64,000 nt of DNA from Candidatus Thorarchaeota archaeon (GTDB lineage Archaea > Asgardarchaeota > Thorarchaeia > Thorarchaeales > Thorarchaeaceae): assembly GCA_048882325.1 (NCBI GenBank), contig JBHLRS010000006.1, positions 62,079 through 126,078 of the forward strand. The letters are read 5' to 3'. Positions 1 through 64,000 of this stretch are shown piece by piece; position 1 is the stretch's first letter, and the number at the start of each line of letters is the position of its first letter. The notes under the pieces are model-generated. The model saw only the letters and a program-made list of their open reading frames with translations. It was not told where the DNA came from and searched no databases. The translations under genes and the position numbers were made by a program.

Positions 1-9718: not shown

Positions 9719-10786
9719 ATGACCGCAGAACTGGATCAAGATAGAGCTGGTGACACCGACATCTCAAATCCGTTCTTCTCAAAAAGGGAGAAAGAGTTTC
9801 GGAGATGGGCTAGAGAAAATCCTCATCTAGTCTATGAAGCTCACCCTGACTCTCTACAGGAAGGATTCGAGTATTTCTTCACAACACGAGCGGATAAACT
9901 GCCAGCGGAGCGGCCCTCAGTGAGACGGATTGGAATGTTTCAAGAGAGAGGTTTGCCAAAACGTGCTATTCCTTCAATTATGCGGACCTTCTTCAATATC
10001 ATGAGAGGAATAAACGCCAGCTGGAATGAAACCAACAAGTACCTTGACCATCTGGAACACCAACCGTTCGAGCCCCAACCTGAGCTCTGGTCTGAACTCA
10101 GTGAGTGGGTGGGAACAAGATGGGATGATGTCATTCTCGGTTTTACTGAACTTCCCTCTCAGATGATTTTCAAAGGCAAATCGACTCTCTTTAAGTATGC
10201 AATTGTCGTTGGACAGGAGATGAAGAAGGACAAGATTGACTACGCACCTGACTATAGGGCTGGAAAAGAAGTGATGCGAGTTTATGGAAGCCTGGGATTG
10301 GTTGTGAATGACATTGCAAAGTGGCTTAGGAAAAAGGGTGTTCGTTGCCAGAGCAACCATCCTTTAGGAGGTCTAACAAATACCACAACACTGGCTGGAA
10401 AGGCTGGGATGGGTTGGCAAGGAATGAATGGACTCCTTATCACACCCAAATTTGGCCAACGTATTCGTTTGGCTCCTGTCTTTGTGGAACACAAATACTT
10501 CGAGTACACAGACAACAGAGATCACGATTGGATTGAGAACTACTGCAAGCTCTGCAGACGATGTGAGAAAGAATGCCCTCAACAAGCGATTTACAGTGAG
10601 AAGATAGTGAGAATGGTCGATGTACCCGGCATTGGGCAGTGGAAAACATGCATCGATCGTGACAAGTGTTTCGACTTCTTCTGGAAAACACTAGGCTGCT
10701 CTGTATGTGTGAAGGTGTGTCCCTTCTCCAAATCCGAGGCTGCTTACGACAGATTGAAGGCTGTTGGTGAGAAGAATAGGACCTGA
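9719..10786 (+). CDS. Cobalamin/2x[4Fe-4S] protein of the epoxyqueuosine reductase / reductive dehalogenase superfamily
   Basis: AGKAGMGWQGMNGLLITPKFGQRIRL, CKLCRRCEKECP and C..GCSVCVKVCPF. Confidence 0.8.
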   Translation: MTAELDQDRAGDTDISNPFFSKREKEFRRWARENPHLVYEAHPDSLQEGFEYFFTTRADKLPAERPSVRRIGMFQERGLPKRAIPSIMRTFFNIMRGINASWNETNKYLDHLEHQPFEPQPELWSELSEWVGTRWDDVILGFTELPSQMIFKGKSTLFKYAIVVGQEMKKDKIDYAPDYRAGKEVMRVYGSLGLVVNDIAKWLRKKGVRCQSNHPLGGLTNTTTLAGKAGMGWQGMNGLLITPKFGQRIRLAPVFVEHKYFEYTDNRDHDWIENYCKLCRRCEKECPQQAIYSEKIVRMVDVPGIGQWKTCIDRDKCFDFFWKTLGCSVCVKVCPFSKSEAAYDRLKAVGEKNRT

Positions 10787-10850
10787 TAATACTCTGTCTT
10801 AAAGCGCGAGTCGTTCTAAGGCACTCACCGACCTAGTGCGGATTAGAATA

Positions 10851-11627
10851 ATGAAGGGAAACGATCCAATGCACGAGCGACTTCACTCAGAACTTTACGC
10901 ATCTATTGCTACGCTTGACCAGCTGAAGAAACTCTACGATCTTGGTGCAGTGGATATTCGGTCCTACCAACGCGAGTCACAAGCGCTTCTCAACGATGTT
11001 CGTTCACAGATTGAGAATATGCGTCGTCTGGGTCTTGATATTGGACGATTTGTGTCTAGTGAACGTATTATCGAGGTCTTTCCGGAAGCATCGACGCTCC
11101 TGCGACTTGGCAACCTTGCACCACGAAGTACTCCTCAAGGGATGACTATGGACCAATTCTATGACTATGTTGGATTGGCAATACTTGATGTTGCCACAGA
11201 GCACTCATCACAGGGACTCATGGGGCTCGCTGAACTTATTGTCGAGGTTGTACGCCGCCTGCCCGAACTTGAATCAGTGACATACAATGATGTCATTGAG
11301 GCTGTGAACCGAGTTGCCGACAACGGACTTATCCCTGGAATTCGGACTCTCCGTGGTGGTGTGAAAGTTGTAGAACTGAGGCCGCTTGAACTCCGACGCG
11401 ACCAGGCTGATGTGATCAATCTAGCTGCTAGCAAAGGGTATGTGTCAGTGGAGGAAGTCATTATGCAACTCAAGTGGTCAGAAGATCATGCCCGACAAGT
11501 CTTATCGAGCTTGGTCGATGCTGGAATGGCTGTCGCAGACATTCGCTTTTCAACGGGTGGTCGATACTATTTCCCTGGTCTAAGAGCACGCGATACTTCG
11601 GATCCTCGAGGAACTAGTGCATATTGA
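10851..11627 (+). CDS. ESCRT-II Vps22/Vps36 (EAP30)-like protein with N-terminal Vps28-N-like helical domain
   Basis: C-terminal part matches the Vps22 pattern (FYDYVGLAILDV; PLELRRDQADVINLAASKGYVSVEEV..QLKWSEDHARQVL..L...G.A..D....RYYFPGL). N-terminus ELYASIATLDQLKKLY..G.V....Y......LL resembles Vps28-N. Start uncertain (10836/10851/10869). Confidence 0.8.
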   Translation: MKGNDPMHERLHSELYASIATLDQLKKLYDLGAVDIRSYQRESQALLNDVRSQIENMRRLGLDIGRFVSSERIIEVFPEASTLLRLGNLAPRSTPQGMTMDQFYDYVGLAILDVATEHSSQGLMGLAELIVEVVRRLPELESVTYNDVIEAVNRVADNGLIPGIRTLRGGVKVVELRPLELRRDQADVINLAASKGYVSVEEVIMQLKWSEDHARQVLSSLVDAGMAVADIRFSTGGRYYFPGLRARDTSDPRGTSAY

Positions 11628-11629
11628 TT

Positions 11630-12364
11630 CTATGTGGAAACGATAATTGCACCTCGTTTCTCATCAATCCATTCTGCTAATCCTTTCTTCACCATGATTG
11701 CCAGAACTATGTGAATATCCCTCTCTGGGAGAGTAGCAAAGTCTTCATCAACTTCTTGGATGACTATTGACTTCACATCAAGTCTAAGTTTTCCTGTCTT
11801 CAAAGCCCAATGGTATAGAATATCTGCCCAATCCTCAAGTGGTTTCCAGTAAACTCTCAGCTGTCGTTTCTTTTTATCAACCCACTCAGCAACCTCTTTG
11901 TCCACAAGGACTGCCGCAATTTCCTTGAACGAATCGACTTTGTTCCTTAAATCCTTGAAAGGGGGCTCACTTATGAATGTCGCCAGAGATATAATGTGCA
12001 CCTTCTTGTCCTCAGTCCACTCTAAGAGATAGTCTGACCATTCACCCGCCCAGAGTTCCCTGTCTTCTTCTCTAGTAGGCGTTCCATACATCCACTCAGT
12101 TTCTTCAACATCTCCCCAACTGGGCATGATAAAACCAGAATCAGTGGTCAGGGTTTCCATTACTTCTTCAGTCGCACTCTCAGTCTGTTCTTCTTGTTCT
12201 TCTGTTACTACAGGTTCAGTGACCTCAACAACAACTTCTGGACTATGGATTTCTTCTTGCACTCTTGTTTTTTCAACAGAAGGAACCTCAACTTGCTCTT
12301 GTTCTACTGCCTCGGCTTTTTCCTTGGTCTTAGGTTTCTCTCGTTTTTTTTCTCTGACACCCAA
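11630..12364 (-). CDS. vps25: ESCRT-II Vps25-like protein with acidic N-terminal extension
   Basis: WSDYLLEW; AEWVDKKKRQLRVYWKPLEDWADILYHW (Vps25 tandem winged-helix signature); directly downstream of vps4. Confidence 0.85.
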   Translation of the reverse strand: MGVREKKREKPKTKEKAEAVEQEQVEVPSVEKTRVQEEIHSPEVVVEVTEPVVTEEQEEQTESATEEVMETLTTDSGFIMPSWGDVEETEWMYGTPTREEDRELWAGEWSDYLLEWTEDKKVHIISLATFISEPPFKDLRNKVDSFKEIAAVLVDKEVAEWVDKKKRQLRVYWKPLEDWADILYHWALKTGKLRLDVKSIVIQEVDEDFATLPERDIHIVLAIMVKKGLAEWIDEKRGAIIVST

Positions 12365-12367
12365 TCT

Positions 12368-13576
12368 TTAGGAACCCTCCGCCCAGTCAATGTATCTCTT
12401 GACATCCTCTGGAGGGGTTGCAGGTCGAATGTTTTCTATTGCATGCAGGAAATCATCCCTGGATACGGGACGGATGTCGAGTATCTCCTGCTCATCATCC
12501 ATTCTACCAGTCCGTTGCAAATCCCTGATTGGTTCCATTGCCGCCTCACGACACACGACACTAATGTCTCTCCCACTGTATCCTTCAGTAAGGTCAGCGA
12601 GCTCCTCATATTCTACAGTGGGTGAGACCTCGATGTCTTCGATATGAATCTCGAAGATTTTCGCACGGGCTTCTCTGTCGGGAAGTGGAACATGTATCTT
12701 CTTTTCAAACCTCGACCGTAATGCAAAGTCCAACTCCCACGGCAGGTTTGTTGCACCGATGAGCGTTACCCGGTCATCCTCATTACTCGCCAGTCCTTGA
12801 AGTTCAGTTAGTAACTGCGTCTTCAGTCGTCTCTCTCCACCAACATCATCCCCTGATCTTGACACCCCAATTGAATCCAACTCATCAATGAAAATTATTG
12901 CAGGTTGGTTCTTCCTCGCAAGTTCAAAGAGGTTCATGACGAGTCGTTCAGATTCACCAAGCCACTTGCTCACAATATTTGCAGCTGAAACATTGAAGAA
13001 TGTGGCATTGACCTCAGAGGCTACTGCTTTCGCTATCAAAGTTTTTCCGCATCCCGCTGGCCCATAGAATAGGATTCCCCTCCATGGTTGTCTCGCCTTG
13101 CCTATGAATAATTCCGGATGCTTCATGGGTGCTAGAATCGCGTCTTCAATTGCTTGTTTTGCATCTGCTAGCCCGGCTACTTCTGACATCTTGATACTCG
13201 GACGTTCTGTGATTATTGTATCAGAAATCATCTCTCTGAGTCGTTTCTCTTCCTCATCAAGCTCCGGTTCAGCACGTGTGGTTGGCACTGGTTCTGCAGT
13301 ACTTTCATCAACCTTAGGTGGGGCAACAAGACCGTCAACTGGGCCATGCGATTTCTTCTTTATACCTGAGAGATATCTGACCCTGTCTACGCATTCTTGA
13401 GCTCGGTCAAAGTAGTGCTTTTTGATTGAAGGCAATGACGCAGAGTTTGACAGTTTGATGAGGATCTTACTAGCCTTGAGATACTCCTGGCAAGCCTCCT
13501 TCTTCATCCCCTTATTGTCCAATTCTATTGCTTTGGCAAGTAGTGCTTTCAGCCCGTGGTCTACTCGATCCGCCAT
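12368..13576 (-). CDS. vps4: Vps4 AAA ATPase (MIT + AAA)
   Basis: MIT (KAIELDNKG...ACQEYLKA), PWRGILFYGPAGCGKT, SKWLGESE pore loop, IFIDELD, GATNLPWELD, C-terminal helix. Confidence 0.92.
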   Translation of the reverse strand: MADRVDHGLKALLAKAIELDNKGMKKEACQEYLKASKILIKLSNSASLPSIKKHYFDRAQECVDRVRYLSGIKKKSHGPVDGLVAPPKVDESTAEPVPTTRAEPELDEEEKRLREMISDTIITERPSIKMSEVAGLADAKQAIEDAILAPMKHPELFIGKARQPWRGILFYGPAGCGKTLIAKAVASEVNATFFNVSAANIVSKWLGESERLVMNLFELARKNQPAIIFIDELDSIGVSRSGDDVGGERRLKTQLLTELQGLASNEDDRVTLIGATNLPWELDFALRSRFEKKIHVPLPDREARAKIFEIHIEDIEVSPTVEYEELADLTEGYSGRDISVVCREAAMEPIRDLQRTGRMDDEQEILDIRPVSRDDFLHAIENIRPATPPEDVKRYIDWAEGS

Positions 13577-13698
13577 GTGAGTTCATGTGAACTCTGCCTA
13601 TATGGTGTTAAGAATTTCTGTCACACCCGGTACATACACACACTATACAAACAAGTTGACGTCAATACTCTTTTCAGTCGTATGCGCATTGTTAAGCT

Positions 13699-13971
13699 GT
13701 GACAGATACAACTAATCACTATCCTGTCGACATGATGGAATGGCGAGACTGGATCAAGAAGAATCTGGGTTATACAACAGAACAGGGAATCGAGTTTGTT
13801 CGAGCTGGCACTTTTCCGGTATCGGAGCTTGTAGCGGTTTGGCGACAAGAATTCACTGTAGAGAAAGGGTATGTTGCTGATTTCATCCCGGCCTTAGAAC
13901 GTAATAAGATGGGCTTCTTGCGTTGGATATATGCTGACGGAGCTGAGCCTTTTTGGAAAGAATCTGATTGA
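13699..13971 (+). CDS. Hypothetical 90-aa Trp-rich protein within the ESCRT locus
   Basis: Protein-like ORF filling the vps4/ESCRT-III gap; no recognised motif. Confidence 0.6.
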   Translation: MTDTTNHYPVDMMEWRDWIKKNLGYTTEQGIEFVRAGTFPVSELVAVWRQEFTVEKGYVADFIPALERNKMGFLRWIYADGAEPFWKESD

Positions 13972-14054
13972 ATTAGTTGATATCTTCTGTTAACTACGAA
14001 GGTTTAAACGCTATCCTCCCATTGATTGACCTGAGTTAACACACATAGAGTAAG

Positions 14055-14672
14055 GTGAGATTCTTGAGTCCAATTAGAAAGGCATTCTCCTGGGGAAGAA
14101 AGAAACCAGATATTGGTGAGATATCCAGCCGTCTAAGGATTCTATCTAAACAACTAGCACGCCAGAGGAACAAGTTGGAAAAGGAGGAACGAGATACAAA
14201 GGCACGTGCAGTTCGCGCAAGAAAGGCTGGACAGACTGAGGCGTACCGAACATATGCAACAGAAATGGTACGGTTCCGTAGATATGCTCTCGCGGTTGAT
14301 AAATCACGGTTACAAATTCTGAAAATTCTGGCTCACCTGAATCGCGCTCAGACATCCGCAAAAACCACTATAGCACTCCAAGAAGTTGCCAAGATATTAG
14401 GGATGCTTGGTGATGGCACTGATGCTTCAAAGGTTGTTGCAAATGTCGATGAGATTGCTCGACGCCTTGAAGAGTTTGAGATTGAAGCAAGTATATCTGA
14501 CGAAGCTCTCGATTCAACGATGGAAGTGAGTTCAGAAGACCTTACATTTGCCTTTCAGGAAATTGATGCTGAAGCTGGGCTCGCAGATACACCAACTGCT
14601 GCAAGACCTGCTAGCGAGGCTGAAACCCTAGAGGAAGATATCAAAGCGCTAGAACGGGAATTGGGAGTATAA
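14055..14672 (+). CDS. ESCRT-III (Snf7 family, Vps2/24/46-like) subunit
   Basis: N-terminal amphipathic segment, basic helical hairpin (RQRNKLEKEE..KARAVRARKAGQ.EAYRTYATEMVRFR), acidic C-half, MIM1-like tail LEEDIKALEREL; next to vps4. Confidence 0.88.
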   Translation: MRFLSPIRKAFSWGRKKPDIGEISSRLRILSKQLARQRNKLEKEERDTKARAVRARKAGQTEAYRTYATEMVRFRRYALAVDKSRLQILKILAHLNRAQTSAKTTIALQEVAKILGMLGDGTDASKVVANVDEIARRLEEFEIEASISDEALDSTMEVSSEDLTFAFQEIDAEAGLADTPTAARPASEAETLEEDIKALERELGV

Positions 14673-14674
14673 TA

Positions 14675-16234
14675 TTACCAGAGCTGGTCTCGACTCTCTC
14701 TTGTTGCCCGTTCCATCTCACGCATGTTGTGATACGAATCTCTCATCAGATCTCTATATCGCCTGATGAAGTCCTCAGCAACAAGCTGACCACTGCGTAG
14801 CATGTGTACTGTATCCCGAATAGCAGTTTCAATTGACGCAGCATCTCTTCTCAGTGAGTGCATTCTTGGACTCATATCATAAGTGTGACTTGTACTCGGT
14901 CTCCTATCATATTGTCCAATAACTCGATCGAGCTCCTCTCGGAATGACTCTGGTTTTTGGTAGTAGCTATCGTATGGGTATCGCCGAATTGGTGGTGAAT
15001 CCAAATCACTGGAACGATGTCTTGGACCTGGTCGCATCAAAGGCATATCCTCACTATACTGTGACCTGTCATTTGTCGAGAGAAGTGAGTAAACCATTCC
15101 CTCAATCTTCAGTCGAACATCACTAGTGCCGATATCAGTTTGTTCGATTTTCCTGACTCTCTGCATATCTGTTTGGATGTATTTGTCAAATTTTCTTGCA
15201 ATCTCGATATAATCAGGTAGGACTCTCTTTGTTTGGTCTGAGCATGTTGCTTTAATCTCGCCTTGTTTCAACTTCAACACAAGCCGTTTTCTTAGCCTAC
15301 CGTCTTCCTCAATGGACTTTAGATAGAGGAGGGGAAAATCGAATACCGTTTCCATCTTCTTGCGAACCCTGCCGGTTTCAGCAATGAAGAGGAGTCTCTT
15401 GTTCGTAATGTACAGAGTCCCAAACGCCTTGTCATTTTTCAGAAAATCACTCCCTGCTATCTTAACCTCTGGGAGTGCACAGACAGGAAGCTCACCTACT
15501 GCGAGTTGACCGTGCTCGTAGAATGTGGTGAATTGTCCCTTGTAATAATCAAGACCATCAAGCTGTCGCCTCACATCCTTTAGTGTTCCTCTGAGGGGTT
15601 CAAGTGCCTCGTCAACATTCTGTTTGTAGTAGATCCCCATTTCTGTAATTCTGTTTGTTATCCCCTCAACGAATGGAAATTGTGCTGGTTTCCATTGTGT
15701 ATAATCTATGAAATCCTTTGTTTCTGCAGCCATGCGTTTTGCTATGATTTCAGCTTGACTTGAAATCCTATTCTTGATTGCTGGTAGCTCATTTTGAATT
15801 CCTTCAATCTTCTCCTCTATCCACTTGTAATGCAGAAAATTAGCCATCCTGAGGGACACAAGTAATCTCTTCGCGCTAGACAGTTTGTTCGTGAACTCTC
15901 TGAGTTTTGTATGACCATATTGGATGGTCATAATGGCATGTCGCATATCAAGGGCCAAGGTTCTTCTTCTATCTTCAAGGAGCACAACTCTCGATGAATG
16001 GCATCTTGAACAGATGTCCACAGTCTTTCTTCCTTTGCTCAGTTCCTCTGATTCACACTGAGGACATTTTTCAAATTTCTCGCCCGGCATTGGAGTACCA
16101 AGAATGTGGTGACATTCGCTGCAAACGGTGTATTCACTAGACCTAGATTCAAGACATCCTGAACACAGTGCAGCACCACAATCTTCGCACATATGAGTAG
16201 GCCTTTCAGTCTGACAGGATCTGCATTGTCCCAT
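14675..16234 (-). CDS. Zn-finger / coiled-coil / GRAM(PH)-like protein with C-terminal Vps23/37-like steadiness box (putative ESCRT-I scaffold)
   Basis: Six CxxC pairs; long heptad helices; FGTLYITNKRLLF..FPL..LKSIE (GRAM/GLUE-like); Pro/Arg/Ser linker; IETAIRDTVHMLRSGQLVAEDFIRRYRDLMR (steadiness-box-like). ATG 16234 preferred over TTG 16252. Confidence 0.65.
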   Translation of the reverse strand: MGQCRSCQTERPTHMCEDCGAALCSGCLESRSSEYTVCSECHHILGTPMPGEKFEKCPQCESEELSKGRKTVDICSRCHSSRVVLLEDRRRTLALDMRHAIMTIQYGHTKLREFTNKLSSAKRLLVSLRMANFLHYKWIEEKIEGIQNELPAIKNRISSQAEIIAKRMAAETKDFIDYTQWKPAQFPFVEGITNRITEMGIYYKQNVDEALEPLRGTLKDVRRQLDGLDYYKGQFTTFYEHGQLAVGELPVCALPEVKIAGSDFLKNDKAFGTLYITNKRLLFIAETGRVRKKMETVFDFPLLYLKSIEEDGRLRKRLVLKLKQGEIKATCSDQTKRVLPDYIEIARKFDKYIQTDMQRVRKIEQTDIGTSDVRLKIEGMVYSLLSTNDRSQYSEDMPLMRPGPRHRSSDLDSPPIRRYPYDSYYQKPESFREELDRVIGQYDRRPSTSHTYDMSPRMHSLRRDAASIETAIRDTVHMLRSGQLVAEDFIRRYRDLMRDSYHNMREMERATRESRDQLW

Positions 16235-16419
16235 TAGTGAATCTTTTGTCAAATGAGTACCTCCGGTCGTCTATTTACATCGAGGAGTTATCCAAGAATA
16301 ACCCGTGTATTATTCGGGAAACATTGGAGTATCCCTCTTCAAATGTTCAGAAAGTATGTTCAAGCCATATCAGTTATAACCGGCTTGATAGGCTGGAGCT
16401 TAAATCAAAGGGGATTTTC

Positions 16420-17805
16420 ATGGAAGATCTTGCTCAGGCAGCTATTGACACAGCTTTAACGACTGGAGTCAGCTTTGTAGACGTACGAATTGAGAACTCT
16501 ACAACAACGATAATTGAGCTGAATGATGGTATCACCAGACAATCAATGGCCTCAAGAATGAAAGGTGCTGGGATTCGCGCATTCATTGATGGTGCCTGGG
16601 CTTTCGCACAAACTACTAATCTTACTGCTGGTGGCATGCAAGCAACTGGTGAATCAGTAGCTAAGCTTGCTCTTGCTACCTGTGAAAACGTCGAAGAGAA
16701 GTTCACAATAGACGGACCGGTGTTTAATGACCGGGTTAAACTGAATGTAAAGAAACCCTTTGACAGTATTTCAATAGATGAAAAGATGCAATTTGTGCAG
16801 ATGATTGATGATCAAGCACGCGATTATGATGATCGAATCGTTGCGACACGAACAATCTATGGTGAACTGACATCCGAAATTTACGTAGCCAACTCACTGG
16901 GAACACATGTATATCTCCAGAATGCTATTCCTAGAATCATCACAGTCCCAACAGCCAAAGAAGGTCCTAATCGGCAACGCATTCAACAGTCAATTAGCCT
17001 TCGCAGTGGATTCGAAGAAATGGAAACTGAGGAAGCTCAGAATATTGGTACAAAAGCTGCAAAACTCGCTATTGACCTGCTTTCGTCCAAGACCACAAAG
17101 GGCGGAATCTATGATGTCGTGATTGATCCAGCACTAAATGGTGTTGTGACTCACGAAGCTTTTGGCCATGCAGCAGAAGCTGACAACTGGCCAGCCCATT
17201 CGACTGTCTTAGAAGATAAGATTAACGAAGAGGTTGGGCCCGATTATCTCAGCATCAGTGATGACCCAACACTGGCAGGTATGCGAGGATCAACAGAATA
17301 TGACTGGGAGGGCACGAAGACAAAGAAACGATTCCTTGTGAAGGATGGAATTCTGACTGACCTTCTTCACAGTCTGGAAACTGCTAGTAGGCTAGAATTA
17401 GAAGCAAACGGAGCTGCACGAGCTCAATCATTCATGCACCCACCACAACCCCGAATGAGCAACACCTTCATGGAACCAAAAGACTGGGATATGGAGGAAC
17501 TAATAGAGGATACAAAATCAGGAATTCTTCTTTGCAGTTTTAACTATGGGTATACTCAATCAGCCAAAGGACAATTCATGTTTCAGGCAAGTCATGGATA
17601 TATGATTGAAGATGGTGAGCGAGGAACGATGGTTCGAGATGTGTCACTTGCGGGAAATATACTCGAGATTCTGTCTAAAGTCGATGCAATAGGTAAAGAC
17701 TTCGAGTTGGAGGCTGGAACCTGCGGAAAAGATGGCCAAAGTGTCCCAACGATGACCGGAGGTCCTCATGCAAGAATCCGACAGGTACCTGTGGGAGGTG
17801 TCTGA
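16420..17805 (+). CDS. tldD: TldD family metalloprotease
   Basis: HEAFGHAAEAD, RAQSF..P.PRMSNT, GTCGKDGQSVP; start moved from 16237 to MEDLAQ. Confidence 0.92.
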   Translation: MEDLAQAAIDTALTTGVSFVDVRIENSTTTIIELNDGITRQSMASRMKGAGIRAFIDGAWAFAQTTNLTAGGMQATGESVAKLALATCENVEEKFTIDGPVFNDRVKLNVKKPFDSISIDEKMQFVQMIDDQARDYDDRIVATRTIYGELTSEIYVANSLGTHVYLQNAIPRIITVPTAKEGPNRQRIQQSISLRSGFEEMETEEAQNIGTKAAKLAIDLLSSKTTKGGIYDVVIDPALNGVVTHEAFGHAAEADNWPAHSTVLEDKINEEVGPDYLSISDDPTLAGMRGSTEYDWEGTKTKKRFLVKDGILTDLLHSLETASRLELEANGAARAQSFMHPPQPRMSNTFMEPKDWDMEELIEDTKSGILLCSFNYGYTQSAKGQFMFQASHGYMIEDGERGTMVRDVSLAGNILEILSKVDAIGKDFELEAGTCGKDGQSVPTMTGGPHARIRQVPVGGV

Positions 17806-17806
17806 G

Positions 17807-19156
17807 ATGAAGGAGCAACTTCTCGAGATTGCAGAGAAAGCAGTTAAGATGGCTGAGAAACTAGGCGCATCACAGGCTGAAGCTTATGTGGGACAATCTA
17901 AAGCTTTTGCCATTGAAGCGGAGAACTCAGCTATCCGGAATGCCGAAGAAAAACAAGATGCAGGAATTGGCATTCGTACTGTTATCAACAAAAAGATTGG
18001 TTTTGCATTTGTCACCACTCTCTCTGAGGATGATGTTCTGGAAGCTGTTACGCGGTCATTTAAGCTTGCTAATGCATCAATTCCAGATCCAGACTTTGTG
18101 AGTCTACCATCTGAGGATAAGTCATACTCAACGGTGAAGGGGCTCTTTGATAAAAACATCGCAGAGTTACCATCAGAAGCCACTGCTGATATGATAATTC
18201 GGATAATCAAGGCGTCAAAAGAGGTCCTTCATGGACGTGATTTTGCGATTTCCGCTGGAGTCCAGAGCTCATCAGGAATAAATGCTGTTGTTAACTCACT
18301 GGGAATATCATTCTCGGAGTCGCGAACATCAATCCTGCTTTACTCATCCCCTGTTGTGAGAGATGACGGTGACCAAACAACAAGTTATGATTTCCAACTA
18401 ACTAGGGATTTGAGTGAGGTTGATCCTGAGCATGTTGGAAGGAGTGCTGGCGAGCTTACACTCAACAATCTTGGACCCAAGATTATTGAAGGTGGCGAAA
18501 TGCCTGTTGTCTTTGCTCCTTTGGGCGTGGGTACTGTCATAGGCTATGGATTTGCTGCAGCAGTGTTTGCAGAGGAGGTTCAGAAGGGGCGCTCCTACAT
18601 CACCGATGCTTTTGGTGACAAGATTGCTTCCGAACAGCTTGAGATTGTAGATGATGGATTATTGACAGGAGGATTGGGGTCTCGAACCTTCGATGCAGAG
18701 GGATACCCCTCCCAGCGTACATCAATTATTGAAAATGGTGTGCTAAAGGGACTTCTTCACAACTCATACACTGCGAACAAGGATGACGTCCCGAACACAG
18801 GAAATGCCAGTAGACCCTCATATTCAGGACTTCCGTCAATCTCCACTTCAAACTTCATAATCACTCCTGGAACGGGAACTCTGGATGATTTGGTTTCTGA
18901 GATTGACAGAGGGGTTCTTTGTCGGAACACTGCAGACCGACCAAATATGACAACTGGAGATCTCAGTGCTATGCTCTATGAGGGATTCTACATCGAAAAA
19001 GGAGAGATTAAACATCCACTAAAGAATACGCTTGTAGGAATTAACATGCGAGATTTGCTACAACGCATCAGTCGAGTTGGAAGTGACACGAGAACAACTT
19101 TAGCAATGATAACCCCCTCAATTGTGGTTGAAAGAGCGACAGTTACTTCTGGATAG
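17807..19156 (+). CDS. pmbA: PmbA/TldE family protein
   Basis: No HExxxH motif; FDAEG, TGNASR, TTGDLS; immediately follows tldD. Confidence 0.9.
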   Translation: MKEQLLEIAEKAVKMAEKLGASQAEAYVGQSKAFAIEAENSAIRNAEEKQDAGIGIRTVINKKIGFAFVTTLSEDDVLEAVTRSFKLANASIPDPDFVSLPSEDKSYSTVKGLFDKNIAELPSEATADMIIRIIKASKEVLHGRDFAISAGVQSSSGINAVVNSLGISFSESRTSILLYSSPVVRDDGDQTTSYDFQLTRDLSEVDPEHVGRSAGELTLNNLGPKIIEGGEMPVVFAPLGVGTVIGYGFAAAVFAEEVQKGRSYITDAFGDKIASEQLEIVDDGLLTGGLGSRTFDAEGYPSQRTSIIENGVLKGLLHNSYTANKDDVPNTGNASRPSYSGLPSISTSNFIITPGTGTLDDLVSEIDRGVLCRNTADRPNMTTGDLSAMLYEGFYIEKGEIKHPLKNTLVGINMRDLLQRISRVGSDTRTTLAMITPSIVVERATVTSG

Positions 19157-19157
19157 A

Positions 19158-21065
19158 TTACATTCTGTCCACTAAAGGTATACCGAGTACTGAAAGACAG
19201 TTCGCCATCGTCGTCTTGAACGCGCGGACAAGTGCCAATCGCGAAGCCCTGACATCTTTTTCCGCTTTTAATACAGGACAGGAGTCGTAGAACTTACTGA
19301 AGAGATTAGCTACATTATAGGTATAAGCTGTAAATCTGTTGGATGTGAAACTTGTACCCCATACGTTCTTCTTGAGAGATCTAGCCACCTCAAGCAGTTC
19401 TTCTGGGAGTTGAGATATGGCCTTGACTAGTGCAAACTCAGCGTCTGAAGAAAGCAAGGTTAGGTCAATCTTTGGTGCGGGTCCCTCTTCTGCTTTTTCT
19501 ATAATTCTTTGGGCTCTCGCATGAGAGTATTGGAGATATGGAGCAGCATCACCATTGAAATCTAGTGCCTCCTCCCATCTGAAGGTTATTTGCCTATCTG
19601 GTGATGCGTTGAGCATGAAGTAGCGTACGGCTCCTACTCCAACCTTATTGGCTACATCGTCCTTGAACTCATCAGATTCGTCCGGGTTCCTCTTGTCAAC
19701 CTCGACCCTTGCAAGCTCGGTGGCTTTGTCAATCACATCGTCGGTTGTATATCCAATCCATGTTCCATGTCTTCCAGAGAAATCAGCGTCATCGAGTCCC
19801 ACGAACTCATATGCGATGTGATGTGAGTTGTTGCTCTCTTTCTTATAACCAAGCAAGTCCAAGACCGTGTAGACCATCTTCTGAGGATGCGCTTGGCGAG
19901 AGCCAATGACATTCATCACGATATCGAACTTACCCAGATCCAGTTTCTTTCCTTTAAGGTCAGTTCTCATCACAGGCTTGCCATTTGGCTGATTCTCAAA
20001 TAACGTATATTTGAACGGATCATCAATAATCCCAAACTTCCAGAGTTGTAGCGCAACATCTGCACCTGTGTACGTTCTAGTACCATCAGACCTGAAGAGA
20101 ATCTTATAGGGGTCCTTCATGTCCTTGAATTCATCAATCACGGACAGGTCCGCGACGATGCAGCCTGCCTTCTCTCCCTCTTCAAGCTTCAAGATGTTCT
20201 CTGACTTTAGCATCATCTTCTTAGCTAGCTCAAGTATTCCACTATGAGCGATTGCACTCTCCCACACCTGGTAATCGTGGTATATCCCTAACCTATACGA
20301 GGTTTCATTTTGAGCATTGAGACATCTAGTCACCATCTTTGCACTAAGTTTGGCTTCATTGCTATCGAGATTTTCGAGTTTTCTAGAAACCTCTCGAATC
20401 TCCTTCTGGACTGAATCATCCTCATCGAATGCCTTCTGAACCTCTACATAGAGATGACCCAGATAATGGTCATACTTCGTTTCAACCTCTTCATCACCAA
20501 CCTGCACAAGTTTCCAGATTAACTGAGCAATCTGAAGGCCTAGGTCGTTCACATAGTCCAGCCTTACAGCATCATACCCTACCCAGTCAAGGATGTTACA
20601 AAGGGTATCTCCAAGAATCGCATTCCTTGCGTGACCAATGTGCCATGGTTTAGATGGGTTGACAGCAGGTGACTCAATCAAGGCTCTTTGTCCCTTGTAC
20701 TCCTCACTTTGACCATATTTGTCCTCAAGAGTGAGAATGCTTTCCACTGTCAACTTAGCAAGCATACCATGATCTATGAAGAAGTTGATGTAGGGGCCTT
20801 TTGTCGATATTTCATGGATTGTTGGGTTCTTTGATACAAGATCTTCAAGTTGGGAGAGGAACTCACTGACAATAGCTACGGGATTCTTCTTCAATTCCTT
20901 AGCCAACGTGAATGCAATCGTTGAAGCTAGATCTCCCAATGCTGAGTCAGGAGGTATCTCTATTGATCCTGCAGCGACCTCATATGAAACCGAGAACACA
21001 TTTGACAGCATCCCCACTACGGTTTCTCTAACTGTATACCAGGGGTTAGTTGAAATATCCGTCAA
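19158..21065 (-). CDS. argS: Arginyl-tRNA synthetase
   Basis: GPYINF, NPSKPWHIGHARNA, RSDGTRTY, FSGRHG, PYLQYSHARA, DALR-type C-terminus. Confidence 0.95.
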   Translation of the reverse strand: MTDISTNPWYTVRETVVGMLSNVFSVSYEVAAGSIEIPPDSALGDLASTIAFTLAKELKKNPVAIVSEFLSQLEDLVSKNPTIHEISTKGPYINFFIDHGMLAKLTVESILTLEDKYGQSEEYKGQRALIESPAVNPSKPWHIGHARNAILGDTLCNILDWVGYDAVRLDYVNDLGLQIAQLIWKLVQVGDEEVETKYDHYLGHLYVEVQKAFDEDDSVQKEIREVSRKLENLDSNEAKLSAKMVTRCLNAQNETSYRLGIYHDYQVWESAIAHSGILELAKKMMLKSENILKLEEGEKAGCIVADLSVIDEFKDMKDPYKILFRSDGTRTYTGADVALQLWKFGIIDDPFKYTLFENQPNGKPVMRTDLKGKKLDLGKFDIVMNVIGSRQAHPQKMVYTVLDLLGYKKESNNSHHIAYEFVGLDDADFSGRHGTWIGYTTDDVIDKATELARVEVDKRNPDESDEFKDDVANKVGVGAVRYFMLNASPDRQITFRWEEALDFNGDAAPYLQYSHARAQRIIEKAEEGPAPKIDLTLLSSDAEFALVKAISQLPEELLEVARSLKKNVWGTSFTSNRFTAYTYNVANLFSKFYDSCPVLKAEKDVRASRLALVRAFKTTMANCLSVLGIPLVDRM

Positions 21066-21270
21066 CGATTCTCACCAAGAAACAAGAGACACTCTTCACT
21101 GCATCCTCATAAATGAAACGCTAAGCCAAGCGATTGGCAATCATTTTACATTGGTTTGGGAGTGATACGCAGTTGCGTGCATGAATTTCAAAATGTCAGC
21201 TTCAATAAGAATCAAGATTAGCAAAGGAAATTCAGTTATCAAATAATCAAAAATCCATTTGAACAGTCTA

Positions 21271-21284
21271 CAAAGCCTTTATAT
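21271..21284 (+). promoter_or_regulatory. Putative BRE/TATA upstream of tfb
   Basis: caaagc-ctttatat, about 150 bp upstream of the tfb start. Confidence 0.35.
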
Positions 21285-21434
21285 TGGTTTTTGTGTGCGC
21301 ATGTGTGTTCGTCCGCCCGTTGGACGAATCACCAGTGCCACAAAAAGACAAGGATTCTCTCCACGCCAGAGGGAATCGACGCATTCGATCAATCTACAGC
21401 TCTGACCGCAGTGCTACCAACAAGGTAAGCCTGC

Positions 21435-22403
21435 ATGGAGATGATTGGACTGGCCAGCAGACATTCAAAGACCCAGAAAAAGAGAGAGCGCATTGGTTCG
21501 GCCAGCTATGTCTGTTCTGCTTGTAGCTGCGTTGATGTCTATATTGACCACACACGTGGCGAAGTTATTTGTTCTAGTTGCGGATTAGTTCTTTCAGACC
21601 GTTCTATAGATATGGGCCCAGAATGGAGAGCCTTTACTGCTGATGAGCAAAATGCACGACAGCGAGTAGGAGGTCCAACAGACTGGAGTAAGTTTGACCA
21701 AGGTCTCACTACTACCATCGGTCGGCAGAATGTTGACGCATCAGGAAGGAAGCTTACTTCAACACGAAGAGCAGAGATTCACAGACTTAGAAAATGGCAG
21801 ATACGTACCAAGGTTCACTCCTCTGACAAACGCAACCTTGCAGTTGCGATGACAGAGCTCCATAGAATAAGCTCTCAATTGAGCATCCCGTACTCAATTC
21901 GAGAGACCTCGGCCGTGATCTACAGGAAAGCCTTACGAAAGAGACTTACCCGTGGTCGTACCATTCTGGGGATGATTGCCGCTTCACTCTATCTTGCGTG
22001 TCGTGTTCATCAGGTTCCACGACCTCTCGAGGAGATCGTAGAACAGATTCACATCACACGAAAGGAACTTAGTCTCTGTGTTCGACTTATTCTTCGGTAT
22101 CTGAACCTTAAGATACCTCATAGCAATCCTGTCGAGTTTGTTCATCGTTTCGGCACTGAACTGGAACTTCCAGGAGAAGCAAAGAAGAAGGCGATTGACA
22201 TCCTAGAGATGGCAAGGGAGCAGAGACTAACAATAGGCAAGGATCCCAAAGGAATGGCGGCTGCAGCAATCTACGTTGCTAGTATCCTTACAGGTGCTAG
22301 ACGGACCCAACTGGAGATTGCTAGAACCGCACGAGTGACCGAGGTCACCGTGAGGAACCGCTACAAGGAAATGGTGGAGAAGCTAGGCATCTCGACCACT
22401 TGA
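21435..22403 (+). CDS. tfb: Transcription initiation factor IIB
   Basis: Zn ribbon (CSAC..GEVICSSCG), ID.GPEWRAF B-reader, RLRKWQ, two cyclin repeats, VTEVTVRNRYKE. Confidence 0.95.
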   Translation: MEMIGLASRHSKTQKKRERIGSASYVCSACSCVDVYIDHTRGEVICSSCGLVLSDRSIDMGPEWRAFTADEQNARQRVGGPTDWSKFDQGLTTTIGRQNVDASGRKLTSTRRAEIHRLRKWQIRTKVHSSDKRNLAVAMTELHRISSQLSIPYSIRETSAVIYRKALRKRLTRGRTILGMIAASLYLACRVHQVPRPLEEIVEQIHITRKELSLCVRLILRYLNLKIPHSNPVEFVHRFGTELELPGEAKKKAIDILEMAREQRLTIGKDPKGMAAAAIYVASILTGARRTQLEIARTARVTEVTVRNRYKEMVEKLGISTT

Positions 22404-22410
22404 GCTACAC

Positions 22411-22445
22411 AGAGGGGGGTTTATCCCCTCTCTCTTCCCTTTTTC
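22411..22445 (+). terminator. Hairpin plus pyrimidine tract after tfb
   Basis: agagggg...cccctct followed by cttcccttttt. Confidence 0.5.
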
Positions 22446-22501
22446 AGTCTGTCAAGGTTTATTGCACTTCAGAGAGTACTGAAATTAAGGAAAAGTTTCG
22501 A

Positions 22502-22711
22502 ATGTGGGCATTATTACTATTTCTTGGTGTCGCTGTATTTGCTATTGTAGTCTTCCTAGTGAGTCCGCCAATTCGAAGCAGAAGAGGCCATCGTTCACCA
22601 AAAACACGCACCGTGACAAAGACACTGCTCAAACAAAGAAAAGAGGAGGAGAAACATCGTATCAGAGAGCGAGAAAAACACCATCGATTGCAGAGATGGC
22701 GTAGTTGGTAG
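22502..22711 (+). CDS. Small single-TM protein with basic tail
   Basis: MWALLLFLGVAVFAIVVFLV then an Arg/Lys-rich segment; start moved from 22400. Confidence 0.5.
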   Translation: MWALLLFLGVAVFAIVVFLVSPPIRSRRGHRSPKTRTVTKTLLKQRKEEEKHRIREREKHHRLQRWRSW

Positions 22712-22792
22712 ATTTCCGTAATTACATATATTTCACTCGTCGTATATAGGCTTATCATCATTGGTTTCAAACTATTGATAGAAAGTGGTACC

Positions 22793-23629
22793 ATGTCAGG
22801 GAAACAGACCATACTGGGTGTCTGGCTAATCGAGCGAGGTAGCGGTAGGAATCTTGTTTCAAGGCGCTATTCTGATGCAGTAAAACTGGACATGGACCTA
22901 ATTGCACCTTTCTTATCCGCCACACACACATTCATAGACAAGGCATCAAATGAAACCCTCAAAACTGTAGATACTGAAACTAATAGATATGTCTGGGAAG
23001 CCAACGAGCATCTTCTCTTTGTAATGGTCGTTTCCAAAGCAGCACGAATTGGACACATGCGTTTCATGCTTGAATATGCCCTCAATGAGTTCATGAGCAG
23101 GGAAGTTCCCAAGAACTCCAACATAGAAACAGTATTGAGAAACTGGCTTGGGTCCCCCAACACATTCAAGAAATTTGGAAAATTCATCGACGAACTAGTG
23201 ACCCAATACGAAGTCACAGATGAGAGCCTAGTTGCTGGAAAGTCAATGGACTGTCTTGAGGTCTACAGTCACCTCTTCAGGGGAATAATGAAGGTAAAGG
23301 GAGGAAAGCAGAAGAAGAGTACCATAATCAAACGCATGAAGGGTTGGATGGAGCCCCTTCATGATAGGTATCCATTTCTCCAAGATGTTCCAATAGATAC
23401 TGCTGGAATCGAGATTCTAGATATTGATGTCAACAGTGTGGCGTACCAGCATCTTAGAGACTCATTGGAGGAACTGCTTCGATTATTAGGAAAAGCTGTT
23501 CGTGAGGTTGCAACCCCGAAAGCATATAGAGATATGATCTTTGACCACGTGATGCCATATGTGAAACACGACATCCAGAGATTGCAGACGTATGCTATCC
23601 TAGATGATGTTGTTAGATATCTCTTCTAA
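22793..23629 (+). CDS. Longin-like domain protein with helical C-terminal domain
   Basis: GVWLIERGSGRNLVSRRY...DMDLIAPFLSATHTF...LKTVD...RYVWE..HLLFVMVV, the beta-beta-alpha-beta-beta-beta-alpha longin pattern. Confidence 0.65.
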   Translation: MSGKQTILGVWLIERGSGRNLVSRRYSDAVKLDMDLIAPFLSATHTFIDKASNETLKTVDTETNRYVWEANEHLLFVMVVSKAARIGHMRFMLEYALNEFMSREVPKNSNIETVLRNWLGSPNTFKKFGKFIDELVTQYEVTDESLVAGKSMDCLEVYSHLFRGIMKVKGGKQKKSTIIKRMKGWMEPLHDRYPFLQDVPIDTAGIEILDIDVNSVAYQHLRDSLEELLRLLGKAVREVATPKAYRDMIFDHVMPYVKHDIQRLQTYAILDDVVRYLF

Positions 23630-24970
23630 TCACTTCTCAAGGACAATGACTGCCCTCTGAACTACTTGCCCGCGCTTTCTCTCAGGTATCAATTCTCGAC
23701 TAGGTCTGATTTTCAAGCGTGGATCAATATCCCGGTGGGTCATTATCGATTCACCTGGTAGCAGTCGATAGAGTGCTAGTCCCGTGTTTCGAGTTAGGTC
23801 GCTGAATTTCACTGATACTGGCTCAGTTTCTGTACTTATCACTGGAATTGTCATTGCGATACGACCATCTGGTCGTAAGATTTTGGATATTTCACCAAGA
23901 ACTTGATTGTACAGCTCTGTGAGCTCCAAGATTGTTTCTTCTGCTTCACTCAACAGAGGTCGTTTCTTGTAAATTGGACCTAAGACCGGTTCAAACGCTA
24001 CTGCATCTACCTGTTTCTTGACAAGTGATGACAGATTCCTAGAGTCACCGACAAAGATGTCATAGTCTAATTTCTCACCCATGTCCTTTGCCAACCACTT
24101 GAGGTTGGATCTTGCCCCTTGCACTTGGTCGCCGTCAATATCGACACCAATACATTTCATCCCCAACATTGCAGCCTCCATTAGAAGAGTGCCAGTCCCA
24201 CAGAATGGGTCAATGATTGTGTCTCCTGACCGTGCTCCTGATAGATTCAACAGAGTCCTGCAGATTTTTGGGCTTGTGCTGATCTCTGCAGAAACAAAAG
24301 GTCTTGACTCATCGCGGTACTGCTGCAACATCGAATCATATACTACATTGGTTCGAGCTATGTAGAGCTTCTTCTCAGAAAAAACAGCTAGAACCTCTGC
24401 ATTTGGCGGTGTCAACAGGGAATTTCTGGCAATAGTCTTTGGCCAGAGGGCAATATTCAACCTCCCCTCTACGCGTCGGTCTGGCTCATCGTAGATGTAG
24501 TAGTCAGCTCTCCTTGCACCATTTTCGACAAGGAGTTTCTTTACTTGATCATTCATCCCTCTTGAGAATCTCCTGAAGTTAATTGGAAATCTACCTTCGA
24601 AGATTGGGTATGTGCTCACACCGAACCGAATCTTCTTTCCTTTTACTCTAGGCCACACGATCTTCAGCCAGGGGCACTTTCTGATTTCCTTCAGGTCTTC
24701 TTTGTTGGTCACCTTCTTTGCTGGATATGCTCCCAGAGGAAGGTCAATATCATATTCCCAAATGACCTTCCCGATTTTGAATGCTCCACCAAGGGATGAT
24801 TGCATGTCAACAATCTGGTCATTATTCAGACGTTGCTTAATATCGACAAGCGCGGCACTTCTTGAATGGTCTATTAAGATCCCATCATAGCCTCTGTCCT
24901 GGATATAGACCAGAAGTTCAGCAATGCTGAGAAGCCAGTTGGACCCAAGGACAAATGCCAGCTTTGTCAT
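23630..24970 (-). CDS. Trm11/TrmG10-like SAM-dependent RNA methyltransferase
   Basis: STSPKICRTLLNL, IIDPFCGTGTLLMEAA, GVDID, AVAFEP.LGP. Confidence 0.75.
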   Translation of the reverse strand: MTKLAFVLGSNWLLSIAELLVYIQDRGYDGILIDHSRSAALVDIKQRLNNDQIVDMQSSLGGAFKIGKVIWEYDIDLPLGAYPAKKVTNKEDLKEIRKCPWLKIVWPRVKGKKIRFGVSTYPIFEGRFPINFRRFSRGMNDQVKKLLVENGARRADYYIYDEPDRRVEGRLNIALWPKTIARNSLLTPPNAEVLAVFSEKKLYIARTNVVYDSMLQQYRDESRPFVSAEISTSPKICRTLLNLSGARSGDTIIDPFCGTGTLLMEAAMLGMKCIGVDIDGDQVQGARSNLKWLAKDMGEKLDYDIFVGDSRNLSSLVKKQVDAVAFEPVLGPIYKKRPLLSEAEETILELTELYNQVLGEISKILRPDGRIAMTIPVISTETEPVSVKFSDLTRNTGLALYRLLPGESIMTHRDIDPRLKIRPSRELIPERKRGQVVQRAVIVLEK

Positions 24971-25812
24971 CTACTTCCTTTCTCCAGCTCTTCATAGAGA
25001 AACTTGGCGTACAGCGCTCCCTGCAGAGGGTTAGTGGATTCGCTTATGAACGTAGGCCTGTAACCACACTCTCGAGTAACCTCAATCAACGGTAAAATAT
25101 CCGGTCCCCATTCATCACCAAGCGGTCGATGTGCGGCTTCTCCTTTTTCCGTGAATGTTATCCCACTGATGTGAAAGTGCATATTGTCTAAGAATAGATC
25201 CCCTAGCTCTTCCTCGACATGAGTGAGAACTTTGAGGAAGCCCGCTTTGTCATTGAGTTCTCCCTGACTTCTGGCATAGAGATGTGCCCAATCTATCGTT
25301 GGGATGCATCCATCCACTTCTTGGCACAATCGTATTATCTGATCTACAGAACCATATGCTGAGAGTTTGCCAGCTGTTTCAGGAGCCAGAAGGACACCTT
25401 CTCCCTGATCACCTGCAGTTTCCCAAACTGCCTGCAGTGCATCTCTGATTACAACATGCGCCTCCTTGTTGCTAAGGCCACCTAGATATCCCGGATGGAA
25501 CACAATCCGTTTTACGTTCATTGAAGGTGCAAATCTTAGAGCCTTCACCAGTCTTTCTTTTGATGCTTCTCTTATACGCTGAGTTTTCGATGCGATACTG
25601 ATGTAGTAAGCTGCATGCAAGCTCATCGAGATTCCTGTTTCTCTGGCCAAATCGCCAATTAGCTTGGCCTTCTCCTCTTTTGTCCGCAATCCATGAACAG
25701 CTGCATACTCGAGTGCATCCAAGCCAGTTTCTTTCAAAATCTGGAAGACACGTTTCACATTACCTCGCGCCTCACTTGGATAACCTGCTGTACCAAAGAG
25801 GATTTTCTTCAT
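24967..25812 (-). CDS. nfo: Endonuclease IV (AP endonuclease family 2)
   Basis: FGTAG, SLHAAYYI, VFHPG, PETAGK, IDWAHLYAR, HFHISGI; start moved from 25881. Confidence 0.88.
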   Translation of the reverse strand: MKKILFGTAGYPSEARGNVKRVFQILKETGLDALEYAAVHGLRTKEEKAKLIGDLARETGISMSLHAAYYISIASKTQRIREASKERLVKALRFAPSMNVKRIVFHPGYLGGLSNKEAHVVIRDALQAVWETAGDQGEGVLLAPETAGKLSAYGSVDQIIRLCQEVDGCIPTIDWAHLYARSQGELNDKAGFLKVLTHVEEELGDLFLDNMHFHISGITFTEKGEAAHRPLGDEWGPDILPLIEVTRECGYRPTFISESTNPLQGALYAKFLYEELEKGSR

Positions 25813-25916
25813 TTCTTTTCCACTTTGACCCTCGCAAAAGGGATACAATATGAGTGATTGGGTGTGGCGACTGGTGTCCACAAGTCTTTAATTGAAGAGG
25901 TCTCTCGAGAGCTTGG

Positions 25917-26870
25917 TTGGACTGCGAAATGACAGAATCGATGACTGAACCAGCTAGTTCCAAGCGCTTCTACCCCATGGCTTGGCTCTCAATTATCAGA
26001 CCGCAGAACTGTTTCATTGGAGGACTGAGCGTCATCGCAGGTGTAGCAATGGCGTATAACATAGCTGCAGTCAGCACAATATCTGTTCACATCCCTCTGT
26101 TCATCTACGGATATATCACCTACTTCTTTGTAGCAGCAGGAGGAAATGTCGTCAATGATATCTTTGATGTAGAGGTCGATAAAATTAATCGTCCACATAG
26201 GGCTCTCCCAAGCGGGCGAATGACGATAAGACAGGCGTGGGCATATGTAGCATTTCTAAGTTTTGTAGGTCTTCTATTTGCTTTACTTACTGGTATATAC
26301 AGTGCTCTCATTGTACTGTGTTTCCTGATTATCGGTTATGTATATGCAGCGAAAGTGAAGACACTCGGACTTGCAGGAAATTTCATGGTCGCATTTTCAT
26401 TTGCTTTCGGAATACTTTATGGTGCTTTTGCTTATGCTGAAACTGTCGGATTCATCCTCACATGGGATATAATTCCAATACCCAATTGGCTATTCTTTTT
26501 CACAGCGTTCCTAATCCTTCAGGCTCGTGAAACCATCAAAGGTGCCGAGGATGTTGAGGGTGACCGAGCTCGAGATGTGCAAACAATTGCCAGAGTGTAC
26601 GGATACCGAGCTGCTGCAGGTGTAGCTGCAGCACTCAACTTCATTGGTGTTATCAGTTACGTGTTGATTTGGATAATGGGATATGCCAGTTGGGATCTGT
26701 GGATTCTTCTAGTACTCGGTTCGGGAATTGTCCTTGGAGCTGGTGTTGCTCCACTCACAGGACCTGATAGCAAACGATCTCTCTTGATAGGAAGTACTTT
26801 GGACAAGATTGGTGCGCTGGTGGGTCTGATAACCTTTGTAATCATTCCCCTCTATGAGATTCTTCTCTAG
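25917..26870 (+). CDS. Digeranylgeranylglyceryl phosphate synthase (UbiA family)
   Basis: IRPQN, NDIFDVEVDKINRPHRALPSGR, RETIKGAEDVEGD; multi-TM. Confidence 0.85.
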   Translation: MDCEMTESMTEPASSKRFYPMAWLSIIRPQNCFIGGLSVIAGVAMAYNIAAVSTISVHIPLFIYGYITYFFVAAGGNVVNDIFDVEVDKINRPHRALPSGRMTIRQAWAYVAFLSFVGLLFALLTGIYSALIVLCFLIIGYVYAAKVKTLGLAGNFMVAFSFAFGILYGAFAYAETVGFILTWDIIPIPNWLFFFTAFLILQARETIKGAEDVEGDRARDVQTIARVYGYRAAAGVAAALNFIGVISYVLIWIMGYASWDLWILLVLGSGIVLGAGVAPLTGPDSKRSLLIGSTLDKIGALVGLITFVIIPLYEILL

Positions 26871-27700
26871 TGTACCTGCCAAAATGTCCACAATAACACA
26901 ATCACACACGCAATTGAGACTAGCGTCGCCCACACTGTCGAAGTGTCATGTGCCTCTCGGATTCCGAAAATCAATAGATATCCGGTCCACAAGAACGCTC
27001 CTGTCATCAAATAGTCTAAGGTCGTCCAAATAGTTGACGTATACGCCCAATCTACAACGGTTGGGGTCAGAGCCGCAAGAGACCCTGAATCAAATGGGAC
27101 TATATCCGGATATGCCGGCATGGCGATGAGAACGACGAGAAGTGAAAACAATCGCACGAGGATTACTGGCATCATGCTATACCCAATCACCGACAAAGTT
27201 TTCAGCTTACTTCCTGTGCCACCAGTCAGCTTGAAAGCAAAGTGAGCAAACGCTGTTCCAACAACCAAGTAGATTAGTCCAATCATGATACTTGGCATTA
27301 TTCCCACCAGACCAACCACCCAGTTCATGCCTCCCTGCGGACTGAACAACAAATTAGCTGGACCAATCTCACCACTGGTTGCATTCACTATGACCAATGT
27401 TGTGACCTTTGAGGACAAAGAAAGAAACAGTCCTGCGATGATCAGCGCATTAATCACGATTATCAAGAATGGTCCTGCAGCATCAGGTCTTTGTCCTATA
27501 TCCCGATAGGTGGGGGCCGGTCTCCTGATTACGCCCCACATCCTCTCAGTAGCGCTCATGAACTTGACATCTGGAGACTCCGGACGTTTCAGAATGGGTA
27601 GAATCCGTTCGAGAGTCTCCTCTGCAATTGTTTCCTTACAGACTGGACAGATAGTTGCATCAGCCGGGACTGGGCTGTCGCAGAATTCACAGCGCCGCAC
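26867..27700 (-). CDS. Zinc-ribbon + Yip1-domain membrane protein
   Basis: CEFC..CPVC; WGVIRRP..TYRDI; HFAFKLTGG.GS..KTLSVIGYSMMP; W...LL.FGIREAH. Confidence 0.8.
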   Translation of the reverse strand: MRRCEFCDSPVPADATICPVCKETIAEETLERILPILKRPESPDVKFMSATERMWGVIRRPAPTYRDIGQRPDAAGPFLIIVINALIIAGLFLSLSSKVTTLVIVNATSGEIGPANLLFSPQGGMNWVVGLVGIMPSIMIGLIYLVVGTAFAHFAFKLTGGTGSKLKTLSVIGYSMMPVILVRLFSLLVVLIAMPAYPDIVPFDSGSLAALTPTVVDWAYTSTIWTTLDYLMTGAFLWTGYLLIFGIREAHDTSTVWATLVSIACVIVLLWTFWQVH

Positions 27701-27781
27701 GATTCATCATCTCTTAGTGGTGGACGTACAGGATAGAATGATGCGGCTGTCTATTTAAGCGAATTCCGGTTGGCCATTGTT

Positions 27782-28402
27782 TCACCACATTCCAAAGCTC
27801 TTGAAGATGCCTGTTCTATGTACAATGATGAATGGAACTAATGCATCCCACAGACTTTGGAACGCATTCAGAATAATTGCGTAACCAAGAATGAATTCTA
27901 CAGTGAAGAATGGTGCTGCTATGCTCCAGTATATCAAATTCGTTGGAATCATTATCAAAAGTCGAAGGATGAAAGCTGTGAGCATTAATGTGGTATAGAA
28001 TCTTAGCTTGGAAAGTGATATACCTCGTGCCTCAGCTCCTAACCTGCGAACACCAAACCAAGGTACGAGTATCATTGGCAATGTAGCTAATAACTTGAAT
28101 ACAGGTCCAATTGCTGTTGGGTCATAAAGGAATAGACCAAAAGTACCAGCAAAGGCACTTATAATACCCACCCAATAACCTCCGAGTAGAAATGATACAA
28201 TCCAGAAAATAGACACAGGATCAAAGAGGGCAATACCCCATCCAGGAATCCTTGGGATAACGGATGCTATTGGGGCAACAGCAATCGAGAGCGACGCCAA
28301 AACACTCGCTGTGACAATCTGTTTAACTCTCTCTGCGCTTTCAGATGTCTTTACAAAGTCCATACTCTCAGATGTTTCATCGTCGAACCTCTGTTCAGCC
28401 AT
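27782..28402 (-). CDS. ECF transporter S-component-like membrane protein
   Basis: About 6 TM; ASVLASLS (AxxxA-like), LFDPVS, LLGGYWVG; start moved from 28459. Confidence 0.6.
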   Translation of the reverse strand: MAEQRFDDETSESMDFVKTSESAERVKQIVTASVLASLSIAVAPIASVIPRIPGWGIALFDPVSIFWIVSFLLGGYWVGIISAFAGTFGLFLYDPTAIGPVFKLLATLPMILVPWFGVRRLGAEARGISLSKLRFYTTLMLTAFILRLLIMIPTNLIYWSIAAPFFTVEFILGYAIILNAFQSLWDALVPFIIVHRTGIFKSFGMW

Positions 28403-28508
28403 TCTCGATTCCCCTTGGGTGCTTATGTCTACCATACTGGTGCAGCCCAATATGTCCACTTATTAATGTACCCATAAAACACTACCTACTCATATTTGAG
28501 TAAGTTTA

Positions 28509-28964
28509 CTATGTCGAGTCTTCCAACAGTCTCTCATCTTTTCTATGAAAATCATCTGATGAGGCGGGTTTGAACTTTGGTCTTCTCATCATCTGCAGTA
28601 ATTTCCGTGTGGGCTCTAACCAGTCTGGGTTTATTCTCCATTCTGCCCAATCAATACCTGATGTGAGTGAAGTCCTACTCAAAATGAGACGTGATGCCAC
28701 AAGCTCGTTCATTCCGTTTAGCATTGTACCAATAGTCACTGCACCAACAATAGGTCGCTCCCGTCGGGCCGCTCTCAAGAGGTCTGCAGTCGTTACCCAG
28801 TTTCCATCCTCAATAAGGACCTTCAATACCCTAGACCTTACAGGGTCTGACTCTAAAGCTCCTTTCAGCGGGGCAAGGTTGATTGGTTGGAGTCGTCGTG
28901 TGGCTGATTCAGGTCGGGACCACGCATCATGATCATGTCCGTTATGGAATGAACTAAAGTCCAT
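28509..28964 (-). CDS. Hypothetical winged-helix-like protein
   Basis: DPVRSRVLKVL...TADL...WRINP pattern. Confidence 0.55.
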   Translation of the reverse strand: MDFSSFHNGHDHDAWSRPESATRRLQPINLAPLKGALESDPVRSRVLKVLIEDGNWVTTADLLRAARRERPIVGAVTIGTMLNGMNELVASRLILSRTSLTSGIDWAEWRINPDWLEPTRKLLQMMRRPKFKPASSDDFHRKDERLLEDST

Positions 28965-29087
28965 ACTATTGCACCATCATAGACTCGAGTCTAAGGCTTT
29001 TGAAACACAGTATTATCCCAAAAATCGGTTGTGCGAATACATTGCACAACCCTTTAAAGTATCTGTTCTCATGTTCAGGCGATTGCG

Positions 29088-29465
29088 ATGAGTCTAAGGG
29101 AGCCTATTATTGGATTGTTTTCCAAGAACTTCGAAAAACCGTCCGATCTTCTGTGCTGCGCATTTGGTCTTCGAAACAGTGAGATTGATACATATTTCTC
29201 ATTGATTTCAGGTCCAAAGACAGTAGAGCAGATTAGTGAGATCATTGACAAGGACAGAAGTACAGTCCAACGTGTTTTGAATAAGCTTCACAAGAAGAAC
29301 CTAGTTGAACGAGAGACTCACTACATTGAGAGGGGTGGATATTTCTACGAATACAGTGCCAAATCTACTGATGAGGTACGAAAGGAAATTCTGGCTCAAC
29401 TTGATGAATGGTATGAAGCAACCAAAAGCTTCTTGTTACAGAGCTGGCCGCGAACGCCTCAGTAA
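29088..29465 (+). CDS. TrmB-like HTH transcriptional regulator
   Basis: CAFGL..SEIDTY..L, TVEQIS..IDKDRSTVQRVLNKL, GGYFYEY. Confidence 0.85.
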   Translation: MSLREPIIGLFSKNFEKPSDLLCCAFGLRNSEIDTYFSLISGPKTVEQISEIIDKDRSTVQRVLNKLHKKNLVERETHYIERGGYFYEYSAKSTDEVRKEILAQLDEWYEATKSFLLQSWPRTPQ

Positions 29466-29474
29466 TGCTACAAC

Positions 29475-30062
29475 ATGAGGCTGGGTCTGATGTCACTCGT
29501 CCCAATACGATCAAACACTGTTACGGTCACGACGCTAGCAATCATAGCGGCGTTGGGAATTGTTGTAAGATATGCAATTCAAATCCCAGTAATCCCGAAT
29601 GTGGTAGTTCTTACACCTGGATTCATATTCTCTATTCTTGGTGGTGTTATCGGAGGTATACCGGGAGGAGCTCTCATCGGGGCCATCGTAGGAATTTCTG
29701 GAGCGTTGTCTGGTACTGAGATTCCTATCCTGCCGATGTTTGGGAACGTATGTTTGGGTATTGGGTCAGGCTATGCAATCTATTTCTCCAAACGTGACAA
29801 TTTGAAGTACTATATTCTAGTTGTCCTTGGAAGCGGCCTCATTGGGGGATTCATTCCCACTATGACTGTCTTTTACTCACTAATTGATCCGCTTGTTGTG
29901 AACATCATTGCTGCGTCAATTGATATGGCACAGGCTTTTCTCTGGGCCATTGTTGCTCTAATTGTTGAAAAGAAAATCGTTCGACCTATATCTGGTCACT
30001 ATCTCTATTCAGAAGTAGAGATTCAAGAACTATCTGAACAGGATGTTAGTAAAAATGAATGA
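29475..30062 (+). CDS. ECF transporter S-component-like membrane protein
   Basis: AIIAAL (AxxxA), GGIPGGALIG, about 6 TM. Confidence 0.65.
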   Translation: MRLGLMSLVPIRSNTVTVTTLAIIAALGIVVRYAIQIPVIPNVVVLTPGFIFSILGGVIGGIPGGALIGAIVGISGALSGTEIPILPMFGNVCLGIGSGYAIYFSKRDNLKYYILVVLGSGLIGGFIPTMTVFYSLIDPLVVNIIAASIDMAQAFLWAIVALIVEKKIVRPISGHYLYSEVEIQELSEQDVSKNE

Positions 30063-30720
30063 ATCAGAAGATGGGAGTAGAACTGTCAGCATCGACATTC
30101 GAAAAGACCTCTTTGGAGCGAATGAGAATGCAGCAGCTCTAAATGCAGAGACCTTCAAAGAACACGGCATTGTCGCAATTGACATTATGGGGTCTGTTGG
30201 TACAGGTAAGACGCAGTTAATTGAATCACTCTGCGAACATCTGAGAGACAAGTATCGCATCCTCATGTTTGCTGGAGACCTTGCAACCACTATCGATGCA
30301 GATCGCGTAGCATCACATGGAGTAGATACGATTCAGATTAACACCGGCACGGCTTGTCACTTGGATGCTAGAATGATCAAGGTAGCACTCCAGAAGGTGA
30401 ATCTTGCAAACTATCAAGTTGTCTTTATTGAGAATGTCGGAAACCTAATCTGCCCTGCTGGGTATTCACTGGGTGTTGACAAGAAAATCGTTGTAGTGAG
30501 TGTTACAGAAGGTCCCTACATGGTCCGTAAACACCCACTCACAATAAAGCATGCGGACATGGTCATCATCAATAAGATTGACCTTGCGGATGCTTTGGAG
30601 TTTGACATTGATGCACTCGAGAAAGACATTCGTGAAGTGGATGCAAACATTCCCGTCTTTCGTGTAAGCTCCAAGACTGGGGATGGTATTGACAAACTGA
30701 TCACAGCCCTGAACCTCTGA
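30055..30720 (+). CDS. hypB: Nickel-insertion GTPase HypB
   Basis: GSVGTGKT, GDLATTIDA, GTACHLDA, ENVGNLICP, NKID. Confidence 0.92.
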   Translation: MNESEDGSRTVSIDIRKDLFGANENAAALNAETFKEHGIVAIDIMGSVGTGKTQLIESLCEHLRDKYRILMFAGDLATTIDADRVASHGVDTIQINTGTACHLDARMIKVALQKVNLANYQVVFIENVGNLICPAGYSLGVDKKIVVVSVTEGPYMVRKHPLTIKHADMVIINKIDLADALEFDIDALEKDIREVDANIPVFRVSSKTGDGIDKLITALNL

Positions 30721-31381
30721 GGAGATTTGCAAGAGCCACCTTCACACCCTGTATGTGTCCTGCCCCCAGAACTGCTACAATCTTCCCTTCAACGTCATTC
30801 AGTATAAACTGCAGAGCGTTTGCCACATATTGGTCTCTCTGTTCAATGAGTACGTTAGCCAAACCAGGGAATTCCGACCTAAACTGTTCTATTAAGTCGT
30901 CAACCGCCCCCTCCTCTTTCAGCATGGCGAATATGTCACTGGCGCTCCCATCTTCGATATCCTTTGTTGCATCTGGCAACATACTAGTTAGTTTGTAAAT
31001 CTCATCAACAGAAACCTGCAATATGGCTTGGACAGTCGCCGTCATTGGTCTGTCCACAAGTGCTATCTTAGCTCCAATGGCTCTTCCTTCCTCTATTGCA
31101 GCGAGCATCTCATCTCCCACATCGGATCCAGTAATATCACCCAAGCTCTTCTCCAACAAAGCAAGCTGTTGCATCAGATCCTGTGCCATGTCTCCCAAAC
31201 CTGGTGTCACTATCTCTCCCTCTTCAGGTGGGTTCATCAATTGATGATATCTATCGTGATCCAGCTCAACTGCAACAACATCTGGTTTGGTTTCCCTTAC
31301 AACACGTCGCGCCTCTTCCACACTTTCAAGGTCGGTATGTATCACTGAAACGAATACTATCCGTTCTGATTCACCTACCAC
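30701..31381 (-). CDS. TraB/PrgY family protein
   Basis: H...ES, KPDVVAVELD..R, G.EM..A, LVDR, RDQY, VAVLGAGH..G. Confidence 0.85.
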   Translation of the reverse strand: MVGESERIVFVSVIHTDLESVEEARRVVRETKPDVVAVELDHDRYHQLMNPPEEGEIVTPGLGDMAQDLMQQLALLEKSLGDITGSDVGDEMLAAIEEGRAIGAKIALVDRPMTATVQAILQVSVDEIYKLTSMLPDATKDIEDGSASDIFAMLKEEGAVDDLIEQFRSEFPGLANVLIEQRDQYVANALQFILNDVEGKIVAVLGAGHIQGVKVALANLLRGSGL

Positions 31382-31573
31382 TTAGAGACACGCTCAACGT
31401 ATGATAAACACACCTAGATATCACCTTTTTGTAGAGTGAATTTCAATAGTAAACGTTTATTGGTGGATGAAGTTTCTCTTGGCCCTGTAGCACCTGAGTA
31501 GTATTAAGAGAAGGTTTTTCACAAACCTAGCGTGTACTACAGACATGCATTTCAAGGGAGTAGGAAGAGAAGC

Positions 31574-31924
31574 ATGACATCTGACTTGGAATTAGCATTT
31601 GCTAAGCTTATGAATCCACGAATGAGTGCGGGATTGATGGTCCTTCATAGTCTATTGGAGGACCTTAAAGGAAGTCCAGTAGAACCCCGAGAGGTTCGCA
31701 AAGCAGTTGACAATCGCATTGATAAACGAAGAGTATCAAAGCAATCTATTACAAACGCTGCAAGACGACTCGAAGAAGCAAATATCATAAGTAGGAAAGA
31801 AAACCGGTATACGGTGAATTATGGGTATCTGATCTCAGTATTACTCAACACACTCCTCGAGATGACCCATCGTATAGAGGATCTCGAGGATGAGATACTT
31901 GCATTGAAATCGATTGAAAGATAA
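31574..31924 (+). CDS. Winged-helix + coiled-coil protein
   Basis: SKQSITNAARRLEEANII..KENRY.VN, then heptads; start moved from 31532. Confidence 0.65.
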   Translation: MTSDLELAFAKLMNPRMSAGLMVLHSLLEDLKGSPVEPREVRKAVDNRIDKRRVSKQSITNAARRLEEANIISRKENRYTVNYGYLISVLLNTLLEMTHRIEDLEDEILALKSIER

Positions 31925-32069
31925 TCCTTTGGTCCAACACTTCCTATTCCTAAATGGCAAGAATCTCCACTGGCGGTAGACGTCAGTAATATCCCCGTTT
32001 ATCTTATATTTACCAATGCTGTCTAGAATAAGACCCACAACCCCCCGTTGTGGTTCGGAGGAAAGACAT

Positions 32070-32441
32070 ATGTCTGGTAAACCAACCGGAGTTCTACTAT
32101 TAGCAATTCTTCAGCTCATCGGAGCATTGTTGAATCTAGCAGCAGGAGCTTTACTACTGATGGTGGCACTGGAAATAGGTTTCCTTGCCATATTTGCAGC
32201 ATTTCCAGCCCTAATCCTATTCATCGTAGGATTGATAGGATTGATACTCTTCTACGGGCTATACACCCTGAAGGGTTGGGCGTGGCTATGGGCACTAATC
32301 TTTAACCTGCTTGCTGTCTTAGGTGGCATATTGCAGGGTGCTGACCTCATGGCCAACTACGTTGCATTAGGCGGGTTCATAGTTAGCTTGATAGTTTTCA
32401 TCTATCTAATATTGCCCTCCACCAGAGCTCACTTCAGGTGA
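32070..32441 (+). CDS. Small 4-TM membrane protein
   Basis: KPTGVLLLAIL, GLYTLKGWAW, YLILPSTRAHF; ggagga RBS upstream of ATG 32070. Confidence 0.75.
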   Translation: MSGKPTGVLLLAILQLIGALLNLAAGALLLMVALEIGFLAIFAAFPALILFIVGLIGLILFYGLYTLKGWAWLWALIFNLLAVLGGILQGADLMANYVALGGFIVSLIVFIYLILPSTRAHFR

Positions 32442-32450
32442 GATTAGTCC

Positions 32451-32497
32451 GAAGTTCTGAATAGGCGACTATTCAGAACTTCTTTCCTCTTTTTTTT
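32451..32497 (+). terminator. Perfect 14-bp hairpin with GCGA tetraloop and T-tract
   Basis: gaagttctgaatag-gcga-ctattcagaacttc then tttcctctttttttt. Confidence 0.75.
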
Positions 32498-32565
32498 CAG
32501 TTTGTCAGTTTCTAGATGAGTATCTTTAAGACTCTGGACTATTTGACCATCAACGAGGTGTCTAG

Positions 32566-33468
32566 GTGAAGCTATCAAAGGACGCTTTCAAAAAGGCTGA
32601 AGATTTCATATATTCCAACGCTAGGGACCTTGACATCCGACTCTTTGAACATCATTTCAAGGACACCCCAAAAGATGATGTGCTCGGAGAGTTAGAAAAA
32701 TTCCAGAACCAAGATGGTGGTTTTGGTAAAGCAATCGAACCTGACTTTAGGCTTGTAGAATCATCCACCATGGCCACCTCTGTCGGACTACAGTATTGCA
32801 TTGAAGTAAACGCCAAGTCGAAGGATGAAATCATCAGCAATGCAATGAACTACCTCTCAAGTACCTACGATGTTGAAGATAGTTATTGGCCACAAACACC
32901 GCTAAGCGTCAATGATGCGCCACACGCGCCTTGGTGGCATATAGAAGAAATCAAACCACCAGCTGAGAGTTCATGGGCAAATCCTAATGCGGAATTACTT
33001 GGATATCTCCATCGATATCATGAGCACGTTCCAAACGAAATACTTGTGAGTGCAAGGAAGCGAGCTCTTGAAAACTTGAAAAACATCGATACTATCCAAA
33101 GTCTATACAGTTTCATGTGTTGGGAACGAGCATATCGATTGGTTCCTGAACCACTTAGCTCACTCATCGCTGAGAAACTCGCAACGACTCTCAAGACATT
33201 TGAACCTAAACCTGATGCTCTTGGAGAGATCAGAGTGTTCTGGATTGCGCCTAACCAGGACTCGTTCCTACTACGGTTTCCTGGTTATGTGTACTGGCTT
33301 TATGACCGAGAGATAGAGGAACAATCTGAGGATGGTGGATGGAGACCTACGTGGAAGTGGGGTCAATATGAGGATGTCTGGCCTATAGCAGAAAAGGAGT
33401 GGGCTGGAAAGATAACTGTCAATGGTTTGATTGCTATGGATAAATTCAACATAATCGAATCATCTTAA
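32566..33468 (+). CDS. Terpenoid cyclase/prenyltransferase-like alpha-alpha barrel protein
   Basis: QNQDGGFG and QSEDGGW QW-like repeats; IEPDFR, PHAPWW. Confidence 0.7.
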   Translation: MKLSKDAFKKAEDFIYSNARDLDIRLFEHHFKDTPKDDVLGELEKFQNQDGGFGKAIEPDFRLVESSTMATSVGLQYCIEVNAKSKDEIISNAMNYLSSTYDVEDSYWPQTPLSVNDAPHAPWWHIEEIKPPAESSWANPNAELLGYLHRYHEHVPNEILVSARKRALENLKNIDTIQSLYSFMCWERAYRLVPEPLSSLIAEKLATTLKTFEPKPDALGEIRVFWIAPNQDSFLLRFPGYVYWLYDREIEEQSEDGGWRPTWKWGQYEDVWPIAEKEWAGKITVNGLIAMDKFNIIESS

Positions 33469-34457
33469 TCGAAGAGATTGATGTGTCTTCCAAGTTCTTT
33501 CTTTTTTGCGGCTTCATATACAACTTTAGCAGCAGCAATGTCTTGAGCAGATAGTCCCGTAGAATCGAAAATAGTAGTTTCATCATCGGTTTCACGTCCC
33601 GGTTTATCACCATTTACAATCTCACCTATTTCTGCGTGGATGTCATTTTCATCAATAAGACCAAGACCCAGGGCATGCTGAACCTCTCCTATCTTTCGAC
33701 ATTGCTCCAAACTGTCAACTACAATTTTCGTAGCATTCGAAACAATCTTCGGGTCCAGTTCCTGTTTCCCTGGACCATCAGCTCCTATTGCATTGATATG
33801 CATTCCATCTTGAATTGCATCAACACTGATGAGTTTGGTTCTCGATGGTGTAGCAGTCACAAGAATATCTGCATCTGGAGCTACATCATCAGGAGACTCC
33901 ACTACGGTGACATCAATAGAGAGTTCGTTTGTGATTTGTTCCTTGTATCTCTCAGCCATCACCCGGTTTCTGTCCCAGACTTTGACTTCCTGAATGTCAA
34001 ACAATTCTCTCAGCGCGAGAAGCTGCATTCGACCTTGAATTCCGGTTCCGACAATTCCAACTTTCCTTGAATCTTTGCGAGCCAATAAACTAGCAGCAAC
34101 GGCTCCTGCTGCACCTGTTCTATATGCTGTAATATGCGTACCATCCATTATAGCAAGCGGCATGCTGGTTTTGAGATCCAGAAGAACGATCACTGCTATC
34201 CCAGGAGGCAACCCCTCCTTCTTGTTGTCATAGAATCCTGATGCAATTTTGGTCCCCATGAGTTCAAAATCCTCGACAAATCCTGATTTGATGTCCACCT
34301 CTCCATTGAATTGGTGGACATCGAGGTGCTGAACACTTGGCATCTGCACACGCCCTTTCGCGAATGCAGAGTATGCAACTCTTACTGCTTCGATGGCTTC
34401 CTTCATTGAGAGGCATTCTTTCACTTCTGACTGAGTAAGGATGATTACATCTTCCAT
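33465..34457 (-). CDS. Ornithine cyclodeaminase/mu-crystallin family (archaeal-type alanine dehydrogenase-like)
   Basis: ITAYRTGAAG, GTGIQG, INAIGAD.PGKQELD, FDSTGLSAQD. Confidence 0.88.
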   Translation of the reverse strand: MEDVIILTQSEVKECLSMKEAIEAVRVAYSAFAKGRVQMPSVQHLDVHQFNGEVDIKSGFVEDFELMGTKIASGFYDNKKEGLPPGIAVIVLLDLKTSMPLAIMDGTHITAYRTGAAGAVAASLLARKDSRKVGIVGTGIQGRMQLLALRELFDIQEVKVWDRNRVMAERYKEQITNELSIDVTVVESPDDVAPDADILVTATPSRTKLISVDAIQDGMHINAIGADGPGKQELDPKIVSNATKIVVDSLEQCRKIGEVQHALGLGLIDENDIHAEIGEIVNGDKPGRETDDETTIFDSTGLSAQDIAAAKVVYEAAKKKELGRHINLFD

Positions 34458-34507
34458 GGATTGACCCCTCTACAAGAATTTCTTTCCAGCTATATAGATT
34501 GTGGGCT

Positions 34508-35554
34508 TTAAGGTTCAAACGGAAGAATGATCCTGAAATTTGCACCTTTCTCAGAATCCATCAGCTCGATGCTCCCCTCGCAGGCTGAAACAATCTGTCT
34601 GGTGAGATACAACCCAAAACCATGACCATCACCTGATCCTCCACGCTCGAAGAGCTTTTCTTTGAATTCTTGACCAATACCAGGACCATCATCGCTAACA
34701 ACGATTACTGCATTCGTGTCTTCTTTGGATACTTTGATACTCACTGTTGGTTTCTCACCTGCATACTGTGCAGCATTTCTGAATAGGTTTGCAAACGCCA
34801 TCTGTAACATCGAGCCGCCAACGACCTGTATGTTCTGGGTTTCATCATCAGCTTCAATGTCAATTGTGAGACCTAAGTGTGCCTTAACAGCCTGATGAGC
34901 TGAAATTTCCAATATAGCAATCAATCTGTTCTCTGCATCAGAAACATCCGGTTTGAACGCCTTAATGAGACTTGACATTCTGAGTGCAGCAGCCTGTGCA
35001 GCTTCTAGTAACTCAAGTGTCCTGGGTGAGCATCCCTCTGGAACTAGCAGTGCAGCTTCAATATATCCAAGAATTGCTTGAAGGTCATTTCCAGCATCAT
35101 GACTCATCAGTGATGTGTATAATTCGATGATCTTATGTTGCTGACTCCTGACTCTCTGGTTATCCCACATTTGCTTTGTCCAGAAGTACAATCCAAATGC
35201 GACGAAGAGTAAACCTACAAAGATAACTGCTGAGAAGAAATTCTCATTCTCCAATCCAATTGTGTCTGTGAAATCATTGACAAACTTCTCAAAAGTCCCT
35301 AAGAATACAAGACCCCACCCTAAACTCATCGGAATGTGGAGCCGTTTGCTGTCTACAAACCTCTGAAAAAGGATGAGAATCGTGAACGACGTTGAAAATA
35401 AAGCGAAGTAAAAAGCCAAACCATCTAATCCCGCTTCTCGGAATTCAAAGATATGAGTGTAGACTAAAGCAATGCTAAGAGCAATTATGAGAAATATCAG
35501 TGGAAAAGCTATCTGCCTCACTCGAACGCGTTTCTCAGTCCTCTTTGCAGACAC
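34508..35554 (-). CDS. Membrane sensor histidine kinase (orphan in this window)
   Basis: 4 TM; SHDAGN (H box), NLFRNA (N), DDGPGI (G1), GFGLYL (G2). Confidence 0.88.
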   Translation of the reverse strand: MSAKRTEKRVRVRQIAFPLIFLIIALSIALVYTHIFEFREAGLDGLAFYFALFSTSFTILILFQRFVDSKRLHIPMSLGWGLVFLGTFEKFVNDFTDTIGLENENFFSAVIFVGLLFVAFGLYFWTKQMWDNQRVRSQQHKIIELYTSLMSHDAGNDLQAILGYIEAALLVPEGCSPRTLELLEAAQAAALRMSSLIKAFKPDVSDAENRLIAILEISAHQAVKAHLGLTIDIEADDETQNIQVVGGSMLQMAFANLFRNAAQYAGEKPTVSIKVSKEDTNAVIVVSDDGPGIGQEFKEKLFERGGSGDGHGFGLYLTRQIVSACEGSIELMDSEKGANFRIILPFEP

Positions 35555-35748
35555 TCTCTAGTCCTCTCGCCAAAATGAATGGAAATTGACTATGTAAGTG
35601 CATTGATGATGTAGAGGCAGGTACTTCATGCTGCCATCAAACTCAGAGTGCTGATTAATAATATGTTGTTCAGCTGATTGCGGAGTGAATCTTCCCCCAG
35701 AGGAAATAAATGAGATTGCTGAAACACACTTCACTTGCGTTGAGGAAA

Positions 35749-35901
35749 TTGGTTGAGGAAAACGACGGACATTATGTTAATGTCAACGGATTGAACATGT
35801 ACTACAAGGATATTGGAAGCTGACCACCTCTTGTCCTCATTCATGGAGGAATTACAACTACAGACGTCCAATACATACGTAATGTCGGAATTGTTTTTTA
35901 G
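35749..35901 (+). pseudogene. 5' remnant of an alpha/beta hydrolase gene with an internal stop
   Basis: Manual translation LVEENDGHYVNVNGLNMYYKDIGS*PPLVLIHGG: TGA (35821-35823) replaces the Gly of the conserved G.GPPLVLIHG motif; similarity is lost before TAG at 35899-35901. Confidence 0.7.
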
Positions 35902-35938
35902 CAACGCATGATTTGGTCATTATCAAGAGGTTGGTAGC

Positions 35939-36418
35939 ATGGATTATGCATTCTGTGTACAATGTGGGAATTCCCTAGAACCATCGAATGATAAGGAGTG
36001 GGACTTTGAATGCCCAAATTGCAAGCAGGTCTACTACAACAATCCCACTCCTGTTGTCGCTGCACTTCTTTTTCTGGATGGAGAACTTGTAATCGTCAGC
36101 TCAAAGAATAAGGAACTCTGGGGATTACCAGGCGGTTATGTTTCTATCAAAGAAAGTCTTGAGGAGGCAATAGTTCGCGAAATATTTGAGGAAACCAACC
36201 TGCGGGCAAGAATCATTGGTTTCCTGAAATCGTATCCCTTGATGAAGCGAGGGCGTAATATTGTGTTCATTGTTTTCATTGCTGAGGTTCTGAATGGCGA
36301 TCCTGTAGCTGGCGATGATGTGAAGGAATTAATGATTTTAGATCCAAAAGAAGCCTATCAACACCTAACTGGGAAATTTGCAAAAAAGGCTCTCGAGTTG
36401 TGGTTAGCTAGTCAATAA
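35939..36418 (+). CDS. NUDIX hydrolase with N-terminal zinc ribbon
   Basis: FCVQCG..CPNC..YYNNP; Nudix box GGYVSIKESLEEAIVREIFEETN. Confidence 0.88.
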   Translation: MDYAFCVQCGNSLEPSNDKEWDFECPNCKQVYYNNPTPVVAALLFLDGELVIVSSKNKELWGLPGGYVSIKESLEEAIVREIFEETNLRARIIGFLKSYPLMKRGRNIVFIVFIAEVLNGDPVAGDDVKELMILDPKEAYQHLTGKFAKKALELWLASQ

Positions 36419-36428
36419 TCATCCACAT

Positions 36429-37133
36429 CTATTTTCCCATTGCCTTCTTATGCTCTTTTTTCAGCTTGATCTTGTACTCCTTGGCTTGTTTCTCCAAAGC
36501 GATTGCATCTTCGTTACGTTCCTTTTTAAGATACCAGTCATATAGAGCAATCCACTGGAGTTTGTCATGTGGTTCCAAATCTATTGCTCTGCGAAAAGCG
36601 TCCTCTGCCTCATCTGAATTGATCTGTGTTAGCTGGTACCCGAGACCCGTCCAATAAAGTGCCATTTTGGGATCAAGCTCGGTTGCCCGTCGATATGCTT
36701 CAACAGATTTCTCTCGTATTTCTTGGACAGCTTCTTTCAATTCCTCTGCGGAGCCCGATTTCAGTTCTCTACCCAAATATGGTATGGTGACTTTCTTCTT
36801 CTCTTCACCACCCCTTAACAGGCTCATAGCCACATCTTTTAGCCCATGATTCAGAAGTCCACCTCTCATACTCCATCCAAGAGCTTCGTTGGAATTAATC
36901 TGAAGTCCTTGAGTACAAATAATTAGAGCTGCACCAGGTAAGCCTACGTTTTGCAATAGTGACGAGAGATAGAACCAAGCACTTGAGTTGTCCTTCAATG
37001 GACCAAGAATTCCCTCCACAGATTCAACAAACTCATCTGCAGCATCGAGAGTCTTGGCCAGTTCGATAATCTCATCCTGTCTTTCAATATTATCAATTTT
37101 TGTTTCTTCATCCTGCATTACATACCCATCCAT
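36429..37133 (-). CDS. TPR-repeat protein
   Basis: AYRRATELDP, AFRRAIDLEP, AWFYL. Confidence 0.75.
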   Translation of the reverse strand: MDGYVMQDEETKIDNIERQDEIIELAKTLDAADEFVESVEGILGPLKDNSSAWFYLSSLLQNVGLPGAALIICTQGLQINSNEALGWSMRGGLLNHGLKDVAMSLLRGGEEKKKVTIPYLGRELKSGSAEELKEAVQEIREKSVEAYRRATELDPKMALYWTGLGYQLTQINSDEAEDAFRRAIDLEPHDKLQWIALYDWYLKKERNEDAIALEKQAKEYKIKLKKEHKKAMGK

Positions 37134-37280
37134 TACTAATAACGAATGAAACCATCTTGCAGTTAAATCTTTAGAAGAATAGGGACACGTAGTAAAATTC
37201 GGTCTCTTGAGCTTTAACTATATGCACAGGTTTTTCTGAGTATATGATAACTCGTCTGCAATATCGTTGGAGGGACACGA

Positions 37281-37652
37281 ATGAAAGATGAATTAGCATC
37301 ACATAATCTTCGAGGTTTAGAGCTCATAGCAGACTTGTATATTCTTGGTGGAATTCTGGTGTTTGGGGTTGGTGTCGCACTCTTTGTTTTAGGTTCGTTA
37401 ACTGCATTATTACTCGCAGGTTTCGGAATCATTATGATCGCGACGGGATACTATCTTGATGATTTACGTCGATTGGCTTGGATTGCTGTTATCATCACTA
37501 ATTTCATTGCTTTAACTACCACTGCATATTCAGCTTTTATTCTTCACACGCAGATCTATGATCCTACATTCATTATCAATGTGGCAATTAGCATTCTCTG
37601 TATTGGATATCTCCTAAGACCACAAGTTAGAAACCTCTTTTTTGAAAAGTAG
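37281..37652 (+). CDS. Small 4-TM membrane protein (similar layout to 32070-32441)
   Basis: Hydrophobic helices, LRRLAW, YLLRPQVRNLF. Confidence 0.65.
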   Translation: MKDELASHNLRGLELIADLYILGGILVFGVGVALFVLGSLTALLLAGFGIIMIATGYYLDDLRRLAWIAVIITNFIALTTTAYSAFILHTQIYDPTFIINVAISILCIGYLLRPQVRNLFFEK

Positions 37653-37653
37653 A

Positions 37654-37728
37654 TGGGGCCCGAGGGGGGAATCGAACCCCCGTCAAGGGAGCCACAATCC
37701 CTTATGCTGCCGTTACACCACTCGGGCC
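37654..37728 (-). tRNA. tRNA-His(GTG) with encoded G-1 and CCA
   Basis: Reverse complement GGCCCGAGTGGTGTAACGGCAGCATAAGGGATTGTGGCTCCCTTGACGGGGGTTCGATTCCCCCCTCGGGCCCCA: full cloverleaf, GTG anticodon, G-1:C73. Confidence 0.95.
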
Positions 37729-37858
37729 ATGGATAATGTGGCGAATTCACGCACGATAGAATTGGCTTATTAGCTTATCCTTCTAGAAACTCACTGCGGT
37801 CGTATTAGATGCGTTGAAGGTAATGTTATAGTACGATGCTGGAGGGTGTTAAATTTGA

Positions 37859-38587
37859 TTGACCTACGGATGTGGTCTGCAATTGCGGATAGGCTTAGCG
37901 CAAATGGAATTGAAACTTGGGGACATTGAGTTTAATGTGAATCAGGCTAAGGAGTTGTTAAATCATGCTGACAGAGACCAGGTGGATGTATTAGTACTCC
38001 CTGAAATGGCTAACTCTGGTTACTATTTCGATTCGTATGAGGATGCAAAGCAGTGTTCTGAAAAGATTCCTACTGGACCTTTATCGAAAGAACTAATCAA
38101 ATGGTCTAGAAACGGACGTCTAATTGTAGCAGGCATTAATGAGTCTGCAGAGAATGGTCTCTACAACTCCGCATCGATTATGGTTGATGGCACTCACATA
38201 GGAACCTATCGCAAACACCACCTCTATGGCTCAGAGAAGGAGTGGTTCTTGAGAGGACCAGTTGAGCCGCTGGTCTTTAAGTATAATGAACTCTCTTTCA
38301 GTGTTGTTATATGTTTTGAATGGAACTTTCCGAAAAGAATCAAGAATGCTGCATCAAAGGGGGCAAAGATAATCCTTCATCCAGTAAACAGTAGCAACTA
38401 CCGGTGGCGAGATGCAATGAGAGATATCGCTATGGATAACGGTGTTTTTACTGCTTCAGCAAATAGAGTTGGAAGAGAGGGAGAATGTACTTTCTCCGGG
38501 GAATCTTCTATTATAGATCCAGATGGGGAAATCATTCTAAAAATGGATTCGCAAAGCCATCAAGTGGAGTGGATTGACATCGAATAA
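37859..38587 (+). CDS. Carbon-nitrogen hydrolase (nitrilase family)
   Basis: E-K-C triad: VLPEM, YRKHHL, ICFEW; ANRVG. Confidence 0.88.
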   Translation: MTYGCGLQLRIGLAQMELKLGDIEFNVNQAKELLNHADRDQVDVLVLPEMANSGYYFDSYEDAKQCSEKIPTGPLSKELIKWSRNGRLIVAGINESAENGLYNSASIMVDGTHIGTYRKHHLYGSEKEWFLRGPVEPLVFKYNELSFSVVICFEWNFPKRIKNAASKGAKIILHPVNSSNYRWRDAMRDIAMDNGVFTASANRVGREGECTFSGESSIIDPDGEIILKMDSQSHQVEWIDIE

Positions 38588-38632
38588 GTGCCTAGCATTG
38601 TGATGTCTTCACGACCAGTGTATTTCTCCTAC

Positions 38633-39328
38633 TTACTTATTATTGAGAACATAGCCGTATGCTGTCCAAGATTCTAACAGCTCTGGATTCTTTCGAAGAA
38701 ACTCTTGTTTGAGTTCATCCGGGACTTTATTCATCATGCAAGAGAGGTTTACGCATTTCAAGCAATAGTTTTCACGCAAGAACCTTTCAAGATATCCTGC
38801 TGCTATGAGAGATACTAGAGTCAGACCCACTATTGTAATTGTTAGGAGAAACTCTGCACCAGATGAGAAAAGAATCCAAGAAGCAAATGCCGCTATTAGG
38901 ATAGGAAAGATATCTATGAAACCCCCGACTAACGTCATGCCAATTTTCTCTGATCTTCTCATTGGTGTGGGATCAAATTGCCATATTCTTGGCATCCCTT
39001 TGAGAGTAATGCATTCGAGAGTTTCTCCCTCCTTCTCATAGAAGGGACAATGCCGGCATAGATACCATGATTCAATCACCGTAAAGTTCAGAACCATTAC
39101 GGCAGAGAACAAGAGGAACGCCCACCACAATCCCGTAAAGAGAGAGGCTACACCCACTGTTAGAAATTGAAGCGCTCGAAAGGGGAGGTGTACTCTCCGG
39201 AAACATCGCACGAGATTCTCATCATATCTGCAGTTCAATTCTCCGTCCAGTTCACACCCAACACATATACTCCTGTCTTTCGAAGTGCAAATGACATATT
39301 CTCGTTTTTCATTCATCATGAAACACAA
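38633..39328 (-). CDS. Cys-rich 4-TM hypothetical membrane protein
   Basis: CVGC..C, CRHCPFY, CLKCVNLSC clusters flanking TM pairs. Confidence 0.7.
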   Translation of the reverse strand: MCFMMNEKREYVICTSKDRSICVGCELDGELNCRYDENLVRCFRRVHLPFRALQFLTVGVASLFTGLWWAFLLFSAVMVLNFTVIESWYLCRHCPFYEKEGETLECITLKGMPRIWQFDPTPMRRSEKIGMTLVGGFIDIFPILIAAFASWILFSSGAEFLLTITIVGLTLVSLIAAGYLERFLRENYCLKCVNLSCMMNKVPDELKQEFLRKNPELLESWTAYGYVLNNK

Positions 39329-39349
39329 TTGATGGTATCAGACAACGCT

Positions 39350-39964
39350 CTACTTGAGACCTTCGCTAGTATGGCCAGTTTCACCTTTTGGAAGAACTCC
39401 ATATTTCTCCTCGAATTCTGCGCGAAGGATATCCATCGTGATCACATCATACCTGCTCCCGTTTCTATATGCCATTTCTCGTAGCTTGCCTGTATTCGTA
39501 AAACCAATTTTCTCGTAGAACTTGATTGCTCTTTCATTGAACCCAGCAACCCAAAGATAGACACTGTGCAAGTTCAGAACTGAGAACGCAACATCTAGAA
39601 GAACCACCATTGCATCTGACCCTAAACCTTTCCCCCATCCCTCTGGATCAAAAATCGCAAGGATTCCTACCTCTGCATTATGACTGATCCAACTTACATT
39701 AACAAGAGTCACAATGCCTACAAGTCTGTTGTTATGTAGGGTTTCAATTCCGAAGGTGAATCCTTTCCGATTGGCAAAACTCTCGTTTGCGGACTTGATA
39801 TAGTTCTCCATGTCTTCCTTACTTGTTGGGAGGGGAGTCGGAAGGTATTGTCTCAGGTGATAATTGTTCCAATAAGGAAAGAACGAGTCTGCATCATCAA
39901 CCTCCAATCTTCTAAGTCTGACCAGTTTACCTTCGTACATAATACATCCCTCTTCAAAAGGCAA
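39350..39964 (-). CDS. GNAT N-acetyltransferase (RimJ/RimL type)
   Basis: GKLVRLR, WGKGLGSDA, NERAIKFYEKIGF. Confidence 0.88.
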   Translation of the reverse strand: MPFEEGCIMYEGKLVRLRRLEVDDADSFFPYWNNYHLRQYLPTPLPTSKEDMENYIKSANESFANRKGFTFGIETLHNNRLVGIVTLVNVSWISHNAEVGILAIFDPEGWGKGLGSDAMVVLLDVAFSVLNLHSVYLWVAGFNERAIKFYEKIGFTNTGKLREMAYRNGSRYDVITMDILRAEFEEKYGVLPKGETGHTSEGLK

Positions 39965-40227
39965 ATGGAACCCAAATAACCATTGTTAAACGACTATCAA
40001 AAGTACTATCCCTTTTCAGGCATAACACTTCCATGAGATTTCATGGTTAAAAGGTCCAGAACTACAATTGCAGACCGAAAGAAGATAGGTCCTGAATATC
40101 TAATCTCATCGGGCTACGGCATCCTCTTTATCCATACCAATTGGTTGAAGCATCTAGAACAAATTAAGAGATTTGCTAAACACCGAAAAAAACGCTCGAA
40201 GATAGACAAGTGGCGATTCAAGTAAGC

Positions 40228-42117
40228 TCATAGGCGTAGAAGGAAGGTGTACTGATCATCTTCCATATTGAGTTTGCTTTCGATGACTTTGGCAGTCTTG
40301 TGAATGAAGTTAATCATTGGTACATTCTTGGGATGAACATATGCTACAAACGCCTGTACACCCTTGCTCTTTGCGATTCGCATCATCTGATTGAGTAGAA
40401 ATGTTCCAATCCCGATATTCTGGTAATCGTCCTTGACAAGCAATGCGAACTCTGCTTGGTTTCTACTTCTATCAAGCAGGTACCTTCCTGCAGCAATAAT
40501 CTCTTCACATTCTGGTCCTTCGTTGCTATTGATTACACCAACTAGAGAGATGTCCCTGTCTTGATCCACATGGTAGAACTCTTGCAGAGTCTGTCTTCGA
40601 AGGCTTTTCAATGGAGTCAGGAATCTGAAGAATATCGACTCCTCACTCAAACCATAGAATAAACCTTTGATTCTGTCAGTGTCATCAGGGCGAATCAATC
40701 TCACATGCACATTTACAGGACCATTTTTTCCCTCAAACACTCTGTGAGCCTCATATTCAACTGGAAAATAGGTTCCTCGGGCTAGGAATGGCACCTGGTC
40801 TTCGAATACATATTTCATCTCCTTTGCAGCTTCTAGGAGTTCGTTTCGGAAATCAGGATGTGCAATAGCTATCAGAGATAGGACGCGCTCGCGTATCGTT
40901 CTGCCTCTCAATGTTGCAAGACCATACTCCGTGATAACTACATCCACATCTCCTCTCGTTGTAACCACACCTGCTCCTTTACTAAGATGAGACACAATCC
41001 TGGAGACCTTACCGTTCATCGCTGTGGACTTGAGGCAGATGATTGCTTTTCCGCCAACAGATTCTGAAGCACCACGGATAAAGTCGACTTGACCAACAAT
41101 ACCACTGTAGAACTCGTGGCCAATTGAGTCGGAACAGACCTGCCCTGTAAGGTCAACCTCGAACGCGCTGTTGATTGCGACCATTTTGTTATTCTTAGCA
41201 ATGACTGCTGGATCATTTACATAGGATGTTTCGCGAAACTCAAAGAATGGATTATTATTGACATAGTCATAGAGTTTCTTTGTTCCCATGGCAAAGCTTG
41301 CGATTACTTTGCCCCTGTTTATACTCTTCTTCCTATTAGTGACCACTCCACACTCAATCATCTCAATCATGTTATCATTGAACGTTTCTCCATGAACTCC
41401 CAGGTCTCGGACTTCTGATTTGATTAGACTCTCAGTGATTGCATTTGAGATGGCATCTATACCAACAGATATTGTGGATTCATTTTCGATCAACCGCGCG
41501 GCATATTCACCTATTCGTCGACTGCGTTCACTAACTTTGGGTGCTTCGAACTCTAACAAAGGTTCTGTAAATGGAACAAGATAGTCAATATCTCTGACAC
41601 TCACATACGAGTCTCCATGAGTAACTGGCATGTTCTCATTCACCTGAGCTATCACGAGATCGGCATTGTTCACTCCTGTCTTGGTAACATCAACCGAGAT
41701 GCCCAAGGAGCAGTATCCATTCTCATCAGGTGGACTGACCTGAACGAGTGCCACGTCAAGAGGAATTCGTCCCGTATTGAAGAACAGTGGAATGTCCGAA
41801 AGGTATGCAGGGGTATAGTCAGCTCTTCCTTCTCTCACAGCGTCTCGAATATTCTCTGAAACAAAGAACGTGTTGTGTCTGAACTGTGCTTGGAATTTTG
41901 GATCTGCTGAAGGTGTCTTTCCGAGAGTAAAGAGATGGACAATTTCGTTGTCGGACATCTGGGAAGCGTTCTTTGCGAGCTCTTGAACTAAATGAGATGG
42001 GACTCCACAACCGGTACCAAGGAAAATTCGTTGACCGCGATGTATTTTCTTGATTGCCTTTGATGCGGTGACAATCTTGTCCTTATACTTCTCAGTCCAT
42101 TCTCCCATGGCACTCAT
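40228..42117 (-). CDS. Acetyl-CoA hydrolase/CoA-transferase with C-terminal GNAT domain
   Basis: VSPPDENGYCSLG, AINSAFEVDLTGQV, GQVDF.RGA, ITEYG, LIAIAHPDFR; then LSEESIFFRF, AEFALLV.D.YQ..GIG. Confidence 0.88.
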   Translation of the reverse strand: MSAMGEWTEKYKDKIVTASKAIKKIHRGQRIFLGTGCGVPSHLVQELAKNASQMSDNEIVHLFTLGKTPSADPKFQAQFRHNTFFVSENIRDAVREGRADYTPAYLSDIPLFFNTGRIPLDVALVQVSPPDENGYCSLGISVDVTKTGVNNADLVIAQVNENMPVTHGDSYVSVRDIDYLVPFTEPLLEFEAPKVSERSRRIGEYAARLIENESTISVGIDAISNAITESLIKSEVRDLGVHGETFNDNMIEMIECGVVTNRKKSINRGKVIASFAMGTKKLYDYVNNNPFFEFRETSYVNDPAVIAKNNKMVAINSAFEVDLTGQVCSDSIGHEFYSGIVGQVDFIRGASESVGGKAIICLKSTAMNGKVSRIVSHLSKGAGVVTTRGDVDVVITEYGLATLRGRTIRERVLSLIAIAHPDFRNELLEAAKEMKYVFEDQVPFLARGTYFPVEYEAHRVFEGKNGPVNVHVRLIRPDDTDRIKGLFYGLSEESIFFRFLTPLKSLRRQTLQEFYHVDQDRDISLVGVINSNEGPECEEIIAAGRYLLDRSRNQAEFALLVKDDYQNIGIGTFLLNQMMRIAKSKGVQAFVAYVHPKNVPMINFIHKTAKVIESKLNMEDDQYTFLLRL

Positions 42118-42176
42118 CTACAATTCGCCTCGGGTTAAAGAAACCAGTTCATATGAATAGATTTGAGCGTTTCGAG

Positions 42177-42986
42177 CTATGAATCCTGCCCCAGTAGTTT
42201 CAGCAGAGTGACCTCACTGAGAAGACCTAGTCTCTCAGCAATTGTCTGGACTGCCTTAACAGCTGGCGATTCACCATCCAGCTCAAACAGTGGCTTACCT
42301 TGATAGTTGGCTTTGGAGAGTTCATCGTCACTGGGAATCATCCCAATTAGATCCAAACCTTCCGCCGCAAACTGGGCTCTTAGGTCTTCCTCCATATCCG
42401 GAGGAAACCTATTTCCAATCACAACAATCTTCTTGAACTCGATGTGAACCTCCTTTGCCAAGTCTCTAATCCTCAATGCGGCTTCGAACGCTGCTCGAGA
42501 AGGGTCGACCACTATGATTAGAATATCCACGTTTCTGTTAGTCCGCCTGCTCAAGTGTTCGAGCCCTGCGCTCATGTCCATTAGCGTAATCTCGTAGTTC
42601 TGACTAAGTGTGTCAAGAATTTGAGTGAGCAATCTATTGACATAGCAGTAGCATCCCTCGCCTTCAGTGCGTCCCATTGCGAGAAAATCGAACTTCGGAT
42701 TCTCAATAAGTGACTCGAATATCTCTCCCTCTATGACGTCCTGTTTTGCTACTTCTCCACCATATACTCCTTCATCGATGTCTTTGCGAAGTCTCGTCGC
42801 TATGGAACCTACTGATTTAGGCACATCTATTCCAAGTGCTCTTGGGAGGTTCATGACTGGATCTGCGTCAACAACGAGAAGGTCTCTTTTTGTCTTCTCG
42901 GTGACAATGCGGGTGAGAAGAGCTGAGGTTGTTGTTTTTCCCACACCGCCTTTGCCTGATACCGAGATTACCAGACGTTCTCTCAT
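42177..42986 (-). CDS. cooC: CODH/ACS nickel-insertion ATPase CooC/AcsF
   Basis: GKGGVGKT, VDADP, GEGCYC, AGLEHLSR. Confidence 0.88.
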   Translation of the reverse strand: MRERLVISVSGKGGVGKTTTSALLTRIVTEKTKRDLLVVDADPVMNLPRALGIDVPKSVGSIATRLRKDIDEGVYGGEVAKQDVIEGEIFESLIENPKFDFLAMGRTEGEGCYCYVNRLLTQILDTLSQNYEITLMDMSAGLEHLSRRTNRNVDILIIVVDPSRAAFEAALRIRDLAKEVHIEFKKIVVIGNRFPPDMEEDLRAQFAAEGLDLIGMIPSDDELSKANYQGKPLFELDGESPAVKAVQTIAERLGLLSEVTLLKLLGQDS

Positions 42987-42996
42987 ACTTGTCTAT

Positions 42997-44412
42997 TTAC
43001 TCCTCTTTCCATTTGCCCTCTTGCAGGTATTTTCCTATACCACTGGAGTCCTGCGGACCGACCTTGACTGTCCATCCACTAGTTTCTTCGGTTTCACCAC
43101 TAATTCTGGCTGCCATTCCTGGACTAATCAATATCTTGTGATTCACCTTATCAGCGACCTTGTACTCCTCGAGAGTTTCTGCGACACGATCTGCTGTGAG
43201 CTTGCGGCCCGCCACTGCTGATTGAACACTCATCCCCTCTGTATCTATAACAACAAGGTATGATGTAACACCTGCTTGCTTTATGTCACTCTCGACTGTG
43301 AAGTACGTGAGAGCGAAGTTCGTAGTATACATAACAGGTGAATCAGGTCCAACGTCTCCGAACTCCATCACTCCAGGTTCCACTGCCACAGGTTTCACCG
43401 GATCAGTATAGAGGTTACTACGAAGGAAAGTGGTGGGCAGATTTGTCCACATGTCCAGACTGTGTAGGACTAGGAGATCTGCGTATCTGACGATGAGCGC
43501 AGAAGCAGTAAGTACTTCATTCCACTTGGTTAGTTCAGGAGCCTCACCTTCTCGATGATCTGCCCAGGCTGCAATAGGTGCCGCCAGTGTTGGGTATCCC
43601 AGAAGTTCGTTCTCCTCGAGAATCGAGGAACGTCTAATCTGAGTGAAATCATCAACTGTTGCTCCTAGACCTTTCTGTGACGCTGTTCCTGGATCAAGGA
43701 CAATTTCCTCAACACCTAGTGCACGAAGTGTGTTAACGAGAGATGATAGATTATCAAGACTTCCAGGTGCATAAGCCACCAACGGTAGGTGATGCTTTGT
43801 TGCTATCTCTCCTACTTCTGCCCATGTGTCCAATGTTGCTGCATAGAGGAGAGGCCTTTTGTCAGCAATCGCATTAGCCGCAGTAGCTAACATATCTGGA
43901 TTCAATGAACATAGCATGATGGGCCAGTCAGTCAACTCAGTCAGCTTCTTTGCAACAGTAGCGAAAGTCTTAGGATCCTGAGAGACCCCTCTAAGCGCAA
44001 TTCCATCAAGACGAAGGTTTGTACCGATATAGACGTATGTCCATTCCTCTATCGCTTTGACTCTAGCTGCTAACGCCTCACCCTCAAGATTGTCAGGAAC
44101 ATCAATGAAAAAGGCAGTGGGATTTGAGTATCTAAGGTCGTGTCTATAGAGGACAAGCTTTCCGCCAATACTCGCAGCGTTATCACCAACACCAATCACT
44201 ATTTCCCTCACCGGTGGTCTAACAAGGTTCTGCAGCTTCTCTAACTTCTTAGCATACTGCGCCTCAGCAAAAAGTGGTGTACATGCCTTGAGCTTCACTG
44301 TGTGTTCAGCCATCTTGGTAGCAAATGCCATACAATTGGCTTCTCCACACTCCTTGCAGTTGGTTCCAGGAAGCAATGGATAGATCTCTAGGGGTCCTGG
44401 TAATTTCGCCAT
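42997..44412 (-). CDS. cdhE: ACDS gamma subunit (corrinoid Fe-S large subunit)
   Basis: LPGTNCKECGEANCMAFA, YTDP.KP, TTNFALTY, GMSVQSAVAG; start moved from 44475. Confidence 0.93.
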   Translation of the reverse strand: MAKLPGPLEIYPLLPGTNCKECGEANCMAFATKMAEHTVKLKACTPLFAEAQYAKKLEKLQNLVRPPVREIVIGVGDNAASIGGKLVLYRHDLRYSNPTAFFIDVPDNLEGEALAARVKAIEEWTYVYIGTNLRLDGIALRGVSQDPKTFATVAKKLTELTDWPIMLCSLNPDMLATAANAIADKRPLLYAATLDTWAEVGEIATKHHLPLVAYAPGSLDNLSSLVNTLRALGVEEIVLDPGTASQKGLGATVDDFTQIRRSSILEENELLGYPTLAAPIAAWADHREGEAPELTKWNEVLTASALIVRYADLLVLHSLDMWTNLPTTFLRSNLYTDPVKPVAVEPGVMEFGDVGPDSPVMYTTNFALTYFTVESDIKQAGVTSYLVVIDTEGMSVQSAVAGRKLTADRVAETLEEYKVADKVNHKILISPGMAARISGETEETSGWTVKVGPQDSSGIGKYLQEGKWKEE

Positions 44413-44413
44413 T

Positions 44414-45604
44414 TTATGTCCCCTCCGGAATTGTGAGTGTAGTCCAATCCGGATACTCATCCGGTTTGATCTCACGGTGCTCTTTCATCCAGTCAATAAG
44501 ATCGTGTACGGTCTTGATTGCAGCTGGATGCATCATCATGAACAGGTCGTTACCTGCGAGCAACAATGCTAGAGCAGTAACACTCTCCCAGATTGGACCA
44601 CGCAGTTCTCTAGGACCTAACTCAGGATTCTTCAACCACGCCTCTCTCGCAGCCCACGCATTGGTTGTACCCGAACTGATTGGGAATCTGAGTTCCTCGT
44701 CACCAAGTAGACCTGCAAGACGCATTCGCTGCATTATTGTGAATGCATACTCTAGACCATAGCCAAGAGCTGCTGTTGTTGGATCTATCACGATTTGCTC
44801 AGGTGTCAACCATTCGAAGAGTCGTCTATTGAGCTCTTTCTGCTGATTGATATCAATTGATGTCCACGAGAGTACAACCTGGTCATGTTTCTTTGCAGCA
44901 ACTGCAATTTCCTCATAAACGTCAACAGTGGCTGAACACAAGAGTGTTCTTTCACCCTCACAGACTTCAGCAGCTTTTGCCAATACTGGTCCATCTTTCT
45001 CTGGATCACCTGCTGAACCTATGAGAATCGGGACTTTTACAGCCTGTAGAACCTCTTCAATGGTCTTCGCTGCATCGTTCGGTGATGTGTCACCAAGCTG
45101 TCTGTCTGTACTAATCAGGTGTAGTGTAACAACATCTGCACCAAACTTGTCAACAACAAGCTTTGCCCACTCTGCAGGGTCATCAAGCACTTCTTTGTAG
45201 TGCATTTTCACTGCTTTAGCAAGTGAAATTGGCATGTCGAATACATCCGCTGCAATAATGGGTGAATGCTTCGGGGGAGCTTGAAACAAGTCCCATGCTG
45301 GTGCTGTATGACCTCCAATAGTCACAGTGTTACTTCTTGTTCCTCCTTGGCCCTTTGTTGCTCCAAGAGTGATTTCTTGGATAGTCTGAGTATAATCACC
45401 CAGAGGATGTTTGAACGAGGCAGGAATTAGTGACTTGGGCATCTCTAAAACTGGACGTGCTGTGGCCTTTGCCATCTGCTGAATCATTGGTCGCAGAGCT
45501 AGTCTAAGCTCGTCGAGTTCAATTGTGACATTCTCAAGGACAAGTTCAGCAAAATCACCGAACAGGTCATCCAACGATGTGGTCCTTTCCTCGTCAGTTG
45601 TCAT
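44414..45604 (-). CDS. cdhD: ACDS delta subunit (corrinoid Fe-S small subunit)
   Basis: DPAEWAK, DPTTAALGYGLEY, NAWAAREAW, MMHP. Confidence 0.93.
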   Translation of the reverse strand: MTTDEERTTSLDDLFGDFAELVLENVTIELDELRLALRPMIQQMAKATARPVLEMPKSLIPASFKHPLGDYTQTIQEITLGATKGQGGTRSNTVTIGGHTAPAWDLFQAPPKHSPIIAADVFDMPISLAKAVKMHYKEVLDDPAEWAKLVVDKFGADVVTLHLISTDRQLGDTSPNDAAKTIEEVLQAVKVPILIGSAGDPEKDGPVLAKAAEVCEGERTLLCSATVDVYEEIAVAAKKHDQVVLSWTSIDINQQKELNRRLFEWLTPEQIVIDPTTAALGYGLEYAFTIMQRMRLAGLLGDEELRFPISSGTTNAWAAREAWLKNPELGPRELRGPIWESVTALALLLAGNDLFMMMHPAAIKTVHDLIDWMKEHREIKPDEYPDWTTLTIPEGT

Positions 45605-47007
45605 TTCTTCTTGTCACCCTTTCCTGGTCTCCGAATGATTACCTTCTCAGCGTATATCTTCGCATTCTTGAAGATAATCTCAAGGCCTCCACCAACTCCT
45701 CCAACCATGGCTGTCAGATCGCCTGGCACTTGGACATAGTCACCACGAGCATCATCTGCCACCACTGCGGTCTCAATCTCATCCTCTAGTTCCACCCATC
45801 GTTCCACAACTGGATGATTCTTCTTTTTGAGGAATCCCTTGAGATCTGGAATATTCATTGCATCAGCTTCGGTTGGTATTAGGTCCCTCAATTCCTCTGG
45901 TATGAAGTCATAGACTCGTTCTTTGATTGCTTCAGGGAGCCAAACAATGCGTTTCCAACCTTCATCAACCTGCAGGAACTTTGGAGAACGCATGTATTCG
46001 ATTGATATGCCATGGAATCCGGGGACTTGACGGCCGCCAGCTGTAGAGTCCGCCATGCTTGAGAAGGGCAATCCGTTAACTGTATCACCTTTGAAGTCTC
46101 TGTGCACAATTCCTAGACCATCCACCTCAGGAATGACAAAAGCAATTGCTTCGAAACAACCACAGCTTGTGTGAGGCTTCTCAAAAGCACTATAGAGTGC
46201 GACTGAATTCACCTTTCCTAGGGACTTCTCAGTGTACGCCTGATTGACTCCTGAAAACTCGCCACGATACTCATCAATTGTGTCACCCTTCGGGATGGCA
46301 TATAGTGGTCCCTTCGGGTCAACTCGAGCAGCAGCTCTTCCATCGAACCAACTGATAGCACCACAGTTTGCATATCGTTGTGGTGTGATTGTACAGACGT
46401 GAGTAGGTGCAAATGATTGACAGAGTGAACATCCATAGAATGTGTCTACCTCTGCATCAGTAAGTCCTCGCGCACGTTCATCTCTCTGGTTGTATCTGTT
46501 TATTGCATCGTCGTATCGCTCAGCGACTACTTTCGGATCCGTGATGAAGCTCACCTGGATTTTCTCGATAATATTCATCTCGCTCTTGAAGAGACGAATC
46601 AGAACTTTACCAAGATGCTCAAACGTGTTGAAACCTTTCTCGAAGGATTTCTTACTGAGCCTAATCCAGATGTCATAGCGTTGGTTGAGATGCATCATTC
46701 CCTCGACGAAGTTGACATATTCATGGATACGCCTTTCAATTACTCCTTCAAGGTCTGGTTCAATCTCTTTTCCTGCTACTTCAACGATGATTCCTAGAGG
46801 AACATAACTACCTTCCTCCATGTCTTTCAAGTCAGGACCGATTATGGAGATTTTTTCATCCTCGATGTCGCCCATATCTCGGGCGATTGCGAGTTCGAAT
46901 TTCTGTTCCATCTTTGGTCCACCGAGCTCGACAAACATATCTTTGCCGCGTACTCGCTCTCCTTCATATACCACTCCAATATCTACAGGAATGTCTTCAA
47001 ATGACAA
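45601..47007 (-). CDS. cdhC: ACDS beta subunit (acetyl-CoA synthase)
   Basis: FYGCSLCQSFAPTHVC, HTSCGCFE, GGRQVPGF. Confidence 0.95.
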   Translation of the reverse strand: MSFEDIPVDIGVVYEGERVRGKDMFVELGGPKMEQKFELAIARDMGDIEDEKISIIGPDLKDMEEGSYVPLGIIVEVAGKEIEPDLEGVIERRIHEYVNFVEGMMHLNQRYDIWIRLSKKSFEKGFNTFEHLGKVLIRLFKSEMNIIEKIQVSFITDPKVVAERYDDAINRYNQRDERARGLTDAEVDTFYGCSLCQSFAPTHVCTITPQRYANCGAISWFDGRAAARVDPKGPLYAIPKGDTIDEYRGEFSGVNQAYTEKSLGKVNSVALYSAFEKPHTSCGCFEAIAFVIPEVDGLGIVHRDFKGDTVNGLPFSSMADSTAGGRQVPGFHGISIEYMRSPKFLQVDEGWKRIVWLPEAIKERVYDFIPEELRDLIPTEADAMNIPDLKGFLKKKNHPVVERWVELEDEIETAVVADDARGDYVQVPGDLTAMVGGVGGGLEIIFKNAKIYAEKVIIRRPGKGDKKK

Positions 47008-47008
47008 A

Positions 47009-47557
47009 TCAATTACCGCCTCCTACGAGTTCAAGAATTTGGTCAAGAGCAGTGTGATACAGCTTCTCCTTCATATTCGGGAATGACCACTTCGCATGTG
47101 GTTGGTAATATTTCCCGAGTGCAATCGGTACAATCTGTGGTGCAAAGTTCATTATACCAGAGAGCATGGTCCACTGCATGTAGTACGGCTGACCATAGAT
47201 CATCACCATATCATATGGTCCTCCTCCATGGGGCCCTTTCCATTCAGGATCTTGTATCCTATAGGCTAGTTCCATTGCGCCCATGGTCTTTGCTCCATCA
47301 AACCCTTTCTCAATGAAGGATTTGATGGCGCCTCCAGTTGCTATGACGTCCATCTTACCGGCCTTTGAAAGGGCAATAGCGTAATCTACCATATCGCCCT
47401 TCCCGTGTTGCTGGTCGGGAGCCTCAGAACCTACAATCAGAAGCTTCTTCTTTGCTTTCTTGAGATCCCGTTTCAGAACGTCTGGTTTGGTAAGTGCCTT
47501 GGCACTATCAGGACCGCAAATCTCTCCAGTCTGCCAAGGTACAGGTCTCATCACCAT
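47009..47557 (-). CDS. cdhB: ACDS epsilon subunit
   Basis: KKAKK.LLIVG, DPEWKG, YYQPHAKWSFPN; lies between cdhA and cdhC. Confidence 0.9.
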   Translation of the reverse strand: MVMRPVPWQTGEICGPDSAKALTKPDVLKRDLKKAKKKLLIVGSEAPDQQHGKGDMVDYAIALSKAGKMDVIATGGAIKSFIEKGFDGAKTMGAMELAYRIQDPEWKGPHGGGPYDMVMIYGQPYYMQWTMLSGIMNFAPQIVPIALGKYYQPHAKWSFPNMKEKLYHTALDQILELVGGGN

Positions 47558-49899
47558 TAGGTTCCACCTCCAATAATCTGCTCCTTTAGGAGTGTTGGAT
47601 CAGGTATCCTTCTCTCCTTCCACTTGTTCTCCTTCATCTGAGCCAGAATCTTGTCCTTCAACGTGATCGGAATGTCTGCGTCACGTCGAATGTATTTCCA
47701 GACATCTTCAGGAAAGTATCCGTAGTAGGTTTCATGGATATCGATATAGTGACTCAGTTTGATGGATCGACCTTTACCGGTGTCATTCGGTCTTAGAACA
47801 AGTTTGGCAGTCAACACATTTGCCTCAGCAACAGTTTCTGCAGCATAGAAGAGGTGTTCTGGACCTGGAGCAGTTACAACACGGTCTCCAGTACGAGCGT
47901 CGTATACCGCCCAATCTCTTTCATTGTCAGCATTACCTAGCAACATTCTTCGGTACTTTGAACCATGCGGTCCCACAATCACAGGAACTCCAAGTCTCCA
48001 AAATCCTGCTGCTATCGATGCTGCCTTCTGTGACATGGCCCCCCAGGAGATTCCCACTGCACCCACACGGTTGTGAATGTAGTCTGCAATCTCTGCATAG
48101 TTGCCACGCAGATTCCTTTTGGCAAATATCGCTGCGATCTTTATTGCTGCTCCTGCAATGTGTGAGTTTGCAACACATGAACCAACATTGACTACACCAC
48201 CTGCATCAAACTCACCAGATCTTCGTTGGTAGATAGACTGACCATTCTCATCCTTCACGTGACCTGCTGAAATTGCAGCACATCCTGAGGTAACAATGAT
48301 ATATCGACGCTTGGCGAACTCCTCTGCCATATCGTGTACATCTTTACCTCCACCGGGATAGTTTGCACATCCGACATGAGCAATGACTCCAGGAATCTCA
48401 CCAAACACGATGGGTTGCCCCACGTGTCTGATTTCAGTGTCCTGAATTGCTCCACGTCCTGTCCTGACGATGTGAGTTTCCTCTTTGCAGTCTGCTTCAG
48501 CTGCAGCCACCATCCAGCTATGCAAATCATAATCGTTTGGACATGCTGATTCACATCGTGCGCATCCTATACAATTTTGATAGACTTGGCGAAGCGGCTC
48601 AAAATTACCAACCTGAGCTGCTAAGACAGCCTCCATCACGTTCTGGTCATTTGGACATGCTCGAATGCACTCACTGCATTTCTTGCAATCCTCCGCCAGC
48701 TTTTGCATCTTCTTCTTGGATGGGAAGAACTTCATTTTTCGTCTCTTATCTTTCACTGCAAGAGCTACCTTGGTAGCAACCTCCCCAACTATACTGTGAT
48801 TTGGGATATAGGCACCAGGTATCTTTCCAGAAACTAATTCCTCAACAATCGAATCAGGGTCGTCATCCGATCGGTCTGGTAATCCCATGACTGCCTTGTC
48901 ACTGGTTGATATGACAGGGGATTTGACCTTCTTGGCTTCTGATACAACATCAGTTCGGACACATTGTTCATCTACAACAATAACATCTGCTTTGCCACTT
49001 CTGATGAATCTAAGCTGCCAAGAGATAGGTCCAATGACCTTTGCCTTTGGGTCTCGACGAGTTATATCCCATGCAGTACAGCACATCCCGCCAACCTCAG
49101 CAACCTCGTGGAGCCGCTTCTCAGTGATGTAGTCAGTAATCGATGCTGCTGGTACAATGTTATGTCCAATTGTAAGGATAACTGCCTTGTTTGTATCCAT
49201 CATACCGATTCCTGACTCAACTAGTGGAGCATCCGGATCAGCCTGAGGCATACCGAGTGTTGAAACCTGAGCCAAGTCAGCAATCTCCATGCTCAATTGG
49301 TCTATCATACCAGCATGGAAGACTTTGCTCTCATAGTCCATCCAATTTCCTTCTTGACCAGTTGCAGTGGCTGAGAGTGTATGGGTCATCTGGGTTTCAC
49401 AGTAATCAAGAATAATGCTAGCATCCTCAAGAGTACGAGGTCGCATCCCTGTCACTAAACGTGTAACAGGAGCATGTATCTCAGTACCGGGACCCTGTAC
49501 AAGTTCGGTTCTTGGACCATACTCTTCAATCAGATGATCTATCAGATGTCGTGAGTGTGCCAAGTGTGCTGAACAGCCTATATTGGCTGCTGCTAATACA
49601 ATCCTAGCTTGCTGACCCTTGATGTCCAACCCACATGCTCCTCGTTTATCTCCTGACAGATCGCATTTTCCCATTGTACAAAGACAACAGACCTGACAGT
49701 ATGGCATGTATGAAGGCTGGTATTTCGTCAATATCTTATGATCCCACGAACGCAGAGTGGTCGGTCCCGGCATTGGGGTTGGGCCCATGGGTTCGTCCCA
49801 GTCATCATCGACTATAGTGCCGATGCTGACTTCCAATCCCTTGAATCTGCCAAGTCCAGTGTCTGCTTCGTCCGCTTTGAAGTGAGCTTTCTTCTTCAT
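47557..49899 (-). CDS. cdhA: ACDS alpha subunit (CO dehydrogenase)
   Basis: MGPTPMP, CCLCTMGKC, GHN, GMCCT, DEQC, two extra CxxCxxC..CP motifs, GSCVANSH, SQKA; start moved from 49941. Confidence 0.95.
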   Translation of the reverse strand: MKKKAHFKADEADTGLGRFKGLEVSIGTIVDDDWDEPMGPTPMPGPTTLRSWDHKILTKYQPSYMPYCQVCCLCTMGKCDLSGDKRGACGLDIKGQQARIVLAAANIGCSAHLAHSRHLIDHLIEEYGPRTELVQGPGTEIHAPVTRLVTGMRPRTLEDASIILDYCETQMTHTLSATATGQEGNWMDYESKVFHAGMIDQLSMEIADLAQVSTLGMPQADPDAPLVESGIGMMDTNKAVILTIGHNIVPAASITDYITEKRLHEVAEVGGMCCTAWDITRRDPKAKVIGPISWQLRFIRSGKADVIVVDEQCVRTDVVSEAKKVKSPVISTSDKAVMGLPDRSDDDPDSIVEELVSGKIPGAYIPNHSIVGEVATKVALAVKDKRRKMKFFPSKKKMQKLAEDCKKCSECIRACPNDQNVMEAVLAAQVGNFEPLRQVYQNCIGCARCESACPNDYDLHSWMVAAAEADCKEETHIVRTGRGAIQDTEIRHVGQPIVFGEIPGVIAHVGCANYPGGGKDVHDMAEEFAKRRYIIVTSGCAAISAGHVKDENGQSIYQRRSGEFDAGGVVNVGSCVANSHIAGAAIKIAAIFAKRNLRGNYAEIADYIHNRVGAVGISWGAMSQKAASIAAGFWRLGVPVIVGPHGSKYRRMLLGNADNERDWAVYDARTGDRVVTAPGPEHLFYAAETVAEANVLTAKLVLRPNDTGKGRSIKLSHYIDIHETYYGYFPEDVWKYIRRDADIPITLKDKILAQMKENKWKERRIPDPTLLKEQIIGGGT

Positions 49900-50076
49900 G
49901 CTACGTTCAGTTCCTGTGCGTGGTGTGAAGCTCCGACACAAAAGTCCATAATAAGGTTACGAAACAAACACCAAACTAGTCGAGAATGATAAATTCAAAA
50001 AGTTAACAACATTATTACAAGGGTTTAGGATAGTAATGCGATTCTCTTCTATATTTTCAATTCGTAAGTAGACCAA

Positions 50077-50874
50077 CTAACTAGTAGTTTCTTCGATTAG
50101 ACGTTGCTTTATCCCGCGGATTGCCAACATCCCTGCTGACTCAGGGTCAAGATCAATTGGCGCAACTCCTTTTCGATCAGCTTGTTTTATCGTTTCATCT
50201 AATGGTACGATACCGAGGAGGGGGAGACCCTCTCCCTCTACCCAATCCTTGATCATTTCTTCATCGTCTGGTGTCGCAACTTTATTGCCAACAGCAAACA
50301 CTCTGCCCACATCAATGTCTTGCGCCAGGGTTTTGATCTTCCCAAGGATGTCAAGTGAACGTCGACCGGGCTCTGCTACTACAAGTAGGGCATCCATACC
50401 CCGAGTTGTTCCTCTTCCAAGATTCTCAATACCAGCATCCATGTCCATTACAAACGCCTCATCTGTCCCAAGGATGAGATGTCTCATGAGTGTCTTGAGA
50501 AGAGTTGCAGATGGACACATACAGCCAGAACCACCAATCTCCACAGTGCCTGCAACAAGAAGGCTCACATTATCGGGGCCTTCTATTGCGAACTTCTCAG
50601 CAAGATCATCAACTCTCGGGTTTAGTTTGAAAAAGCCACTGAGACTTTCTGCTCCCTCGATTTTTAGTCTCTCTTCAACGAGTGCTTCATTTTCAGTAAG
50701 CGGAACAATCTCCTTCGCAACATCAGGTGGTATCCCAAGGGCAGACCATAGAGTATAGCTTGGATCCGCATCAACTGCGAGAATCTTTAGTCCATCTCTG
50801 CCAAGTAATCTTGCCAGTGTTCCAGCTACGGTTGTCTTACCAACCCCACCCTTTCCAGCAACTGCAACTTTCAT
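50077..50874 (-). CDS. cooC: Second CooC-family nickel-insertion ATPase
   Basis: MKVAVAGKGGVGKTT, GSGCMCP, DMDAGIENLGRG. Confidence 0.88.
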   Translation of the reverse strand: MKVAVAGKGGVGKTTVAGTLARLLGRDGLKILAVDADPSYTLWSALGIPPDVAKEIVPLTENEALVEERLKIEGAESLSGFFKLNPRVDDLAEKFAIEGPDNVSLLVAGTVEIGGSGCMCPSATLLKTLMRHLILGTDEAFVMDMDAGIENLGRGTTRGMDALLVVAEPGRRSLDILGKIKTLAQDIDVGRVFAVGNKVATPDDEEMIKDWVEGEGLPLLGIVPLDETIKQADRKGVAPIDLDPESAGMLAIRGIKQRLIEETTS

Positions 50875-50889
50875 GATATTTCCTCCAAC

Positions 50890-52074
50890 CTAAGACTTCT
50901 TCTTTCGAATTTGTTCGTGTAGCTTTAGCAGAACGTCACCAATGGTTTTGTTATCTTTGCTAACTTTCCACTTCAGGAATTCAATCTTATTCATGTCCAC
51001 TCTTGTCATGGTTCCAGACCCGGCAGTAATTGTATCCTGCGTGTGTATTGAAACAGCTGCTTTCTTGTCTGTAAGGCCACCAGGAGGTCCTACATAGACA
51101 ATCTGTGTCTTTGCAAGAGCCTTTGCAGCTGGACCTGGTAAGTGTGCCAAAACATCATCACCTACAACCAGCGTTGTATCAAACTCTTCTGATACAATTC
51201 TCTTGAGCAAGCTCGCACCTGTTGCTGCCTCAATCACTCCCATCGTATTCGATTGTACAAACATGGGAAGTGCATAGGCTTCTTTGCCACTCTTTCGCAG
51301 TGTTTCAATAAGCTTGGAAATCCCATTAAGATTGGCGTCTTGATTCCCTGAGTTGATCACTCCGCCACCATAGAAAATCACCGTGCAGTCCGACTTCTGC
51401 AGACCACGGACAAATCCAACAAGTTCGCTTCCAGGAATACCAAGGACTTTATCCTTGATTACTGACTTTCCTTCGAGTTCTGAGATAACAGTGTCCAACA
51501 ATTCTGCATCAGAGCCAACTGGGATAATGAGTCGATGATTTGCCATCTTCATTGTTTCAGTCTGTCGCACATCAACTACTCCAATGACTCGACTCTCAAT
51601 TCCTTCTGGAATCTTCTCGCCTCTTGGCAGAACAGCGAACCTACTAGGGTGACGGTGCAAACTTTCAGAAGGATCTGAACCCCAGTAAATGATGAATTCG
51701 CCATTGTTCCGAACATACTCTAGGTCACTCTCAAGCCCTTCAGAGTTGATGCTATGTGACATCACTTGCATAGATCCCATTTCCGTGATTGACCCAAAGT
51801 GTCCATCTAATGTCGATGCAAGTTCTAGTCCTTCTTTGATTGCCTCATCAGTAGCATGAGTCCAACCATACAAGAGTGTGTTCTCAGCGTTCACAAGGAT
51901 GTCTGCCGCCTTTTGCAAATCCGCCTCAGAAGCTAATGCCTTGTGTGCGAAGACTGTTTCAAGGTGCGCATGTCCCAGTCTGCATAGTCCCAACGAGCTC
52001 ACGCTCTTTCCTGATACATCCGCTGACACATCATCACAAAGCAAAGAACATCCATTGCAGACGATTCTCTCCAT
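50890..52074 (-). CDS. fwdB: Formylmethanofuran dehydrogenase subunit B-like protein, apparently lacking the Mo/W-ligand Cys
   Basis: CNGCSLLCDD..CRLG, LLYGW, VRNNGEFIIYWGSDP...H.RH.SRF, DVRQTET, GTMTRVD; no SxCHGP motif. Confidence 0.75.
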   Translation of the reverse strand: MERIVCNGCSLLCDDVSADVSGKSVSSLGLCRLGHAHLETVFAHKALASEADLQKAADILVNAENTLLYGWTHATDEAIKEGLELASTLDGHFGSITEMGSMQVMSHSINSEGLESDLEYVRNNGEFIIYWGSDPSESLHRHPSRFAVLPRGEKIPEGIESRVIGVVDVRQTETMKMANHRLIIPVGSDAELLDTVISELEGKSVIKDKVLGIPGSELVGFVRGLQKSDCTVIFYGGGVINSGNQDANLNGISKLIETLRKSGKEAYALPMFVQSNTMGVIEAATGASLLKRIVSEEFDTTLVVGDDVLAHLPGPAAKALAKTQIVYVGPPGGLTDKKAAVSIHTQDTITAGSGTMTRVDMNKIEFLKWKVSKDNKTIGDVLLKLHEQIRKKKS

Positions 52075-52084
52075 TCACAACCAC

Positions 52085-52543
52085 CTACCAAATCTCAATT
52101 GCATTAGTACAACAATATTGTTCACAGACACGGCAATTCAATCTGTCTGGCGGAAATCTCCTACACTTTTCTAGGTTAATGATCTTACTGACACCGTTCT
52201 CCACTCTGAACACTGTATCTTGACTCATTGCGGCTTTGCCCTCGCTAGTTGGTGGCTCTGCAGCAACATCCACCGGGCACACAACAACACAATTGTTGCA
52301 CCCTGTGCATTTGCTCTCATCAAGTTTGATTCCTGTTGCTTCAGCGGAGAGCATAGGAGCTACCATCTCTTTGAGTTTCTCTAAGTTTTTCTCGAATCCT
52401 GCCTCAAGAAGCGGTGGACACTCATCAGGCGAAACATCACCCAATGCAAGTTTAGTTGCGAAGGCCATGCATGTTTTTGGTTCACAAAGCCGACAATTAG
52501 TCTTTGGCAGTAGGTTGTAGAGTTCCATTGGATTCAATTTCAA
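52085..52543 (-). CDS. fwdG: FwdG-like ferredoxin with N-terminal Fe-S domain
   Basis: LPKTNCRLC..TCMAFA...CPPL; CTGCNNCVVVCP; C..CRVCEQYC; directly upstream of the fwdB-like gene. Confidence 0.7.
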   Translation of the reverse strand: MKLNPMELYNLLPKTNCRLCEPKTCMAFATKLALGDVSPDECPPLLEAGFEKNLEKLKEMVAPMLSAEATGIKLDESKCTGCNNCVVVCPVDVAAEPPTSEGKAAMSQDTVFRVENGVSKIINLEKCRRFPPDRLNCRVCEQYCCTNAIEIW

Positions 52544-52614
52544 GTCTTTTAATCTCCAAAATTGTGAATGTTGCTAGCTTGCTCCTGTCTTCAAGCATCA
52601 TTTTTCGCAAAAAG

Positions 52615-52669
52615 AATGATACGGTATGGTCTAAGTAATTGGATACAGATATAATGATACCATATGGTC
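52615..52669. promoter_or_regulatory. 17-bp direct repeat in the fwdG/hdrA divergent promoter region
   Basis: aatgatacGGtatggtc (52615-52631) and aatgatacCAtatggtc (52653-52669). Confidence 0.45.
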
Positions 52670-52767
52670 AAACTTATACCGCCAATTAAGAAGCTCAACA
52701 GGTTGACCAACCAAAGTAACACAAACAAAGAGATAGAAATCGTCCTTGTGACATTTGACCTTCATCG

Positions 52768-55212
52768 GTGGAAACATTGAGTAAAAAAACGAAGAGCAAG
52801 CAACAGAAAAAGCAAGACGCTGACAAACTAGCTGTCTTTCTATGTCGCTGTGGTTCGAACATTTCTGATACTATTGATATTGATTCTCTTCGAGACAGGT
52901 ACGAATCTCAGGGCATTCCACTAGTCGATGTGGATGATCATCTCTGTTCTGAACAAGGCGTTCATGATTTAATTGAGAAAGTCAAGAAGAGCAAAGCAAA
53001 GCGTGTCGTGATTGCTGGATGTTCACCTCTTCTTCACAGGGAACTCTTTTCAGATGCTGTAAAGGACGCCGGAATCGATCCTGGTCATTTACATATGGCT
53101 AACATTCGCGAGCAATGCAGTTGGGTTCACTATGATGATCCTGAAATTGCTACAAAGAAAGCTGCTGCAATCATTGACACTGGAATTGCGAAGGTTCGTG
53201 ACTCACACCCCATCCCCACCCAAGGTCTCCCTATTATCAAAAAGGCCATGGTTGTTGGTGGCGGCGTCGCGGGAATAACTAGCGCCCTCGAGCTAGCTAA
53301 TGCAGGCATTGAAACCATCCTTATTGAGCGAGAGGGATTCTTAGGGGGACATATGGCAAAGTGGGATAAGCTATTCCCGACATTCGATTGTAGCATCTGC
53401 ATTCTAGGGCCAATGATGGCACGACTTGCCCGTCATGAGAACATCACGATAAAGACGCTTGCTGAAGTTACTGATGTCAAGGGTAATGTGGGTCATTATC
53501 GAGTCACAGTGAAACAGAGACCCCGCTATGTTGACATCGAGTCCTGTACAGGATGTAATAGATGTCTTGAAGTCTGCCCTGTCGATGTGGTGGATGAGTA
53601 TAATCACGGACTTGGAAAACGAAAGGCTATGGTCAGACCATCAATCGATGCAGTACCAATTGCTCCATATATTGATTCAGAGAATTGCATCGGCTGCCAG
53701 GCATGTGCTGGTGTATGCGAACCGAATTCGTTGAGATATGAGGATGTAGAAATAACCGAGGTAATTGAGGTTGGAGCAGTTATTCTTGCCACAGGATTTC
53801 AACCCTTTGATCCTTCAATCGTGGAGGAGTTTGGTTATGGTCTGATTCCTGATGTAATTACTTCACTGGAGTTGGAACGACTTGTGAATCCTGAAGGTCC
53901 AAGTGGCGGAAAGCTAGTCCGACCTTCGAATGGGAAACCCCCGAGGAACATTGTTTTCGTACCCTGTGTCGGAAGCCGGTCACATCGATTCAATCGACCT
54001 TATTGTAGTAGAGTATGTTGTACTGCTGCAGTAAAAGAAGTCATGCAAGTCAAACAGCAGTTACCTGACTGTGAAGCCTACGTATTCTACACAGACATGC
54101 GTGTTTTCGGGAAAGGTCAAGAGGAGCTTTATGTACGAGCCGCTAATGAGTACAAGATCAATTTCATCAGAGGGAATATCGGAGAAGTTGTTCACGACCC
54201 TGTTTCTGACACGATATCAGTGAGAGCGGAGGATACCCTTACTAGAAGCATACTTTCGTTTGATGTTGATATGGTTGTGCTCATGATTGGGATGGATGCA
54301 GAACCAAGCAACGTGACGCTATCCAGACTTTTCAAAACACCCCTAGACGAGAATGGATACTTCCTGGAACAGCATCCCAAGCTTGGCCCAGCTAGCACTG
54401 CTTCGAAGGGTGTTTATCTTGCTGGAGTATCTCAGGGACCAAAAGACATTGCAGACTCGGTTGCTCATGCTGGTCTAGCAGCATCCAAGGTGAAGACACT
54501 CCTCAATTCTGGTGACATAATCACAGAAGCCTGCATTCCATCATTCGATGAGGAACTCTGTATCAGTTGCAGACTCTGTGAACAGATTTGTACCCCTAAG
54601 GCAATCAAGTTTAATGATGATAATTATCCCGATGTTGACCTAGCAGCCTGTCGAGGCTGTGGCGCTTGTGCAGCTGCGTGTCCATCTGGGGCATTAGACT
54701 TGCCTTGTTTGTCGAATGAGCAACTTGAGAGTGCCACAAAAGCCGCTGTAGAGTTCAACCCCATGAAGCCTGCTATTGTTGGCTACCTCTGTCGATGGTG
54801 TGCTTATGGTGCCGCTGATAGAGCTGGGACCGCAAGAATGAGGTACCCCCCCAACGTCATTCCAATTCAGGTTCCATGTACTGGCAGATTGAATGTTGAC
54901 ACTTTACTCACAGCTTTTGCTGAGGGTGCTGATGGTGTTGCAGTCATGGGATGTCATGTTCAGGACTGTCACTATAGATCTGGGGCTCGATACGCAAAGG
55001 ACAGAACTGATAACATGCGAGATATCCTTGAGGCGGCTGGGATTGATGGTCGGAGATTGTATTTTGGAAGTGCGTCTGCCTCCGAAGCAGACAGTTTTGC
55101 TGAACAGATAACACGTTTTGTGAACGATATTGTCAAACTTGGTCCACTTGGGAAAGAAACCCCCCGAAACTTGATTGGGAAACAGGATGCTGAGGGAGTA
55201 CCAGGGAGGTGA
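52768..55212 (+). CDS. hdrA: Heterodisulfide reductase subunit A fused to MvhD
   Basis: VFLCRCG.NI, AGCSP, NIREQCSWVH, GGGVAG, KLFPTFDCSIC, CSRVCC, GPKDI.DSV; C-terminal MvhD YLCRWCAYGAAD..VPCTGR..GCH..DCHY. Confidence 0.93.
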   Translation: METLSKKTKSKQQKKQDADKLAVFLCRCGSNISDTIDIDSLRDRYESQGIPLVDVDDHLCSEQGVHDLIEKVKKSKAKRVVIAGCSPLLHRELFSDAVKDAGIDPGHLHMANIREQCSWVHYDDPEIATKKAAAIIDTGIAKVRDSHPIPTQGLPIIKKAMVVGGGVAGITSALELANAGIETILIEREGFLGGHMAKWDKLFPTFDCSICILGPMMARLARHENITIKTLAEVTDVKGNVGHYRVTVKQRPRYVDIESCTGCNRCLEVCPVDVVDEYNHGLGKRKAMVRPSIDAVPIAPYIDSENCIGCQACAGVCEPNSLRYEDVEITEVIEVGAVILATGFQPFDPSIVEEFGYGLIPDVITSLELERLVNPEGPSGGKLVRPSNGKPPRNIVFVPCVGSRSHRFNRPYCSRVCCTAAVKEVMQVKQQLPDCEAYVFYTDMRVFGKGQEELYVRAANEYKINFIRGNIGEVVHDPVSDTISVRAEDTLTRSILSFDVDMVVLMIGMDAEPSNVTLSRLFKTPLDENGYFLEQHPKLGPASTASKGVYLAGVSQGPKDIADSVAHAGLAASKVKTLLNSGDIITEACIPSFDEELCISCRLCEQICTPKAIKFNDDNYPDVDLAACRGCGACAAACPSGALDLPCLSNEQLESATKAAVEFNPMKPAIVGYLCRWCAYGAADRAGTARMRYPPNVIPIQVPCTGRLNVDTLLTAFAEGADGVAVMGCHVQDCHYRSGARYAKDRTDNMRDILEAAGIDGRRLYFGSASASEADSFAEQITRFVNDIVKLGPLGKETPRNLIGKQDAEGVPGR

Positions 55213-55216
55213 GAAT

Positions 55217-56569
55217 GTGGAGAAGTCTGGGGTGAAGATTGGCGAGAAACCAGTCGTTTCTATGGATGTTGTAGATGGCAAAATCCGCCTGAACTGGAAG
55301 ACATCACATCTCTCAAGAACTCTTGACCACAAGATTTCCAAATGTGTTGGATGCAGTCTATGTCTCCCCTGTCCCTGGGAAGCCATCACTCTTGGTCCTG
55401 TGCAGGAAGCTGCGTCTGGACGTATAGAAGGGGCGCCTTTGGTCAATGTCGACCCTGATCTCTGCACGTTCTGCGGTCTTTGCGATTCGTCCTGTATCTT
55501 TGGTGCCTTCGATGCAAAGTATGAGGGTGAAGGAGCTGTCAACGAGTTCGTCCGAATATCTGGAACTCATGAGATTGATGAAGAAAAATGTGCACCATGC
55601 TTGTTGTGTTCAAAAGTCTGTCCGACTGACTCACTTGAAGTAGAGGTTAAGGTTGACCACAAAAAAGATCTTGTCACCTACAAAGGAGAAGAATACGCTG
55701 AGGGCACAATAAAAGTGGATGAGGACAAGTGTTCATATTGTGGTTTATGTGAACTTCTCTGTCCTGAAGCCATCAAGATCTTCTGGTCTGAAGATGTAAA
55801 ACCACCTGACTTCAAACCAGCAGTCGGAATTCGGGTTGATGAGGAATACTGTGATTACTGCGGCCTTTGTCAAGACATTTGTCCCGATGACGCCATAGAG
55901 GTAAAATGCCGCAAATCGAGTATTCGTGAGATTAAACAACCAAACATTACTGGTAAGCTCTCACACAACGATGAAACCTGTGTCAAGTGTGGGTTGTGTG
56001 CAACTGTCTGTCCATATGAGGCTTTGAAGGTTGAAAAACCATTCACTGGAGAAGTCAAAACGCCAAAGCTTGAGAAATGTGATCCCACAGGATGTAACAA
56101 CTGCTTCAACATCTGTCCGGTTGACGCTATCTATCCAACTGGAACTGCTGACAAGATAGACATTCTTGATCATTGTGTGTATTGCGGGGCCTGTGAACAC
56201 TCCTGTCCCTACGATGTTCTCGATGTGCAGAGAGAAGGATACCTACTTGACGAACTTGAAAGAGAAAGAGAGTGGGAGCGAGCCCGTAAACTTTTCTTTG
56301 ATGCTGTGATTGGAAAAGAGCCGCCTCCAAGCAAGCTGTTTGAAAGGGAGATTACAATCGAGCCGGTCCAAAGACATCAGGCTAAAACATCCACTCGGAA
56401 AGAATGGGACTCTGAGGATGGAGAACGCCAAAGTGCCATGATGTCCGCGCAGCGAGTCAAAGATCTTCTCAAGAAGAATCCACAATTACATCTTCAGTTC
56501 GAACGTGGGAACACAAAGAAGGTTGTTGAGAAAATCAAGAATCCTCAAGAAGTTTCTCAAGAGAAGTGA
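55217..56569 (+). CDS. fwdF: FwdF-like polyferredoxin
   Basis: CVGCSLC..CPWEAI.LGP and about 8 CxxCxxCxxxC(P) motifs; ggaggtga RBS before GTG 55217. Confidence 0.8.
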   Translation: MEKSGVKIGEKPVVSMDVVDGKIRLNWKTSHLSRTLDHKISKCVGCSLCLPCPWEAITLGPVQEAASGRIEGAPLVNVDPDLCTFCGLCDSSCIFGAFDAKYEGEGAVNEFVRISGTHEIDEEKCAPCLLCSKVCPTDSLEVEVKVDHKKDLVTYKGEEYAEGTIKVDEDKCSYCGLCELLCPEAIKIFWSEDVKPPDFKPAVGIRVDEEYCDYCGLCQDICPDDAIEVKCRKSSIREIKQPNITGKLSHNDETCVKCGLCATVCPYEALKVEKPFTGEVKTPKLEKCDPTGCNNCFNICPVDAIYPTGTADKIDILDHCVYCGACEHSCPYDVLDVQREGYLLDELEREREWERARKLFFDAVIGKEPPPSKLFEREITIEPVQRHQAKTSTRKEWDSEDGERQSAMMSAQRVKDLLKKNPQLHLQFERGNTKKVVEKIKNPQEVSQEK

Positions 56570-56933
56570 CTTTGTCATCGGTCCGTGTGACTGTGATGGA
56601 AACTCCATGGAATTGAGGCGGTGAATCATCTTCTGGAATTGAAACCAGAGCTAGTGCCCATGGACCGTACGGAACAACAGCTGAGCCTTCTGGGACCTTA
56701 TCATCACCATAAGCGACCAGTACGATGCTTCCAGCTTTTGATTTGACATTAACATGACCTCCATCTTTGAGACTCAATCTTTGCAGGTCACCAATGCTCA
56801 ATCGCACCCTGGCCGCAGTATCAAGATACTCCTTTGCAAGGATGTCCTTTGCAGCCTCTACATCCGCCTCGAAAGAGCGAGCAACGACCAGTTTGAGGTC
56901 AGCATGTGGAAACAGGAAATCACCCAGCGCCAT
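56535..56933 (-). CDS. fwdD: FwdD-like molybdopterin-dinucleotide-binding domain protein (divergent)
   Basis: EY...AA, DLQRL....G..V.VKS..G, VPYGPWA, P.F.G. Confidence 0.7.
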   Translation of the reverse strand: MALGDFLFPHADLKLVVARSFEADVEAAKDILAKEYLDTAARVRLSIGDLQRLSLKDGGHVNVKSKAGSIVLVAYGDDKVPEGSAVVPYGPWALALVSIPEDDSPPQFHGVSITVTRTDDKVTSLEKLLEDS

Positions 56934-57031
56934 ATTATGCCATCCAATCTCACGGGTGATTCATCTCTCATATTATGTTTCTGCTATCACCGTTTTCATA
57001 ACAGAGCCGCAATCAGCACCCTTTTTTAACA

Positions 57032-57850
57032 TTGGAGAGTTGGGTTGATAATTCATGGGTGGTATCTTTGCGAATCGGGACTATTTATGGCGACGTGTTC
57101 GCGGAACGAGTGATTGGGAATCTTATCAACTTCAAGTCCTTCTGTGAAGGATGTGAGCCTGTCTGTGCTGAATGTAGAAGTGGTTATGGTTCCTATGTCG
57201 GTGACATCGTGGGGATTCATCCAACTGAACCACCATCTCCCACAATGATCGAAGATCCTGAGGAATTCATTAAAAAGCTGGATCTGACCCCTTGTGACCT
57301 TCTTTTGATAGTCGCTATTCATCACGATATACTTGCAGCAGTAGACTTGCTTGTTGAAGCCACAGGCGCAAAGGCAGTACTTGTTCCTATAGAGGATCCC
57401 ACTTGGGTTCCCCCTGGTCTGAGGGCTCAGGTGAAAGAAACCTTGGACGACCTAGGAATCGAGTCGGCATTTCCTAAACCTTTCTGCACATTGGAACCTG
57501 GAGCGGGACCGTTAATTGACGAATTCATAGAAACCTACAGGGTTGGGTATCCCATCCATTATGTTGATGTCAAAGATGATGCAATTGCAGAGATTGGACC
57601 TGTGAGATCAGCTCCTTGTGGATGTACCTGGTATGTTAGTCAGAAAGTTCGTGGGAAATCAATATTAGATACTGACACGCTTTTTGATGAGATTGCAAAG
57701 GCGCATCATTCGTACCCTTGTACAGCATCAATGGCAAAAGACCGAGAGTACGGAGATGCCTTACTCCACATTGCTGGATACAATGCAAGGCAAGCTGTTT
57801 GTGATGCAGTGGGGATAACTGACTGCAAATTCTCCCATGAAAAGAGTTGA
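57032..57850 (+). CDS. DUF166 family protein
   Basis: IEDPEEF, PKPFCTL, RSAPCGCT, HHSYPCTASM, LHIAG. Confidence 0.75.
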   Translation: MESWVDNSWVVSLRIGTIYGDVFAERVIGNLINFKSFCEGCEPVCAECRSGYGSYVGDIVGIHPTEPPSPTMIEDPEEFIKKLDLTPCDLLLIVAIHHDILAAVDLLVEATGAKAVLVPIEDPTWVPPGLRAQVKETLDDLGIESAFPKPFCTLEPGAGPLIDEFIETYRVGYPIHYVDVKDDAIAEIGPVRSAPCGCTWYVSQKVRGKSILDTDTLFDEIAKAHHSYPCTASMAKDREYGDALLHIAGYNARQAVCDAVGITDCKFSHEKS

Positions 57851-58500
57851 TGATAATGCCTGATGATATTCTTGAATACTGGTCAAGTCTCTCTCGTGAA
57901 CTCGCTGCTAGGTTCAATGCAGAAGAGGTCACAACAAGTTCTGAATGGTGGAGTTGGGATAACTTCGGTGAAGACATTCGAACACTCCGAAATAGGTTCG
58001 GTATTGGAGACAAATATGTTGACATTCTTGGCCTTCGAGTAGATTTTGAAACAGGGGAAACTCAGGATACACTCACAGATACACCATTTCACACAAGTCG
58101 AATCATTCCCCATCTCTACTATCATAGTAAGTCAAGGGATGAGGGAATCTCGGGTGAATGGGTGAAATTCAATTCACTCAGTGGATCGTGGGCTTGCAGA
58201 TATGCCTTTGATGAAGAAGACATTGGAAAACTCACCGAGGTATTTACAGAACACAAAGAGAAACTATTCGCAGCTTTGGAGCGTCTTGATGCGAGGCGTG
58301 TGGATCTCGGTGATGCGGGTTTTGAGATATCATTCTTACCGATGGTGAAGGTTCTACTAGTCTTTGAGGAAGCTGATGAGGAGTTTCCTGCCAGTGTTCG
58401 GTTACTTTACGATAAGAACTCCATTTACTACTTACCACATGAACAACTAGGAGACATCAGTTGGTTTCTAGCAGGTCGAGCCTTAAAGGTACTTACTTAG
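57847..58500 (+). CDS. DUF3786 family protein
   Basis: HLYY, GEWVKF..L.G, LP.V, ADEEFPA...LLYD. Confidence 0.75.
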   Translation: MMIMPDDILEYWSSLSRELAARFNAEEVTTSSEWWSWDNFGEDIRTLRNRFGIGDKYVDILGLRVDFETGETQDTLTDTPFHTSRIIPHLYYHSKSRDEGISGEWVKFNSLSGSWACRYAFDEEDIGKLTEVFTEHKEKLFAALERLDARRVDLGDAGFEISFLPMVKVLLVFEEADEEFPASVRLLYDKNSIYYLPHEQLGDISWFLAGRALKVLT

Positions 58501-58515
58501 AAAACAAACTGGAGA

Positions 58516-58556
58516 GTGCATAGTATCTGGTTAGAGATACTACTGCACCATTTTTT
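58516..58556. terminator. Hairpin between the convergent DUF3786 and mer genes
   Basis: gtgca-tagtatct-ggttag-agatacta-c-tgcac then tttttt. Confidence 0.55.
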
Positions 58557-58565
58557 GCATCTGAA

Positions 58566-59624
58566 CTACTTTTTGAAGTGAGGAATGATTTCCTTACCTA
58601 TCTGCTTGATCGCATCACTCTTCTTCGGGCCTATTGGTGAACCTACAACGAATTGTGTGACACCAACCTTACCGAGCTCCTCGATACGTTTGATACACTG
58701 GTCTTTATTTCCAACCACTGCAAATGCATCTATCATCTCATCTGTGATGGCTCCCGGTAGATCTTTGAAATTACCCTCCCCGAGTAGAGCACGAACCTTG
58801 TTGCACGCATCCATGTCTAAGTCATGACGTTCAAGAACAACATCAGGAGAACCAGCAACTATGAATGCAACAACAATCTTTGCATCTCCTTCAAGAGCTT
58901 CTTCTCTGGTCTTACCAACACTGAATGATGCATATGCTGTGACATCAACTTCTTTGATGTCTCTTCCTGCTTCTTCAACGCCTTCTTTGATCTTCATCAT
59001 AGCAAGGTCAAAGTCCTTTGGATGACTAGCGTTTATGAGGATGCCATCAGCGACTTTAGCAGCATTCTTCAACATCATCGGTCCTTGAGCGCCGGCATAG
59101 ATTGGAATCTTTGGTGCAACCTTCAGTGGTTTGTCACCTTTCATTACCGGTTTTCCATCAGCATCAAGGACTTCCTGCTTCTTGACTATAGCAAGTTTAG
59201 CCCTCTTTACTTTGAAGACCTTCCCATCATGCTTGAACTTGTCTCCAGCTGTCAATGCCCGCATGTATTTGATAGATTCAACAACTGCAGACACCGGTTT
59301 GTCCCACTTGATACCTAGAGATTCAAGAGTGACCTTGTCACCCGCTCCCATCCCAATTACAGCTCGGCCATTACTGAGTTCATTAATTGTCACCGCAGCT
59401 GAAGCTGTGAGTGCAGGACTTATGTGGAATGGGTTTGTGACGCCCGGCCCCATCATGATCTTTTCAGTATTCAGCGCAAGAGCTGTAAGAGTTGCCCAAA
59501 CATTTCGATTGTTATAGTGATCAGTTATCCAGACGTTGTCAAAACCTGCTTCTTCAGCAAGTTTTGTCCATTTGAGTATCTTCTCAATTGGTTTGTCCGG
59601 CACGAATTCAATTCCTATTCGCAT
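58566..59624 (-). CDS. mer: F420-dependent methylene-H4MPT reductase
   Basis: GIEFVP, WITDHYNNRN, GPGVTNP, GAQGP.ML, DGILINAS, QFVVGSPIGP. Confidence 0.93.
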   Translation of the reverse strand: MRIGIEFVPDKPIEKILKWTKLAEEAGFDNVWITDHYNNRNVWATLTALALNTEKIMMGPGVTNPFHISPALTASAAVTINELSNGRAVIGMGAGDKVTLESLGIKWDKPVSAVVESIKYMRALTAGDKFKHDGKVFKVKRAKLAIVKKQEVLDADGKPVMKGDKPLKVAPKIPIYAGAQGPMMLKNAAKVADGILINASHPKDFDLAMMKIKEGVEEAGRDIKEVDVTAYASFSVGKTREEALEGDAKIVVAFIVAGSPDVVLERHDLDMDACNKVRALLGEGNFKDLPGAITDEMIDAFAVVGNKDQCIKRIEELGKVGVTQFVVGSPIGPKKSDAIKQIGKEIIPHFKK

Positions 59625-59858
59625 TTAATAGAACTCCTTCCAAATTCGCGTAGGATACTTGCCCTAGAATAAGTTATCGGACAATGGAAAATAGGGGCGT
59701 GATTACTTCCACTTGATGTTCTTCTATTGTTCTACGAGCAAAATGAACTCATCAACGACAGGTGTGAATACACGGAATTTTATCGTTGCACCTCTCTCTG
59801 TTCTGATATTGGTTTGAAAAGTTATTACTCTAAGCCTTCATCATTTCATACATCCTAC

Positions 59859-60836
59859 TTACCATTGGTGGACTTTAACTTCCCCATCTTCAATTCTCAA
59901 ATAGGAACCCTTACTGTCTAGCCAGCATCCAGCATCCGTGACTTTGGTTTCTTGACTTACATATGGAGTATGCCCATGACCCCTGACTAGGAACTGTTTA
60001 TCCTGAAGTCCAATTGTAAGTGATGCCGCTTTTCTCTGCATCTGATGAATTTCTATCTCCACCGCGGGTGGGAGGAAAGGACTATCAGAATATTGGTCAA
60101 TCTTTTTGAGGAGTTGTCCCCATGCTTCAGCAAACTGAGTGACGCTCAACAATGATTCTGGACTGTTATTTGCCACATCATTCAGTACACTGACTTTTTG
60201 GAGTAACTCCCACTCGTGATACTTTCCTGATTTCTCACTATCTATATTTCCCTCCAAAGGACCCGAGAGTTTTTGTTCCAATGCCATTTGTGTTTCATGT
60301 GGTAGTTGTCTCACCTTCATTCGGATTTCCTCAGGAAGATCTTCTGCAAAACGGTAGATGATGTTCCACACATCTGAAAGATCCTGGTCTTCCAGATCCA
60401 CAAAACACATCGCTTGACTGAAGACCTCATAGAACTTCAGGGCAGACCAATAGTCCACTTGGTGACCATGAACGAATTTCAAGTCTAACCCGTCATAATT
60501 CAGTTCCAGGGATTCTGAAACTTTGTCTAATAATCCAGTTGAATCTGCGGACACGGAAAATATACCCTGTTTCATGAGACTGAAGATCGCATAGTCATGA
60601 TTTCCAACCAAAAAGTTCTTCTCCATGTCTAGTCCTCCAAGAAGCACCATGATATCCAGATTCTGCAACAAGACCTGAGAGTTTGAATTTCTCCATAAAT
60701 CCAGAATATCACCTAGCAGAACGATTCGAGAGATATCATCTTGGTTTGGTTCCAAAAACTCTCTAATGAAGTCAGAAAATCCAGATTTGTTTGCCATCGG
60801 ACTTCCCAAGTGTAAGTCTGCCACTGCAATAATCAT
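59859..60836 (-). CDS. Calcineurin-like metallophosphoesterase
   Basis: DLHLG, GDILDLW, GNHD, HGH, GHGH; start moved from 60875. Confidence 0.85.
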   Translation of the reverse strand: MIIAVADLHLGSPMANKSGFSDFIREFLEPNQDDISRIVLLGDILDLWRNSNSQVLLQNLDIMVLLGGLDMEKNFLVGNHDYAIFSLMKQGIFSVSADSTGLLDKVSESLELNYDGLDLKFVHGHQVDYWSALKFYEVFSQAMCFVDLEDQDLSDVWNIIYRFAEDLPEEIRMKVRQLPHETQMALEQKLSGPLEGNIDSEKSGKYHEWELLQKVSVLNDVANNSPESLLSVTQFAEAWGQLLKKIDQYSDSPFLPPAVEIEIHQMQRKAASLTIGLQDKQFLVRGHGHTPYVSQETKVTDAGCWLDSKGSYLRIEDGEVKVHQW

Positions 60837-60846
60837 GTTTTGTCCC

Positions 60847-61287
60847 TCAGTGACTAAGATCGTGGTTTCCTTCATTTCCCTCTGTAAGAAAGAATGTGAA
60901 CAGTCTGACGTACTCTATTCCCTTGAGTCCTGACACCCTATCAGCCAGTGCTTCTATAGCCGTTCGACTCCCTTTCAAGGTAATCACTTCCAAACAATGA
61001 CTATGAGTTGCGTGGACATGAGTCGTGGATATCACCTGCGCATGTGCATCATGTTGGACCTTCATGAGATTTGACATCAGTCTTGGTTTGTGTTGATAAA
61101 CAATGTTTAGACTAGCGATTGTGTTTTCACTTTCTGTTTCAGAACTCCAATCAAACTGAGAGATATATTCCCTCATGGCGTCACGGATTGCTTCCGACCT
61201 TCCAATGTATCCCTTCTTCACCACTAGTTTATCGAATTTTTCCAACAAATCTTCCGGAATCGATACACCAAACCTTTTGAGTGTCAT
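60847..61287 (-). CDS. nikR: Nickel-responsive regulator NikR
   Basis: RFGVSIP, RSEAIRDA.R, YQH, QH...STTHVH..H.HCLEV; start moved from 61314. Confidence 0.95.
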   Translation of the reverse strand: MTLKRFGVSIPEDLLEKFDKLVVKKGYIGRSEAIRDAMREYISQFDWSSETESENTIASLNIVYQHKPRLMSNLMKVQHDAHAQVISTTHVHATHSHCLEVITLKGSRTAIEALADRVSGLKGIEYVRLFTFFLTEGNEGNHDLSH

Positions 61288-61307
61288 GACACGAACCACC
61301 ACTAATA

Positions 61308-61334
61308 GTAACACGATTTCATTAGAAGTAACAC
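61308..61334. promoter_or_regulatory. Candidate NikR operator GTAACAC-N13-GTAACAC
   Basis: Two identical 7-bp half-sites 13 bp apart in the 88-bp gap between divergent nikR and nikM. Confidence 0.65.
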
Positions 61335-61375
61335 ACTTAAATGAATCTGAAGAACTTAACTATGGAGATCGGAGA

Positions 61376-63130
61376 ATGCACGTTCCTGATGGGATAGTAC
61401 CACTATGGTTGCAAGTCACACTACTTGTGGTCAGTGCTTTGATGATGGTCTATTCCTACCGTAGGATCAAACGCCAATTTGACGAACGACTTGTCCCCTA
61501 TATGGGCGTCTTGGCTGCAGTCATCTTTGCAGCTCAACTTGTTAACTTTCCAATTCCTCCCTTCTCTAGTGGTCATCTAGTTGGTTCTACTCTTCTCGCT
61601 ATCATGCTTGAACCCTGGCCTGCCATGATGATATTGGCTTTAGTTCTATTCGTACAAGCTCTCTACGGTGATGGTGGGATTCTGACCTATGGTCTCAACT
61701 TGTTTAATATGGGGCCATTCTCGGTCCTTCTAGGATATGGTCTTGCACTACTTGTGTTCCGGACAGCAAAACGCATGATCTCAAGGGAAAAAGCAACCAT
61801 TTTTGCAGGAGCAGTTACCTCGTTCATTGTGACTGTTGCAGCAGCTTTTGTCCTTGGACTTCAACTCCTAACAATCTCTGGTTTCGGTCTTGAAGCTTTA
61901 TTGGCAATCACAGGAGTTCATGTCATCATTGGGTTTGGAGAAGCAATTCTGACAACAGTCATTCTGCTTTATTTCGTAAAAGCAAGTCCTCACCTTGTTT
62001 CCTTCTTGCGTGACGAGGAAATCATTGATGACGGAGATGATGTAGAAGCGTCTAATCGTCTTCAGTTGTTAAAGCAGACAGTCCCTGTCGTACTAGCCTC
62101 AATCATCTTAACTGCAATAGTTGTCTTGGTTGGTCTAGCATCAGAGAATCCTGATGGTTTTGAATGGGCACTTTTCGTCTTTGCGGGAGTTGCTGAACCT
62201 GAGCACGGGTTTGAAGGAATCTTTGCATCTTTGGGCGCAGGACAGTTCGTCAGTATATTTCTCGGGTCTCTTGGTATTTTGGTTGTTCTCGGTCTTGGAT
62301 TCTTAGTTTTTCGAAGAACCAAGCATGAGCAGACTCACAAGCACACGGACAAGTTTCTACTTCCGTTCGATGAGGGTAGGAACTCTCGAGGCGTGTTCTC
62401 ATCAACAGGAATGCTTCTTTCTGCTATCGTCCTTGCTGTGATTGTCTCTCTTCAAAACCAGTTATCGGTAGTCTTGACCATTATCGGTGTGATTCTTGTT
62501 GCTGGTTGGTTTTCAGGCACTCGTTGGAGAAGAGTAATTTCTCTGGCCACCAGGTTTGAGATGGTTATCCTCTTCTGGGTCTTCTTTGAACCCTTCATCT
62601 ATGGTAGTACAGTGATTCTTACGATTAGCACTCCATGGGGTCCGCTTCATGCATACTCTGAGGGATTGTATCTAGGTTTGCTACTTGGGTCACGAATGTT
62701 CGCAATACTGCTTACATTCCTAGCCACGCTTTCTCAGATGCATCTATCAGATTTCATAGAGGCACTTCGAACACTAAGGGTTCCATCATCTGTCCTTGGC
62801 TCTTTATTGATCATGTTCCGATATGTTCCTCTCTTTATGGAGGAACGCTCTCGAATGCACGATGCACAACTTTTACGAGGATATAGTCAAGGAAAACGTT
62901 TCGAGAGAATCAAATCAATGGGTTATCTTGTTGGTACAACGATCAATCGTTCGTTTGACAGGAGTGCAACAGTCTACGAGGCAATGAGTCTCAGAGGTTT
63001 TGGCAAGGGGACAATGGTGTCAAGTAGCGGATTCAGACGCTCAGACACCATTCTTCCTTTCATTCTTCTCGCCTTTGTGGTGAGTCTTCCCTTTCTAGTT
63101 TCAATTGTGTTGGAGGTCTTAACACTATGA
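61376..63130 (+). CDS. Fused ECF Ni/Co transporter NikM(CbiM)-NikN(PDGLE)-NikQ(CbiQ)
   Basis: MHVPDG N-terminus, SSGHLVG, QALYGDGG; ASENPDGFE; T-component RYVPLF..AQLLRG and AMSLRGF; start moved from 61175. Confidence 0.88.
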   Translation: MHVPDGIVPLWLQVTLLVVSALMMVYSYRRIKRQFDERLVPYMGVLAAVIFAAQLVNFPIPPFSSGHLVGSTLLAIMLEPWPAMMILALVLFVQALYGDGGILTYGLNLFNMGPFSVLLGYGLALLVFRTAKRMISREKATIFAGAVTSFIVTVAAAFVLGLQLLTISGFGLEALLAITGVHVIIGFGEAILTTVILLYFVKASPHLVSFLRDEEIIDDGDDVEASNRLQLLKQTVPVVLASIILTAIVVLVGLASENPDGFEWALFVFAGVAEPEHGFEGIFASLGAGQFVSIFLGSLGILVVLGLGFLVFRRTKHEQTHKHTDKFLLPFDEGRNSRGVFSSTGMLLSAIVLAVIVSLQNQLSVVLTIIGVILVAGWFSGTRWRRVISLATRFEMVILFWVFFEPFIYGSTVILTISTPWGPLHAYSEGLYLGLLLGSRMFAILLTFLATLSQMHLSDFIEALRTLRVPSSVLGSLLIMFRYVPLFMEERSRMHDAQLLRGYSQGKRFERIKSMGYLVGTTINRSFDRSATVYEAMSLRGFGKGTMVSSSGFRRSDTILPFILLAFVVSLPFLVSIVLEVLTL

Positions 63131-63885
63131 CATGTGCAATAGATATTGATCATGTGTTTTTCAGATATGATGAATTCAGAATGGAGGACATCAAGCTCCA
63201 GCTTCACGTTGGAGAACAGAAAGCCATTGCTGGATTGAATGGTTCTGGAAAAACTACTCTATTCAAGTTATTACTTGGTCTCTTACAACCAGAATCAGGC
63301 GATATCTACATCTTTGACAGAAAACTGACAAAGGACAATCTCTGGGAGATACGACAGGATGTGGGTTTTCTATTCCAGAATCCTGATGACCAGCTCTTTG
63401 CACCAACAGTATGGGAAGATGTTGCTTTCGGTCCTCGAAATCTCGGACTGTCAGATGAGGAGGTGGAGGATAGAGTCGAGTGGGCTTTGGAGCGCGTTGG
63501 CATGTCGAAATTCATTAACAGGCCTGTGAATCAGATGAGTCATGGTCAAGCCAAACGTGTGGCTCTTGCAGGAATCATTGCCATGAGACCTAGCATCCTA
63601 ATTCTGGATGAGCCTTTCTCTGGTCTCGACTTCAAAATGGTCAATGGAATGGTTGACACTATCCAACGGTTGAGAGAGGATGGTGCTAGTATACTCTTTA
63701 CTACACACAACAGCTTCTTCATAGAGAATTGGTCAGACTCTGTTGCTGTGCTAAAGAATGGTCGGATTGTACACGATGGACCCACACGTGAAGCGATGAG
63801 AAGTAAGGCTGTAACTGAGAACATTGGTGACTGGAGTCAATTGAGAGAGCAGATGGTGTCCAGTCGTAGTTCCTTCTTGGAATGA
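63127..63885 (+). CDS. cbiO: ECF transporter ATPase CbiO/NikO
   Basis: GLNGSGKT, FQNPDDQLFAPTV, SHGQAKRVA, LDEP. Confidence 0.92.
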   Translation: MTCAIDIDHVFFRYDEFRMEDIKLQLHVGEQKAIAGLNGSGKTTLFKLLLGLLQPESGDIYIFDRKLTKDNLWEIRQDVGFLFQNPDDQLFAPTVWEDVAFGPRNLGLSDEEVEDRVEWALERVGMSKFINRPVNQMSHGQAKRVALAGIIAMRPSILILDEPFSGLDFKMVNGMVDTIQRLREDGASILFTTHNSFFIENWSDSVAVLKNGRIVHDGPTREAMRSKAVTENIGDWSQLREQMVSSRSSFLE

Positions 63886-63930
63886 GTTCGATATGGTTAA
63901 AAGGCACTTCCTAAGAATCCCATTTTGAAT

Positions 63931-64000
63931 GCGGAGGTTGCCAAGCCAGGTTAAAGGCGCAGGGCTCAGATCCCTGTCTCGTAGGAGTACATGTGCGGAT
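63931..64000 (+). tRNA. tRNA-Leu(CAG), incomplete at window end
   Basis: GCGGAGG acceptor strand, TTGCCAAGCCAGGTTAAAGGCG D arm, CAGGG-CTCAGAT-CCCTG anticodon arm, CTC-GTAG-GAG variable arm; no T arm visible. Confidence 0.8.

What the first reader, a model, noticed from the sequence alone, without database searches (positions are those of the whole stretch)
10851..11627. Apparent ESCRT-I/ESCRT-II fusion: Vps28-N hairpin on a Vps22/36 subunit
Seen: the first ~80 aa (ELYASIATLDQLKKLYDLGAVDIRSYQRESQALLND...DIGRFV......FPEA..LLR) follow the Vps28-N pattern (EL[F/Y]A...T...LEK.Y......Y...C..LL.......I..F......P.A...[I/L]), joined by a short linker (APRSTPQG) to clear EAP30 winged helices. Inference: the fusion replaces the eukaryotic Vps28-CTD/Vps36 bridge.
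Basis: partly seen in the sequence, partly recalled or inferred. Interest (0 to 1): 0.82.

Follow-up and report, generated by a model that had tools for sequence, protein, structure and literature searches.

The report
Vps28 head domain fused to Vps22
This Thorarchaeota gene really does join the N-terminal hairpin domain of the ESCRT-I protein Vps28 to the winged-helix body of the ESCRT-II protein Vps22, probably wiring the two complexes together directly, but the fusion was already reported in 2024.

Summary
The gene at 10869-11627 (+) encodes 252 aa. Residues 1-80 are a true Vps28 N-terminal (steadiness-box) domain. A disordered linker follows at 81-93. The rest is the two winged helices of Vps22/SNF8.

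Evidence for the N-terminal domain:
- Its profile matches Asgard Vps28 at 99.5% (E 4e-23) and canonical Vps22 N-terminal helices at 2.1% or less.
- Its AF2 model's 12 best PDB matches are all Vps28-N chains from ESCRT-I headpiece or core structures.

Distribution:
- The architecture was found in 55 of 59 genomes of the window's own family and in the one genome of its sister family.
- In those genomes no canonical small Vps22 was found, and no Vps28 beyond weak, unconfirmed hits in a BAR-like protein.
- Other Asgard families carry a vps28-vps22 tandem, so a deletion-fusion origin is plausible.

Likely mechanism: the fused domain docks on the Vps23-type steadiness box of the neighbouring Zn-ribbon/PH protein (14675-16252). 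This rests on an in-silico prediction only.

Novelty: already known. Makarova et al. 2024 (mBio) state that Asgard Vps22 is fused to a steadiness box. Their Table S3 lists a Thorarchaeota Vps22, residues 1-70, matching Pfam VPS28 at 99% HHpred probability. What is added here is the lineage distribution, the tandem-gene origin and the predicted partner. The scan's first reader also noted this stretch in another window.

The parts
10869..11627 (+). Gene for the Vps28N-Vps22 fusion protein (252 aa plus stop). In-frame upstream starts at 10836 (GTG) and 10851 (ATG) are probably not used.
   Evidence: ORF. Homologues and the called gene P0001 start at this Met.
10869..11108 (+). Vps28 N-terminal (steadiness-box) domain, residues 1-80. 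It is a helical hairpin (helices 2-24 and 30-53) plus a small helical cap (58-78).
   Evidence: hhalign 99.5% to Asgard Vps28 positions 21-102. PDB profile search: top 4 hits are yeast Vps28-N. AF2 pLDDT 91. Foldseek top 12 are all Vps28-N, TM 0.52-0.79 (0.72-0.79 for ten of them).
11109..11147 (+). Flexible linker, residues 81-93 (Pro/Ser/Thr-rich, poorly conserved).
   Evidence: pLDDT about 52 in the AF2 model. Variable columns in the alignment.
11148..11582 (+). Two winged-helix domains of Vps22/SNF8 type (EAP30), residues about 94-238.
   Evidence: Pfam EAP30 E 4e-14. Human SNF8 E 1.3e-16, with residues 100-244 of the 258-aa reading aligned to SNF8 93-239. Foldseek 2zme_A E 2.8e-10.
11630..12364 (-). 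Vps25 (ESCRT-II), convergent with the fusion gene. It has an acidic N-terminal extension of about 100 aa.
   Evidence: Pfam ESCRT-II PF05871 E 1.3e-14.
12368..13576 (-). Vps4 AAA ATPase with MIT domain, upstream of vps25 on the same strand.
   Evidence: Pfam AAA, AAA_lid_3, Vps4_C and MIT.
14055..14672 (+). ESCRT-III (Snf7 family) subunit.
   Evidence: Pfam Snf7 E 3.2e-11.
14675..16252 (-). Zn-ribbon / coiled-coil / PH-like / steadiness-box protein, the predicted docking partner. The longest ORF is 525 aa; the called gene is 471 aa. The C-terminal 80 aa (14678-14917) form the strongly conserved Vps23-type hairpin.
   Evidence: Weak bPH/GRAM match. Conserved in Thorarchaeota. C-terminal alignment A4. 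Same family as Znr_CC_PH_SB cog.011556 of Makarova 2024 and as 'ThorAB25_08990|SB' of Hatano 2022. Predicted interface with the fusion's N-domain.

Best explanation
The gene encodes the ESCRT-II subunit Vps22 of a Thorarchaeote. The usual N-terminal helical domain of Vps22 is replaced by the N-terminal steadiness-box domain of the ESCRT-I subunit Vps28.

Most likely mechanism:
- The two winged helices do the ordinary Vps22 job. They pair with Vps25, encoded next door, which recruits ESCRT-III and Vps4.
- The Vps28-type hairpin packs against the Vps23-type steadiness-box hairpin at the C-terminus of the neighbouring Zn-ribbon/PH protein, as Vps28-N packs on Vps23-C in the eukaryotic ESCRT-I headpiece.
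- The upstream, membrane-binding ESCRT-I-like subunit is thus coupled to ESCRT-II through a covalent link. The non-covalent Vps28-CTD/Vps36 bridge is not needed.

Likely origin: an in-frame deletion inside an ancestral vps28-vps22 gene tandem. It would have removed the Vps28 C-terminal domain, the spacer and the Vps22 N-terminal helices.

Shown here: domain identities, architecture, distribution and gene order. Inferred: the binding partner, the loss of the bridge and the deletion origin.
For: Domain identity:
- hhalign of the N-terminal profile against Asgard Vps28 gives 99.5%, E 3.9e-23. Against canonical archaeal or eukaryotic Vps22 it gives 0.3-2.1%.
- The PDB profile search puts yeast Vps28-N (2f6m_B, 2p22_B, 2f66_B, 2caz_B) in the top four.
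- The AF2 N-domain model (pLDDT 91) has human and yeast Vps28-N as its 12 best Foldseek hits. TM is 0.72-0.79 for ten of them and 0.52-0.57 for two shorter alignments. The next hits drop to TM 0.36-0.52.
- The body matches SNF8.

Distribution:
- The fusion frame of 250-280 aa was found in 55 of 59 genomes of the own family and 1 of 1 of the sister family. In other families the same profile lands on ordinary Vps28 genes.
- Full-length Vps28 passes the Pfam cut-off in 165 of 251 Asgard genomes. In the own family only weak matches were seen (18 of 59). Those inspected lie in a 410-440 aa BAR-like protein, and one of them just passes the cut-off.
- The canonical Vps22 N-helix profile is strong (E 1e-17 to 1e-32) in nearly all other families. 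In the own family it gives only weak hits, inside proteins of about 800 aa.
- In this genome the Asgard Vps28 HMM hits only this ORF, and a CTD-only HMM hits nothing.

Origin: in 28 of 30 non-Thor Vps28 loci a canonical vps22 follows on the same strand. In 20 of them the gap is 11-113 nt.

Partner: complex prediction with the N-domain and the neighbour's C-terminal 80 aa scored 0.86, with the best of 3 controls at 0.00. That mark was reached by 58 of 80 solved complexes and 2 of 110 mismatched pairs. The runs agree in at least 95% of contacts, and the partner's pLDDT is at least 80. The interface uses the conserved ELYASIATLDQLKK helix and the partner's invariant EDFIRRY...SY helix. ESCRT-I headpiece structures are solved, so this pass may reflect likeness rather than independent evidence.

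Literature: Makarova 2024 reports Vps22 fused to a steadiness box. Hatano 2022 report that Thorarchaeota Vps22 self-interacts in yeast two-hybrid. They used orthologues of this gene and of the neighbour, with no separate Thor Vps28 construct.
Against: No experiment here shows binding. The complex prediction involves a textbook pair of folds and used my own alignments.

A Vps28-like signal exists elsewhere in Thorarchaeia, in a 409-aa BAR-like protein:
- Pfam VPS28 matches 5 of 15 members, best E 3e-5.
- The Xenopus Vps28 C-terminal domain 2j9w_A scores E 0.06.
- Eme 2023 describes Vps5-BAR fused to Vps28 in Thorarchaeia.
The CTD bridge may therefore persist in another form, although hhalign to Asgard Vps28 gives only 0.4%.

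The same architecture occurs in proteins labelled Ranarchaeia and Odinarchaeia. A single Thor-specific deletion is therefore not the whole story.

The genome is 93% complete.
Confidence: 0.7

Rival explanations
1. The N-terminal segment is just the ordinary N-terminal helical domain of Vps22, which pairs with Vps36 in eukaryotes. The Vps28 likeness would then be a chance resemblance between helical hairpins.
For: It occupies the same position as SNF8 residues 1-92. The Pfam VPS28 match is below the cut-off.
Against: hhalign to canonical Vps22 (archaeal, eukaryotic or both) gives 0.3-2.1%, against 99.5% to Vps28. jackhmmer from the N-terminus finds none of the canonical Vps22 proteins. The Foldseek top 12 are all Vps28-N, with no Vps22 among them. 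Archaeal canonical Vps22 aligns to eukaryotic Vps22 over its full length (100%), so a canonical N-domain would have been recognised.
Confidence: 0.02
2. The Vps28-type hairpin serves mainly to dimerise the fusion protein with itself. It would stand in for the Vps22/Vps36 N-helix pairing of the ESCRT-II stalk, rather than dock on the neighbour's steadiness box.
For: Hatano 2022 report self-interaction of Thorarchaeota Vps22 in yeast two-hybrid. The canonical dimerising N-helices are missing. Steadiness boxes are multimerisation modules.
Against: The predicted heteromeric interface uses the most conserved residues of both proteins. The two roles are compatible: an ESCRT-I headpiece holds three hairpins.
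Confidence: 0.2
3. The fusion is an assembly or gene-calling artefact that merges two adjacent genes, vps28 and vps22.
For: vps28 and vps22 are adjacent and co-directional in other Asgard archaea.
Against: The single open frame of 250-280 aa recurs in 55 of 59 related genomes and in many metagenome contigs. It lacks both the Vps28 CTD and the Vps22 N-helices rather than containing a read-through junction.
Confidence: 0.01

Closest known systems
Thorarchaeota Vps22 (KXH75178.1 in Makarova et al. 2024, asCOG cog.002769 'Vps22#'; ThorAB25_09030 in Hatano et al. 2022)
   Same: Same protein family and architecture. Makarova's Table S3 gives residues 1-70 against PF03997 (VPS28 N-terminal, SB) at HHpred probability 99. 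The ThorAB25_09030 sequence printed in Hatano's supplement is, by eye, nearly identical to this one, and its neighbours are in the same gene order.
   Different: Nothing essential. This is another species' orthologue. The paper generalises the steadiness-box fusion to the 'Asgard Vps22 family'. Here it was found only in the Thorarchaeia order, plus single Ranarchaeia- and Odinarchaeia-labelled proteins. Other Asgard Vps22 proteins carry eukaryote-like N-helices.
Eukaryotic and Asgard Vps28 (ESCRT-I)
   Same: The N-terminal hairpin plus cap is homologous in sequence and superposes on it. It is predicted to contact a Vps23-type steadiness box in the same way.
   Different: There is no C-terminal four-helix bundle, the part that contacts ESCRT-II. 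Winged helices follow instead.
Eukaryotic Vps22/SNF8 and canonical Asgard Vps22 (ESCRT-II)
   Same: Two winged helices, 27% identity to human SNF8 in the structural alignment, and Vps25 encoded next door.
   Different: It lacks the N-terminal helical domain that pairs with Vps36.
Heimdallarchaeial UEV-Vps23-Vps28 fusion (Hatano 2022)
   Same: Another Asgard rearrangement in which a Vps28 module is covalently joined to a neighbouring ESCRT subunit.
   Different: There the whole Vps28 is joined to the ESCRT-I partner Vps23. Here only Vps28-N is joined, and to the ESCRT-II subunit, crossing the complex boundary.

Membership tests
Vps22/SNF8 (EAP30, ESCRT-II) | Tandem winged-helix domains matching the EAP30 profile above its curated cut-off | tested here: met
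   PF04157 scores 53.3 bits against a cut-off of 26.8. SNF8 E 1.3e-16. Foldseek 2zme_A E 2.8e-10.
Vps22/SNF8 (EAP30, ESCRT-II) | N-terminal helical domain shared by eukaryotic and canonical Asgard Vps22 (EAP30 profile positions 1-80) | tested here: not met
   The EAP30 match starts at profile position 82. hhalign of the N-terminus against canonical Vps22 gives 0.3-2.1%. The canonical N-helix profile finds nothing in this genome.
Vps22/SNF8 (EAP30, ESCRT-II) | Binds Vps25 and forms the ESCRT-II stalk | not testable with these tools
   vps25 is adjacent. Hatano 2022 report Thor Vps22 self-interaction in yeast two-hybrid.
Vps28 (ESCRT-I) | N-terminal helical hairpin (steadiness-box) domain | tested here: met
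   hhalign 99.5%, E 3.9e-23. Foldseek top 12 are Vps28-N. PDB profile top 4 are Vps28-N.
Vps28 (ESCRT-I) | C-terminal four-helix bundle that contacts ESCRT-II | tested here: not met
   The Asgard Vps28 HMM matches only positions 15-96 of 213. The CTD-only HMM has no hit in this ORF or in the genome.
Vps28 (ESCRT-I) | Pfam PF03997 gathering score | tested here: not met
   14.9 bits against a cut-off of 24.5. 11 of 18 orthologues match only weakly.
Vps28 (ESCRT-I) | Packs against a Vps23-type steadiness box | tested here: inconclusive
   In-silico only. Score 0.86 against a best control of 0.00. The mark was reached by 58 of 80 solved and 2 of 110 mismatched pairs. Like complexes are solved, so the pass may come from memory.
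Asgard SB-fused Vps22 ('Vps22#', cog.002769; Makarova 2024) | Steadiness box at the N-terminus followed by two winged helices, encoded in the ESCRT cluster | tested here: met
   AF2 architecture, locus content, published description.

The most novel reading that the evidence does not exclude
Thorarchaeia run a merged, ubiquitin-independent ESCRT-I/II complex made by splitting Vps28.
- The N-domain was welded to Vps22 by a deletion of about 650 nt in the ancestral vps28-vps22 tandem.
- A remnant of the C-domain ended up in a BAR-domain protein.
- The Vps36-type PH and Zn modules sit on the Vps23-like subunit.
The steadiness-box contact would then be the only link between cargo or membrane recognition and ESCRT-II. 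The published statement that Asgard Vps22 in general carries a steadiness box would need narrowing to this lineage and a few others.
Probability: 0.4. Interest if true: 0.5.

Novelty: already known. Interest (0 to 1): 0.3.

Why it matters
Asgard ESCRT systems are the best available window on how the eukaryotic ESCRT-I/II/III cascade was assembled. A natural covalent link between an ESCRT-I module and an ESCRT-II subunit shows that the complex boundaries were fluid. It also offers a simpler two-protein system for studying headpiece assembly and ESCRT-II recruitment in a lineage without ubiquitin. The fusion itself is published. The value here is confirmation, the finding that it is lineage-restricted rather than general to Asgard Vps22, a concrete origin scenario, and a testable partner.

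Tried and rejected
- Pfam alone could not decide. VPS28 scored E 0.023, and 11 of 18 orthologues gave only weak hits.
- phmmer against the PDB aligned only the winged helices.
- Foldseek with the full-length model returned only Vps22, Vps36 and other winged-helix proteins, so the N-domain had to be folded alone.
- I looked for a separate Vps28 in the genome. The PF03997 hits on contigs C4 and C58 are weak, E 0.09-0.14.
- The C4 protein (409 aa, conserved in 56 of 60 relatives) gives 0.4% by hhalign against Asgard Vps28 and E of 0.05 or worse with Asgard Vps28 HMMs. It also gives recurrent weak Pfam VPS28 and BAR hits and 2j9w_A at E 0.06. This is left unresolved, not rejected.
- The weak EAP30 hit on contig C9 is the winged helix of MCM and is not relevant.
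- Hatano's Fig. 5A, the two-hybrid map, could not be read. Whether they saw the Thor SB-Vps22 interaction is therefore unknown.
- No tree was built to test single against multiple origins of the fusion.

Full report
**What is there.** The window comes from a Thorarchaeote; source names of near-identical proteins say so. Positions 10836-16252 hold an ESCRT cluster:
- the gene in question (+ strand);
- vps25 (11630-12364, -);
- vps4 (12368-13576, -);
- a 90-aa ORF with no family match (13699-13971, +);
- an ESCRT-III gene (14055-14672, +);
- a 525-aa Zn-ribbon/PH-like protein (14675-16252, -).

The gene's likely start is the ATG at 10869. Most of the 120 listed homologues, and the called gene (252 aa), begin there.

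**Checking the observation.** Pfam sees EAP30 only from profile position 82 onward (E 4e-14). It also gives a sub-threshold VPS28 match, residues 18-74 against profile positions 2-60 (E 0.023). Human SNF8 aligns from its residue 93, so the first 90 or so residues are unaccounted for by Vps22.

I built a profile of 17 N-termini from EAP30-fused proteins (A2).
- Against the PDB its four best hits are yeast Vps28-N in ESCRT-I core structures, E 0.01.
- Against 251 Asgard genomes it finds the fusion gene in the window's own family. In other families it finds the bona fide Vps28 genes at E 1e-22 to 1e-14, at the same loci as full-length PF03997 matches.
- hhalign against an alignment of those Vps28 proteins gives 99.5%, E 3.9e-23, over 82 columns in the Vps28 N-terminal half. 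Against canonical Vps22, archaeal or eukaryotic, it gives 0.3-2.1%.
- The reverse test also holds. An HMM of non-Thor Vps28 hits only this ORF among 24,229 ORFs of the genome, at E 1.3e-15 and through its N-terminal half only.

**Structure.** The full-length AF2 model has mean pLDDT 80. It shows a hairpin (helices 2-24 and 30-53), a small helical cap (58-78), a low-confidence linker (80-93) and two winged helices. Its best PDB matches are SNF8/Vps22. The N-domain folded alone has pLDDT 91 and pTM 0.80. Its twelve best PDB matches are all Vps28-N: human 6VME and yeast 2F6M, 2CAZ, 2P22 and 2F66. Ten have TM 0.72-0.79 over 78-87 columns; two shorter alignments have TM 0.52-0.57. The E-values are weak (0.1-1) because the domain is small. 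Unrelated helical proteins follow at TM 0.36-0.52.

**Distribution.**
- The fusion frame of 250-280 aa was found in 55 of 59 genomes of the own family and in the single genome of the sister family.
- A canonical Vps22 N-helix profile (A5) gives E 1e-17 to 1e-32 in 240-255 aa frames in nearly every other Asgard family. In the own family it gives only weak hits, inside proteins of about 800 aa.
- Archaeal canonical Vps22 aligns with eukaryotic Vps22 over its full length.
- Full-length Vps28 passes the Pfam cut-off in 165 of 251 genomes. In the own family only weak hits appear. Those inspected lie in a 410-440 aa helical protein, and one of them just passes the cut-off.
- Proteins with the same Vps28N-linker-WH architecture also exist under Ranarchaeia and Odinarchaeia MAG labels.

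These are samples of incomplete genomes, so the correct wording is 'not found in those searched', not 'absent'.

**Origin.** In 28 of 30 non-Thor Vps28 loci a canonical vps22 follows on the same strand. In 20 of them it lies 11-113 nt after the Vps28 C-terminal domain. In some of the others an extra free-standing Vps28-CTD ORF lies between the two genes. An in-frame deletion running from the Vps28 inter-domain linker to just before the first winged helix of Vps22 would produce exactly the Thor protein. This is an inference.

**Mechanism.** The neighbour's C-terminal 60 or so residues are nearly invariant across Thorarchaeota. From memory they look like a TSG101/Vps23 steadiness box; that is a lead only, and Pfam found nothing there. 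The family is Makarova's Znr_CC_PH_SB, and it is the protein labelled 'SB' in Hatano's Thor two-hybrid set.

Complex prediction with the N-domain and this C-terminus scored 0.86, with the best of three controls at 0.00. That mark was reached by 58 of 80 solved complexes and 2 of 110 mismatched pairs. The runs agree in at least 95% of contacts, and the partner's pLDDT is at least 80. ESCRT-I headpiece structures are solved, so the pass may reflect likeness rather than independent support.

I therefore propose, at about 65-70%, that the hairpins dock as in the ESCRT-I headpiece. The PH/Zn-ribbon subunit would thus be tied directly to Vps22-Vps25 and then to ESCRT-III and Vps4. Self-association through the same domain is a compatible alternative, since Hatano report Thor Vps22 self-interaction.

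**Does it replace the Vps28-CTD bridge?** No Vps28 CTD was found in this 93%-complete genome with an Asgard CTD profile. However, a conserved 409-aa BAR-like protein on another contig gives recurrent weak VPS28 and BAR matches, and the Xenopus Vps28-CTD structure scores E 0.06. Eme 2023 describes Thorarchaeial Vps5-BAR fused to Vps28. Makarova lists a Thor 'BAR-SB' protein matching 2J9U_A at 84%. hhalign against Asgard Vps28 gave 0.4%. The fate of the CTD is therefore open.

**Novelty.** Makarova et al. 2024 (PMC10936438) write that Asgard Vps22 family proteins are fused to a steadiness box. Their Table S3 lists Thorarchaeota Vps22 KXH75178.1, residues 1-70, against PF03997 (VPS28 N-terminal domain, SB) at 99%. 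Hatano 2022 worked with the orthologue ThorAB25_09030. The finding is real but known.

Noticed in passing
14675-16252 (-): The Zn-ribbon/coiled-coil/PH-like/steadiness-box protein has three competing starts. The longest ORF is 525 aa, many homologues are 505 aa, and the called gene is 471 aa. The 471-aa call would cut off the first Cys-rich ribbon.
   Followed up: partly
13699-13971 (+): A 90-aa Trp-rich ORF with no Pfam match lies between vps4 and the ESCRT-III gene, co-oriented with ESCRT-III.
   Followed up: no
11630-12364 (-): Vps25 carries an acidic, low-complexity N-terminal extension of about 100 aa before its winged helices. The Pfam match starts at residue 104.
   Followed up: no
4504-5811 and 5935-7182 (+): Two tandem paralogues with a C-terminal Ras/Roc-type GTPase domain (Pfam Ras E 1e-12) behind an unassigned N-terminal region of about 210-230 aa. 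An LRR protein gene lies upstream (3689-4312, -).
   Followed up: no
L075:895-3309 (G000 contig C36): An 805-aa protein with a C-terminal EAP30-like region: PF04157 positions 38-214, E 2.8e-5, just under the cut-off. Relatives of about 780-860 aa give weak hits to the canonical Vps22 N-helix profile. This is a second, long EAP30 paralogue in Thorarchaeia and could be a Vps36-like partner.
   Followed up: partly
L077:1501-2727 (G000 contig C4, - strand): A 409-aa helical protein conserved in 56 of 60 related genomes, with weak BAR and VPS28 Pfam signals and a weak match to the Vps28 C-terminal domain 2j9w_A. It is probably the 'Vps5-BAR fused to Vps28' of Eme 2023.
   Followed up: partly
L015, L019, L027 (non-Thor Asgard loci): Free-standing ORFs of 94-104 aa matching only the Vps28 C-terminal domain sit between vps28 and vps22. 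Makarova 2024 mention this.
   Followed up: no
G000 contig C35:10222-13302 (+): An open frame of 1027 aa with a weak match (E 0.004) to the Asgard Vps28 N-domain profile at residues 291-351. It may be another steadiness-box-bearing protein.
   Followed up: no
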